A stretch of DNA of 59,538 nucleotides, filler included, from Porpidia crustulata (taxonomy: Eukaryota), in NCBI GenBank assembly GCA_964255105.1. It is 4 parts of 4 records of this genome, joined end to end, with 100 filler letters (N's around TTAATTAATTAA, not from the genome) between each part and the next. Parts side by side here need not be neighbours in the genome. Positions count along the whole stretch, not along the records: positions 14,942 to 29,754 come from CAXUWE010000357.1; 3 more parts are not named here. One strand, written 5' to 3'. Positions 1 through 59,538 of this stretch are shown here, piece by piece. The notes below the pieces were generated by a model. The model was not told the DNA's origin and did no database searches. It saw nothing but the letters and a program-made list of their open reading frames with translations. Position 1 is the stretch's first letter. Each line of letters opens with the position of its first letter. The translations under genes were made by a program, and so were the position numbers.

Positions 1-64
1 GATGTTGCGTACACGGAAGCACCCCGTGGTAGGTGGGATTTGTAAAATCAATAGAAGAGCGGAC

Positions 65-782
65 CTTTGACTGGGATCGTGCCCCCTCTAAACCTCCTCC
101 GCTTGATATCCAATATCCCCGAGTAGTTCCCACTCACCACTGGCACGATATCCACCCCAGCCTTGACCGCCAGGTGAAACGCTCCCTTCTTGAACGCGCC
201 AAGCTCCGGCCCCCTCGCATAGCTCCTCGTGCCCTCCGGGAAAATAAACACGGTCTGTCGGTGTCGGTTCATTTCCTCCGCCGCGCTCTCAAACGCCTTG
301 ATCGCCCCGGCTTTGTCCGCGCGGTCGATGAACACGGTCCCGGAAAGGGCCATGAACTGACCGAGGAAAGGAACCTTCTTAAGACTGGACTTGGCCGTTA
401 CAGAACAAAATGGCGGGAAAACTGTTCCGAGGAGTAGTACATCGAGTTCAGATTGGTGGTTACCGATAATCACGCACGGCCTTGTGTTCAGATATTCCTC
501 GCCCTCGACAATTTCGAACCGAACACCCGTAGCGAGGAACATTCCATATTTGAAACTCCGCGCCACGAGGTATTGCGCAAGACGATGATAGCCAAGCGGA
601 CGGAGGACGATAGAGACGAGGATACCGTACGAGGCGGAGACGAGGAGAGCGACGTAGGAGGTCAGGCAGCGGGCGTAGAAGGAAGCGGGCGCGTAGCCGA
701 GGTTGGCGAGGGAGAAGAGGGCAGAGACGACACCGGAGAAGACTATGAGCATCTGGAAGAAGAATTGAGAAACGGGGTGCAT
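65..782 (-). CDS. SLC1: 1-acyl-sn-glycerol-3-phosphate acyltransferase (LPAAT), exon 1; 3' end lies outside the window
   Basis: NHQSELD (NHxxxxD), FIDR and FPEGTRS acyltransferase motifs; hydrophobic N-terminus; frame breaks at a GT donor (GTCCGC, 64) after TIPVK. Confidence 0.9.
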
Positions 783-1341
783 AGTGGTTGTAGAGACGGC
801 GTCTGAGAACTGGATCGATTTGAATGTGGAGGGTTCGGAGGTTTCGCGAGAGAGAGGGAAACGCTGGGAATTTTCTGCAAAACTTGGTGCAATTGCGATT
901 TTATATGTAGCGAGTGTGGGGCGGATGGTCTTTCAGGAGCGTAGGATCATAATCATGCCGTTACGAATATAGGAATAGTAATGAAAGTTTTAAACGTGAT
1001 GCGGTGCACATGAACGGATTTTGTGGGGGATTTTACTCGTGAGACGTTATTTTCCTAATCAAGTAAAGTCTGGCTGGCACGCCCACCAGTTGGCATGCGC
1101 ACGGAAATCTTATTGGGTGATTGGGTCTCAAGACAATGGAGGGTCAAGAATGACTGCTACTGAATCTTGCTCATAAATACCAACAATACGAAAAGCGCCA
1201 TTCCTTCTGCACACCACCGTCGCCTTCTATCAAAGTAATAACATGAAAAGCATCGCAGAATGGATGTATAAGCCTTTGTGCATGCGCTGATACGCACAAA
1301 CGAGTGCAGAATATTTCCGCTAATAACAATAGTACAGCTCA

Positions 1342-4300
1342 TCACGCTCCGGTCAAGTACTTCATAGTCTCTTCCCGTTCTTCAACAGGTAGCATTTCCA
1401 GTACTCGCTTGATCCCCTTGAGGCCCCCTTCCTTGTTGCTCCTCAATAGGGCTGCAATATCGAATGCAACTCCTTCAGACCTCAATCCTTCCATCTTAGT
1501 GTGGACAATCTTTTTGTTCTCTTCGTACCACATTGCTACGGCTCGGTCATTGTTGTCAAAGTCCTCAAGACTAGTCCAGGACCTTAAATTTTCCAAGCTG
1601 GTTGCGCGAGAGATCGGACCCCGGACGGATGTTGAAGCCATTTTCTTGAGGATCGACTCTTCGTTGAGACGGCGGCGAAGACGCCAGTAGAAGAAACGGC
1701 GAGCATTCTTCCATTGGAGTGGTTGGCGGATGGTATTCTTTGCCTTCATTCTACCCGCTCGATCGTGGAGATCAGCAAATTGAAGGGCAATCTGCAAGTA
1801 GACAGGAAGCAACAGTTGCTCTCGCTCGTTTAGCTTGATCTTGATATCGCTTTGTTTGTCTTGTGGTAAAGACCTGTCTGCGGCTTGACGCCTCAGTTCG
1901 GCGTAAGTGGGGTCGAGCCGAGCCATTGTCTCGAGCTGCTTGTCACGACGATACTTGATATTCACAATGGCCTCTGTCTCAAGAACACCGCCACGAGCGT
2001 CTTCGTCAGCATACATCTCCATGCGATCTGGATTAATTGTAGGGTCAACAACAACCTAAGGGCTAATTAGCACACGAATGATAGAACCTCAGATGACACT
2101 AACCCATGATCCACCACGAAGCTCGCCAAAGGGAGGTATGTACACAAATACAGGTTGCTCGTATTTGACAAGGGCATCAACAATGTATGATCCGAATTTT
2201 AGCACCTCGTTGTACATATCGCGCTGGCCTCCTGAAAATCCTCGCCAGTTGGCTAAAATCATCAAAGGCAGCTGCTCTCCATTGTTGAAGTCGTTGATAG
2301 CCTGAGCTGTTTTAAAGGCAGAATTAGGGTACCAAACTCCACCAGCCTCGTTCGTGATAGTCTCCGTTGAATCAGGATTGGCAGGATCGGCGGGCGTTAT
2401 ATTCTCTACTGAGCGAGTCTCGACCGCAATGACACCGATAGGAATCCCTCCTAGTCGAGCGCGTCCAACTACCACGGTTCTTGCCCAGCCCCCGAGTGAT
2501 TCTTGGAAAGAATCTTTGTCGAAGAGACCAGAGAGAAAACCTTCCTCGTCCTCTTTGCCACCAATGAGCCACCGAACATCGTACGCTTGCTTTGGTGGAG
2601 GGTAGTATGTGACAGCACGGTCCCACGAATCCGTACTTATACCAATCGGTATTGGGCTGTTCTTCTTGTCTGGTACAAACGACATCCAGTCAACTATTTT
2701 CGACACGCCCTCAAAATCGTCGTTAGCTGTCATGTGCGATACACCATTTCTGTACATTATTTGCGTTCCACCTAATTGTAGACTTGAAGTGTAGACCTCA
2801 CGGCCCAAGAGCTTGTTGATCGCAGCGGCACCCGTCAGAATAATCGGTTGCCCTTCGATCTGTATGGCTCTCTGACCAAGACGGACAAGGTACGCACCAA
2901 TACCTATACAACATTAGAAATAGAACCCAATTTTTAATGTTGGAATACTTACCAACTGATCGACATGTCACCAAGGTAATAGTGAAAATGTCTTCGTATG
3001 CTTTCGACGTAGCGCCAGCAATCAGCCCGGATCCCTTGAGACATTCTACACCCAGGCCGTCCTCGGCTCCAATAACGCTAACAATCTTATGCCTCTCTTC
3101 ACCATCGTCCATAATTTGCTCTGTGATGATATCTTTAGCTTTCCCTCCTTCAAACCTCTCCTTCTTCTGTTTTGTGAGATACAGGTACTTGAAGCCAGCT
3201 TCTGGCTTGTTGGGATCGTTCCAAGCAGCAGAGAAGTGGGGGATAATCTCTTCGGCCAGGCCAATACGGGCACCCGAGTTTGCTGATAAGTATATTCGAG
3301 GAATACCCAATCTACGGGCCAGTTCTGTGCATTTGAAAAAGAACTTGTCTTCTGCGGGACCGAAGGAGCCAATTTTAAAGGTAATGTCATTAGCGACGAT
3401 GATGAACTTCCTTCCCTTCGGATATTCAGGAGTCTTGGCCGTGACAATCCACCCTACCATACCATGCGTATTGGTCCCAGGTTCACGAGAGACCTCTGCC
3501 AGTTCATCATTTTCATCGAGCACTAATTCGCTATAGTCCATGCACTCGCCTGTCTGTGGTTGCTTGGCAGCCAACGACGCATGTTTTGCGACAGCTTTAG
3601 TCCAGGTATTTTGAAACGCCTGTCTAAATAATTCTGGGAAATCATAGACGAATTGGGTACCCATAAGATGAGCTTTGTATCTCTTTGGTTGTAGCCATTC
3701 CTTCGTTGGGTAAGGCGTTGAGACTGGTCTCAAATGCATAGCTCCAATCCTTGTAGTACCACCAATGCTGTGGAATAGCCATTCGCCGCCTTTTTCGGAT
3801 TTCTTTTCGGCGTACATCTCGACTTGAATGACAAAACCTGAAGTATTCGTGATAACAACACGGAGAGGATATGGTAATCCTGTACCGGGCTCTGTACATA
3901 TGATACGAATTTCCGCGCCAGTCACGCGTAGTCGCCATGCTCGACGTCCAAACCGATCCAAGAAGCCTGCAAGGGCCTCCTCGACCTCTTCAGGCTGCAG
4001 GGGAAAAACCGGAGAGAAGTTGATGAAGATATGATTCAGATCAGAGTTGTTATTGCCAATAATTTCCATGGCATCCAAGATATCGTTCATAAGTCTGTCA
4101 GCTTCCGAAGTAAGGTACTCCACCGTAGGAATCTCGTCACGTAGGCGGCCAGGTCGTACGACAGCACGGGTGAAGTACCTTTTGTCTACAGCCTTGTCAC
4201 TATCCGAACCCTTGCCAACTGCTTCATAGATATGAATGTTCCTATTCTCGGTAAAGACTGGCTTAACACGAAATTTAGACAGTCTACCGAGTTCGAGCTG

Positions 4301-7300
4301 GAATGCAAGCGCAGGTTCAATGTGGCGGATGCTGTCGTCCTCTAGATACGTCGGCCCTCTGAACGTGAAATAACCTGGATAGGTGCCGTCTCTATGCCCA
4401 CAGATGAATGTAATTCGTCTCACTTTACGATTGAGAAGCTCCTCTCTATATTCGCCAACGATCCCAGAGATCCTCTCCAGAATTTCATGATCGTCAAATG
4501 ATTCGGCGTCTCGAATGGCAACGTTGCAAACACCAGTGAGTTCTTCTTGCGGTTCTCGCTTAGGTGATGGCATCCTACGCTTCTGCGCAGACGTAAGCTC
4601 AGGCATCAACCCAGCTTGAGATTTCTTTCTGGAATCGGTGGCAGGAAATGTTTCCAATGCTCGCATAAGGTATTCTTCGGCCTCGTCCAGGTATTGAACA
4701 GGTACGATCACCCCCTTGCGCATAGGTTCGTCGGTACCTTTGCGAATCAAGTAGGACATATCGCTGATGGAACTAATTCGGTTAAAGGGGTTACCTTCTG
4801 CGGTGGGTGTGGCAGGTGTAGACGGATAAGAAGAAGTGATAGGCATGCCAAATTCTGCTTGGCCAACCTTACGAAGTAGGAAATCCCAGGATACAATATA
4901 GGGTGGTTCGTAATCATTGTGGTACTCAATACTTTTGAGCGAATACGCTCTGTAGGCACGGCGTATGTAAACCTCGAGGGCTGCTAATGATACCCACGGA
5001 TCCGTATGGCCGAAGAATTTCGGGAGAACGTCAAAGACTGTATACTTCGAGTCAACAACCTCCCGGAGCACGTCAAGATCCGGTTCTCGATGGTCCCATC
5101 CGGTCTCTCCGTATCTTGATTCCACCACGGATGATCTCAAGATATGTTCCATTTGCGCTTCTCGCTCCTCCAAAGACGGTAGTGCGCATTGTATCAAGAT
5201 TTCCCTAGCCTTGAGCGTGACTTTTGCAGTTTGCCTCGACTCCAGATCTGTGAGTTTTCGTAGCGAGTGTCTAAAATACTTCGCCACGTTTCCGGCATTT
5301 GGTCGATTAGGTTTGTACATCTCCAATATTGCAAGAATAAGATTGTTCTTGGCTCCAATCCTCGTATGCGAGAGCACTGTTTGAACGACTTTCGATATGT
5401 CATCTTTATTCTCATCTCGCAATTTCAGTATCACATCTTCATCTCTATTGTTTCGGCCTGAGAATAGCTTTTCGACATTGTGGTACTGGTCGATGAGGTC
5501 ACAGAATACCTGGAATTCGTGGACTTTAAGTCCTTCCGTGTACCGTTCCATGACCTCAGTAAGAGGAGCGAGGGTGCCTTTCAATGCGGGAGTATCCGCA
5601 GGACTCACACTTTCGTCCAGGAACCGTGACATAGTCTTCAGTAGTTGCTTTGCAGGAAACTCGGTCTTCCTGGTTCTTGATCTGTCAACAATCTGCGTAA
5701 ATGCTGTGTCGAGCTTGCTAGGCATTCTTGCATGTAGAGCCGAGAATTGAGCATTCCATTCGCCATAGGGTAATTCGGGATCCCTTAGTACCTCGATGAG
5801 TTCATTCAAGGTTGAAGCCATAATGACCTGATTGTCGAACCCCTGCAAAATGTTCTTCAATATGGTATACCGCAATGTGAACCGCTGCGGCGGCTTGTTC
5901 CCTACGATCTGTGGGGGGCCAAGGGGAGGGAGTTGTCCAGAGAACGGCTGGGCATGCTTGACTCTAGAAGGATCGTCCAAGGCAAGTATACCCAGGATAT
6001 CTCCGGCTTCTAAAGTAGCTCCTGGTTGCTTAATGAGTTGGACGATACCTTCTTCTTGGGTGATCAAAGGCATATACATCTTCATTACTTCAACTTCGGC
6101 AAATGGTTGACCAGCCTTGACATGCTCGCCGTTCTCGACTGTAAATTTGACAAGTTTTCCAGGGCTTGGAGTTCGTAACTGAGTCGGATCGTTTTCTTGT
6201 TCCAGTAGGCAAGTCTTACTGTCAACACTAATGCGAGTTGCGCCAACTTCCTCCTTCCAGTATATGTTATGGCTGCGTCCACTCAGTAGGATCAATAAGC
6301 CGCCATCCGCGAGTGCTCGGACACCAACCGCACACTTCGACCCGTTGATGAAGACATGGTAGCTATCCAAACTCGAGCGCGTAGCGGTGAACTTATACCT
6401 CACACCCTCGTAGATGAAATCGACAGGGAAAACGGTTTTGAGCACCTCTTTAGAAGGCACCTGCCCCTTTTCTAAACTTGCGCGATACTCGCTTATGCAA
6501 CCCTCGCTGGCAACGTGGGCTTTGGTCACGGCTCCACAAACCACGGCTAGCATAGGATCTGGCCTCTCCGCCGTCAATCTATTGGAGATTAATTCATCAA
6601 GCCATCCGGTTGTGATTGTATTGTTCTCGAATGCAGGTGTTTCAAGTAGTCTGATGAGGTACTCAACCGTTGTTCGGAAGTCACCACGAATGCTCAACTC
6701 TTTCAGGGCAACAACCATATGTTTCCGAGACGCCGAACGGTTCTCTCCATAAGCGAAGATGTGGCCAAATTGGCTGTCTGAGAAGCTGTGAATACCACCG
6801 GCTGTACCCACTGAGAAGTAGCCCCAGACGTTTGAGCTGCTTCGGAAATTCAATTCATGCATCATTCCACTGGAGGGCTTGAATCCTTCGCCGGGGTCCT
6901 CCGAGGTGATACGACATGCTGTGGTATGCCCCTTGGGTGTTGGTCGCCGTTGAGACGAGGTGCTGTCCATTTTGTCGAAGTTGAAGTCAATTTCGGATGA
7001 TGAGTATTGATCTGCCCCATATAATATCCGTATATCCTTTATACGATGGAGCGGGATACCCATGGCAATCTGAAGTTGTGCAGCGGGCAAATTGACGCCA
7101 CTAACCATTTCGGTCGTCGGATGCTCGACTTGTAGTCTAGGGTTCAACTCAAGGAAGTAGAACTTGTCATCCGCATGCGAGTAGAGATATTCCACTGTTC
7201 CGGCGGAGACATAACCAACAAGTCTCCCCAGCCGTACCGCAGCCTTTTCCATGGCCGCGAACGTTGCAGGCTTTGCAATTGTGACGGGAGCCTCTTCGAT

Positions 7301-8496
7301 GATTTTCTGATGTCTACGTTGCACGGAGCAATCTCTTCCGAAAAGTGAGATGTTATTGCCATATTCGTCGGCCAAAAGTTGGACCTCCAAGTGCCTCGCG
7401 TTGCCAGCAAGCTTCATGATAAAGATAGGTGATCCTGGAACTTCGCTCGCAGCGGCATTGTATAGGGAAGTAAAATTATCTTCGTTGTCAACTTTGCGAA
7501 TGCCCTTACCTCCTCCACCTTCTGAGGCCTTGACCATTACGGGGAAGCCAATTTTGCGGGCTTTTTCTAGGCCCTCCTTTGAATTGTGGGTGCAGCCCTT
7601 GTCGTAAACATCGTCGTCAACCGTGACGATACCGTCCGAGTCAAGTCGTACCTGATCAACCCCTTCTCCTGACCAGGGTATACATGGGACTTTGGCGTGT
7701 TGCGCGACTATTGTAGAGGAGATCTTATCGCCGAGAGAACGCATCGCAGAGCCAGGAGGTCCTATAAAAATGATCTTTTTTGGTGACGCTGCTAGTGACT
7801 CGGGTAACTTTGGATTTTCTGAGGCATGCCCCCTGGGACTGTCAATACTCCGCGATTTGGGTATGGCTGATTCGAGAGATCACTCACCATCCTGCCCAGA
7901 CCGCGTGTACGTTCATTCGCTCAGCAATATCAACAATCAGCTCAACATTGGCATAGTTGTTATTATTAGTTCCTCCTGGAACCTATACACCAGTGAGTCA
8001 GTACCGAATGCTAAAGGCTACTATCCACATTGTCTCAAGCACCTCCCCGAAATAGCACACACCTCAACATATTGATCTGCCATTCGGATGTAATCGGCGT
8101 TTGCTTGCAAATCCTCCGGCGTTGCCATGGCCGTGAATTGAATAGCTCGCTCGTCTCCAAAAGTCTCGTAAGCCCATTCTCGTACCGACCGAATCTCTTT
8201 AACCGCTGCGATTCCATTATTGGCGATAAGAATCTAATCAAAGTGTTAATTAGTGGACCTCGCCTCTAATAGATAACCTATAGACCCACCGAAGTAATCA
8301 CTGTATGTCCATCATGGCTGGCAACAAAGTCCTTTACAGGACCTGCCGGAGCTACCACCAGGTGATTACCGCCTATGAAATGAGCGGCAAGCTTGTGTTT
8401 TGCTGCGTAGGAACTAATGTTCTTTCCGTGACCATTTGCAAGAGTATGAGCAGCGCCGTTGACTTGCGGCGTCCCATTTGTCTGCGCAGTAGCCAT
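1342..8496 (-). CDS. ACC1: Acetyl-CoA carboxylase (BC-BCCP-CT multidomain)
   Basis: Exons 8496-8290, 8233-8063, 7982-7888, 7832-2953, 2903-2104, 2055-1342, all GT-AG. Motifs [35 protein letters not shown], biotinylation site EVMKM, CT motifs ANSGARIG and [13 protein letters not shown]. Confidence 0.97.
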
Positions 8497-9904
8497 TTCA
8501 GGTGTGTCTTGCTCGCTCTCGAGCAGTACTTCTTTGACTGCCAAGCCGAATGTACTGTGGTAGGTAATGGGGAAAATTCCTATCCTATGCGACTGTCATA
8601 CAGCAACCAGTGCTCACCGGTTTATTGGCTATTGCAGGTTGGAAAGTTGTCCTAGTGAGAAGGAGTCGCAGTCGCTTCGTGAGGAAGTGACGAAGAGCAG
8701 TAAAGTGTTGTAAGGGACAGAGGGAGGGAAGGTAGTTGCGGTGATATACGGGTAAAGTGATGAAGTCCAGGTAGGAGTGAAGTAGAAGAGCTTCAACGGA
8801 GCTCCCAAGCTGTTGAATAAGGCACTAGTCGGCAATGTCGGCGGCGTCGGGTACGGGGATCCTATTCCGTATCTGATTATCACTCGTTCACCGAAAACTG
8901 TCAGACTTGGGGGGATTGCATATGCAGGTCGGCTTGATACGGGTCACCTAATGATGAGATTGAGCGATTGAAACTCTGACGCTACACTAATGATGATTTT
9001 TGCAGATTTCTGGAAATACTCCATTGCATTCTACGGTCCTTGAAGAGCGATGAGTTTTCTTGTTGGGTCTTTCAGCTTTCATCATCCTCGGCCCTACGCT
9101 TGAATCATTGGGGGAGCAGGGGAGATACCCGGCGGGCTAAGGTGTCTAATCCCTGCCTGTTGGGCGGACCAAAGCGAGATTGTTGCGGGGTGAATTTCGG
9201 TTGATAAAGTCGGTCATCACCGACAGACGCCGGATTATATATCGTTCAAGTCAGACGTCGAGTGTCTTATGCTTCATATTTGATATGAGGCGCTTCTATC
9301 ATGTCACTACTCCATCTTCAACACCAGGCACAAACAACATCACACTATCGATTCTGCTGCAAGAATTGCATGTGGCGCCGGAAGTCATTGATAAGGTCTC
9401 GGCTTCTCTCGAAACGGAAAGCTCGAAGTAATCCTCCAATATCCTGAATCTTTCTGTTGTATGACAAGATCAAGATTTGGAAAAGCTGGGTTTCTTTGGC
9501 CGTCGGATATACGTTTCCCTCACCAACGTCATCACTGTGGAATGCCAATCGTCAATCTCCCATATTCTTGGGTAATGAAAGAAACATCGGCTGGCAGACA
9601 ACAGGTGTCCAGTGGTTTGCGAAGTCGTAGTCCGATACATTCCAGAAAGTAATGCGACGCTATTCTTGAGTAAAGACAATGTTAGTCCTCGTGGAACATT
9701 TGTACGTCGAGCATTGCGTGTTACTACCACGTACGTGTGAAGTTACACTGAATTGAACTGCCTATGAGGTTTTCTACGACGATGAATCCCAAGGCTCTCA
9801 TCGCTGCTCGTCTCAGTGAGAAATATTGCAAGTTTAAAGGTCCTCTGCGCAACACTACTTTGCTAGAAGTACCATTCACGAATTCTATATAATTCCCAAG
9901 TTTG

Positions 9905-11599
9905 TCACTCTTTGATATGGCTTGCTTGTTGACTGCTGCTGCTTCCATCGCCAGATTCCCCTGCATAAGCCTCCAAAACGTTCACGTTGGTTCGCCCTGT
10001 CACTGGCCCTGTGAAGCGTTTTCGACCAGTAGTGATCCAAGTAATTGCACTTATTAATCCAATGACACCAATCGCAGCACTCGTGTAATTCATGTTGTCC
10101 TTGTCCACGGGATTCAGTGTCGGGAAGTTGAATGTGATGGAGGTGAAAAGGAGGAAAATAAAGCCAGTAACATTTAGCACCACGCCCCATTTCCCCAGAG
10201 TATAAGGCCCCAGCAGGACACTGGCGTGACCAGTAAAGCGAGCCAGAATACGGGCCAGTAAAGGCATGGCGTATGAGAGATCTAGAGATATAGTAAGTGG
10301 CTGAAAGCGGCATGAAAGGCGAGGATTGTCTTACAGAAAGCTTCTGTTGCTATGGAGATAACGGTATTAAATCCTGTTACAGTTCCAAAGTAAATCGAAT
10401 TCAATGCCATCTGTACTCCGCAAGCGAGGAGTATCGCATACACGGGGATTTGCCGCTTGGATTCAACCTTCGAGAAAACTTTGGAAAAAGGTAGGCCATG
10501 GTCGCGTGCGAATGCATATAAGCTTCTGGATCCCTCGGCCATTAATGCGTTCGCGGAGACTAGGGCGATGATCACGATCATCGATGTCAGGAAAGAAGTA
10601 CCAACGACAGACTGCGTCGAGTCATAGAATATTTGAATCAAGGGGACCCCGGTTGAGGATTGGGCCGTGTTGGTGATGTCCCCGATGCAGAAGCAAATGG
10701 CGACAAGGAAGACGAAGCCTGTTACGGCGCCAATATAGACGGACATAATGATGGCTCGAGGTGCTTCCTTACTTGCATTCTTGAGCTCCTCAACCATGTG
10801 GGCAGGCGCATCATAGCAATTCATGCCAAAGGAGCTCTGAAGCAAACCAAGGATAGCAGCAAACCCTGTACCGAACCCTGTGAAATTTTGGAAGTCGTGG
10901 AAGACAAAGCTGGCTGGCTGCTTGTGATCGTTACAGGCAAGAATAACGACGATCACGACTACAAAAGACACAATATTCCAAAGCAATATTCCCCGAGAGA
11001 TCCTATCTAATAGATGTGGGCCGTATATATTGATGGCAGCGCAAAGGATGGCGATGAGATATGCGATCAGCACCGAGTGCCAGCGCTGGACTGTGTAATC
11101 GGGGAATGAGAGGTTTGCTAAGCCAAGGATGAAGTTTGCACTAATTTGATTATTGGTTGCTCCCATACTGAGTATTCCTATGGAAAAGTGTTAATTCAAC
11201 TTCAACAATATCTGTACGTGATGCCCTACCAGTAATCATGAACCATCCTGTGATCCACGACATTCCCCGTGCAATCTTTGGAGGGGCGAGCATTGCGACC
11301 CACGAATACTGCCCACCAGCCACTGGATAAGCAGAGCACATCTCTGCCATTGAGTATCCCACGGCAAGTGAAAAAATGCTGATGGCGATCCATGAGTAGA
11401 TCATCACTGGAGGACCTCCAGATTGGACACCAACGATCAAAACCCCTCCTAATGCCGTCCAACTTGTCACGATACTGAAGCTGAACCCAATCATACCCAA
11501 CAGGCCAAAAGAACGCTTCAATTCTTGCTGGTAGCCGAGATTTCCCAAAGCAGCCTCCTCCTGCACCTCATCATCGAAGGCCTTCTTTTCAAGCGACAT
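9905..11599 (-). CDS. APC-superfamily amino acid/choline/GABA permease (HNM1/UGA4-like)
   Basis: Exons 11599-11230, 11177-10335, 10281-9905; motifs LGYQQELKRSF, AEMCSAYPVAGGQY, YDAPAHMVEE, SRSLYAFARD and MNY; many TM segments. Confidence 0.9.
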
Positions 11600-11803
11600 G
11601 ACTGCTGCGACTGTCCTCCGATTCTCAGAGATTGATTGAGTCGAAGGAACGAGTGGATGTCAAAGTAAAAGGTATCAAGGGGTATAACCAGTACTAATGC
11701 TGCCTTATTGCAGCGCGCAATCATCAGCGTGGGGAGCACCACGAGTCTGGAGCATCTCATAGAGCTTCCGATGACTAGCGACAATCATGTCACCGTCATC
11801 TTG

Positions 11804-11991
11804 CTTATCTTGGTAGATAGCCATGGCGGTTGGTAACGATCACAGCAGATGGAATTCCACTAAATAACTGTTATCAGGTAGGCAAAGACGCAGGGATTGT
11901 ATCACCTTCCTAGGATTGGTCGACATGAGGGGTTGCGAGCGGGATGTTTATCTAAGTGTCTACTTAGGTCGCTTGCCTCGAACCCTTATCA
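11804..11991. promoter_or_regulatory. Cluster of five HGATAR sites upstream of the permease (possible AreA/NIT2 nitrogen regulation)
   Basis: CTTATCT 11804, AGATAG 11815, TTATCA 11871, TTATCT 11948, CTTATCA 11985; 200-390 bp upstream of the ATG. Confidence 0.4.
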
Positions 11992-13585
11992 CACGCGAGC
12001 TTCCTCGTTCCTATATCCGGGTAAAGCTGATGTGGTTACGATTTTCTTTTTCTCCAACACTGGAAATTGAAGTCAACGATATGAACCGCATGATACTAGA
12101 CATGGATGAAATGAGATGAAATGAGGATGTGTAACATACAGCCTTTGGACATGCTTATGATCAACGGCACCACGACCGCACTGTGGTATTCTCAAATAAA
12201 TAAATGCGTATTGGATTCCTTTAGCAGAATATCACAGTCTCATACAATGTGAGGAATGACTTAAACAACAGCACATGAGCGAGGATGGATTTCTCCGAGA
12301 CTTCGGGACCAGAATGGAGAAACAAGTGATGAAAGAGCATGGACATATGCAATACGGAGGTGCGATGTGGAAACGAACTGGAAAGAGATTTTTGTCCCTA
12401 CAAGCATCATTCTGGCAAAGGAGGCCCTTGCGAGGGCCGGAAATATCTGTCAGATATTCAAGACAATAGGAATATTGAGTTGGCATCAAACCCTATCGTA
12501 GTACTCGCAGAGTGCCGTTTTCACCCAGGCCAAGGAAGTCAACTGAGTTACCCATCGTTGTATCAGCAGCTCCGAATTTTCGTCTCAGATCTCATATGAC
12601 ACTGACAAAGTCACCGGCGGATTATGGTACTTCTGAACGGGCAGCGATAGTGTTTTCACGGCTTTGACGACCACCATCACCAAGCTTCAAGGGCAATGCG
12701 AGTTGGTATGCTTACTTCACCAGATCAGGCGCACTGGATGATGAAAGTTTTCCTTGAATCGACACATGATATACCCTAAGCATTATCTCCATAGAGAGCA
12801 GCCCGAGTCCGATTCTCCTCCAAACCTAGGATTGGACCCTTTAAGCAAGACGTTATAATCGAAGACCTGTCTGAGTCCGAAAGCTCACGAAAATGGCGAC
12901 CTGATCTGGGCCTCAAGTCTTTCCATCGGCGATAGAATTTACTCTTATAATTTCGACGTTCATATTCCTATGACTGTGCAATATGCTACTCGAGGGCAAT
13001 GCAATCCTAAACCTTGACTCTATGCTCTTAGAATGCCGGATCATTGAGATTAGGAATGCGAAGACGCTATAGTCTACCTCAGTTTCTGGCGGGATATCGA
13101 TGCAAGTATGATTGACGAATGATAGGGCGAGATGCAAGTTTATTAAGACCTTGAAGTACCCTGCCACCTTGCCTTACAGGGCTGATGGTGCATCTTACCG
13201 AATCGCGCTAGAGGTGTTGTTTCGCCGAAAGCGAACTAGCAACTGCAAGTCTGGGCGTGTTTGCGACCTCTGTGAACCACCATCAACAACAAATGTCAAC
13301 TCGGCAGTAGCAACAGCCCCCAGGCTTGGGGTAGCGAAAATTGGCGTCATTGGAATCGCATGAAAGGGGAAATAGGTTACACCTATTGTGGTAGGATACT
13401 GTCCCATATTCCTGGGTTAACGACACCTACAACAGCGCCCCCTCGGATAGTACGTAGTCTTCAGGACAGAGGTTCTTTGAGACAGGCTACTGCGACACAA
13501 CCGGAACAGGAATCATTGTTTGGTCTTCTCTTTTATCTGTAGATCTACTGGTACACAATCCGGCTTTATGCAAATATCGCTGAAT

Positions 13586-14841
13586 ATGTCACCATCGGAA
13601 GAGCCCGCCTCCTCGCCCCAAATGTTTGAATCGGAAGACTCACTGTCATATTACAAAGCTCAATACGAACAACTTGAAGCTGAACTCGCAGACTTCCAAG
13701 CCTCAAGCAGAGAGCTTGAGGCAGAGCTAGAAAAGGATGTGGAGGCCTCAGAAAAAAGGGAACGGCAGCTACAAGCCAAGGTCGAGGCGTTGACTTATGA
13801 AGTTGAGGAATGGAAGGTCAGTCAGCAAACTTCCTTTCAGAATAAATGCGGCTCACTGGCCATGGATCGGTACACTATCCTAGATACTGACTGACTGAAC
13901 ACTGACATTTTACGTTAGACCAAGTACAAACAATCAAAGACAGAGGCCAACACGGCACAAACGACGCTTCAGAAAGAGATTACAAGTCTACGGGACGCAA
14001 ATAGGACCATTCAGATGAAGCTCCGTGATGTCGAGGTGGTAAATGATGATTTCGAACGCCAGGCAAGAAATACGACCTCGTCACTCGAGGATTTAGAATC
14101 CAAATACAACGTGGCTATCGAGCGGGGTGTGATGGCCGAGGAAGAGATAAGGGCCGGTGAACAAGAAAGAGAATCTCTTAGAATCGAGACGCAACGATTG
14201 CGGGATGAACTTAGCGATCTCAGAGTTGAGGCAGAGATCAGACAAGACAAACTTTGTCGTGCAGAAGCGGTGGCGCTGAGGCAGAACGCCAGAAAACCGC
14301 CCCCTCTACATCCTAGTGTGGTGCGACCCTCTTCGGCAATGTCAGGTCATTCCCCAACAACAAGCACATCTTCCCCGACTGTCGCTACTCCGCCAACAAA
14401 GTCGACATCTTCGACGGTCTCGGAAACGCCCACCCCGCCTTCACCGCCGACTTCAGATCATTCACTTCCTCCAGCATTGAACAACCCCGCAAATAAACTT
14501 CCCAAATCCAGGATATCCACCGGAGACTCAAATACCACCCCGCGGCCCCTGCCATATTCCACACAGACAATTCGCCACTCCCGCCGCCCTTCTACCCTCG
14601 CATCTAACGGTCGCTCGACCCCCCTCATACCCCGCCACAGCACCCTCCATCGTCCTGATCAACTCAACTCCGAGTCTATCTTTCCTTCCTCTGGTTCACT
14701 GCACCAAATCCGCGGCTTGATAGGCAAAATGCAAAAACTCGAACAACGAGTCAACTCCGCCAGATCCAAACTCCCCGCTCCCACCAGTACACCTCCCCGC
14801 GCCTCCCCGCGTACCAACTCCGCCTCGGATCAATCCTCCAT
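13586..14841 (+). CDS. nudE: Nuclear distribution protein NudE/RO-11 (dynein regulator), 3'-truncated by a gap
   Basis: Exons 13586-13816 and 13919-14841+; coiled coil [42 protein letters not shown]-terminal [19 protein letters not shown]. Confidence 0.92.
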
Positions 14842-14941
14842 NNNNNNNNNNNNNNNNNNNNNNNNNNNNNNNNNNNNNNNNNNNNTTAATTAATTAANNN
14901 NNNNNNNNNNNNNNNNNNNNNNNNNNNNNNNNNNNNNNNNN
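14842..14941. other. Assembly linker (44 N + TTAATTAATTAA + 44 N)
   Basis: Six-frame stop spacer flanked by Ns; identical to the two other linkers. Confidence 0.97.
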
Positions 14942-17900
14942 GGGTCGGTGGGGAGGCGGCGGCGGAGGGCAGCGACGATGGTCTGTTGTTTGGGGATTGT
15001 ATCGGCGCTGTCGATGGGATCAGTGAAGAAACTGTGTGAGTTGTGGTGATGCGGTCAACAGAGGAACGGGCGTACTGATGTGATCTCCAGCCGTCGACGA
15101 AACCGTCGCGGGTGAGTTCGCCCATCGTGGGTGCGGAGAGTTCTGTGAGGATGGCGAGAACGATGACTTCGTCAAGGCTGACTCCTAGGTCGCCTAGGTA
15201 TCGCATGGATCCTTCCACTCCAATAGTGTCCGGATCATTTGCTGCATTATCTGCGTCGTGTCTCAAGTCAACCTGAAGATCCAGCCCATGGAAACATCGC
15301 AAGATTACCTCTGTATTTATCGAACAATTTATTCAGTAACGTCGATCCTGATCCGCTTGATGGACCGTGGTTCACGCCTTGGAAAAACCTATCAATCGCG
15401 ACTCGGTCAGCTCGTGGTCTTATCAATCGCTGCTCTGCCATGTAAAGGAAAATGCTTTTGCCTTGAGCTACAGCTTCTCTATGAGCTTTATCGATGGCGT
15501 CTTTGGTAGAAACGCCCTTTCTTGGCCTTGGATTCTTTCGAGATATAGTACGCTTTCGCTCAGCGTGACGTTTGGAGGGATCCCTCCTTGACGCTAGTCC
15601 ACTTGTAAGGCTCGATGCCTGTCGAGACCTAGGCATAGAGGTACTGGTAGCATCCGAGATCTTAGTCATTTCCTTGTCCTTCGATTTGTAAAATTCAGAT
15701 ACGCGCTTGAGACTTGCGGATTCAGGAACCATTGATGTTGAGTACGGCTCAGGCGTCCGAGGCCGGTCAGTCGTAGAATGATCCATATAGCGCAGAGCCT
15801 CCCGATGTCCAGTAGCCTTAGCTGGTCTGATATATTGCAAATCATTCATCTCTATACACGGTAATAATTCATCTGGTGTAGTGTTTGACTCTATACTCGG
15901 TATAGGCTCCTCACTTGGATCATGCATCTGGAAGGTAATACTGTGCATGGCATTGGAGCTACGGAAATCCTCCGCCATCCTGTCTGGCCCCATCAGCGCA
16001 GGACGAACCCCATGTAACACGGGGCCGGATTCACTGGCTTTGGTTATTGAAGAGCTAGACAACGGCTCGCCGGAATGTGCTGTTGACAACTCTCCAAGGG
16101 GACTGGCTACCTTCTGAGTTGTATCAGAACTGCTGGGATTATCTAATTTTGGTTCTGCATTTCTCTGATTAAGTTGTAATTGAGCTACAATAAGCCGTCG
16201 CAGATGTTCAAGTACTTGCGCCTCCGAAAAATCCCTTGCGCCAGGTACTTCTGATTCACGGTGTATCTCTTGACGGGTTAGGTGAAGGGCGTTATCCAGA
16301 AGTTTATAAATTCGCACACCTTCAGCGGATTTGGCTTTACCCAAGCGCCTTAAGGTATCCATCATATCGTTGTCGGCCACCTCACTTAGAAGGCGGGACA
16401 TAAGAGCCTTTGGGGGCTTCAGCTGCATTGGGGACCTTGGCGGACTCGGTGACGTGAAGGGGGTCGATAGACTAAGTATACTTTCAGAGCTTGGCGAGCG
16501 TGGTGAACTAGATGGGCTTGAGAGCTTTGGTCGCGTGGGTGGCTTTGGTGGATTTAATCGTAGCTTGACAGGTTTGGGAGGAGGTGCTGATGAACCGAAA
16601 CTCCCAGGCGGTCCGGCTTCAGTGATATCACTTTCAGGGCCTACGAGACTGGAGTTCGACATGGAGATTGCGTCCATCAAATGCTGGGTCATTTCTGGCA
16701 CTCCTGAAATTTTTTGGTTGAATTGCTGTTTCTTCCGGCTTGAACTCTCATTGCATGCTGAAAATCGTTTCCTCTTCCTACATGCACACTGCAGTTGTTG
16801 GCAGCTTGAACAGCGGAAGCTGGATTCTTTGAGCACTTCCGCAGTGAAGCATTTGGAAATAAATTGTTCATGGTCTTCGCTATCGAAGGCAAACAAATCT
16901 GTGACTGTACTACGTTTTGTCAATTTACCACAACGACTGCTACTGGTAACATAGGGAACATATTGCTTCCGGACTGGAAAAGTGACATTGGTGCTCGCTT
17001 TCCGGAACTTCATGATCTTCGCTCTCAGTACTGTTTTAGAGTGGACGTGTTCTTGCGTATAATCTCGAGGTAGCCCAATTTTGAGCCCAAGCTTACGAGC
17101 TTCCTTGGTCGGCAAGTCCAAACCGAACATACTACAAGTCATTCCCTTTTCAGGAGATGTCAATAAAAGCCTGCTGTCGTACTTTTCATCTTCTGACATG
17201 AATCGCCTCCATGCGCTGTCGATCGCCTTCTGCTGATTCGACTCCCCTGCAGCTTGGGTTTTGGCAACAAACTTTTGCAGAGGCGTCACGGGATGTTTAC
17301 TTGATGATCTGAGGGTGTCCGTCACCTCAGTCATCTGCCTTAATGGCGTACAATATTTGGGCGGAGGCATGAGATTGATAGGATCTTCGCTTTTGTTGAG
17401 TGGCCATCCACTTTCATGGTTGGTTAAAACAATGGCCGATTGCAATTTTGGGGGCGCATTATAGATGCATTCTTTGTGAAAGATTTTATTACTATCATAT
17501 GCGGGATGACTGTTACTGATTTCTTTGAAGAGCGGAGAGGCGCGCGCTTCCTCTATGTGGGTGTCCAAGCTTGAGATCTGGGGCTTTCTCTGCTGTGGTG
17601 GAAACGTTTGTGGCTTTCCTGCAGTTGATATCACTTCAGTAGAACTACTCTCCAACAACAACCTAATATCAGGAGCTCGAGAATCCTGACGTGATACATC
17701 TAGAGTCAGCAGATCGCCTGCACCGATCGTCTCTGAGGCTACGGGTAAGCCTGGGCTGTGTACTTCCACCACTTCCTCGCCTTCGTTAAAGTCATTTGCA
17801 AAGATACGCCGATATGCTACTGCTTGTGTAAATTCATATTGCGATATGTGCGACTTCTGAGTACTCGTCGATTCGTGCTCGCCTATGGCAGTCTGTATCA

Positions 17901-19633
17901 TGGCGATTGCGTCTCTCCCTGTTGAGCCAACTTTACGCACATCTTCACATATTTCTGCCAACTCGCCACTGACGGCTTGCCTCGACCGGAGTTTATCCTC
18001 AAGCATATCGATCTGCTGAGAATTTGCTGGTTCTTCCTCAGCAGCTTCTTCCTCGGCAGCTTCTTCCTCGGCAGCTTCTTCCTCGGCAGCTTCTTCCCAT
18101 ATCTCTTCAGCAATTAAGGCAGCATCAAGCCTGTCACTACGCGAAATTGATTTATAAAGTGCGTCATCGTTGATAAGAAGACCTGCAAGCGCTTCTTTAA
18201 TGAGAGCTATGGCATTAGCATGGTGAAGATCACCCGAGGTATATAAATTGATGAGACCGGCGATCTCTTCAATAGTATCTTTCTCGTGCGATGTATGATG
18301 GTAAGCCTTCCATTCAGCGGCCTTTGCGGTTTCAATATGATGGGTGGGAAATTGAAGTGTCTCCAGATGCAGAATTAGATCAGAGTTGGATGTATTATCT
18401 TCGGCCAGGATATCACGATAGCGGTCAGGAGCGTCTTCAAGACTAATTGTGCCATCCTGAATAAGGTCATAAAGAGACCAGAGGCAATCATGCGTTTGCC
18501 GATCCCCGAATTCTACTCGCCTATGCTTAGGTCCTGATCCCCAACTGAAGCTAGTCCCTGGCATCTGCCTGCCGCAAGAACTTGCTGATATAGCCGTCGC
18601 TTGTCCTGATGATTGCTGTCCTCGGTAAAGTAGACTCAGGCCTTTCGGAAATTTATTACGGTATTTCTGGCTGACGTGATGCCTCAGATCTGGCTCTAGT
18701 CCGTAGACTGTCCTCCTATCTCGCCCTAGAGGTATGGTATATACCACTCTCATCTCACTTAGGTAACTAAGTGTTGGATCGATGTCAAACGCTGCCAAGG
18801 TCTTCTGAAGCGTGCTTTCTGGCATGAGCGGTCGTTGGAGAGCGAATCTGAACATCGACGGCAGTTTCCCTGATTTCATCCTGTCGTTCGTGTACGCTGC
18901 TTCCTTGCACCAGCTTGAAAAGAGGGCAGCAAGCCTATCCCGATGCAAAGATGGCGAGGGTCGCCGATTGGGTTTGAGGACCGGTGTCTCATTTTTTTCC
19001 GTGATCGAGGCCAAAGAATAGTTGAAAGGCATAGTATCTTCTATGTAAAGCAGCTGTCTTGAGATCTCTTCGTCGCTGAGCTTTGCACCTTGGGCTGCCT
19101 GGATCTGAGCAATTTGTCGCTCTACCGATGCTGCAGCCTCGCGCAGCCTCAATTCTCTGTCCTCTTTTGCCACATCATCTTCCATGTTTCTTGCGGCCAA
19201 GCTCTCAGTTTCCCTACACGTGAAGTGATTTGAGACGTCCTTGAAAATTCGAAAACCAGGAGTTGGGATCCAGAGCCAAGGGAAATCTTTTGGTGAGTTC
19301 AAATAACATTAAAGAATCATACAGTGTACTGATAGTGAATCCAAAAAACATGCTCCAAATGAAATATACATACGCATCTATTGCCTGTTCGACGTTCCAC
19401 CCATGGACTTTGAGTTGCTGTCAAATACATTTCGTTAGCCCCCTCGATCTTGCCGTCCACGCTCAGATAATGCAGGGGAGAGGCAGGAGCCAGTGGGAAG
19501 CAAGCTCGTAAGATCTACGTGATGTACAAGTCGATTGAAGACGACTTGCCTTGGCAGCAACACTGTCTTTGGCTTGTGTGAAGCCCACGAATTGGGCGAT
19601 TGCTGCCTTTTGTGACGCTGTGTACGAAGGCAT
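14942..19633 (-). CDS. DCN1: DCN1 (defective in cullin neddylation 1; UBA-like + PONY domain), canonical short isoform, 3'-truncated by a gap
   Basis: Exon 1 19633-19550 MPSYTASQKAAIAQFVGFTQAKDSVAAK; GC-AG intron; exon 2 19417-19374 QLKVHGWNVEQAID(A); 3985-nt intron; exon 3 15388-15309 FFQ...LNKLFDKYR; exon 4 15250-15076 DPDTIGVEGSMRYLGDLGVSLDEV...GELTRDGFVDGW; exon 5 from 15007 ADTIPKQ. All phases are compatible. Confidence 0.9.
15389..19213 (-). CDS. Large stop-free coding block (1275 codons) inside DCN1 intron 2; putative giant alternative exon or alternative N-terminus
   Basis: Part of ORF 19302-15268; runs in frame into DCN1 exon 3; first ATG at 19185; S/P/E/K-rich; no family recognised. 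Confidence 0.75.
18031..18097 (-). repeat. 15-bp coding tandem repeat, about 4.5 copies (EEEAA)
   Basis: Plus-strand unit TTCTTCCTCGGCAGC repeated; frame-preserving. Confidence 0.95.
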
Positions 19634-20076
19634 GCTGGCGACACAGTGCGTTGGACAGGAGAATTGGAGAAGAATGAAGTCTCCCTTGCGGAGCCTGTGA
19701 GTACAAAGATCAAATCGGTAGCTACTGCGCCATGGGAAGCGACACGAGTGTCAGTAGCTGGCTATCGTGAAGCTATTGTGGAGCTGTCGCAGAGTTGTCT
19801 TTGATTATTTGCGGGACGACGATGGAAAGTCATGGGAGTAGGTAGGGCTGACCGTTTCGGCGGATCAAATCACCGAAGAGGGCCGCCGCTGAAATCAACT
19901 GCTATGTACTTGATCGAAAACAAAATGGAGTTGACTCAACATATACGCCAGCGACTTTGATTATGATACACATGGTACGCCGGCTTCTGTCCCTGCCTCG
20001 CCATAACGTCGGACGGGGCAGTACTAAATACATAAAGGGGATACTCTACATCGCTTCAAGGCACAGTATCTTAAGG

Positions 20077-22510
20077 CTAATCCCCTGTTGGCATGTTTTC
20101 AACCTCCTCGCTCAGTGCTCTCCAATTGTCCGCCTGTAGCTCCGCATACTTGACTCGCTCTTGGCTCCAGTCCTGATGCAGCTTGCTGATATGATACTGG
20201 GATTGCTGAAAGTACATCAACTCATCACGGATGCACTCTTTGATAAAAACACCGCGTGCATGTTGATCCACTATCGACTGCTTGTCCTGCATTGTATTAG
20301 CATTGTGTGCCAAAACACATCCTGCACCCACTCACGGCTCTGACTGCTTCTTCTAGCTTTTCCTGTTCACCTGGCTTTGCAGCGGCGCCTTCTGGTCTTC
20401 TCATAAGCCCAGCTAGCTTATTCTCATTGCTCTCTATTCTTCGCTCCAATTGCGGAATATTATCTCTGGCATAGCGATCCCGGCGGTCGAACATGTCTCT
20501 TACCCCAACGAGGGTATCTCTTTGCTTCTTGAAGTCTTCCAGCACACCTTCATCCCATGCGCGGGCTTCGTCTTCAAGCAAACTTTGGCTCGTTGTCAAA
20601 TGCTTGGCTGTTGCGCCGATTCCACCGTTGAGCAAGGGAACTTCGTTCGTATCTGTGGCATATGTGCTCTGGGAACACTCAGTCAGAGCCATTAATGCCT
20701 GCGAAAACCTCAGATAATCTGCGGCAACCCCTTGATTTCGCTTTGCCAGACGCTCGAGCAAGCTACAAAGGTTGATGTAAGATTCCGCGGACTGAAGAAC
20801 ACCAGATCGGACCGTATTGAATGTCTCGGCAAGATTAGTTGGTAAGGAATCTTCGAGGCCTGGAGGAAGAAATTTGCCAGCGAATTCTTCTTGAACGGAT
20901 TTCGAAGCCTCCTTCCGCCACACTGCAAGTTCCTGATGCTGACGATAAGCTTTCACACTGGTGGCTAAGCACAGCACTGACTTACTGTGGGAACTGTAAG
21001 GAACATTGTTACGAGCTGTTCTTGGCTAAGGACAGGATGCCGCACGAGCGCATTTGCGAACCTTACGAGACCTCGCCTTCGCTTTTCGATGAATGTTGCA
21101 TCGGCCGATAAATGCCTTCCATTGACTAGGCACATTCAGATTATTAGCCCTAGTATCCTGCATGAGGCGGGCGATCTTACCAGCAACCCGCTTCGGTGGC
21201 AGTAGTGGTAGCTGTCTGAAAGGATATCGTTTATGTAGGCAGTCCAGGAGCCAGACAAAATCGCTGTACCGCCTTACAACGTTACTCCCTCTCCTTACAC
21301 TTTTGACTTCGTAATTATGGTGCTGAAACATGAACATTCCTTCCTTGTCGGGGAGTAGAACAACCGTAACTATCTCTTCTACACTACGATTTGTAGTGCC
21401 GCCACTGCCGAGAGACCTTGAGGTGCCACCTCCTGTATGATTTCCTCCTTGGCCGTCTAGATCAGATGCAAATCCCTCGGCTCCAGTTCCTGATTGCGCA
21501 CTGCCGGTAAAGCCACTTGTAGAGTTTCCATACGAGTCCCAGCCTCCGCCACTTCCATCTACAGGACGCCCACCAGAGGATTCATCACCTTCCAAGGTAG
21601 ACGCTGTTGATGTTGGCAAGTCTGAGTGTGTAGTAAAGGCACTCGTGGTCCTGGCGGAACCACCTACTCCATTGTTCATTGGCCTTACAGCCGTGACTCC
21701 CTTCGAAGGTGTTACTTCGTTTTCCACTGTATGTGTATGTCCTCTGTGCATGGCGGGACTGCCCCAAGGATCGCTGTCTAGATTCTCCAGTGAGTCTCTC
21801 CGTATGCGCCTGGATTTCGTTGGTGTAGCCGTAGAGGTGGCTCCCTCCGACGGCGGAGTGGCCTCTTCTGGGTAGTTCAAAGGTTCCTCCGGATTTTCTG
21901 AAGCCTTCCGCGTTCTTAGCTTTTTAATGAATGGTAATGATGGCTGAGGTAGGTCTAGCCATTGCAAATGTCAGTGGTAATATGGCAGCGGCCAGAAAAT
22001 TAGGAGTTGCTAACTTTTTCTCCTCTCGTCTACGCCGTCCAATGTCGCTTCTTCCTTCTGCTGAGATAGCCCTGCAAGAGCAAGCAAAACGTTGACTTGG
22101 CTACGATTGAGGCCACCAGTGGGCTCTTGCACGCCTGTCACTATATCAAGTATTCTATTTTGCTCTTTTTCGCTCAGCCCACTGCCTTCAAATATTTCTT
22201 TAGCACCCAACAGGCTGACCGATCCAGCTCCTTCTCTATATCCTGACTCCAATAATATGTCATACGCGTCAATGTAGCTTTCAGGTACATCAGACGCAGG
22301 CAGCAGCGACTTCACCAAGTCACCTTTACCAGATTTCTTGGGCGTTGGCATGCTCCATGGAGTCTCTCTGTTTCCGTTGTGATCATCGAACAGCGAGGAG
22401 TGGGAAGCTGCAGCAGGAGTCTGATTGTGGTGAAAGAGTGATTGCGGTTCCGGCGATGCTGCCGACTTCGACAGACTTGAATCCTCTGGAGAGCTACCAA
22501 ACAACGACAT
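20077..22510 (-). CDS. MVP1: Sorting nexin MVP1 (PX-BAR)
   Basis: Exons 22510-22015, 21954-21181, 21125-20986, 20932-20336, 20286-20077; starts MSLFG; PX motif VVRRYSDFVWLLDCLHKRYPFRQLPLLPPKR; BAR region. Confidence 0.92.
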
Positions 22511-22990
22511 ATTCTTGGTGTGTCCACTATATCGGAGATTTCACCATTGGACCATGGTTTTACTGTCTCATCCTATAGCATTCATTGGATGATGTATGTG
22601 GCCAGCAATTATAATACGAGTCCTGACGACGGAGCTTGATCCATGCACGCGCCGTGGCAGGTCCGTTTTGCACCTAAGTAGTGATAGCTCATCAACATTG
22701 TTACCGATTCATCATGCATCATTTCAAGCACCCATCTCAAGTACTTATCCGAGCACTACTACGAAGCCATAGGCGAGCAGAACCACTAACGAAAAGGCGC
22801 TCATTGTCCACTACGAGATTGAGAAATTAGATCGATTCGTGGGCAGGATTGCACGAATCTAATGTAGATTTGTCCATCTGATAGCCGATGTCTATATCAT
22901 TGCGTGAACGCTGAAGTCAAGTTTATAAAAGCCATACAATTCAGCAGTGTTATATCAAAAGCCGACCTGCTTAAATGCTCTGGTGGTCTG

Positions 22991-25900
22991 CTAATCCGCA
23001 CCGTCTTTTGCACTTACTGAGGATGGCTGGGAAGAACCATCACGGCTCCTGTCATCTTCGGAACACTGAGTGGCAGTTCTTTGCAGCGCAACGCGCTGCC
23101 AGCTACTTCCACCCGTCAGCAATACAGAAGCAAAGTCAGTGCTCCCCGGAAACCATTTTTCTCGCCGCGTGCTGGCCTTGCTACCGCCTTCAAGTGCCGC
23201 ACGGCTTGCGCGCGTTGTCCGTATTCTTTTACCGTTCCTTGCACCCTCAGATAATAAAGAATTCAAACGTAGGCGCTGCTCCTCTAGTCTCATATCGTAC
23301 GCGACAATCGACCGGACGTATGGTGCGACTTCTTCCATAATGACTGACTGTGTATTATCAAACGATGAGATATATGGTCCTTTAGAGAGAGATTTGGGCG
23401 AGTGCGCAATAGGGCTGAAGGTAGTGATAAGACTAGATCTTGTAATGGGATCTTGACCTCGTAGTCTTCGACCTTTCCCATATTTAATTTCGGTGCAATA
23501 ATCTTCCATCGACTGAGCTATAGATGGGCTCATTTTGGCTTGGGCTAACAAGTTCCTCGTGCAAAATGCCACGCTTGAAGCAAAGGACATTGCCAAGTTG
23601 GTAGGATCGCTCCGAGGTTCAGCCTGTAATAGTATTGAGCCTTCGACAAAATCGGCTCGAGTCTTTTCAGTGAGTCGAGGCTGGCTGGGATCCAGAACAG
23701 CCTACCGTTGTCAGTAAACAAACGCCGTGAAAGCTGATCATTTTCTTACAGAACTGCCATACTGGACCCCATAACGGGGATATATGTCGGCGGTACTAAG
23801 AGCGCCCAAGGCTTGATCAAGATTTTCCAGTGTTGTCAATTTTTCTTGCCTCTCTACTTGACCTTTGGAAGCAAGTGTGTTCTTGGTGACGAGCTCTTCC
23901 CAGTCTTGCACGTCCCTGCTCCAACCGCTCGATATTTCTCCTAATATACCATTTCGCTCATAAATTGGACCCCCTGAATCTAGCTGCTTATCCTTGCAAG
24001 CTGCGCAACCCATCCCTTTGAGGTATGTACCTTCACTGATAACACGCATCGTCTCTTCCTTGTCGTTTTGGCGTTCTCGTAGGGATGGTCGTATCAACAT
24101 CCACTCTAGTCCTCCCTTTGTGTCACCAAGTGCCATCTGGCAGAAGAAGTTCAACTCGTTGATGGAAGCTCTTAGATCGTTACCTTTGCAGTTATACAAC
24201 GCTGAAACAGCTTCTCGCGAAAGCAGATGACCTTCATTGCATGCAACTAGTAGAAGATAATCGGTTGCGAGTGACTCTGAAGGTGGTCTGAAGCGGAGAA
24301 TTGCATGGAGTGGCAGGTGATGGAGCGGAAGTAAGCTCTCATCCGTACAAGTCATGATGATTGGCCTTTTGGACTGCAGTACCAATTCCAGGGTTGTCGC
24401 CCAGAACTGCCTGTCTTCCTCGAACAGTATGTCTACTTCTTCCAACAGTATCACGGATTGCTTATGATTAGGTGACTTCTTAGGCTTTTCCTTCGATTTC
24501 GGAAAGGCCCGCTTCTTGTGCGATTTGGGTTTCGACTTCTCGCTCTGTGGTTTCGGCTTAAAAAAAGAGTTCACGGTGCCTTGTCGGCCAGACTCAAGGT
24601 CCTGTTTCAGTGCGTCTGATACAAGTAGTACGCTTTCACCCGTGTTTTCACTTTGACCAATGCCCACTTCGCACTTTTCAGGGCCGAGGCTTACGAGATG
24701 ATTTCGAGACATATCGCCCACCTTGTCCAGAAGGTCTTTTCCACTTCTTCGACTGCCTGCATTGATCTCAAATACTTCGAAATTCAGCTCCTTTGCGACG
24801 GCATATACCGCAGCCGTCTTACCACAGCCGTGTGGACCACTGATGACCACTGCATTGGAGACTCTTCCGCTACTGCCAGTGGCAGTGGAAAAGTCCAAGA
24901 AATCTCCGTTTCTCAAGAGAGATCTTTTTGTAGAAGAACGGACTTGAGGGCCGGGGCCATCTAATCTAGGATCAGCGAGCTCGTCCATTTGGTCTAGTTC
25001 CTCATCACTCGAAACGATGAAGCCTTCAAGACCTCTTGAATTTTTTTGTCGTTTTTTCCTTGGAACTGGGCCTTTTGATGGATCCTGGACTTTGGTGGCA
25101 CCAGTAATGCTACCCTCGACAGAATTGACTGTTAAATTTTTGAGCCAATAACGTAGATGCAAGGCTTCTGGGCCTTGTTGCAATACCTGGTCGGCAGATT
25201 TTGGTGCGTATTTGTGCGCCCAGTCCTGAGTTTCGCATTCGAAGGCGTCGAAGGCAGTAAGTGAAGTCGCGATTTTCTCGTACAAGTGGAGCAGGGCATC
25301 GTGGGCTGGAGCGTGATCAGATCCTAAGCTGTCACGACACGGTTCTTCTCGAAGACCCAATGTTTCAGCCTTTCCTGGCGTGGGAAGGCTGCATGAGATA
25401 CTCTCACGGACTCTCTGTTGTGCTTCTGAACCAGTCATAACTCTTCGACTTGGCAGTCGGCCTGAAGCCCTTCCACCATCAGCCATGTTGTGCAAACTAT
25501 TCTTTTCCAAACGGCAGGACTTCACTAGGGCTGCAAAGACCTGCAAAAATTCCTCTCGCTCCGATATATGGAGTGCAGCATTTTTCAATCTCGAAGAAGT
25601 TCGAGGAACGCCAGATATCTGGGGAGTAGTGGTGAGATCAGAATCTGGCGCAACCTGGTGCCCAATATGAACCATGCCTCGGGGAGGGAATACTGGGGCT
25701 ATAGCTCCGGGAAATCTGCGGATTCTTGATTTATCCTGGCCTGGTGGTCGTGCATCGAATCCACCGAGACTAGTCCGTGCCCCACCTGGGTCTTGATAGA
25801 CTGTCAAAGGTTTCTCTAAGGTAGATTTTACTTCTCGCTGCCTGAGAGCGTTGTCATGATTTGCACTTCCAGTGATACTATCCTCCGTGGCTGGTCGAGA

Positions 25901-26625
25901 TTTATCAGAAAGCCTGGTAAGTGGATCGATGAAAAAAGGATGGGTGGGTTTAGGAGGTTCAATTTTAGCAACAGCGATTTTCGTCATGCTGAGTTCGTTG
26001 GAGTGCTTGTCATTCACAGACGAAAAGATCTGGGTCATTTCATTTTTGCCGTATTTCAGCACAACAATCATGTGCTTCTCCTTGGCCCGCATTTTGCTGA
26101 TTGCTTTCTTCGCCCCTCGAAATGACTTGCTTGCCATATCTTGGGGCCTGGGCGAGACTAGCTTGCCGTCAGGACGAACTTTCAACATCTTCTTCGGTGG
26201 TGTTGATGGATTTTTCACCTGCGAAGCTCGCTCGGTCTTTTGATGTTCATTTGCCATGTTTTCTTCCTGTTTTGTAAGATAGTGCTGTGCGGATTCTGTA
26301 GCAGAATTTGGGGCCGGCTCTTGTTGCTCCCCTTGATCTGAATGTTCTCCAAACGCTGCTACGTGTAGTTGGTCTTGCCACGAATCTACAGTAGTGCTTG
26401 AGTACGATGAAGTACACTGGATTGGTGATGCAGTCCGCCGGCGTTTCTTTTGGTTTTCGTCGCCATTTTCCTCAATATCAATGGATTGTACAATACCTAA
26501 GGCTATTCGTTAATCATATGCCAGCGGATGAAAATTATATACCCACTTGATTTCGGTCTGAAGAAAGCGTACAGACTTGGCCCATTATGATTATCCATAC
26601 TCGTATACTTCACAACAGCAGCCAT
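22991..26625 (-). CDS. ELG1: ELG1/ATAD5-like alternative RFC large subunit (AAA+ ATPase)
   Basis: Exons 26625-26547, 26496-23750, 23701-22991; WAHKYAP, Walker A GPHGCGKT, FEINAGSRRSGK, Walker B ILLEEVD, SKRPIIMTC, DLRASI; C-terminal RTTRASR. Confidence 0.85.
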
Positions 26626-26863
26626 CGGACCTCATCATCGCCATTGACTGAATGCATTCCACCAAAGAATGAAGCTTTTACTGTTTGGCCTTTGGTAGGA
26701 TTCTGCATGGGATTCCTTGGTAGAATGATCAATACGGCCGGTATGAAGAGTACAGTACTCCGTTAAGTCATTGAAATGGAAGTGACCAAGACGATTAATA
26801 CCCTACATGGGATATGGCAAAGATGCCCCCCAATGACTTCCATTTTATTTAACTCACTCGACC

Positions 26864-26890
26864 CGCGTCGGACGCTATTCATTGACGCGT
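26864..26890. promoter_or_regulatory. MCB-like (MluI cell-cycle box) elements in the ELG1/UTP8 divergent promoter
   Basis: ACGCGT at 26885-26890 and CGCGTC at 26864-26869; plausible for a replication gene. Confidence 0.35.
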
Positions 26891-27047
26891 TCATTGAAGT
26901 GCGGCAGTTGCCGACACAGAACCTTGCAATGGTCGGTCAAAACAATCGCCGAGCCGAAAAGCTTCCCCGCCATTACTTTTTATAATGACCTTCAGTCAAT
27001 AGATAGGGCGTGGTGGTGCACAAGTCTGATTCGGCTTTCTGTACACA

Positions 27048-29754
27048 ATGGCAGAGGCTTCATATATCTTGGCCGATCTGCCATCAAGTCCAGCTGGATC
27101 AGGAGACATTCTGGTAGCTGATGTCCATACTATAGCAGGGGGATCGAAGAAGAAGCGCTCAGAGTTGGCCGTAGCCATTGACAATGAAAGCGTCAATCTC
27201 TACGATGTAAGCTGGAGCCCAGGATCAATTTGTCTATGGAGTTCTAACGGCACTGCTAGGTTCGGTCGTCTAAGCTGACAACCTCCTATGCCATTTCACC
27301 GCTAGCTGTCTTCACCTGCCCTCCGTGCTCTATTCGCTACAGACGAGACAATCTTGAAATTACCTCTAGATTGACTTACTGCTCAATCAAATCTCCGAAG
27401 CCAAGGCTTCTGTGCTTCTCCGAGATATCAGGCAAAAATGTTAGCTCAGGCAGGCAGATTTCCACATCATCCGTCGATTTACCACTCTCAAAGAGCCCGA
27501 TTGTCTGTGTTGATATAATATCAGGAGGTGGAGGAAGAACCAAGAGTACTTGCTCCAACCTTTTTTATCTTGCTATACACGAGAATGGCGACGTCCGATG
27601 TCACTCTGCAGATCTTACCACTCAGCTATGGATGGTAAGTGCATTGAGCAAGGACTCCAAGGAGGACATCACCCGAGACTGGAAGGTGCAATATGCCGTA
27701 GTTCTGGGGTTGGATCAGGCGAAAAGAGCTATACTTAAGGACAGGGAAGATATACTGGCACAGCTCGCCAGTGGCACTGACACATTCAATGTTCACATAT
27801 TGCTTTTATTCACTAGGCCCACCAATCCTGGTCAAGAGCTGAACCTTCGAGTATTTGCTCTCAGGACTGAGCTAGCACATCCTGAGGCCGCGACTGTAGC
27901 TGTTGGTCGTACACCTCTACAAGCACTTCTTTCCTTGTCTATACCTGAGCCTAATAACGTTGAATGGAAAGGCTCGAAATTAGCTTTTCACGCTGCCAGC
28001 GGGACTCTTCACCAGTATTCACCCAATGCTTTGTCAGTGTACAGTCTCATTGGCATGGTAGCTCGCCGCACCCATTACACAGACTTAGGTCATACTTCAA
28101 TTGAGACGTGCTTACGCTTGTCATCGAGTCTGGCTGCGGTGAACACGGCAACGTCGGTCTCTGTCATTGACACGCAATACAATTCACTCCAAGTAGAATT
28201 TCCGCTAAAGAATCAAACTTTACAAAGGCGTGAAGATGGATCAAGCGAGGCGACGAGTACCCGTCTCTTGTCATATTTTGCTCCTTTGGAATCGATTATC
28301 GCTCTACAGGGACGCAGACTTATAGCAATCCAGCTATCGAATTCTAGGGTGCGGGAAATATCCAGGAAAAGAGCGAGGAATGGCTCGCTTCTCAGCTCCA
28401 TTGGACGCGGTATCGTTCCGATGTCCAGCAAGCCTGCCAACAAGCCTACTATCAAAGTACCCAAATCTCTAGGAACCTATCTATTCTCATCTCGCTCTGA
28501 CAAAGATTGGATCAGGCAGAAAACTTCCCTGGATCAACTTTCTGCGATAGGGGAATTTGGCCGATTTCAAGCTCTAATTACGTCTGAGCTCGGAATAGAA
28601 TCTCAAGAAAAGACCAACAATCCTACAAAGAAGCTAAGACATAGCATCCCTGATCAGCACAAGATTCAATACCTGTTTAGTAAAGTCTTTTCACTCGATC
28701 TTCTGCCTTCTGCTTCAGGCCAAAACAATGCTTCAAGGAAGCTAAAGATCTGGTTCTGGCCAATTGATATCTTGCGCTACCTACTTCGTAACGGCCTAGT
28801 ATCCGTAGATGCAATTGAGACATCACTGAAGCACCATGGTTCCCTGCCACTCATTGATCGAATTGCACCTGGCGCACTCATCCAAGCCCTGGCCGAGTGG
28901 GACCCTTCGCTGGAAACCCTTCTTTCGCTGGTTGAAAGCCCCGTTCCTCTAACGGCAGAAGAGCTTGCGCATGCATTGAAATATTGTATGAATCTTACCA
29001 GATCGGCGGAGAACTCCGACAGTATGGGACTCATCACCAATGGTGAACTTGGAAGCGATAACATATCAGACCACAACATGCAACTCAACGGTGATGCCCC
29101 ATCAGATTCCAATCCACCACTCACCGACGCCGATAAATCGTCCGCTGTCCACCGGCTCCTCGAGTTGACTATCTCCCGTCTAGCACACCACCCCTCAAAA
29201 ACCATTACCAGTGCGCTACGCGCCACCCTCTCATCACCGATCCTCCTCCAGCTAATAGACCACCTCCGCGTGTCCTTGGCTCGTGCTGGCTGGCTAACCC
29301 CTAATACCGAATCTCTTCCTTCGCTACCCTCGACCCACGGCATCGACCATAGCCTCAAAAGCAATTCAAACACTAACCTCCAAATCTCCACCATCGCCAA
29401 ACTCCTCAACTGCCTCCTCGACGCCATCGGCTCTGCCGGCTGGCTCGTGACCACCTCGCCCGCCGACGACGCCACAACCGACCCCGCCGACACCATCGCC
29501 TACATGAAAGCCGAGATCAGCGCCGCCCTCGAGGGCGTCGAGGAAGCCGCCTACCTCCGCGGCATGCTCGGCGAAATCCTGCTCTACGCCGCCTCCTACT
29601 CCACCTCGCAGGCGAAGAAAGACGCCGACCGCCACAAACGCATCAAAACAGCCGCGCCCCCCCCGCGCACCATCACCACGATCCCGCTGCCGGCCGACAG
29701 GGGGCCCCTGGGGAACGCGCTCCCGCTCGGCCTGAAGGCGAGCCAGGGGGTCGC
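27048..29754 (+). CDS. UTP8: Utp8-like U3 snoRNP/SSU processome beta-propeller protein, 3'-truncated by a gap
   Basis: Exons 27048-27206 and 27260-29754+; N-terminal YILADLP...KKRSELAVAIDNESVNLYDV...SYAISP; C-terminal LDAIG..GWL, EISAALEGVEEA, LPLGLK; family recalled from memory. Confidence 0.6.
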
Positions 29755-29854
29755 NNNNNNNNNNNNNNNNNNNNNNNNNNNNNNNNNNNNNNNNNNNNTT
29801 AATTAATTAANNNNNNNNNNNNNNNNNNNNNNNNNNNNNNNNNNNNNNNNNNNN
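29755..29854. other. Assembly linker (N + TTAATTAATTAA + N)
   Basis: Same spacer as at 14842. Confidence 0.97.
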
Positions 29855-31364
29855 TCCTTGTGGGATATAAATGAGAGAGCGAGAGGGACGAGAGCGGCGA
29901 TGGTTGCCAATTGGAATTTGATGGTTTTGGACAGGGGTGTTAGGCTTGATGTGGGGGACAGATATTTGGGAGGAAATATAGCTTGATATAAGCCGACGAC
30001 GCCGAAAGGGAGGAAGGTGGTAAGGAGTAAGGGATACCCTTGTGTTAGATAATAGTGCCAGTCATTGCGGCCGTAAAATACCGCCAGGGACTGGGCGATG
30101 TTGAAGTAGAGAAAGCGGAAAGGGGGAAACGTCCATGTCTGGTAGTAGCGGTGATCCGTGATAGTTGATGCAGTAAGCACGAGAAGCCTATGGTAGAGGG
30201 TCAATCTCAATGTGGTTCTTGTTGTAGGTCGTGATACACTTACCCATATAGAGCTATGTTCTGTAAAAGGGCTTTTTTCTCCTCTGTCACAGTGAACCAG
30301 TTTGACCATCGTAATTGTACTGATTTACTTGGACCTTGGCGTCGGAACAGAACAAAGCAAGCAACGCATATCCATATCAGGATATTAGTAGGTCGAAGGA
30401 TGCAAGCCCAGGCTGCCAGTATCAGACAGCGTTGAAGCCTGCCTACAAGTCACTCATTTATTTCATCATGCATGTAGCAAAGGGAGGTCGTACTTCGTAA
30501 TTTGATCGGTGGAGACTAGGCTTTCGTGTTTCCTTTGGGCGCCCTCCTGTCGTATTTCCTCATTCTGTGAATTTGCTTCCTGAGGGTGTTCTTCCTCCTG
30601 GGAGCCTTTCTCATCCTCCCCGACCCCACCCTCCCAGAATAGTGACCATTGCCATGGCCAAGACTCTAGAGCAACGATCGTGTATGTGGTCTCCAAGCAA
30701 TTGGAAAGTGTGCGCGTAGAACAGAACCATTGCCACGGACTGCAGACAGTCAAAGCCAGCTGGAAAGGCCGACAAAACAAAGATCAGCCCAAGAACGCCA
30801 TCCATTTGTGATAATATTCGATTGAATACTACAGATGCTACATACAGCCGCCCAAGCTTCATTGCTTCCCTGTCCGTAGACTTTCTGTCCTAGCTTCCAT
30901 GTGTAGTAATCCCCCGTCGCCGCAAAGACTGCCTGAGTCACCTTGGGTGCAGCTATCAAAACCTCGGCAGCGGTATGCGGAAAAAGACCCAGATAATCAG
31001 ACACACGCTGCGAGAGCCAGAAGATAGATGCGAGACTAGTAGGATATAGGGCGGACCGAAGTTGATTCTTCCATTCCTACGGTAGCTTTCAGCAGCTATA
31101 AGCTATCAATTGGATGTGGCATACCCATGTAATCCACGCACCACTCTCTGGCCCGAAAGCTATCTCCCACGCTGGTTCAAGCGATTGAAAGAATTCATCG
31201 GGTTGGAAGAACGTTTGGATGCTGAGGGCGTTCAGTATCCGAAATGCAAGAAGAAATAATAGAACATCTTGAGAGACCGTAGGATGTCTGATACGCTCGG
31301 CGGTGTATCTGGGAAGATTTCTGAGCGTGCCAGAAAATTGTTCAAATGCCTGCGCAAAAGACAT
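29855..31364 (-). CDS. GPI10: GPI mannosyltransferase 3 (PIG-B), multi-exon, 3'-truncated by a gap
   Basis: [67 protein letters not shown](E). Confidence 0.92.
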
Positions 31365-31496
31365 TGCACTTCTGGGTTGCAGTTGCGAACCTGGATTCAA
31401 GTGCGAAGACTTCTGGACAGGACACAGACATGGTCGCAGATCTAAGGGTTGGAGACCTGTAGATTTCTACAAGCTTTAATTCCTCGCAAGTCTGAG

Positions 31497-32635
31497 ATGG
31501 TTCACTATATTCGATTCTTGAAAGCACCAAAAGTTCAGGGCATAAATCCTAGGCAGTCTAACGTCAAGTGTTTAATTACAATCACAACTGATCTTGGAGA
31601 TGACTTCTACCAAGGGGATATCATGCTTTATGCAAACCTTGTCTGGTCAGGCAAAGAACAAGTGCAAAAACGATCTTTGCGGAAAAGATTTAAGTGGCGT
31701 CCGGGCTTGCGTTCTCTATGGATTCTATATGAATCAATCCCTTCAGAGATTTGCCGGTCTGCGCACTTGCAAGTTACAAGCAGCGAAACGCACACAGATG
31801 GTTTTGATTCAGAGGTGTATCCTGATATCTTGAGTGCCTGGAGTGAGGATTTTGGCATTGATCATAGTACTGAGGCTAGCAGGCGAGTTGAGAGACGTTT
31901 AAAATTAAGGCCTGGCAATATATTGAGTATCTTCGAAGACCCTGGAGAAAGCATTGCTCGACATATCTGGTATGTAAGTTGCCCAAGTAGAATGCAGTTA
32001 CTCACCGCAGCAGGGATGCAGGTGTTGCATTGCTTGCGTACGTGGGTACTCTCCAGGGAAAGTCGGTACAGGAACCAACTCTGCTACTTGAACAAATGCT
32101 GCATACTTCGCGGCCAAGGCGTCTTGAAGTGCTTGAGCTGGGAAGTGGATGTGGAATCGTCGGCATTGGTATAGCCCAATTACACCAAAACTGCAATGTC
32201 CTCCTTACGGATCTTCCGGAAGCAATGGAACTTCTAAACTTCAACATTGCTAAAGCACGGTCAGCTGCCGGGTCCAACCTCTCCGCGGCAGATCTCGATT
32301 GGGGCGATGATCTCCCGGGTTTTGTCGCTACAGGAGAATATCATCTAATCCTAGTCTCTGATTGCACGTACAATTCAGACAGCATTCCAACACTTATAAA
32401 GACGCTCAATGCATTAATGGAAAAATCTCCCAGGGCTTCTATTGTTGTCTCAATGAAAGTACGCCACTCTAGCGAAGCCATCTTCTTTGGTATGATGCGA
32501 GATGGCGACTTTCAGATCGTGGCAAACATAAGAGTCCCTCTCCCAGATAGACATAGAAAAGCCGTTGGGCGAGAATTGGAGAATGTGGATATCTACATCT
32601 TCCGTAATACTCATTTGCTCAACAACTTTCCTTAA
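31497..32635 (+). CDS. SAM-dependent methyltransferase (Methyltransf_16/METTL21-like protein lysine methyltransferase)
   Basis: Exons 31497-31969 and 32014-32635; MVHYIRFLK, ESIARHIWDAG, VLELGSGCGIVGI, LTDL, LDWG, SDCTYN. Confidence 0.85.
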
Positions 32636-33545
32636 GCTCTTAATCTTACTCCATATATCACGACTACGGCGCAGATACAAAAGAAGAAGGCTAAGATGGG
32701 AATGAAGATAGCAATAAAGACAAAGCAGGGAAAGTTTAGCCACCAGGACATGATCAAGCTCTTTGCTTAGACGATGTCTTATTCATGGTCTCAAGAACTA
32801 TCCTGCCATGTGAGCTTTGAATTTCACCCAGTGAGTTCAAATACTCCAGGCAGCAGGGTTCAAGTTACTACGTTATCTGGCAGGCCAAGTAGGCTTAAGC
32901 ATGGTGTGTATTCATAGACAACGAAATGCTTATCTGCATACTGATAGATATTAGCCCTCCAACCAGACCATACCGGAGTTCTATGGCATTGTCGGGCGTT
33001 GACTGCAGGCTGTTATGTGCGTACAAAGGCAGATAGATTATCATTTTATACTCAGAGGCTATCTATTTGTGGTTGGATGTTGTGCATGTTATGCATGCAC
33101 GGCATGTACGGTAAATCTACGGTAAACTCTAATTATTACCTACTTATGCACTTATGTCATCGAAAATGCGGTCTGGTCCAGCAAGGCGCTGCTCAGGGCA
33201 AAACCTCAAAATTCGCGCACACTAATGAAATAACCGATCCATAAGAACATTCATCCCATAAAAGTATAGTTCTTCAACCCTTTGTTACTGTGCTACTTAT
33301 CACTGTCCATAGACGCAACCTTCACATCTAAGTGGATTGTCCTAGGAAAGTCTTGCCCTTTCGTAGAACAGTGAGATTACCACCCCATTCCTTCTTGCCC
33401 TCGGCGATTTTCACCAATTCCCAGATTATGTACGGTGACCATTGGGCTGACACTTTGGAAAGGATAGATTCCTACTTCATCCCATTCTAGACTGCCTTTG
33501 GTCTTCTCAAAGGCATCTAATATAAGACGGCTCCACCAGCCTTGA

Positions 33546-33794
33546 CGCAGTTCTCCCTTCAAGATCCGTCCACACGCCCACACCGAGACATCCTCAACGA
33601 TCTACCGCCTCCTACTGAACGCCATATCACCACCAAAAGATCGACTGCTTGAGCCTCCTCTAAACGCCCCCCTGTATTCCCCACAACCTCAGCTGCCGCA
33701 TAGGACGTCTTTCAAGGGTCTTCCTCTTCCTGAGGGAGAGTTAAGGAGGCCGCGCCGAATTAGCCTCGGAACTGTTATCTTCAAACCTCCCTAA
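33546..33794 (+). promoter_or_regulatory. Putative AUG-less upstream coding region (uCC/uORF) of ODC ending in Pro-Pro-stop
   Basis: Stop-free frame ending HRTSFKGLPLPEGELRRPRRISLGTVIFKPP*, about 45 nt before the ODC ATG; leader has no AUG once intron 33371-33467 is removed. Confidence 0.55.
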
Positions 33795-33843
33795 CACAAC
33801 TTTTGATCAGTAAACCAAATTAATTCCCGCATTCTGCATGCAC

Positions 33844-35192
33844 ATGGCACCATCGGCAACCAGTACCATTGAAAAGTATGCACCAACTATTCTATCATTG
33901 AATGGCAGTAATATCAGCAAGAATGGCTATGATCGTGCTGGGAATGGAAAAGTCCTCATGGAGAATACTTTGAAAGATCGTATCAATAGCATTGATACGG
34001 ATGCTTGCGAGGCAGGAGAGGAAGATGCGTTTTTTGTGGCTGACCTAGGTGAGGTCTATCGCCAGCACTTGCGCTGGAAGCTGAACCTGAAGCGGGTGAA
34101 ACCACATTATGGTATGCCCTTGATTACTCAGTCATGGTTGTAATTTACTGAGATTTGATAGCCGTCAAGTGCAACCCAGATCCAGAAGTCCTACGTCTTC
34201 TTGCCGGACTTGGCACCGGGTTTGATTGTGCATCCAAAGCGGAGATCGAGCAAGTCCTCAGTCTTGGCGTTGAACCATCTAGGATCATCTACGCTCAGCC
34301 ATGCAAGACTAAATCCTATGTTCGCTACGCTGCTCAACAAGGGGTGAAGCAGATGACCTTCGACAACTCGGACGAACTGTACAAGATCAAAGCCCTCTAC
34401 CCAGATGCGGAGCTTTTCCTACGTATCTTGACGGATGACTCTTCGAGCTTGTGTCGCCTAAGTCTCAAATTTGGAGCCTCAATGGACAGCACCAAGGGCC
34501 TTCTGGAATTAGCAAAGAAACTGGATTTAAATGTTGTAGGCGTCAGCTTCCACGTCGGATCAGGCGCCTCGGACCCACAATGTTTTGCCAAAGCCGTTCA
34601 AGACTCCCATATTGTTTTCAACGAAGCCGCCGATATCGGCTTGAATCTCAAAACCCTCGATGTGGGGGGAGGCTTTTCCGGCGATACTTTTGAGGAAATG
34701 GCATCCGTCCTTGGCGAAGCTCTCGATGAATATTTTCCCTCCAGTGTCCGTATCATCGGTGAACCTGGTCGCTACTATGTCGCTTCGGCTTTTACCCTGG
34801 CCTGCAACGTCATTGCTCGCCGTGACATTCAAGACCCAGCGACTCTAATGACGTCCTACATGCTTTACCTTAACGATGGCGTCTACGGTAACTTCTCCAG
34901 CATCATCTTCGACCATCAGCACCCTGTTCCTCGTATCCTACGTAAGCAGGGAGGAGAAAAGAACACTTCCGCCACTGAGTACTCTATTTGGGGCCCTTCA
35001 TGCGATGGGATCGATTTGATCTCGGAGAATTGCACTCTGAGGGGACTGTTGGACGTGGGGGACTGGCTGTACTTTGAGGAAATGGGCGCTTACACGAAGT
35101 GCTCAGCCACAAAGTTCAACGGGTTCACCGATAACCACGATGTGCTTTACGTGTCCAGCGAGCCGGGGGCGTCCGCGCTGCTGGATTATTGA
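33844..35192 (+). CDS. SPE1: Ornithine decarboxylase
   Basis: Exons 33844 (or 33838)-34111 and 34162-35192; PLP lysine PHYAVKCN, GFDCAS, SFHVGSG, DVGGGF, EPGRY, catalytic WGPSCDG. Confidence 0.96.
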
Positions 35193-35804
35193 ACCGGTCT
35201 GCTGTATGAAATCGGAAATTTGGCAAGATTCAGGGGTAGGGTGAATCTCGTGCATTTGGAATAAGCTGTGGAGGGGAAAGAATGTCTTACGAAATGACAC
35301 AATGACAGTCACTCCTTTGGCACTTACGATCGCAGATGTTTTCCTACTTGCCTTTCCCTTTTGCCTCTCTAGAAGGCATTTTAACTTCCCAATCGGCGCG
35401 ATTTCACTTCAATTTCTGAAGAACGAGGCTTTCACAAGCACACGATTAGATTAGAGCATTTAGATCAGTATCGTTATTCCTTTCGACCATGGCAGATGTC
35501 GATCGATTTTCACGTGCACGACGGCGTGACGGCTTTCCGCCTTGCTCTAATCATGTCTTTGCAAAGCTCCCAAGTACCAGCAAAGTCTCGCGATCACAAG
35601 ACGACCGAAATATCATCTCAAATATAGCTCACGCAGAGCAACAGATACAATCCACCAGAGAGTCTAAATAGTTGTAAGTAAAAAGTAAGACCTTGTACCC
35701 ATCGACAACAATTTAAGACCTTCACTTCTTTCTACAAACTCGAGATCCTCGCAGGAAGCATGGTAATAGTACATCCGTACATACAGCGCGTGACAAGAGC
35801 ATCC

Positions 35805-35980
35805 GTATGCGAATATCTCTCCCACCATCGTCTCGGGAATCTTCCAAAGCCCCTCTGCGCCCTCGGGGTCTTCCGCGTAGGCTCGCAACGGATGGGGTGC
35901 GATGTTGCTATCCGACTAGACCCTACCTTACTACCATTTGAGGTCAGTCCTGGGGTAATGGCGGCGACGAATAGATGCAG
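35805..35980 (-). pseudogene. Decayed C-terminal fragment of a short-chain dehydrogenase (retinol dehydrogenase/WWOX-like)
   Basis: FVAAITPGL..NGS followed, in another frame, by AYAEDPEGAEGLWKIPETMVGEIFAY, resembling the SDR tail YAxDPExAxxLWxxSExxVGxxF. Confidence 0.45.
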
Positions 35981-38929
35981 ATCACAAAGATTATTTAGTA
36001 GGTTCATTGGAGGTTATGAGCGGGTTTTTTTCGGGCTGTGTAGGGTTGGTGTTACTAGGTTTAGCATCGTTCTCGTGAGGAAGGCTTAAAGAGCCTTTTT
36101 TTAATTTGGATGGAATGCTGATATCGTGAGGAGGCATTGGAGGCGTTGGTGGTGATGTTGGGTCTGTAGATTGTGGGCTCACTAGATGGATTGTAGATCT
36201 GGAGCGGCTGCTGTTTTTGCTGTTGGTGGGTGTGGGAGATGACGGGTGGGAGACCATGTTTTGCCTGTTGTTGGAAGTTTATTGGGAATGGAGGGTTAAG
36301 GGGAAGAGATACACGATGGCTATTTGTGAAAAAAGAAAGGTTTCTACCGTGGAAATATAATACTCAGACCTACTCAGGCCGGTATTCAATGTCCGGACAC
36401 TCCATTGCCGATAAAGTACAGTCAATTCAGCGCTGTAGCCATTGGGACACCTGGCGCACTTCCTTTCTACACATGATATTATCTAGTCCATCTCTGCATA
36501 TTGTATTTCGAATTCTCCATCAAGTTCATTTTTCCACATATAGTTCAACACAGCTGGAAGATCTTTCAAATATTTGTCCCGCTAAGTATGGTCTTCGCAT
36601 AGAGAGTATTATTCCTGGCCAATGATAAAAAGGTTTCTGCGACCTCGGGTAAGTAATCTCTCCTCGATTGAATGGTAAATATTGATACAGTCCAGGAGGA
36701 ATTCGAGTAGCTGTACATAACACACTTAGTAAGTAACCCTAGAATAATAAATATGAAAATTAATATGAAAATTAATAAAATCAATATGTATAAGATATTC
36801 GAGCATGAACAATCGAAAGATCTAGGGTTGTAATGCAGGTGACAAAAAAACGGGACCGCAAATTTGATCTCTTATCCATTCACTCCTGCATTTCTGGAGC
36901 CATTGGCTCATAAAACTCGATTGCACTCTGAGCTCTAACATCAGTAAATGTATCATTAGGTAACGATTAGAGCTCGATCTCGTGTAATTACCTTCAAAGA
37001 TTTGGTGATATAATTAATGATAGGGGTAAGATATCGATTTTGCGGTCCTGGTTTTGTTTGTTGCCCGCGTAGGTTATGTTTCGGCGTAGAAGGAAAGTCT
37101 TTGATCCAACACTCGTGTCCTGCAAATATCGAATATTCCAGCTCTTGGACCAGGAACACCCAAGCAACACGGCTCTTAGACTTTCCGCCCTCAGTAGCGC
37201 CCGGTCGTCGTTGGGCACTTATTGAGCGAGATCAGCTGACTACGGTGGCCATGCGAAGCATGATGGTGTGACGTTGGCTTCGTGGGGAAATACCCTGTTG
37301 CTATGTCGCCGGGGTCGAGAAAGATGCTCTGGTGTTCATGCCGGGTGACGATCTCTTGCTCTATTGAGCAAGCTATTACACCGGAGCAAGGCGCGAGAAC
37401 AGGTACGAGTAGCCACTCGATTTTCTTCTTGTAGGAGTTAAACATACGTCGTAGTTTAAAGAATGATGACTTTGCCGAATGCTAAGTCACCGGATGGGAG
37501 GACTGCGGGGATCAAATGCCCCAAGAGAACGCCCCAAGAAGTCCCTAGAGGTAGTCTGGCAGCTGGTTGAGTATCTAAGTACTTTGGCTATTCGAGATAG
37601 CTTTGGGTCAATTGACAGCGACGATCTTATTCGCCCAAGTCACTTGCTCAGATACTCCGGTACTGCAGGTACTCCACACTAATTCTAGCCGTGGCTCTGG
37701 AGAGTGAGTCTGTGACCTTCATGCTTCTTGTATAATGAGCATTTCAAGTAAGGACTGTGACCTAGGAAGCTTCTTCACCGACGTTCTAATTATCCAATGC
37801 AACCTGCGTGTTCTTACGCCGTTATATTCCAAGCGGAGGAGCAAGAGTAAGAGCGAAGCCGGTGAGGTCGATGAGACGGCCAAGGATTCCCTTGCTCCTT
37901 CAGCGCCGTTGGGCACAAATTGCGGATAGGAAACTTCCCCTCCTGGAAGATCGGCATCGACCAAATCACATACTCTTATGCCCTCGTACGGTCGTATCCT
38001 CGTACCGTATGCTCAGTGATATCATTTCTGCGGCTCATCGCGGGTAGCGAAGGCCTCAATTCTACTTCCACGGTACCAAATAGTCAATCAAATTTTACAG
38101 TTTAAAGAATGCTCCGCGAGAAACAGGAAGAATGGCAAGTTCATCCTAGGTGTCCAAGCGATCTTGTGACACTCAAGCCGTCTCTTTCTCATCATTAACG
38201 CCCCGTCAATGCCTAGTGCAGGATCCTTGGTGTTCATGGTAGTATTTCCAGCGTCCAGATATCGCTCGGCACCTCGGGCGACTCGACATGGCACCCCCTT
38301 GCCAAATGTACCATTGCATTCAGACATTGCTTGTGCTCGACGTGGCTTGAATCTACGTAATCGAACACCCATTGAAGCTCCTTGACGTCTGGCCCACAAG
38401 AATTACACGGATGCAAACAGTCGTCAGCGAGCCCTGTATGACGTAGGACTAGAAGCAACGCTGAGCGACCTCTGCGCTGACTGGACGCCCGATAACAGAG
38501 AGTGCAGAGCCATTAGCAGTGACAGGGTGTGTCCCCGGGTTATGTCACGTTTGCCAACTCATCGTACCTCAAAATCAACTACGGTCATCGAAACCAGAAT
38601 ACCAAGGGGAATTGCAGCTAATGGAAGCCCCTTGTCAATTTGAGTGATTGGGTCGCACCAGATACGATGCTTCAACACCCGTTCGCGTTATTCTGCATTG
38701 GGCGTCAAGATCTGCTTCAACATGGCAACTATTTGAGAAGCTACCGGGCGATCATTTCACAAATTGGAGATTAATACTGGATGTCCCTTAATTCCAGGGC
38801 GCGTTGCCAATTTCCATTCCCCACCTTCCCCCGAGGCATATAGCAGCGCTTCCTGGTGTGTGTATATTTACTTCATAACCATATCATTGTCTACCTTCCC
38901 TCATGACTTCTGTTATTCGCCCTCTCAGC

Positions 38930-40192
38930 ATGTCTCAAAGAGGTAACTACCCGTTTGATCCTTTCCTCGGCTCAGCACCTGCGCGAGGTATGCCTATGCC
39001 CACCAGTCGCGCTGCCTCTCAAGGTTTTCCCACTAGGTTGTTGCCCTTTTAAAAACCTCGAACCGACGAGGCAAGTTGTGCTGACGCACTTCAAGCGCTC
39101 CACGTCCTGATGTTTTGGGTTTTGTACCACCGAGCCCAATCTCATTGGGACAAAACCACGTAGGGTTTCAAAAGTATGCTGGCCATGTACGATTTACTGT
39201 GCACGTTCCCTGATATGGAAGTCAACAGTTCTTCCCGTCCGGTTAATCCACCGTACCTCAGTGGCCACCCTAGTCCGATGCCCAGGCTCGAATCACCTGC
39301 TCACGCCGGCTTACTGGTGCAAAACCCTAGCCCATATATCAGTCTCGACCGAGGAGGCACCGGTCCACGGATGGAGACTTCCATGTCACAGCATCCGCAA
39401 TGGTCTACTTCAAGCAGTCTCAATCACGGTTCCATTGGGCCAGTATCCGTTTCATCACCTGGGCAAATCCTGCAGGACTCTGGATCCAGAATACGGACAT
39501 CACCTGACCGCTTCGCATGGGATATAGAGCCTCCCAGCTCTCGAGGGTCTTCAGAATTCGTGAGAGACTCCCCTCTCTCACATGGGTCAGGCAGTAGACC
39601 AAGATCCGAGGGTAAGGGCCACTCACAGAGGCGACCCTCAAATCGAGATGAATTTGATGGTCCTTCTCAGTTTCTTGAGAAGCCACCCACGGATGTAGTT
39701 GCAGCGCAGGAACGAGAGCTTCCACACGTGCCCACAAATTTGTATGTTCAGGAACAGGACGATGTTCTTTCCCAGGTCAACGATCGTCTTTCTCAGTGTG
39801 CTTTTGATTTCGTTGCAAAGTATCAATTTCCTATTCCCCTGGAACCAGATAAGAGGCCAGTTCGAGTCCCCGCAGATAGGGAATGGACCGAATGGGTTTA
39901 CTTGCTCAAGAGGTTGGCGACCAAGAGGCGCATTCCTGCTCGTCTCCTGTACAATGGTCAAATCAAACAGCTGGTCACGGTCTTGGAAAATTCCATGGAA
40001 ATGCGTCATGCTGCCAAACATCAATCAAGGCCCCTCAAGGATGATAGGAACGTGCTTCAGCTCATCTCTGCTGGCATACAAGTTGCCAAGCTTTTGCGTG
40101 ATGCAGAATGCATGGCCTCTCTTGACAAGCTTTATCTCCAAACGGAAATAGTCATCCAGAACCGGAGGAAATCCCTGGGATACCATGGCTAA
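38930..40192 (+). CDS. Conserved-looking fungal hypothetical protein (S/P-rich N-terminus, helical C-terminal domain)
   Basis: Predicted exons 38930 (or 38903)-39036, 39096-39173, 39229-40192; ordered block RLSQCAFDFVAKYQFPIP...WTEWVYLLKRLATKRRIP. Confidence 0.75.
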
Positions 40193-42773
40193 GCTGGTTT
40201 CGTTATGGAGGATTCTGTGATACGTTCTCTGAAATATGACTCTTGATGCGGGATTTTCTTTTATTTCACTATCTAGGATCCTGAAAGACCTGATGTCGGA
40301 TGGAAAGCTTCTATTGGTTTTCAATTGGTATTATCCATTTACCGTGGCTGCCTACCTGGATATCAGCCTTGCAAATCGTCACCCGACGCACTTTTCATCT
40401 AAGCGGCAGAAGAATTGAGATCATTTGGATTGATCGAATACTCCAGGAAGCCGAATCTTCGACCTGCACTTACTTTTACGCTCGCGAGGCCAAAACTCTC
40501 CATTCGCCACAGGATATCATCTGTTGATTTTAGTCAAATCAATGTATGCGGGTAAAGTTCTCAGTATTACTTTCTGGCCGAGTTTAAAGCTATATAATGA
40601 TTGCGTTTTGCGTTGACAATAATTCATCGTGGTGTCCAATGGCAAGTTTCCCAACATACTATGACATCCAGCGTTGTGGATTTCTATTGCGGTTGTTCGA
40701 CAACATTACGGTAGCCAGTCAGACTGTCAGAGAAAAGCAATCCTGCATAACCCTAGACCAAGACGCGGCGTCGTTACCAAAGAAGTCATCCATCCACCAC
40801 CTTATGCCTTGGTAAAGCTTCGGCCTCGGATTCTACTAAATATGTGCATCATGCATAACGCCCGGCAGCTTTCCAAACAGGCAATAACTGGGCCTCTGAT
40901 AAAACTATATCTCCAATTGACATGACGGCCTTGGACCTGGAACCCTAGTGAGACCAACGCTGTGAACCGCATTGGAATCCCAATGCGCTTGGACTTCTTC
41001 ACAGGATGTAAACTTCTCTTCAGTGTTTCCTTCCAATAACGCTACTTCGCTACTTATTCTGTTAGACATTCATGCCTACCTTGAAGCGTTTCATATGTTA
41101 CTATATTGAGTATTATACACATCAGTAATGTATTACTGATGCCCTTACCCAACATCTGCGCCCCGCAGGAAAGTGAATGCTGATGCTAGGTGTTAAAGAA
41201 GAATGTAGTAGCCATAATTCATATACTGGGAATGATTTGTACTCGATTTTAGTATATGAACAATTGATTATAGTGAACTTTGATCGTCAAAAGATGTAAG
41301 CGCCTGTTTGTAGCGAGTGCACAGATCCTTTCGTAAGAAGTATCAATTTAACCATAATGTAACTCTATGTACCCCGATTTGTCGAACGAGGGTAACAACA
41401 AGCTACCTATTGTTGGGCCATACTAATTCACTTTGGGGTACCTTACCTTTTTTCTCTGAGCGGCGCCAGGGAAATCTGAAACAGGAACTAGCGATACCAA
41501 TCATCAAACAAAAACATTGTTTGCCGTTGCGACTTCTATCGTACATTAATCTCGCAGAATTGTACCTCACACGTGTATCAGACAAGTTCAGCTAGGCCCT
41601 AGTTATCAACCTTGTTCATTCGTGCCATACGACAGAATCGCGCAGCCGCCGCGGTCCCACCAAAGAGGGCGTTGGCTTCATGTTGGGGGCGTCTCCAGAT
41701 GTGGACAGACGGAATTCTGAAATTGGCCTTCTACTACCACTCGAGTAGCATCTTGATACCATCCATGCGCTCTGGGCGGTGTTTATCTCGAACACCCTCA
41801 AGCCGCGCGAGAAGTTCGGAGGGATTGGCGGCTGGCTAGAATCTGAATCTTCAGCATATAAATCAGCCATCGATCCTCAATAACGCCTTTGGTGGATGCA
41901 ACCTGGTCCACGGTAACCCTCTAGACTCAAAGGGGAGCCGTCACAGTCTAACGCTTCGACTACTCGTCCAGCTCTTAACCAGCCCACCACGATTCTCAAT
42001 TTCTTCAATCGTTTCTAGGGTATCATTCGTTTGCCCGACCATCACCAAAATCCTGCGTCACGGGACTGGCTGTAAGGACATACAGCAACATCGTGTGAGA
42101 ATCTCCTTTCCCTCGTTGTTTCATAGTTTCCATGGTTGGGAATTCAGTGACACTGACGGCATTAGGGTGCTCTGGTGAGACTGATGATCTGGTCGAATCA
42201 ACGGCCCCAGTAATCAGTAGTCCTTATTCAGCTGCACGGACGGGGCGCGAATCACCCTCTTGGCTTCAGCTCTTCAACCAGTCACAGCGGCTCCTCTACC
42301 AACGACCAGTGTTCCTTGGCCTTGTTTTGATTAGCATCTGCCAGGATTGCTGGTACCTCGTGGCTTTCACCTGTTCGTCGGTAACAACCCTGTACGTATC
42401 CATACCCACTCTATACTCGACCCGGTTAAACGCCATCTATACTTGTCAAAAGCTGCATCACCGCCCCGCCGCTGTAACAAAACATTTGGTTCGACAAAAA
42501 CGTCCACCTTCACATTCAACCATCTTACTACTGTAACCGCCCGGACTTTTGCTGCTAATATACACCAACTAATTGTGAGCTGGCCTCATACCTTCGTACA
42601 CAACCATCCTAGTATACGCTGGTCTCCATCTCTATTCTTCTTTTATAGACCTCGGACGTCCTTGTAACACTCTTTTTCTCGCTGCTGTCACGGCTCTCTC
42701 GTTGCCCGCCGCAGGCATCACCGTCAGATTGTCTCCTTACGTTCTCTTATCCTCAGAGTCACGTCGAGCAATC

Positions 42774-43463
42774 ATGGCTTCAGACGTGCCCAAGCCAGCC
42801 CTCCCCACACCAACCATTAATGCTCCTCGATCTCCCAAGGCTGTTCTTCCGGCTCTCAAAACTCCTCGATCGGCTACCTTGCCTTCAGAAATCCCAAAGA
42901 GCCCTAACGCGGGACTACTTGAAGTAATTAAGCAAGAGGAGGACATCAAGACACCCATCACCCCTCCGACAGCCTACACTGAGTTTCTTAAAGCTCTATC
43001 GCCCGCTGTATCAAGCCCGGCTACAAGCAAGAGCTCGAGCTTCTCTGATGGATCGTCTGGTAAATCTACACCAACCTCTCAGCCCTCGAGTGCAGGCAGT
43101 AGTTGCTTGTCATGTACCTACGATCCTCACAAATCCATGTCTGCACCCATGATCCCACCGTCGCCTTTTGTCAAGCCGCCGAATTCTGCCCGCACTCCAA
43201 CGGCACTCCGACGGCTTCGCATCCCTCAATCGCCAGTGTACTCTCCAGCCACCGATTCTCCGAGGAGCAGTGCCATGCGATCTCCATTCTCTCCAGCAGA
43301 TTGGTTCCTCGAAGGCAAGACTCGCTACTATGAATCCCCTCGCTCTGGCAGTCATCGACCCGTCAGTGTTAGGCAGGTTGTTACAAGGACTGTCACATAC
43401 ACTCGAAGTCCCGTCACTCCGCTTGATCCAGCGCCAAAAGGCAAACGGAGAAAACTTGAATAG
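42774..43463 (+). CDS. SP/TP-rich hypothetical protein with C-terminal basic NLS-like tail
   Basis: Single exon from ATG in ATCATGG context; PITPPTAYTEFLKAL, RQVVTRTVTY, DPAPKGKRRK. Confidence 0.75.
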   Translation: MASDVPKPALPTPTINAPRSPKAVLPALKTPRSATLPSEIPKSPNAGLLEVIKQEEDIKTPITPPTAYTEFLKALSPAVSSPATSKSSSFSDGSSGKSTPTSQPSSAGSSCLSCTYDPHKSMSAPMIPPSPFVKPPNSARTPTALRRLRIPQSPVYSPATDSPRSSAMRSPFSPADWFLEGKTRYYESPRSGSHRPVSVRQVVTRTVTYTRSPVTPLDPAPKGKRRKLE

Positions 43464-44662
43464 AGGGATATCCAGTGCTTCTTTTCATCAAGCTGTGCTT
43501 ACATCTTCACTGCTATTCACCAACTTTATTCGTTCTCTCTACCACTACAATCTACTAGCAAATCCCCTAGCGATCTTATGTCGCGCAGCGCACGATGTGC
43601 CAGATCAAGTCGCTTTACGCTCTACAACACGACCTGGTCATATACCACCATCTACTTCGACCTGCTTTATACTCCTGGCGGACTCCAAATCTCACCGAAT
43701 GTCACGGTACGAAGTTTACGAACAAGGATGGAAAACGGGAGTCAGGTTTTCTGACGGGGAGTATCACGATGGACTTTTTTTTCCTGGATAGCAATTGGTG
43801 CCTCGGTGTTTTGGAGTGAAGGGCGTCTGCATTGGGTGGGAAATGACCATGATACCACCTTGTTGCTATCTGGTTGAGGCTCTACCTATAGTTTTGCTAT
43901 ATATCTGCATATACTATCTATATCTGTCATCGATGCTGATCATGTCTATGTTATTGTACTGACAAGGACAATCCAATAACACCTTCTCAACACCACACCC
44001 AACAATCCATCTGATAACCCAAAGCAGCATCCATCACGAAAAGCCGAAAAGCGGCGACTAAACGACCCAGACACGGACTCGGCTGACCCCGAATTCCAAA
44101 GGGGTGGTCAACCTACATAGCCGCCCGCACCAAGCAGGGGATTACGCAAAAAGGCCGCTAGCATCTCAGCCAAGCAAATCGCTCCGTCTCGCTAACCGCC
44201 GGGGCTACCGAACAGGTACATGTGCGATGTATCTTTCGAGCCAGAATCGGCTGACGAATGACGGCTCGATGTCCTGGGGTCGAAGGGCCTAGGTTGACAG
44301 GCTTGTTTGACTGGTCTGGCGCGAAGATTGACAACTGACACGAAGGCATGGCGTGTGGGATACCAACTGCTTTTTACACAGCAGACGATGATTTCATTGG
44401 CTGAACGTTTGTCGCGCGAGGAAAACAGAGAGGTAGAGGAGACCACTCACACAAGGTTTTTGGCGCGTTACAACGGCTGAGGCCAAAATTGGATCTCCCC
44501 AGGCCACCAAATTCTCAACGAACCAAAACGACCGGGATTTTTCGTTTTCTCATGACAGGAACGGCGCACCCGTGCGATCCTGTTCGCCGTCGACGGGATC
44601 CAATCGCCCCGGTGGTGTCGGGCTCCCCTCGGGCGCTTCCGCGGGCGCGCTCAGGACCCGGT

Positions 44663-44762
44663 NNNNNNNNNNNNNNNNNNNNNNNNNNNNNNNNNNNNNN
44701 NNNNNNTTAATTAATTAANNNNNNNNNNNNNNNNNNNNNNNNNNNNNNNNNNNNNNNNNNNN
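44663..44762. other. Assembly linker (N + TTAATTAATTAA + N)
   Basis: Same spacer as at 14842. Confidence 0.97.
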
Positions 44763-46261
44763 ACCTTTCTCCGAATAAAGAAATAAAGACCCAACCCAGC
44801 CCAGGACCAAAGCTGTCATATAATAATAGCATCGAAAATGTAACTCTTGACCTGGGAAACATTTCCTTTTCTCTTCTAAAATTTTATGGTTGCGAAGACA
44901 AAGGCGATGAAGATGGTTGTAAGAAAGCATTGGGCGGATTGTTTGAAGGAAAGGGTACGGGTCTGACTATTGGGGCTGAACAAGATGGTGTTACCACCGA
45001 TGAGCCGGATCGCATTCGTTTGAGAGGCTTTATCAGATCTGGATGATGGGCTAGCGAGGAGGTTGAATTATCCCTCTGTGTTAGTATGATTTTCTGTTCA
45101 TTAATCAGCGATCATTCTCCATTCCCCCTTGGATATCATCCGTAGTGACAAGGTAATAGTGTGTCCTCAGGGTTAAGAAAGTTCTCATCTCGAAGCGACG
45201 TGTCGTTTGCTACGCGCTCGCCGTGGCTGTTGCGAAATCATGGCCCTGCGACAATAGGGATTGGATTCAGGATAAGATAAGGAGTGCAGCATTCGTGGGG
45301 TATGAGTTCATTCTTCTGATGTAACGCTCGGTTTCATTCGAGACTTAGAGGTGGAGCGGCAAAGCTGCAGTTTTATCTGTCTTATAATCAGTCTTTCAAG
45401 TCGTGAATGTAGTCGAGTCAATCGTCTTACATTCCATGCTGTACAGCATTATATGTTGGGAATACATGACCAGTAGCAGAGAAAGGGGTCTTCATCTCGA
45501 GATTATACGGTCAATCTCCTTAAAAACACCTTAGGTTTTCTAACAAGCCGCGTAAGAACGGAGACAAGAAAATGATCTATTATGAATACGAATGTGCCCA
45601 AGTGAATATGTTATGAAACCGCGCCTGAGGAAAATGTTTCATTATTACATAGTAGCCCCCCAAATACTGCCACGATGAACCTACACGCAATGGAGTGCAG
45701 TATGAAAATAATACGATGAATAGAAGCGCACAATGTTTCCTCAGAATAAGCCTCCCCCTGAAAGACATGTAGATATTTCATGCGGAAGCACAGAAGAAGA
45801 AGAGTAAACAATAGCAACCGCCAAAATGTTGAATTCCGTGCAAATACTCCCGTGTCAAAGTAAGCAACAGATCAGAAAAAATCCCAGATGCATAAGATGG
45901 GGTAATCCGGACATCACCAAGACTCAATGAAATGGTAGTGGTCGTCCTACGAAATCTTAGAGGCAGGACTTTCTAACATTCCACAATTAAACCCAGAACG
46001 TCAGCTATACAGACACGACAATGTCGAGTCTGCCTTGTAGGATTATTAGCCTGTACTGTAGCGTCAACAATAACACTGTTGAAAACAGTGGTGTTGAAGG
46101 GAAAGTTGTTGAGATGACGCGACCAGTGGCAGCTACTGTTCATTTACGAGACCTAGCTATAATTCTATGGCCTTGGCAGCCCAGCAGCTCATCAGTCCAA
46201 CATCGCCCTACAATATCTTTACTCGCCACGCCACGTCAGTCAATGCGCCCTTATGACCTGT

Positions 46262-47153
46262 CTATGCAGCAGTAATAGCCCTCCTGACCCTCGATCCCCT
46301 CTGCCTACTGTTGAGCCTCGCCTCCTCACGTGCGACGACCTGAGGTCCCTTTTGCACGACCTCGGCGCCCTCAGTTAGGATTAATTCGATGTGGCAGGGA
46401 TTGGACATGTACGGATTTATCTAGGTACAATTTCACGTCAGCCAGGTGTTTGAGGTAGAGAATGTGGCTAGGTGGCTAGAGCGGTGGACTCACACGACCA
46501 TGAGCGCGGTATGTGCGACGACGCTGCTTAGGCGCCTGGTTGACCTGAATATGCTTAACGATGAGATTTGAAGTATCGAGTCCCTTGGTGTCTGCATTTG
46601 CTTCGGCGTTCTTGAGAAGGCCTAGGAGGAATTCGGCGGACTTGACAGGCCATCGTGCGCGGGAGACGCCAAACTGCTTGCCTGTAAAACGAGCAGCATG
46701 TCAGAATTTGTCCGAGACAAAATGATCCCAAGTGCAGAAGCCAGTGACGCCGTCATAGAAGGCGCTCAAAACCCGTCACAACACTCTCAAGTAGACGTTT
46801 TCCCATAATCACTAACCTTGGCTTGCTCTTCCAGTTCCTCCGGCATACCGCCTCATAGGTACTGCCTCCTTATGTCCAATAACATTTCCAAGGTATGTAA
46901 GAGCGCGATTGAGTTTCCATCCGTTGATAGCCTGAGCGGTCTCCCGAGTATTCTTGAATGACACACGCAAGTATGCACCACGGGCGCGCGCTGACTTGCC
47001 GGGCTCGATTTGCGTTGCTGCGTAGCGAACCTAGGAGGGAGAAGACAGATCAGCTACGGGACAAGAGTTGGAACAACCAAGAGAGATAAGGTAAGTGAGT
47101 GCAATGGAGTACGAAATAATGATATTGACTAGGAATGATGTTCGACTTACCAT
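46262..47153 (-). CDS. RPL17: 60S ribosomal protein L17 (uL22); missed by the ORF track
   Basis: Exons 47153-47151 (ATG only), 47030-46817, 46681-46494, 46420-46262; [60 protein letters not shown]. Confidence 0.96.
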
Positions 47154-47568
47154 CTTGAACAGATCGAGGAATTGTATGAATGTTGTTGTAATAGGTGGAC
47201 TGCCGCCGGTGATGTTCATAGTGCGAAATTCGCTAAGCGAATGTGTCTCGTGCTAGTGATATTAGCTCCCTGGATGGAATCGCGGAAATCTTCAAATTCA
47301 TCCCAAGTCACTTTCCATCTCAACAAAGCTTCATTTGATCTGATCATTCGATACCGTGTGTAAAATGTATGGTAAACATATCATTCCTTCTCTGCTGGTA
47401 GTGCTGACCTAAGATGCCAGTTGCAGCACGGAGGCCGATTTTCCAAGATCTACAACTGGGTATCGCGGCCACGAAGACTCGGGACCTATGAGCTCCGTTT
47501 CGAACAGAAAGCCGTTCCAAGGGAGCAATATTCTCTGATTTTAATTCATCTACTGTTGCGCATACGAC

Positions 47569-48798
47569 ATGGCATACATACCTAGGGGGCGGGGTGGTGG
47601 AGGGGATCGAGGCGGACGCGGGGGAGGGATGAGAGGAGCACCAAGAGGTGGTGGTAGAGGAGGTAGAGGTCAGCTTTCTACCTTCAACACTCGAGCCAAT
47701 CCTGTCGCATTGGATATTATCGTGCGCCATGCAAGGCCGTGTCGAAGGTATATGGAAATTACTAATACCTGGCAGGTGGATTCGGCGACCGTGGAGGGAG
47801 AGGTGGTGGACGAGGTGGATTTGGTGGTGGCCGAGGCCGTGGTGCACCTAGAGGGCGTGGAGCGCCGAGAGGAGGACGCGGTGGAGCAAAGGGAGGCGCA
47901 AAGACAATTGTAGTAAGCTTCCAACCCACATTTACCCCCTGCTTTCGTCCAAGTGATTGAGCACCAACATTGACACAAACCAGGAACCCCATCGTCATCC
48001 CGGTGTCTTCGTTGCACGCGGCAAAGAAGATATGCTCGTCACTAAGAACATGACGCCTGGCGAATCTGTCTACGGCGAGAAGCGTGTCGCAATCGAGAAC
48101 AGCCAAAGCGCAGCCTTAAGTAACGGGGACGCCGCCCCAGCCACGAAAACTGAGTATCGCGTCTGGAATCCTTTTCGTAGCAAGTTGGCGGCGGGCATTC
48201 TTGGTGGTATTGGCCATATATTCATGTGTCCTGGCGCAAAAGTTCTATACCTTGGCGCTGCAAGCGGCACTTCAGTCAGTCATGTCTCGGATATAGTTGG
48301 TCCAACTGGATCTGTATACGCCGTCGAGTTCTCACACCGCTCTGGTCGCGATCTTATCAACATGGCAACACACCGAACGAACGTGATCCCTATCGTCGAG
48401 GACGCTCGATACCCTCAACGCTACCGGATGCTTGTCTCGATGGTCGACGTGCTATTCGCGGACGTCGCACAGCCTGACCAGGCACGGATAGTTATTGAGA
48501 ACGCAAAAATGTACCTGAAGATAGGAGGAGGCCTCGTGATGAGCATCAAGGCCAGCTGCATCNNNNNNNNNNAGATGAAGTGTTCGCTCACGAGGGGGAG
48601 AAGCTGTCGAAGGAGCACGACTTCAAGCCGCTGGAGCAGTTGACGCTGGAACCATTCGAGCGAGGTGAGCGCTACAATTCTCTATCATTCTAACCCTTGG
48701 TTTCCCAATTCGTTCGAGGGGATTGCATGCTGACGGGTTCACCAGACCATTGCATTGTCTTGGGCCGATACTTGCATGGGGTCCCCGAGACCGACTGA
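47569..48798 (+). CDS. NOP1: Fibrillarin (box C/D snoRNP rRNA 2'-O-methyltransferase)
   Basis: Exons 47569-47668, 47776-47912, 47984-48664 (10-N gap at 48563-48572), 48746-48798; RGG/GAR domain, [47 protein letters not shown]. Confidence 0.96.
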
Positions 48799-50794
48799 GG
48801 CGCGGTATTTTTTTCTCATCCTTTTCCTTGTTCAGCGGGCGCAGCAGATATCCTATGCAGTACGAGAAACATGTGCGTCGCAAGTAAAACTTCACAGAGT
48901 TTTTTTCTTGATCGTTCTCCCTCGCATCATTTGGTGGTCGTATGGAAAGAGATTTCGATAAAGAGCTCCAGACTAGCTTTCCACGGGCACATGGAATTGA
49001 CACCTCCCCACGCTATTGCGACGTTCCAGCTCAGATCCAATCATTTCATGTGCATGAGAACTAGTCAGTACCAACTACCCGCCTCCCCTCCTTTCCACAC
49101 TCGCCTCCTTCTCCCTCTTATTCCCTAGGCCTATTCCTTCTTCACCTTTCCCTCTTCCCTCAAACCAGAACAAAAATTCCCAACCCAAACCCTCCTTTCA
49201 ATTTCCATCCACCGTCCCCCAGAAATGCTAGATCCACATCGCAACAAAATCATGCCGTGCGACGTTACCGCCTACGATTACGATATTGTGGGGCGGTTTC
49301 CGCAATGCCTTTGGTATTAGTAGTGAGTCTATAAGGAGTAGCGATTTCAACAAGAGCGCGCGCCGATGGAAGATGGCTTTGCCATGGGTCGAGGAGGGGG
49401 GGATTGAATGGGAGTCTCGGTGAAAGGGATCTGGACGGCGGTTGGTTGGTGGACAGAGCAGCCGGCCAGATGGGGGAGTCAATGGTATCGACGCAGTATA
49501 TTCTTTGTGTCTACAGACAAGGTGAGCGGTAACGTGCGCGATGTGATGCGTGCTAGTGTGCTGTGTTTTCATTTCTTGGGAAAGAGCACGGAGAGGTGGG
49601 ATGGACCACGCTTTGGGTTGTTGCGTGGGTCACAGGAATGGGTTTGCAGAGGGCTTAGACGGCAGGGTCCATATTCGACGGGCATGCAATATAGTGGTCA
49701 ACGTCTCGGCTTTTGTGCAGGAACTAGCCGTAAGAGATGCTGTCGCATTTGTTGCTGATATTCTGCGTCTCTTGTCGATATCTTCGAGTTTTTAACGTCA
49801 GAGGGGAGATTTGGATGGCAGGGCACGAAAGATTTCTCCAAGGACTTTGAAACAGTGTCGATTACTTAGGTCCTCTTTCAGCTCTCGCTATGTGTTCCTG
49901 TTAGTTTCGCGCAGAATCTGAGCGGCAAATTTTATTAGATGGATCAGAAATTGATCCCAACCTGCATAGCAATTTCTGCCGACACGATTTCACTACATGG
50001 AAAGAGAGCTGATTCGCCGTTGCTTGTAGACTGGCTATGCGAGTGAGGAGACCAAGAGGATTAATTCCATTGGAGCTTAGTGAGTTCTCGATCAGTACTC
50101 AAAAGTTGCTACTATGGTGTGTTCTGGAAGAAATCTTATCTGCCCATCAATTTGGTGCGATTTGACGGTCTACATGGCCAGTCGTCCTACTTCGATCACC
50201 CCAAAGTCAAGGCCCCATGCGCCAAGACATAGCCACTCATTTGAACCCAGTCTTTCCTGTTGAAAGAGCTACGTTCCATTTACGCTCACATTATGCGGTG
50301 CCCGCCTTCGCATATCAAGCCATTGTTAGATACTTCGTTATTGGGCCATCCGCAACGTACCCGAAAGCAACCACAACTCAGGTATTGCGTCAGGTCATCA
50401 TTGACTGGTGACGGCATATTGCAGTCCTCTGATATGCCCCTCCCTGAGCTACGTTTGCTCTTCTCTGCCCTGGTAAAGTCGTGTGGCATTTCCTATGTAG
50501 GTTGAGAGCGAGCACCAATTAGCTAAATAGTCCTGTTGATGGCAACAACAAGATGTAAGGGTGATTGGATATGAGTGGTCAAAAGGTACGTGGCGCATGC
50601 AGTCTTTTCGGAAGTTCACTGAAAACGGGATCATGCAGATTTTCCGTCCTGCATGTAGTATCACGTCTGTCTCTCAATTGGCCCAGATACACAATGCCTG
50701 TCCGTTTGTTACTCATCCAGAAAAAGCGGAGGATGTTTTTGCTCCCATCTCTTCTCTCTTTATCGAATGAGTTGCCACAGGAGCGAGGGATAAC

Positions 50795-52904
50795 ATGGAA
50801 GCATGCGAGGTTTGTCTTGACTTGGAGTGGGACCTGTATCCCCTGAGTAAAGAGATCGATGTTCGATTAGAAGAGGTGATCTCTTCAGCATCACAAGGCT
50901 GCGTGCCTTGTAAAATCATTTACCGTGGCATCAAGCTGATCGAGGAGAAAGTAGTCCTACCAGCTGGAGGGCGGCCACATATAATCTGCCCTTGTTTGCT
51001 TCAAATAAGACTGCGGGAGAATCGGTGTTTCACTGTTGAAGTTCGTAGTTTGGATGATGCAGTAGGATCTAAGAACTACAGTTTAGACCTCGATTTCTTC
51101 TCGACGGGAGGTAATACTTGCCCTCCTGCATTTTAACACCAAGGTACTAATACTAGCAGATGATATTTCACCCTGGCCTGCATTTGGAAAATCCTGTCAT
51201 GTTCAGGCCAACCTCGAACGAGAATCATGCTTAAAGACCGTTAAAGACTGGATCAAGTCTTGTGATTCCCACGTCGATTGTACCCCGGATACAGTGACAA
51301 AATTGCCAAGCCGGGTACTTGACCTAAGGCCTCATCGATTGCGGGATACGGTTTCCCTCAAGGAGACAAAAGAGGGAGCTTCTGGCACGTATATGACTTT
51401 GAGCCATAGTTGGGGTAGTAGACACCCTATGAAGACCACAAAAGACACACTTTCGAAACGAAAGGTCGGCATTCGTTTGTCTCAATTGCCCCAAACATTC
51501 CAAGATGCTGTCTATGTCTGCCTGGGGCTTGGAATCCAATTCTTGTGGATTGACTCTCTGTGCATTATCCAAGGGGATAGACTCGATTGGGAGCAGGAGT
51601 CTGCTAAAATGGCTGGAATATATGCAGGTTCACATTTAAATATTGCTGCAACGCATGCTGATAGTAGTGCGGGCGGATGCTTTTCAAGCCGATGGACCAC
51701 AGTAGATATTAACAGATCCACTCAAATAGCGAGCATCGAGTCCTATCAAATTATAGAAACCCATAAACAGCAAGAATTCACAGTTCATGTGCGGCTCTCG
51801 TTAGATGCAGGGCATAACGACTTGTTGACTGAAGAAAGCAGGCTGTTGACTCGAAGAAGAGCCCCGCTACTAACAAGAGCATGGGTCTTCCAAGAACGCT
51901 GTCTTGCACGGCGTACACTTCATTTCCATTCTCAAGAACTTATTTGGGAATGCAAAACGGGTTTGACATGCGAATGTAAGGACCTGATGTCGGAATACCG
52001 GTCCGACGACTGGCATCAGGGGTGGAAAGCAAAACACCTAAGCTGGAAATCTGGAGAACTCGAGGACTTGCCTAGTTTGTGGTTGAGGGTTGTCGAGGGA
52101 TTCTCAAAATTGAGTTTGACTCATGAGACGGACCGACTGCCTGCGTTGTCCGGGATGGCGAGTCGGTTTTGTGGCTCCCGTTTGAAAACCTATCTCGCTG
52201 GGCTTTGGCAAGAAGATATTGTTAGGGCTCTTTTATGGTATGTAGGGCCCCATTGGATTTCTACCAGCAGTAGGCCTCTGCCACTTCGAGCACCTACCTG
52301 GTCATGGGCGTCTCTAGACCTAGTCAAACAGGTTGACTTTGTGATGTACCCGTTCTTCATGAATGACAATCTAATTTTCCACCAAGATCCTGCGTTTCAG
52401 GTCATCCAAACCCAATGTCGTTCTTCCACTTTAAATCCCTATGGGGAAGTTTCCGACGGAAATATGATAGTCCAATGCTCATTCAATTCTGCCATATTTG
52501 TGAAACGGTCCGCAAGAGCAGGTAATTCGTCACTGATACTTGACTGTGATGTAGCAGGAGAAGATGGCCTGGTAATGATCACGATTCAAATCATGCAGCC
52601 TGATGTCGCGCTCGACAAGCCGAATTCTGATGAGGTCCTTGACTCTACCATCGTTCACTGCTTGTTAGCTGGGTCGGGACCCCGTAGCTTTGCGGCGCAG
52701 AAGGCGTTCGATGTTCATCATTCACCTGAACCGTCTTCTGATGATGATATAAACTATCTTACCGAGTTTTCGATAATTGTTAAAGACACTGGTACGGATG
52801 ACCTGTACGAACGCATTGGGTTTCTGGAAAGACAACGACAGGACGCTGTTGACTGCTACAATTGGTTTCATCAGAGTCAGCATGGTGAATTCAAGATCCT
52901 ATGA
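50795..52904 (+). CDS. Heterokaryon-incompatibility (HET) domain protein
   Basis: Exons 50795-51110 and 51160-52904; LPSRVLD, YMTLSHSWG, LPQTFQDAV, LWIDSLCIIQ, WEQESAKMAGIY, RAWVFQE, DRLPALSG, YLAGLW, RAPTWSWAS. Confidence 0.92.
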
Positions 52905-53351
52905 CAGAGAGCGAAGTCTGTTTGAAATGTACTGAAGGACCTGAAGATATGCCGAAAGTACCTTGTTTCCTTCCTCATGGTAGGTCTTAGAAGTCAGTAG
53001 TTCCGAGTTTAGGTCTATTGATTAGACTAGATTAGTTACAGGGACACAGGATGATGCAAATAAGTTGTTAAAGCACTTAATTATAATGCAAATGAATTAT
53101 GCGAAGTGGAGTTTTATCGATAAGTATATAATGGTCTGCCGTACTTTGTCGGAGTGTATTTTGAATTTCACGGATTGCTGGTCATACAAAGTGTGCTGCG
53201 TAAACTCCAATTCCCAGTTCAGTCTAATGCCCTTCTGACAGCTAAAAACGCCAGAAGCCCAAATCTCATACTTCCCAAGCAGCGCCTCGTACAATTTCTT
53301 CCAAAGTCTGCAAAGGACTTGACCCAATACTTATACATTTGGGTTCCCTAC

Positions 53352-55177
53352 TCAATTGGTTCCATCGCTCGACTTGCCACCGGCCCATCCGCAAGTGAAC
53401 TTGCATTTGTACTTCTTTACATCACCGCTCGGCGTTTTCTCGCAATACGGGATTTTCTTGTTGTCGTTCTGCGTGGTATCCCACACCTGCTGTCCGAGTA
53501 CAAAATCCACACGGCCACGATCCTTCGCATTAGGGGTCATTTGCAGCAATTCCTCGAGCTTGCTTTGCAAAGCGTACGGGTGATCAAGAGTTGCGGTTTC
53601 GGGCTGGGTGTATCCGATCTGGTTACCGTTATTGTCGATGATGAGCGGCTCGAATAGATACTCTCCGGTTTTGTCCGTGTTGCTGGTTTTGGACTGCTTG
53701 AGCTCGAGAGAGCAGGTGCCTGTGGCGTAAGGGGCTGGTGTGGGTGCGGGACCGGAAGTCTCTGGATTTGCTGCTGTTGGCCCACCGCCCTCGTCGAAGA
53801 GGTTAAATATGTCCTGTTCGCTCATGGTGGAATCGGGGTAGAGGAGGGGCAGATTGTCGTCCGTGAGGCCCAGACCTTGGAAGCTCCAGTCTTCCTTGGT
53901 GGCATCATATTGCAGATTGGCATTTTTATACTCTGGGCTTTTGGCATCAAGATCAGGCAAGTGTTTGCTTACTGCGCCAGCATCTTGGTTGTCAATACTG
54001 CCTTGGGTAGGAACGTCGCCCAGCTTGAATTGTTCCATGAAGTACGCCACTACACAATGTCGCCCGTTAGTGCCCGTAGATTTCTCGCGGGAAAGGGGGA
54101 ATATCTACCGGTAGCTGCAGTTGCAAAAGCGTCCGCTAGAAATAGCTGTCAGCAATGGTTCAAGGACGTGTCTTTTGAAAGGCGATCTATCCAGTCACTA
54201 CCCCATATGCGTGTCTTTGCAGATTCATGCTGCGGGCTGTTGGAAGTAACTTCAGCCAGGGAGGCCTTACCTAAGTACATTGTAGAAACCCAGAATAGTT
54301 CCCCGAACCCAGCGACTAGCTCTCCTTTGGTTCCGTAAGATTGCGCCGGAGGGGCAAGTCGGTAAGGGTAGATGACGTCCGGCATTCGGCCCCCGTATTA
54401 GGTATCGTTGACCAAGCTGGGGAAATGCATGGATTCGTGGTAGTAGGTTTGGCCGTAAGCCATCCACTGCCAAAGAGCATCAAGCTTGTTTTTCTTGCCA
54501 TCATTCACAGCCTTTTTGATGTCATCTATACTCTTCTTGTGCTAGTAGTAGAAAGGGCAGAAAACGATATTGTACGAGTTCTGTAAGAGGAAAGTTAGAA
54601 AGGGAATGCGGTCTGCATGGTGCCTTGGAAGTCCTTGGAAGTCCTTGGAAGTACCCACGTGGAAGTAACCTCGCATTATGAAGGAATATGCACAATCTCT
54701 GGGTCCACAATCACTTCTGCCCCCATCGTATGGAGATTTTCCGTCTTTCTCTTTGCAATATATATAAACCCAAGATTGAGGGAATGTCCAATTTGCCTGG
54801 TGTACTTTTACTTGGTTCCTTTGGGCTTCTGTGCAGCGTCAGAAGGGGATTAGAAGAGCCATACTGAGTGTTGTAAGCCGCATCAACGTACGTTTGATGG
54901 AGGCACTCCGTGGCGAGTCTTTACTGTCTTTGCCCATGTACTTGTCGAACGCAGGCTGCCACTTCCCTCCTGCCTTCCATTTCACAGCCTCTTTAGCTAT
55001 TGCAAGGTGATCTTTCCAGGCCTTGGCTTCTACTGCCTTTTGGTCTTTGTCACAGTCGTAGAGATACCTCTTGGCATACTGTGGAGTAAGCGTAGGCTCA
55101 GGATCGTCCCGACGATCGATTATGCCAGCGAACGCTGGAGTTGCGAGCAGTATGACGAATGACAGGAGTATGCGCAT
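53352..55177 (-). pseudogene. Secreted zincin-type (HExxH, M35/deuterolysin-like) metalloprotease with Cys-containing C-terminal domain, interrupted by two in-frame stops
   Basis: Signal peptide MRILLSFVILLATPAFA; predicted exons 55177-54892, 54828-54659, 54580-54271, 54135-54109, 54049-53352; IVFCP, HESMH (54439-54425), ADAFA; TAG at 54544-54542 and TAA at 54400-54398. Confidence 0.7.
54623..54652 (+). repeat. 10-bp tandem repeat x3 (CCTTGGAAGT) in an intron
   Basis: Read directly from the sequence. Confidence 0.9.
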
Positions 55178-56419
55178 GTTTTCGAATTGTTAGGGTTTGG
55201 AGTGAGATAACTATTTCCAGGACAAGAAGTTCTTTAAGCACAGGCAAAATGTTCTGCTAATGCAGATGGAGGGGCGTGCTTTGTACTCATATTCATACAA
55301 ATTGGCCGGCAGCAGTCACCACCACGCTGACAGAATCTAACATAGCTCTCTATCAGTATTCATCCTCGAGTCCTAACGTGAAACCTCATCAGCCTCAATC
55401 CAAGATTCCAAGGTGAAACGATACCGGTCATAATCCTAATGCTCTACTGTAAAACGTAACCAGTCTCGATCCCAGATTCCTAATGTGAATCCGCTTTGAC
55501 CTGGATACTAAGGTAACAGCATGGTACTTGCCAGCCATGATCCTAAAGCCGGCCTGTGCCACCTCGCCGGCCTGGATCCCACAGTGTGAACGTGAAACCC
55601 TTTTCGACCTCCAAGTCATTGCAAGGAATTCTCCAGCCTCGATCGCAAACATTGTTAAGATGGGGCTCAGCATCCATTCTCGTGGCGAGTTATATGACAG
55701 CGCTACAAGACAGCTGTGTGTACCATCATGACACGTCATAGACGTTGCTTTCAAAGCTGAATGCCCCTCATAGCTTACATGATTACATCTTTTGGTGTTC
55801 ATGGCTTTCTAGCTCATGAGAATCCTGATGTTCACGTAGATAATGAAGCCGCGATGGGATCATCCGCTGAGAGCAATTGCATCCAATAGCTTTTAAGTGT
55901 TCTGTCCATGCAAGGACGAATGTGTTTTGTGATCGTATCCCAGATAGCCATGTGGTTCCTTTGTTGTAGGCGCTTGCAATGTGGCTCATCTGAAAGCAGT
56001 TGATCTGATGATGCTGACGGAGTACGAAGTAGTTGTTTCAAGCTCTTCGGCGTTTTGGCGCCTAGGGTTTCCCAATTAGGCGCCTGCTAAGCCTGAAGTC
56101 GCGGTATCATCCTTCGTAAAGGATCATCGATTCCGCCCATACTCCGTAATGACCCAAAAGCTAGAGCGGCGTGTGGCATGGAAATCCTCCAGGGACTACG
56201 TTCAGGTGGAGTGGTGTTGGGGAATCCGTGCAATTGGGCTGAGAGCAACATCACTGGGGAGACCAAGGATTGGCGGCAGAGCAAAGTAGAATTGCAATCA
56301 CATCACATCAGTCGACGTGAGATTCTAGATACCAACACATTTGTCAACATTCTACACTGCAGCATCCTCTCTCCGATTCTTTCTCCGGACTTCATGGTCG
56401 ATAAGCCCCAGCAGCAATC

Positions 56420-57657
56420 ATGGGCGTAATCAAGCTTTTCAGCATTGCCGCGATGATTCTCAGCCTGATTATTCCCCTCTTGGCTAAGCAAATAATCGAT
56501 TGCGAAAGATGTGGCCTTGAGCACCTATTACGATCTCCAGCTATAGGAATTGATATCAACACGGATTATCTGTGCGAGTCCTCTGAGCCTTCGCATCACA
56601 TGTACTAATGATGTGCGGCAGAACAGCTGCCATCAAGTACGCTGACGGAAGCCTTGGACAGCTCGCGAAAATCACGGCAAGTGATGAACTCCGGACACTG
56701 ATGAAAGAATGGGCGAAAGAACCTATAGCAGTCTTCCCCGAATACGTCCCGACGCCGTAATTAGGTCGTTATTCGACTGATTATGCTCTTCTCCATAGCA
56801 GCGACTCTTTCAATGATATGGCGTCTGATAGAGTTCCTCTCACCCCGGAGGCGGAGGTCCTACACAAGGCGCTCGCAGGACTGATCGACGAAATCTCCAT
56901 CAAACTCCCAAAGCTAGATCTACAGCATCAACATTACGCACTTTCCCTCCCTCCCTTCGTCAACCGGCGATACTTCCATCATGCCCAACAAGCTGCTACC
57001 AAGACCGGACTCATGACCGCCAATACTGGATGGGTTGGCCATAGCGATAGAACGACGCACAGAATGTACAATGCGCTTTTCTGCACTTATCATATACACC
57101 CACATGATCCACTCTGCGCGAACGGTGAGCCGGAGGGTGGTGTCTTCGACGCTCTTGTCACCGATTACAGCTCATCATTTCTGACAATCACCTGGCTAGA
57201 CACGTTCGACCCTTATGCTCTACGGAAAGGCGGCTTTGCCAATGGTGAATTGGGGGGACGCTCAGTTCGCGACAGTGAATACTGGGCCAGTATGCGAGCG
57301 TGTATCGCGGCCCTCCTGCGCTCTGTAGACAAAGAGCGCTGCCGAGATGACGATGAGATGGAGTTGTTCCCTGGAGTAGGTTTTAACCAGCTGATCTTTC
57401 TGGGTGAGCTTGGCACAGATGATTTGCTGCGGAATTTCCTACGCGATGTCCTTGCTGGGACGCTGTTTGCATTCGACACCGTTACAATACATGATTCGCA
57501 TAGCTCGGTGTTTGCCAGTGCGATTAGTGCCGCAGTTGCTGAAAAGGCGGTTATGGACGCTCCGAAGCCACGGAACTGTAATGTACTTCAGAAATGTGAG
57601 AAACTGCGAGAGCGGGTTTATGACGAGGCACGTTTGAGTCTTCAGAATGAGCTTTGA
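56420..57657 (+). CDS. Predicted secreted protein, possibly a divergent actin-like ATPase/Hsp70-fold member
   Basis: Signal-like N-terminus; predicted exons 56420-56571, 56622-56756, 56799-57657; AIGIDINTDYLTAAI, ALSLPPF, LIFLGE and VFASAISAA resemble sugar kinase/Hsp70/actin-fold elements. Confidence 0.55.
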
Positions 57658-59538
57658 TCTGGCTGTAGGTTTCTTGACTATGTCTTCGTCCTTCTTCAAA
57701 CTAGAGCTAGATCACCAAGACTATATTATGAACTCGGAATGATCTGATTTCTCATTCACTGAAAATGCAACATTCTCAGGACAGCGCAGACATGACAACT
57801 AATTTAAGCAGATCTCTGTCGCATCCGAAATTCTCAAAAAATGATAAACTTATTCTGTGTTTCAACGGTTTCCTTGTCAGAATGCAGGACTCGAGGTCAA
57901 CCAGAGACAACAGGAAGATTCTCAACCTCGATTCCACTTCTGACTGTGCCCCGCTTGAATGGAATCAAATGCTCTTCTTCACAGACCAAGGACGGAACTT
58001 GAGACCGAGACGTCTCTATGATTTTCGGACGGTGTTTCCGTCGATATTCTTCAGATCACTTATCTGAGAAGTTTAGCACACTGCAGAAACACCGCTCGAA
58101 TACAATTAACGATGCCGTTTTTATTTCATTTGACACGAAGGCGGCTGTTTAAATCATAGCGTGAGTACAAGATTTACGCTCTTTGCAGCTGTGAACAGTA
58201 CCCAAGCTTTCGATCGATCCTACTCTCAATCATGACTTCAATTGTTATTCAGACGTGTTCAAGTCCGTGCAATTTTCTCTGTCGCTGTTTGAAAAAGATG
58301 TATTTTGTTTGTAGCCCACAACTTCAAATCAATCGTCTCGTCGGATGATTGAATCAATACGAGACTTGAACCGTCCTTATATAGTCTTTCAAGATGCAAA
58401 ATGTCATGTTCACATACGCACGAGAAATCGTTGCGCTGTCTAAGTATACTGCTTCAAGTAAATCTATAATGTTTACTTTTCGCCTTCAAAGAGTTGCAAT
58501 GTGCATCTCGCAGTCTCTGATAATGTTGTTGAACTGCGCTCATGCATGTTCAGTCACTCCCGCAGGTCAAGACTTTCGGCTAGACTCAGATAAACAACTA
58601 GATTCAGATCCTCGGAGCTACTGCTCGCAGCAGAACTGCACACTTGGAGAGAGAGAAAAGGCCCACGTGAGCACGAGCCTAATCTACCCAAACTGGGAGA
58701 GCACGAGGCTCGAAGTCAGTGGCTGTCTACTTGCATCGACTCACAGATATCGCTGGATCGATTACGGATATATTGGTACTAACTACCACAAACCAGAACA
58801 CCTCTCAACTGTCGGACCTCCATAAGCGAAATTAAGGATACGTATAGCCTAGTATATGTCCATTAGTCTTAAAGCTAGCATAGCTGACATAACGGAATAG
58901 GCACCTACCATATCGCCGTCATCATACCGAAGCAAACACGGGAGAGACCAGGCGCCGTTACCTTAGACCGCTCCCTGAGGAATTGCTCCCGCAGAAAGCT
59001 GGCGCTTTGCCGCCAACGAACAAGTCAGCTTTCTCAAGAACCCCTGATGCGATGGATCGAAATGCATGATCATGGTTTCAGATTGATTGTGCAAAAGTAG
59101 TGTGCCTGTAAAATGCCGCGGGTGTGGTGAATGTCAAATCGGAATTTGTGTGAAAAGCTGTTCTTAGCAGCCTGTACGGATGTACGAGCGATAAAGACAC
59201 AAGAACCACGGTACGCCGCCGACGCATCGCTATTCCCTTGCAATCACGTCTCACCGCCTCGCTGAGGAACTCTCCTATCAAGCAGATTCCTTTCAACAGC
59301 GCGGTGAAAGCGCCAGTAAGTCGGTGGAGGGGGACCTCGATATCTCGACTCATTTACTGTCGCGCTTGCTGGGTCGGGCGGAATGATAGATGGGTTAGTG
59401 GTACTTCGCGAAGGAGGGCCTGCGCAGGTGTAACAGATTCGGGTCGAAGAATAAATAATAGGTAGGTTTACTTATACTAATTTTACGCTTCTACCGGTTC
59501 CATAGTGATCATGGGATGTCCCACCACCCCCCAAATCC

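Follow-up and report, generated by a model that had tools for sequence, protein, structure and literature searches.

A DCN1 locus of lichen-forming fungi whose second intron probably doubles as coding sequence for a giant PONY-domain protein

Introduction

Cullin-RING ubiquitin ligases are switched on by DCN1, a conserved co-E3. According to the account of Keuss et al. (2016, PMC4886823), the DCN1-like proteins DCNL1-5 of animals join a constant PONY domain to differing N-terminal parts, which are thought to set localization or specificity; a UBA domain is present in DCNL1 and DCNL2, and DCNL3-5 have other N-termini (myristoylation site, NLS). The same account gives the cullin-binding DAD patch as D226, A253 and D259 of yeast Dcn1, and describes the roles of the N-termini, whose diversification took five genes in animals, as largely unclear (PMC4886823).

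The DCN1 locus described here lies in the window, by which we mean the whole stretch of DNA analysed (59,538 nucleotides from Porpidia crustulata, filler included). It shares the UBA-like start and the PONY region of canonical fungal DCN1 (S. cerevisiae Dcn1; the Teloschistaceae proteins P0009, 278 aa, and P0005, 289 aa). Where canonical Teloschistaceae genes have a second intron of about 60-135 nt, however, that of the window measures 3,985 nt and is almost wholly a conserved in-frame ORF. The animal proteins are encoded by separate genes and their N-termini are short and mostly unstructured, whereas here both N-termini apparently come from one locus, and the alternative one spans about 1,270 aa, with predicted folded modules of its own and no known family.

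Results

Structure of the DCN1 locus

The window is an artificial chain of contigs of about 14.8 kb, joined by N44-TTAATTAATTAA-N44 linkers. As a consequence, DCN1 runs off its own contig at 14942, with most of exon 5 absent, and the sequence to the left of 14842 is not a true neighbour of the gene (Table 1). Continuity over the locus had been put forward as a check in an earlier, sequence-only reading of this DNA, and it holds: Logan contigs from one DNA run containing the locus match 14962-20400 (as 14962-18070 and 18068-20400) with 0 differences, break at one place only, the in-frame 15-nt tandem repeat, and carry each of the two ORF/exon boundaries within a single contig. Misassembly as the source of the ORF is thereby ruled out.

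Exon 1 shows 68% identity to residues 1-28 of Pyrenodesmia DCN1 (P0009; tblastn, E 1.6e-6), and exons 1 and 2 together match the UBA-like domain of this protein (PF14555/PF22566), including the stretch after residue 28. Intron 1 has the same position at locus L004 of a second lineage, there with a GT donor, and exon 2 is nearly identical in L004 and in a further locus, L014. Exon 2 ends ...GAT GC at 19374, followed by GTATGT, and exon 3 begins at 15388 (G TTT TTC CAA), which leaves an intron 2 of 3,985 nt; the other introns mapped here measure 58-132 nt, and a 4-kb intron is unusual for such a fungus. The positions that the sequence-only reading gave for the end of exon 2, the donor, the CTGAC branch point, the acceptor and exon 3 are all correct. 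Exon 4 is 77-81% identical to DCN1 proteins bearing PF03556; taken alone it matches 0 Pfam families, the contig ending before the stretch that PF03556 models. The first 22 codons of exon 5 are 68% identical to residues 1-22 of L004 exon 5.

Table 1. Features of the DCN1 locus in window coordinates (a slash marks a splice junction)
Feature	Position	Strand	Remarks
DCN1 exon 1	19550..19633	(-)	28 codons, start of UBA-like domain; non-canonical donor AAG/GCAAGT
Intron 1	19418..19549	(-)	132 nt, GC-AG type, CTAAC branch point
DCN1 exon 2	19374..19417	(-)	QLKVHGWNVEQAIDA; last 2 nt GC are a partial codon
Spacer from exon 2 to ORF ATG	19186..19373	(-)	188 nt; donor GTATGTATAT, TAG/G acceptor 19216-19213, conserved AGAGCTTGG 19205-19197; candidate internal promoter and 5'UTR, or short proximal intron
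Coding sequence specific to giant form	15389..19185	(-)	ATG 19185 to AG of distal acceptor; 1,265 2/3 codons
Tandem repeat, 15 nt x4.5, in frame	18031..18097	(-)	acidic run (EEAAE)n; absent from P0002 and P0003
Short-form 3' splice signals inside ORF	15389..15410	(-)	branch point CTGAC and acceptor AG
DCN1 exon 3	15309..15388	(-)	FFQ...LNKLFDKYR; common to both forms; donor G/GTAATC
Intron 3	15251..15308	(-)	58 nt; ORF-family conservation collapses here
DCN1 exon 4	15076..15250	(-)	first half of PONY region; 175 nt, as in L004
Intron 4	15008..15075	(-)	68 nt; from sequence reading and analogy with L004
Exon 5, first 22 codons	14942..15007	(-)	gene cut by contig end
Contig linker N44-TTAATTAATTAA-N44	14842..14941		artificial, not biology

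Most of the short form's intron 2 consists of the same bases that Table 1 assigns to the giant form. From stop to stop, the ORF occupies 15268..19308 on the minus strand (1,346 codons); it fills the gap between exons 2 and 3, runs in frame through exon 3 (...FFQ...LNKLFDKYR) and meets a stop 13 codons into intron 3. In the other five frames, open runs reach 214 codons at most, and the probability of 1,346 codons without a stop, given the base composition of the segment itself, is 2.8e-31, so that a chance open frame is rejected. The earlier claim of a stop-free, same-strand ORF reading through the distal branch point and acceptor into exon 3 was therefore accurate.

A conserved arm family in frame with DCN1 exon 3

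A phmmer search against 1.84 billion representatives returned 69 proteins at E<=1e-3, 18 of them reaching E<=1e-30; lengths are mostly 900-1,800 aa. These 69 representative clusters form a conserved family without a Pfam domain, the named members of which are all lichen-forming Lecanoromycetes. Exon 3 follows in frame at the C-terminal end in 41 of the 47 representatives of at least 850 aa (own HMM, iE<1e-3) and was found weakly or by eye in two more; the HMM did not find it in the other four, which may be cut. The long in-frame intronic ORF that the sequence-only reading proposed to look for in related fungi is thus widespread. In a three-way alignment, blocks of sequence are conserved, indels keep the frame, and conservation collapses immediately past KYRG, at the exon 3 donor. 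Most mechanically called ORFs end 2-40 codons past this point; P0045, P0035, P0066, P0090 and P0093 continue in frame into PONY, P0045 as a single ORF of 1,577 aa with PF03556 at 1436-1556. PF03556 is likewise present in P0042, P0026 and P0040, relatives with the same locus, and 7 of the 44 exon 4 matches are DCN1-like proteins of 1,271-1,838 aa. In Teloschistaceae gene models that retain it, intron 2 is just ~60-135 nt long, and by this comparison the giant arm seems to be dispensable in some lineages.

The same layout recurs in a second, independent lineage with DNA (loci L002-L011; 39-40% identity), with UBA exons, a 189-nt spacer, an ATG, the ORF, exon 3 and PONY. At L004, exon 1 (9547-9630) and exon 2 (9762-9805) precede the 189-nt spacer and an ATG at 9995; the ORF runs to an AG at 13676-13677, and exons 3-5 extend to a stop at 14479. 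L004 exon 5 matches solved structures of DCN1 and DCNL1-4 (E 1e-13), and opposite the human DCNL1/2 stretches kDtW, eeGAWP and liDdF it has D, A and D, which by our own counting of the human numbering we take to be the DAD-patch positions. In the window, this stretch lies past the contig end.

Besides helical modules and long, disordered linkers rich in Ser and Pro, the arm contains a small conserved module, a Cys cluster and basic KRKR runs. With a threshold of E<=0.05, 0 Pfam families were detected in the arms of 26 members, except for a single DUF4315 match that misses its own cut-off. Foldseek against the PDB gave a best E of 0.58, the best VIA-align Z scores (5.8 and 6.9) are within noise for helical models, and a search of the ESM Atlas gave no usable match.

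One locus, probably two products

We consider it probable, from the comparative sequence evidence, that one locus yields two products: a short DCN1 and a giant form that starts at its own ATG and in which the arm replaces the UBA domain. The canonical UBA-PONY protein (~270 aa) would arise by splicing from the donor at 19373 to the distal AG at 15390-15389, which removes 3,985 nt. For the giant form (~1,490 aa), transcription would start within the 188 nt after exon 2 and create an alternative first exon, with the result that the giant arm (~1,266 aa) would take the place of the UBA domain, be read through the distal acceptor into exon 3 and then be spliced to the PONY exons. By analogy with animal DCN1-like proteins, cullin neddylation would still be promoted through the PONY half, and the arm would set its place or its partners. 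That a single DCN1 locus encodes the standard protein and a lineage-specific PONY form of roughly 1,500 aa, the core of the sequence-only reading, is thus strongly supported by comparative data (the 41 of 47 representatives, the second lineage and the splice signals kept as codons).

Where the giant form would start

Two entry points had been suggested for the giant form, a proximal TAG/G acceptor at 19216-19213 and an ATG at 19185-19183. Both are present as described, and the acceptor would give a 160-nt intron and an insert of 3,825 nt (1,275 codons) in the correct phase. The frame of exon 2 meets a stop at 19216-19214, so that plain intron retention would be unable to join the UBA domain to the ORF.

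An alternative that we regard as unlikely, yet the strongest of those considered, is that the giant form is a UBA-arm-PONY protein of ~1,550 aa, made from the DCN1 promoter through an alternative 3' splice site just upstream of ATG 19185, with the short form alongside. The candidate acceptors are TAG/G at 19213 and a conserved GAG/C at 19202/19201. About eight codons upstream of the ATG are conserved too ([EK]-S-L, AGAGCTTGG) and contain a phase-compatible AG; such AGs precede the ATG in all three lineages with DNA, one of them in a 10-nt block that is 100% conserved (AAGAG/CTTGG). Ahead of the ATG, the ORF frame stays open for 41 codons in the window, 18 in L004 and 43 in L013, and the spacing from exon 2 to the ATG is constant (188 nt in the window, 189 in L004, 186 in L014), which favours a proximal acceptor. 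However, neither L004 nor L014 has an equivalent of the TAG/G at 19213 in this position, and the conserved AG, being a GAG, is a poor acceptor with no CTRAY branch point at a usable distance. The NCBI model P0040 does unite UBA and PONY Pfam domains in one protein of 1,838 aa, but this is an ab initio prediction that continues across the exon 2 donor unspliced.

Translation from exon 1, moreover, would not require an aligned Met, yet the Met is aligned in the window, P0002, P0003, P0048, P0049 and L013/L014, although a Met heading mechanically called ORFs is partly present by construction. In each of the three lineages with DNA, the ATG is flanked by A at -3 and G at +4. Since the Met is aligned in close relatives and has this context, and since the 19213 acceptor stands at a non-conserved place, the internal start fits better than that acceptor, and ATG 19185 is most likely where the giant form begins. 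As in an alternative first exon, the giant form has a conserved start codon of its own and shares the downstream exons in frame. Conservation within the spacer is confined to the donor block and the AGAGCTTGG block; the latter, together with a conserved TATAT after the donor, may hint at a separate transcription start.

Splice signals retained as codons

In the window, the branch point CTGAC (15410-15406) is read as codons for Ala-Asp, and the acceptor AG (15390-15389) opens an AGG Arg codon. Immediately ahead of [FY][FY]Q, 40 of the 51 members with a recognizable exon 3 have Arg and 11 have Ser; these are the two amino acids with AGN codons, and Lys, a conservative swap for Arg, never occurs there. 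An [ASTP][ND] pair begins 7-9 residues upstream in 50 of the 51 (background 0.255), and in the three ORF-bearing lineages with DNA the codons are GCT-GAC/GAT/AAT (CTRAY) and AGG/AGA. A stop before exon 3 was found in 0 of the 51. Both UBA exons, with their splice sites, remain intact in the window and in group A (0 and 1 segregating sites, respectively). We interpret the last codons of the ORF as the footprint of a live 3' splice site; an A/T-N/D (CTRAY) pair in 50 of the 51 members and a final Arg or Ser (AGN) in all 51 imply that the short UBA-PONY form is probably kept as well.

This pattern bears on a second alternative, that these fungi make the giant protein only, the distal acceptor being disused and the short DCN1 absent. 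The atypical length of the 4-kb intron would fit, as would the metagenomes, in which ordinary DCN1 (L018, L019) occurs in 2 assemblies only and looks like another organism's gene. Yet an Arg/Ser-only codon in 51/51 members, an xCT-RAY pair in 50/51 and AGR codons in the DNA are hard to explain by protein function alone, and no part of the locus is better conserved than the UBA exons, for which only proximal joining would then leave a use. We therefore judge a giant-only locus to be very improbable.

Decay and selection

The whole locus also exists as a decayed copy (L012-L017), in which the ORF has undergone at least three frame changes and PONY exons 4 and 5 contain stops, the state expected without selection. 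In five haplotypes of a relative, 1-2% diverged, the 3.7-kb ORF has one 3-nt indel and no stop. The sequence-only reading expected dN/dS below 1, and this was borne out in part: pN/pS is 0.47-0.66 in the seven haplotype pairs with pS of at least 0.02 (Fisher p = 0.005 and 0.008 in the two of these pairs tested), but 1.15-1.73 in the three closest pairs, which have few changes. Segregating substitutions have a density of 3.5% in the ORF, 3.5-6.1% in introns and flanks and 0-1.4% in exons 1, 4 and 5, and their skew over codon positions in the ORF is slight (46/35/49). We read the ORF as coding and under selection, with short-term constraint on the giant arm that is weak.

This weakness and the many mechanically called ORFs that stop soon after KYRG would suit a separate nested gene ending in exon 3 or intron 3 without PONY, a non-functional relic or an assembly artefact, but we give these very little credence: a transcript with exon 3 and its conserved donor would by default be spliced to exon 4, a poly(A) site in a 58-nt intron being unlikely; a stop of its own before the host's next exon is absent from the window and from 51/51 members; several members run in frame into PONY; the decayed copy shows how fast the frame breaks; and the Logan contigs and the same layout at other loci contradict an artefact.

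Discussion

The two-product arrangement that we favour resembles isoforms with an alternative first exon driven by an intronic promoter, in having a 5'-extended downstream exon, an ATG of its own and all 3' exons shared. Unlike usual alternative first exons, its 3.8-kb coding extension must keep the other isoform's branch point and acceptor as codons. In Lecanoromycetes (lichen-type) DCN1, the second intron would thus double as coding sequence, with two outputs.

More tentatively, and with slightly more doubt than confidence, we extend this reading to the whole of the Lecanoromycetes. About 4 kb would there be both intron, for canonical DCN1, and exon, for the 1,000-1,800-aa N-terminal arm of a giant PONY protein; Ala/Thr-Asn/Asp and Arg/Ser codons would have preserved the branch point and acceptor since before the Ostropomycetidae/Lecanoromycetidae split, and the arm would be a new, probably nuclear, promoter-switched scaffold that retargets cullin neddylation. 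A whole fungal class would then seem to solve within one locus the N-terminal diversification of DCN1, by fusing to the PONY half a giant arm from a family that Pfam and the PDB do not know. The locus also offers what appears to be a clean natural case of dual sequence use, in which splice signals survive as codons, so that protein alignments alone suffice to reveal them.

The claim that such a form had not been described in fungi stands for the literature searched, where we found no discussion of giant Xylographa or Heterodermia DCN1 models, but not for databases, since giant ab initio models are already in NCBI, unremarked. The 'Scaffold-type E3 ligase' models of Xylographa spp. (P0039-P0042, 1,679-1,838 aa) and a hypothetical protein of Heterodermia aff. 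obscurata (P0026, 1,356 aa) have the same arm family, exon 3 and PONY. These ab initio models disagree at the 5' end and in intron 3, and none of them models the short form; the tools listed in the Xylographa genome paper are funannotate, Augustus, snap, GeneMark-ES and GlimmerHMM, and 'RNA-seq' has 0 occurrences in that paper. Annotations of lichen genomes are inconsistent at the DCN1 locus, with giant, truncated or scrambled models, so that DCN1 orthology, gene counts and intron statistics drawn from them are unreliable.

A long reading frame fills intron 2 of DCN1

DCN1 lies on the minus strand at 14942-19633, and reading this strand directly bore out all coordinates of the sequence-only reading, which had described a long in-frame ORF inside intron 2 that runs into exon 3. 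A single frame is free of stops over 15268..19308 (1,346 codons), passes through the distal acceptor and enters exon 3 in the DCN1 frame. Given the base composition of the segment itself, the probability of encountering no stop over this length is 2.8e-31, and in none of the remaining five frames does an open run exceed 214 codons. In the minus-strand reading, the next DCN1-like sequence after exon 2 begins only at 15388.

Features of the DCN1 locus in the window and in the metagenome locus L004
Sequence	Feature	Position	Strand	Remarks
Window	Exon 1	19633-19550	minus	28 codons
Window	Intron 1	donor 19549-19544	minus	132 nt, GC-AG type, AAG|GCAAGT
Window	Exon 2	19417-19374	minus	ends GAT GC, then GTATGT
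Window	Short-form branch point CTGAC	15410-15406	minus	upstream of acceptor AG 15390-15389
Window	Exon 3	15388-15309	minus	starts G TTT TTC CAA; donor G|GTAATC
Window	Exon 4	15250-15076	minus	
Window	Exon 5	starts 15007, cut at 14942	minus	
Window	Artificial linkers	14842-14941, 29755-29854, 44663-44762		N44-TTAATTAATTAA-N44, stops in all six frames
L004	Exon 1	9547-9630		
L004	Exon 2	9762-9805		...EQAIDA, GC|GTACGT
L004	ORF ATG	9995		after 189-nt spacer
L004	ORF end	13676-13678		GAC AG|G
L004	Exon 3	ends 13757		then 59-nt intron, exon 4, 58-nt intron
L004	Exon 5	ends at stop, 14479		

Since the window is a chain of ~14.8-kb contigs joined by linkers, DCN1 simply runs off its own contig. The rest of exon 5 was searched for across the window and is absent; a candidate for the missing 3' end at 6587-6667 was rejected as a weak match (E 0.19, 37% identity). 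Genes flanking a linker are not true neighbours, and the plus-strand coiled-coil gene ending near 14841 does not really converge on DCN1. Regarding intron 1, use of a nearby GT as donor would break the frame, and the orthologous donor in L004, a locus on a metagenome contig, is GTGAGG as opposed to the GC donor of the window.

The possibility of misassembly was examined with Logan contigs of a DNA run, the sole public run found for 14951-19950. These match 14962-18070 and 18068-20400 with 0 differences, and both ORF/exon boundaries fall within single contigs; the sole contig break coincides with a 15-nt in-frame tandem repeat at 18031-18097. The ORF is thus not an assembly artefact. The repeat, present in 4.5 copies, encodes (EEAAE)n and is missing from the related proteins P0002 and P0003, which indicates a recent in-frame expansion; as the Logan contigs end within it, the number of copies is uncertain.

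A protein family with DCN1 exon 3 at its C-terminus

Two relatives of the ORF product came from a word-indexed search: P0002, at 47% identity, and P0003, at 38%. Both likewise read on into ...R-F-[FY]-Q...LNKLFDKYRG. Alignment of the three proteins shows conserved blocks and in-frame indels, with similarity collapsing directly after KYRG, the position of the exon 3 donor. An exhaustive phmmer search using ORF residues 1-1200 extended the family to 69 representatives at E<=1e-3 (49 at <=1e-10 and 18 at <=1e-30), mostly 900-1,800 aa in length.

Using an HMM of the exon 3 segment built from 43 sequences (threshold iE<1e-3), we found exon 3 as the C-terminal end of 41 of the 47 representatives of at least 850 aa, and it is also at the C-terminus of P0081 (3e-3) and P0112 (by eye). 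The four that do not contain it (P0059, P0078, P0083 and P0088) may be truncated. Most of the mechanically called family ORFs end 2-40 codons inside intron 3, and continuation in frame into PONY sequence was seen in P0035, P0045, P0066, P0090 and P0093, with P0045 forming one ORF of 1,577 aa that carries PF03556 at 1436-1556.

Splice signals of the short form are held as codons

Splicing of exon 2, which ends in GC, to exon 3 would require the last ORF codon to begin with the acceptor AG, leaving Arg (AGR) and Ser (AGY) as the sole options. A branch point of the form CTRAY would also be expected at a fixed short distance upstream. We looked for this footprint in 61 family members of at least 600 aa, 51 of which have a recognisable exon 3. 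Exon 3 is preceded by Arg in 40 of the 51 and by Ser in the other 11, although these two account for 18% of the residues of the family. An [ASTP][ND] pair starts 7-9 residues upstream in 50 of the 51, versus 25.5% of random 11-residue windows. At the DNA level, the codons read GCT GAC...AGG in the window, and GCT GAT...AGG and GCT AAT...AGA in two groups of metagenome loci (A and B, respectively); in the short form, GC|N encodes Ala whatever the third base. This codon footprint, together with the intact and highly conserved UBA exons, speaks for continued production of the short UBA-PONY mRNA in each of these lineages.

An origin by target-site duplication or from a mobile element was suggested by the likeness of ...QAIDA and ...VAIDR at the two ends of the intron in the window, and was rejected because the five residues preceding the Arg differ in every other lineage.

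Intact and decayed copies in metagenomes

Scanning of JGI metagenome contigs identified 19 loci. Group A (L002, L004-L007 and L009-L011, with partial copies L001, L003 and L008) encodes the protein represented by P0048/P0113, which is 39-40% identical to the window ORF. The long in-frame intronic ORF that the sequence-only reading proposed to look for in related fungi is present here, in exactly the layout of the window. The stop-to-stop frame spans 1,354-1,355 codons in seven group A loci, and L005 is cut by the contig end. Exon 5 of L004 matches the solved structures of DCNL1/2 and yeast Dcn1 (E 1e-13 to 4e-11), and opposite kDtW, eeGAWP and liDdF in the alignment it has D, A and D.

Group B (L012-L017) carries the entire locus in decayed form. 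Its ORF requires at least three frame changes, the first open stretch covers only 137 or 203 codons, exon 1 was searched for in these loci and not found, and PONY exons 4 and 5 hold stops. Group B is a natural control, showing that the frame, together with PONY, breaks quickly without selection. The decayed copy (for example, L014:8616-13700) sits beside the intact locus in six metagenome assemblies and is either a paralogue in the same genome or the gene of a second fungus; in L013, the region preceding the ORF has been replaced.

The two remaining loci, L018 (9311-10813) and L019 (2154-3656), are ordinary DCN1 genes with an intron 2 of ~440 nt. Over its last ~105 codons, this intron stays open in the frame of exon 3 and ends ...R-F-F-Q. 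This stretch may represent what is left of the giant ORF, or its forerunner.

Where a giant form would start

Plain retention of intron 2 is ruled out as a route to the predicted giant form, as the frame of exon 2 reaches a TAG at 19216-19214. We somewhat favour an internal start at the ATG at 19185. The corresponding Met is aligned in the window, P0002, P0003, P0048, P0049 and L013/L014, and all three lineages with DNA share A at -3 and G at +4 around the ATG. From exon 2 to the ATG the spacer measures 188, 189 and 186 nt in these lineages. It has two conserved parts: GTAYGTATAT, made up of the donor and a TATA-like run, and AAGAGCTTGG, which precedes the ATG by 13-21 nt.

Alternatively, splicing to a proximal acceptor would yield a giant form that contains the UBA. 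The conserved block before the ATG does include an AG in a compatible phase, the frame of the ORF extends open beyond the ATG on its upstream side, and the residues [EK]-S-L are common to the lineages; however, this AG occurs as GAG and lacks a usable branch point, and the TAG|G at 19216-19213 that the sequence-only reading put forward as acceptor is not kept in place in L004 or L014, being one of several phase-compatible AGs. We regard a UBA-containing giant form as rather unlikely, and an internal start as the better account.

The block AGAGCTTGG is identical in the three lineages (window 19205-19197; L004 ~9973-9981; L014 ~8825-8833), whose proteins are merely 33-40% identical, and lies 13-21 nt upstream of the ATG of the predicted giant form; a conserved TATAT follows the intron 2 donor. 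Either could act in the core promoter or the 5'UTR, or as an acceptor.

Distribution among lichen-forming fungi

A search among longer proteins with 52 aa of exon 4 gave 44 matches, and the named organisms among them are all lichen-forming Lecanoromycetes. Seven of the 44 are giant: one from Heterodermia aff. obscurata (1,356 aa), four from Xylographa species (1,679-1,838 aa, named 'Scaffold-type E3 ligase') and two further proteins (1,271 and 1,577 aa). As Xylographa belongs to the Ostropomycetidae and Heterodermia to the Lecanoromycetidae, the giant arrangement likely predates the split of these subclasses. The Teloschistales (Letrouitia, Pyrenodesmia, Xanthoria, Flavoplaca and others) have short UBA+PONY proteins of 260-295 aa, some of whose gene models retain an intron 2 of merely ~60-135 nt, and the arrangement was likely lost, or never gained, in Teloschistaceae.

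The Xylographa models were generated by funannotate with Augustus, snap, GeneMark-ES and GlimmerHMM, ab initio predictors, and the text of the genome paper does not contain the term 'RNA-seq' (PMC9098629); on this text, they are predictions, not transcripts. The models also conflict with one another, both in how they begin at the 5' end and in their treatment of intron 3.

In the Teloschistaceae models P0010, P0016, P0031 and P0033, the short intron 2 is retained in frame or the start falls inside it. Its translated 3' end reads ...MKRK-[AT]-[ND]-x6-R-[FY]F, with branch point and AG in the same register as in the giant family, which hints at loss of the giant ORF by deletion. The Peltigerales models P0014 (Lobaria immixta) and P0028 (Pseudocyphellaria aurata) are scrambled or without UBA, with exon 1 of P0014 joined to unrelated residues. 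This suggests that the DCN1 locus is unusual in Peltigerales too and its annotation unreliable.

Literature searches returned nothing on DCN1 in lichens, on neddylation in Lecanoromycetes or on DcnA and neddylation in Aspergillus nidulans, and 'Scaffold-type E3 ligase' led, among the matches listed, to UFMylation or E2 inhibitors and not to this locus. The view that such a gene had not been described in fungi thus holds for the literature searched, though giant DCN1 models sit in NCBI, and no discussion of them was found in that literature. The kind of gene is already known, as DCN1-like genes with a variant N-terminus and, in general, alternative first exons. What appears to be new, judged from sequence, is the predicted dual use of a single locus, the size and family of the giant-specific arm, its class-wide conservation, and the holding of splice signals as codons.

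Nature of the arm and selection on it

The arm, which extends from the ATG at 19185 to the distal acceptor, gave no Pfam family in the 26 members searched, and its structure models gave no Foldseek match in the PDB at E<=1e-3 and no usable look-alike in the ESM Atlas. The best VIA-align wide scores (Z 5.8 and 6.9) were to helical hairpins or bundles only, within the noise of helical models. The lack of matches does not show that the fold is new.

AlphaFold models of arm residues 1-470 (pLDDT 72.9, pTM 0.36) show several confident helical modules with low-confidence linkers between them, and in residues 590-1010 (pLDDT 63.2) disorder prevails, apart from a single small confident module at ~ORF residues 677-730 and helices at the end. 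An alignment of 47 sequences identifies the conserved features: an LP-x-MFRFAL-x-RPLMPE block; a three-helix and a four-helix module; an acidic run; the module SPE-x-G-x-T-x-x-WGL-x-x-PT-x-x-AR...GLP-x-D...KRKAS; a C-x2-C-x4-C-x-C cluster followed by KRKR; and a final helix that closes with the splice-signal stretch R-x-x-R-x-x-A-N/D. Judged from its basic runs, the predicted giant protein may be nuclear. In animal DCNLs, as described in PMC4886823, the N-termini govern localisation and PONY binds cullins via a DAD patch. By analogy, the arm would most likely place neddylation activity at particular sites or partners.

Polymorphism was analysed among five group A haplotypes differing by 1-2%. 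In the 3,683 nt of the ORF, 130 substitutions segregate (3.5%), distributed 46, 35 and 49 over the codon positions; exons 1 and 4 have none, exon 5 has 1.4%, introns 3.5-6.1% and flanks 4-5%. The sole indel in the ORF is 3 nt long, versus 26 gap columns in the 300 nt upstream. As to the dN/dS below 1 that the sequence-only reading proposed to look for, pN/pS is 0.47-0.66 in the seven pairs with pS of at least 0.02 (Fisher p = 0.005 and 0.008 in the two tested), and 1.15-1.73 in the three closest pairs, where few changes underlie the ratio. Group A polymorphism therefore indicates that the arm is kept as an open, partly constrained frame, most of which evolves fast, in keeping with the confident modules and low-confidence linkers of the structure models.
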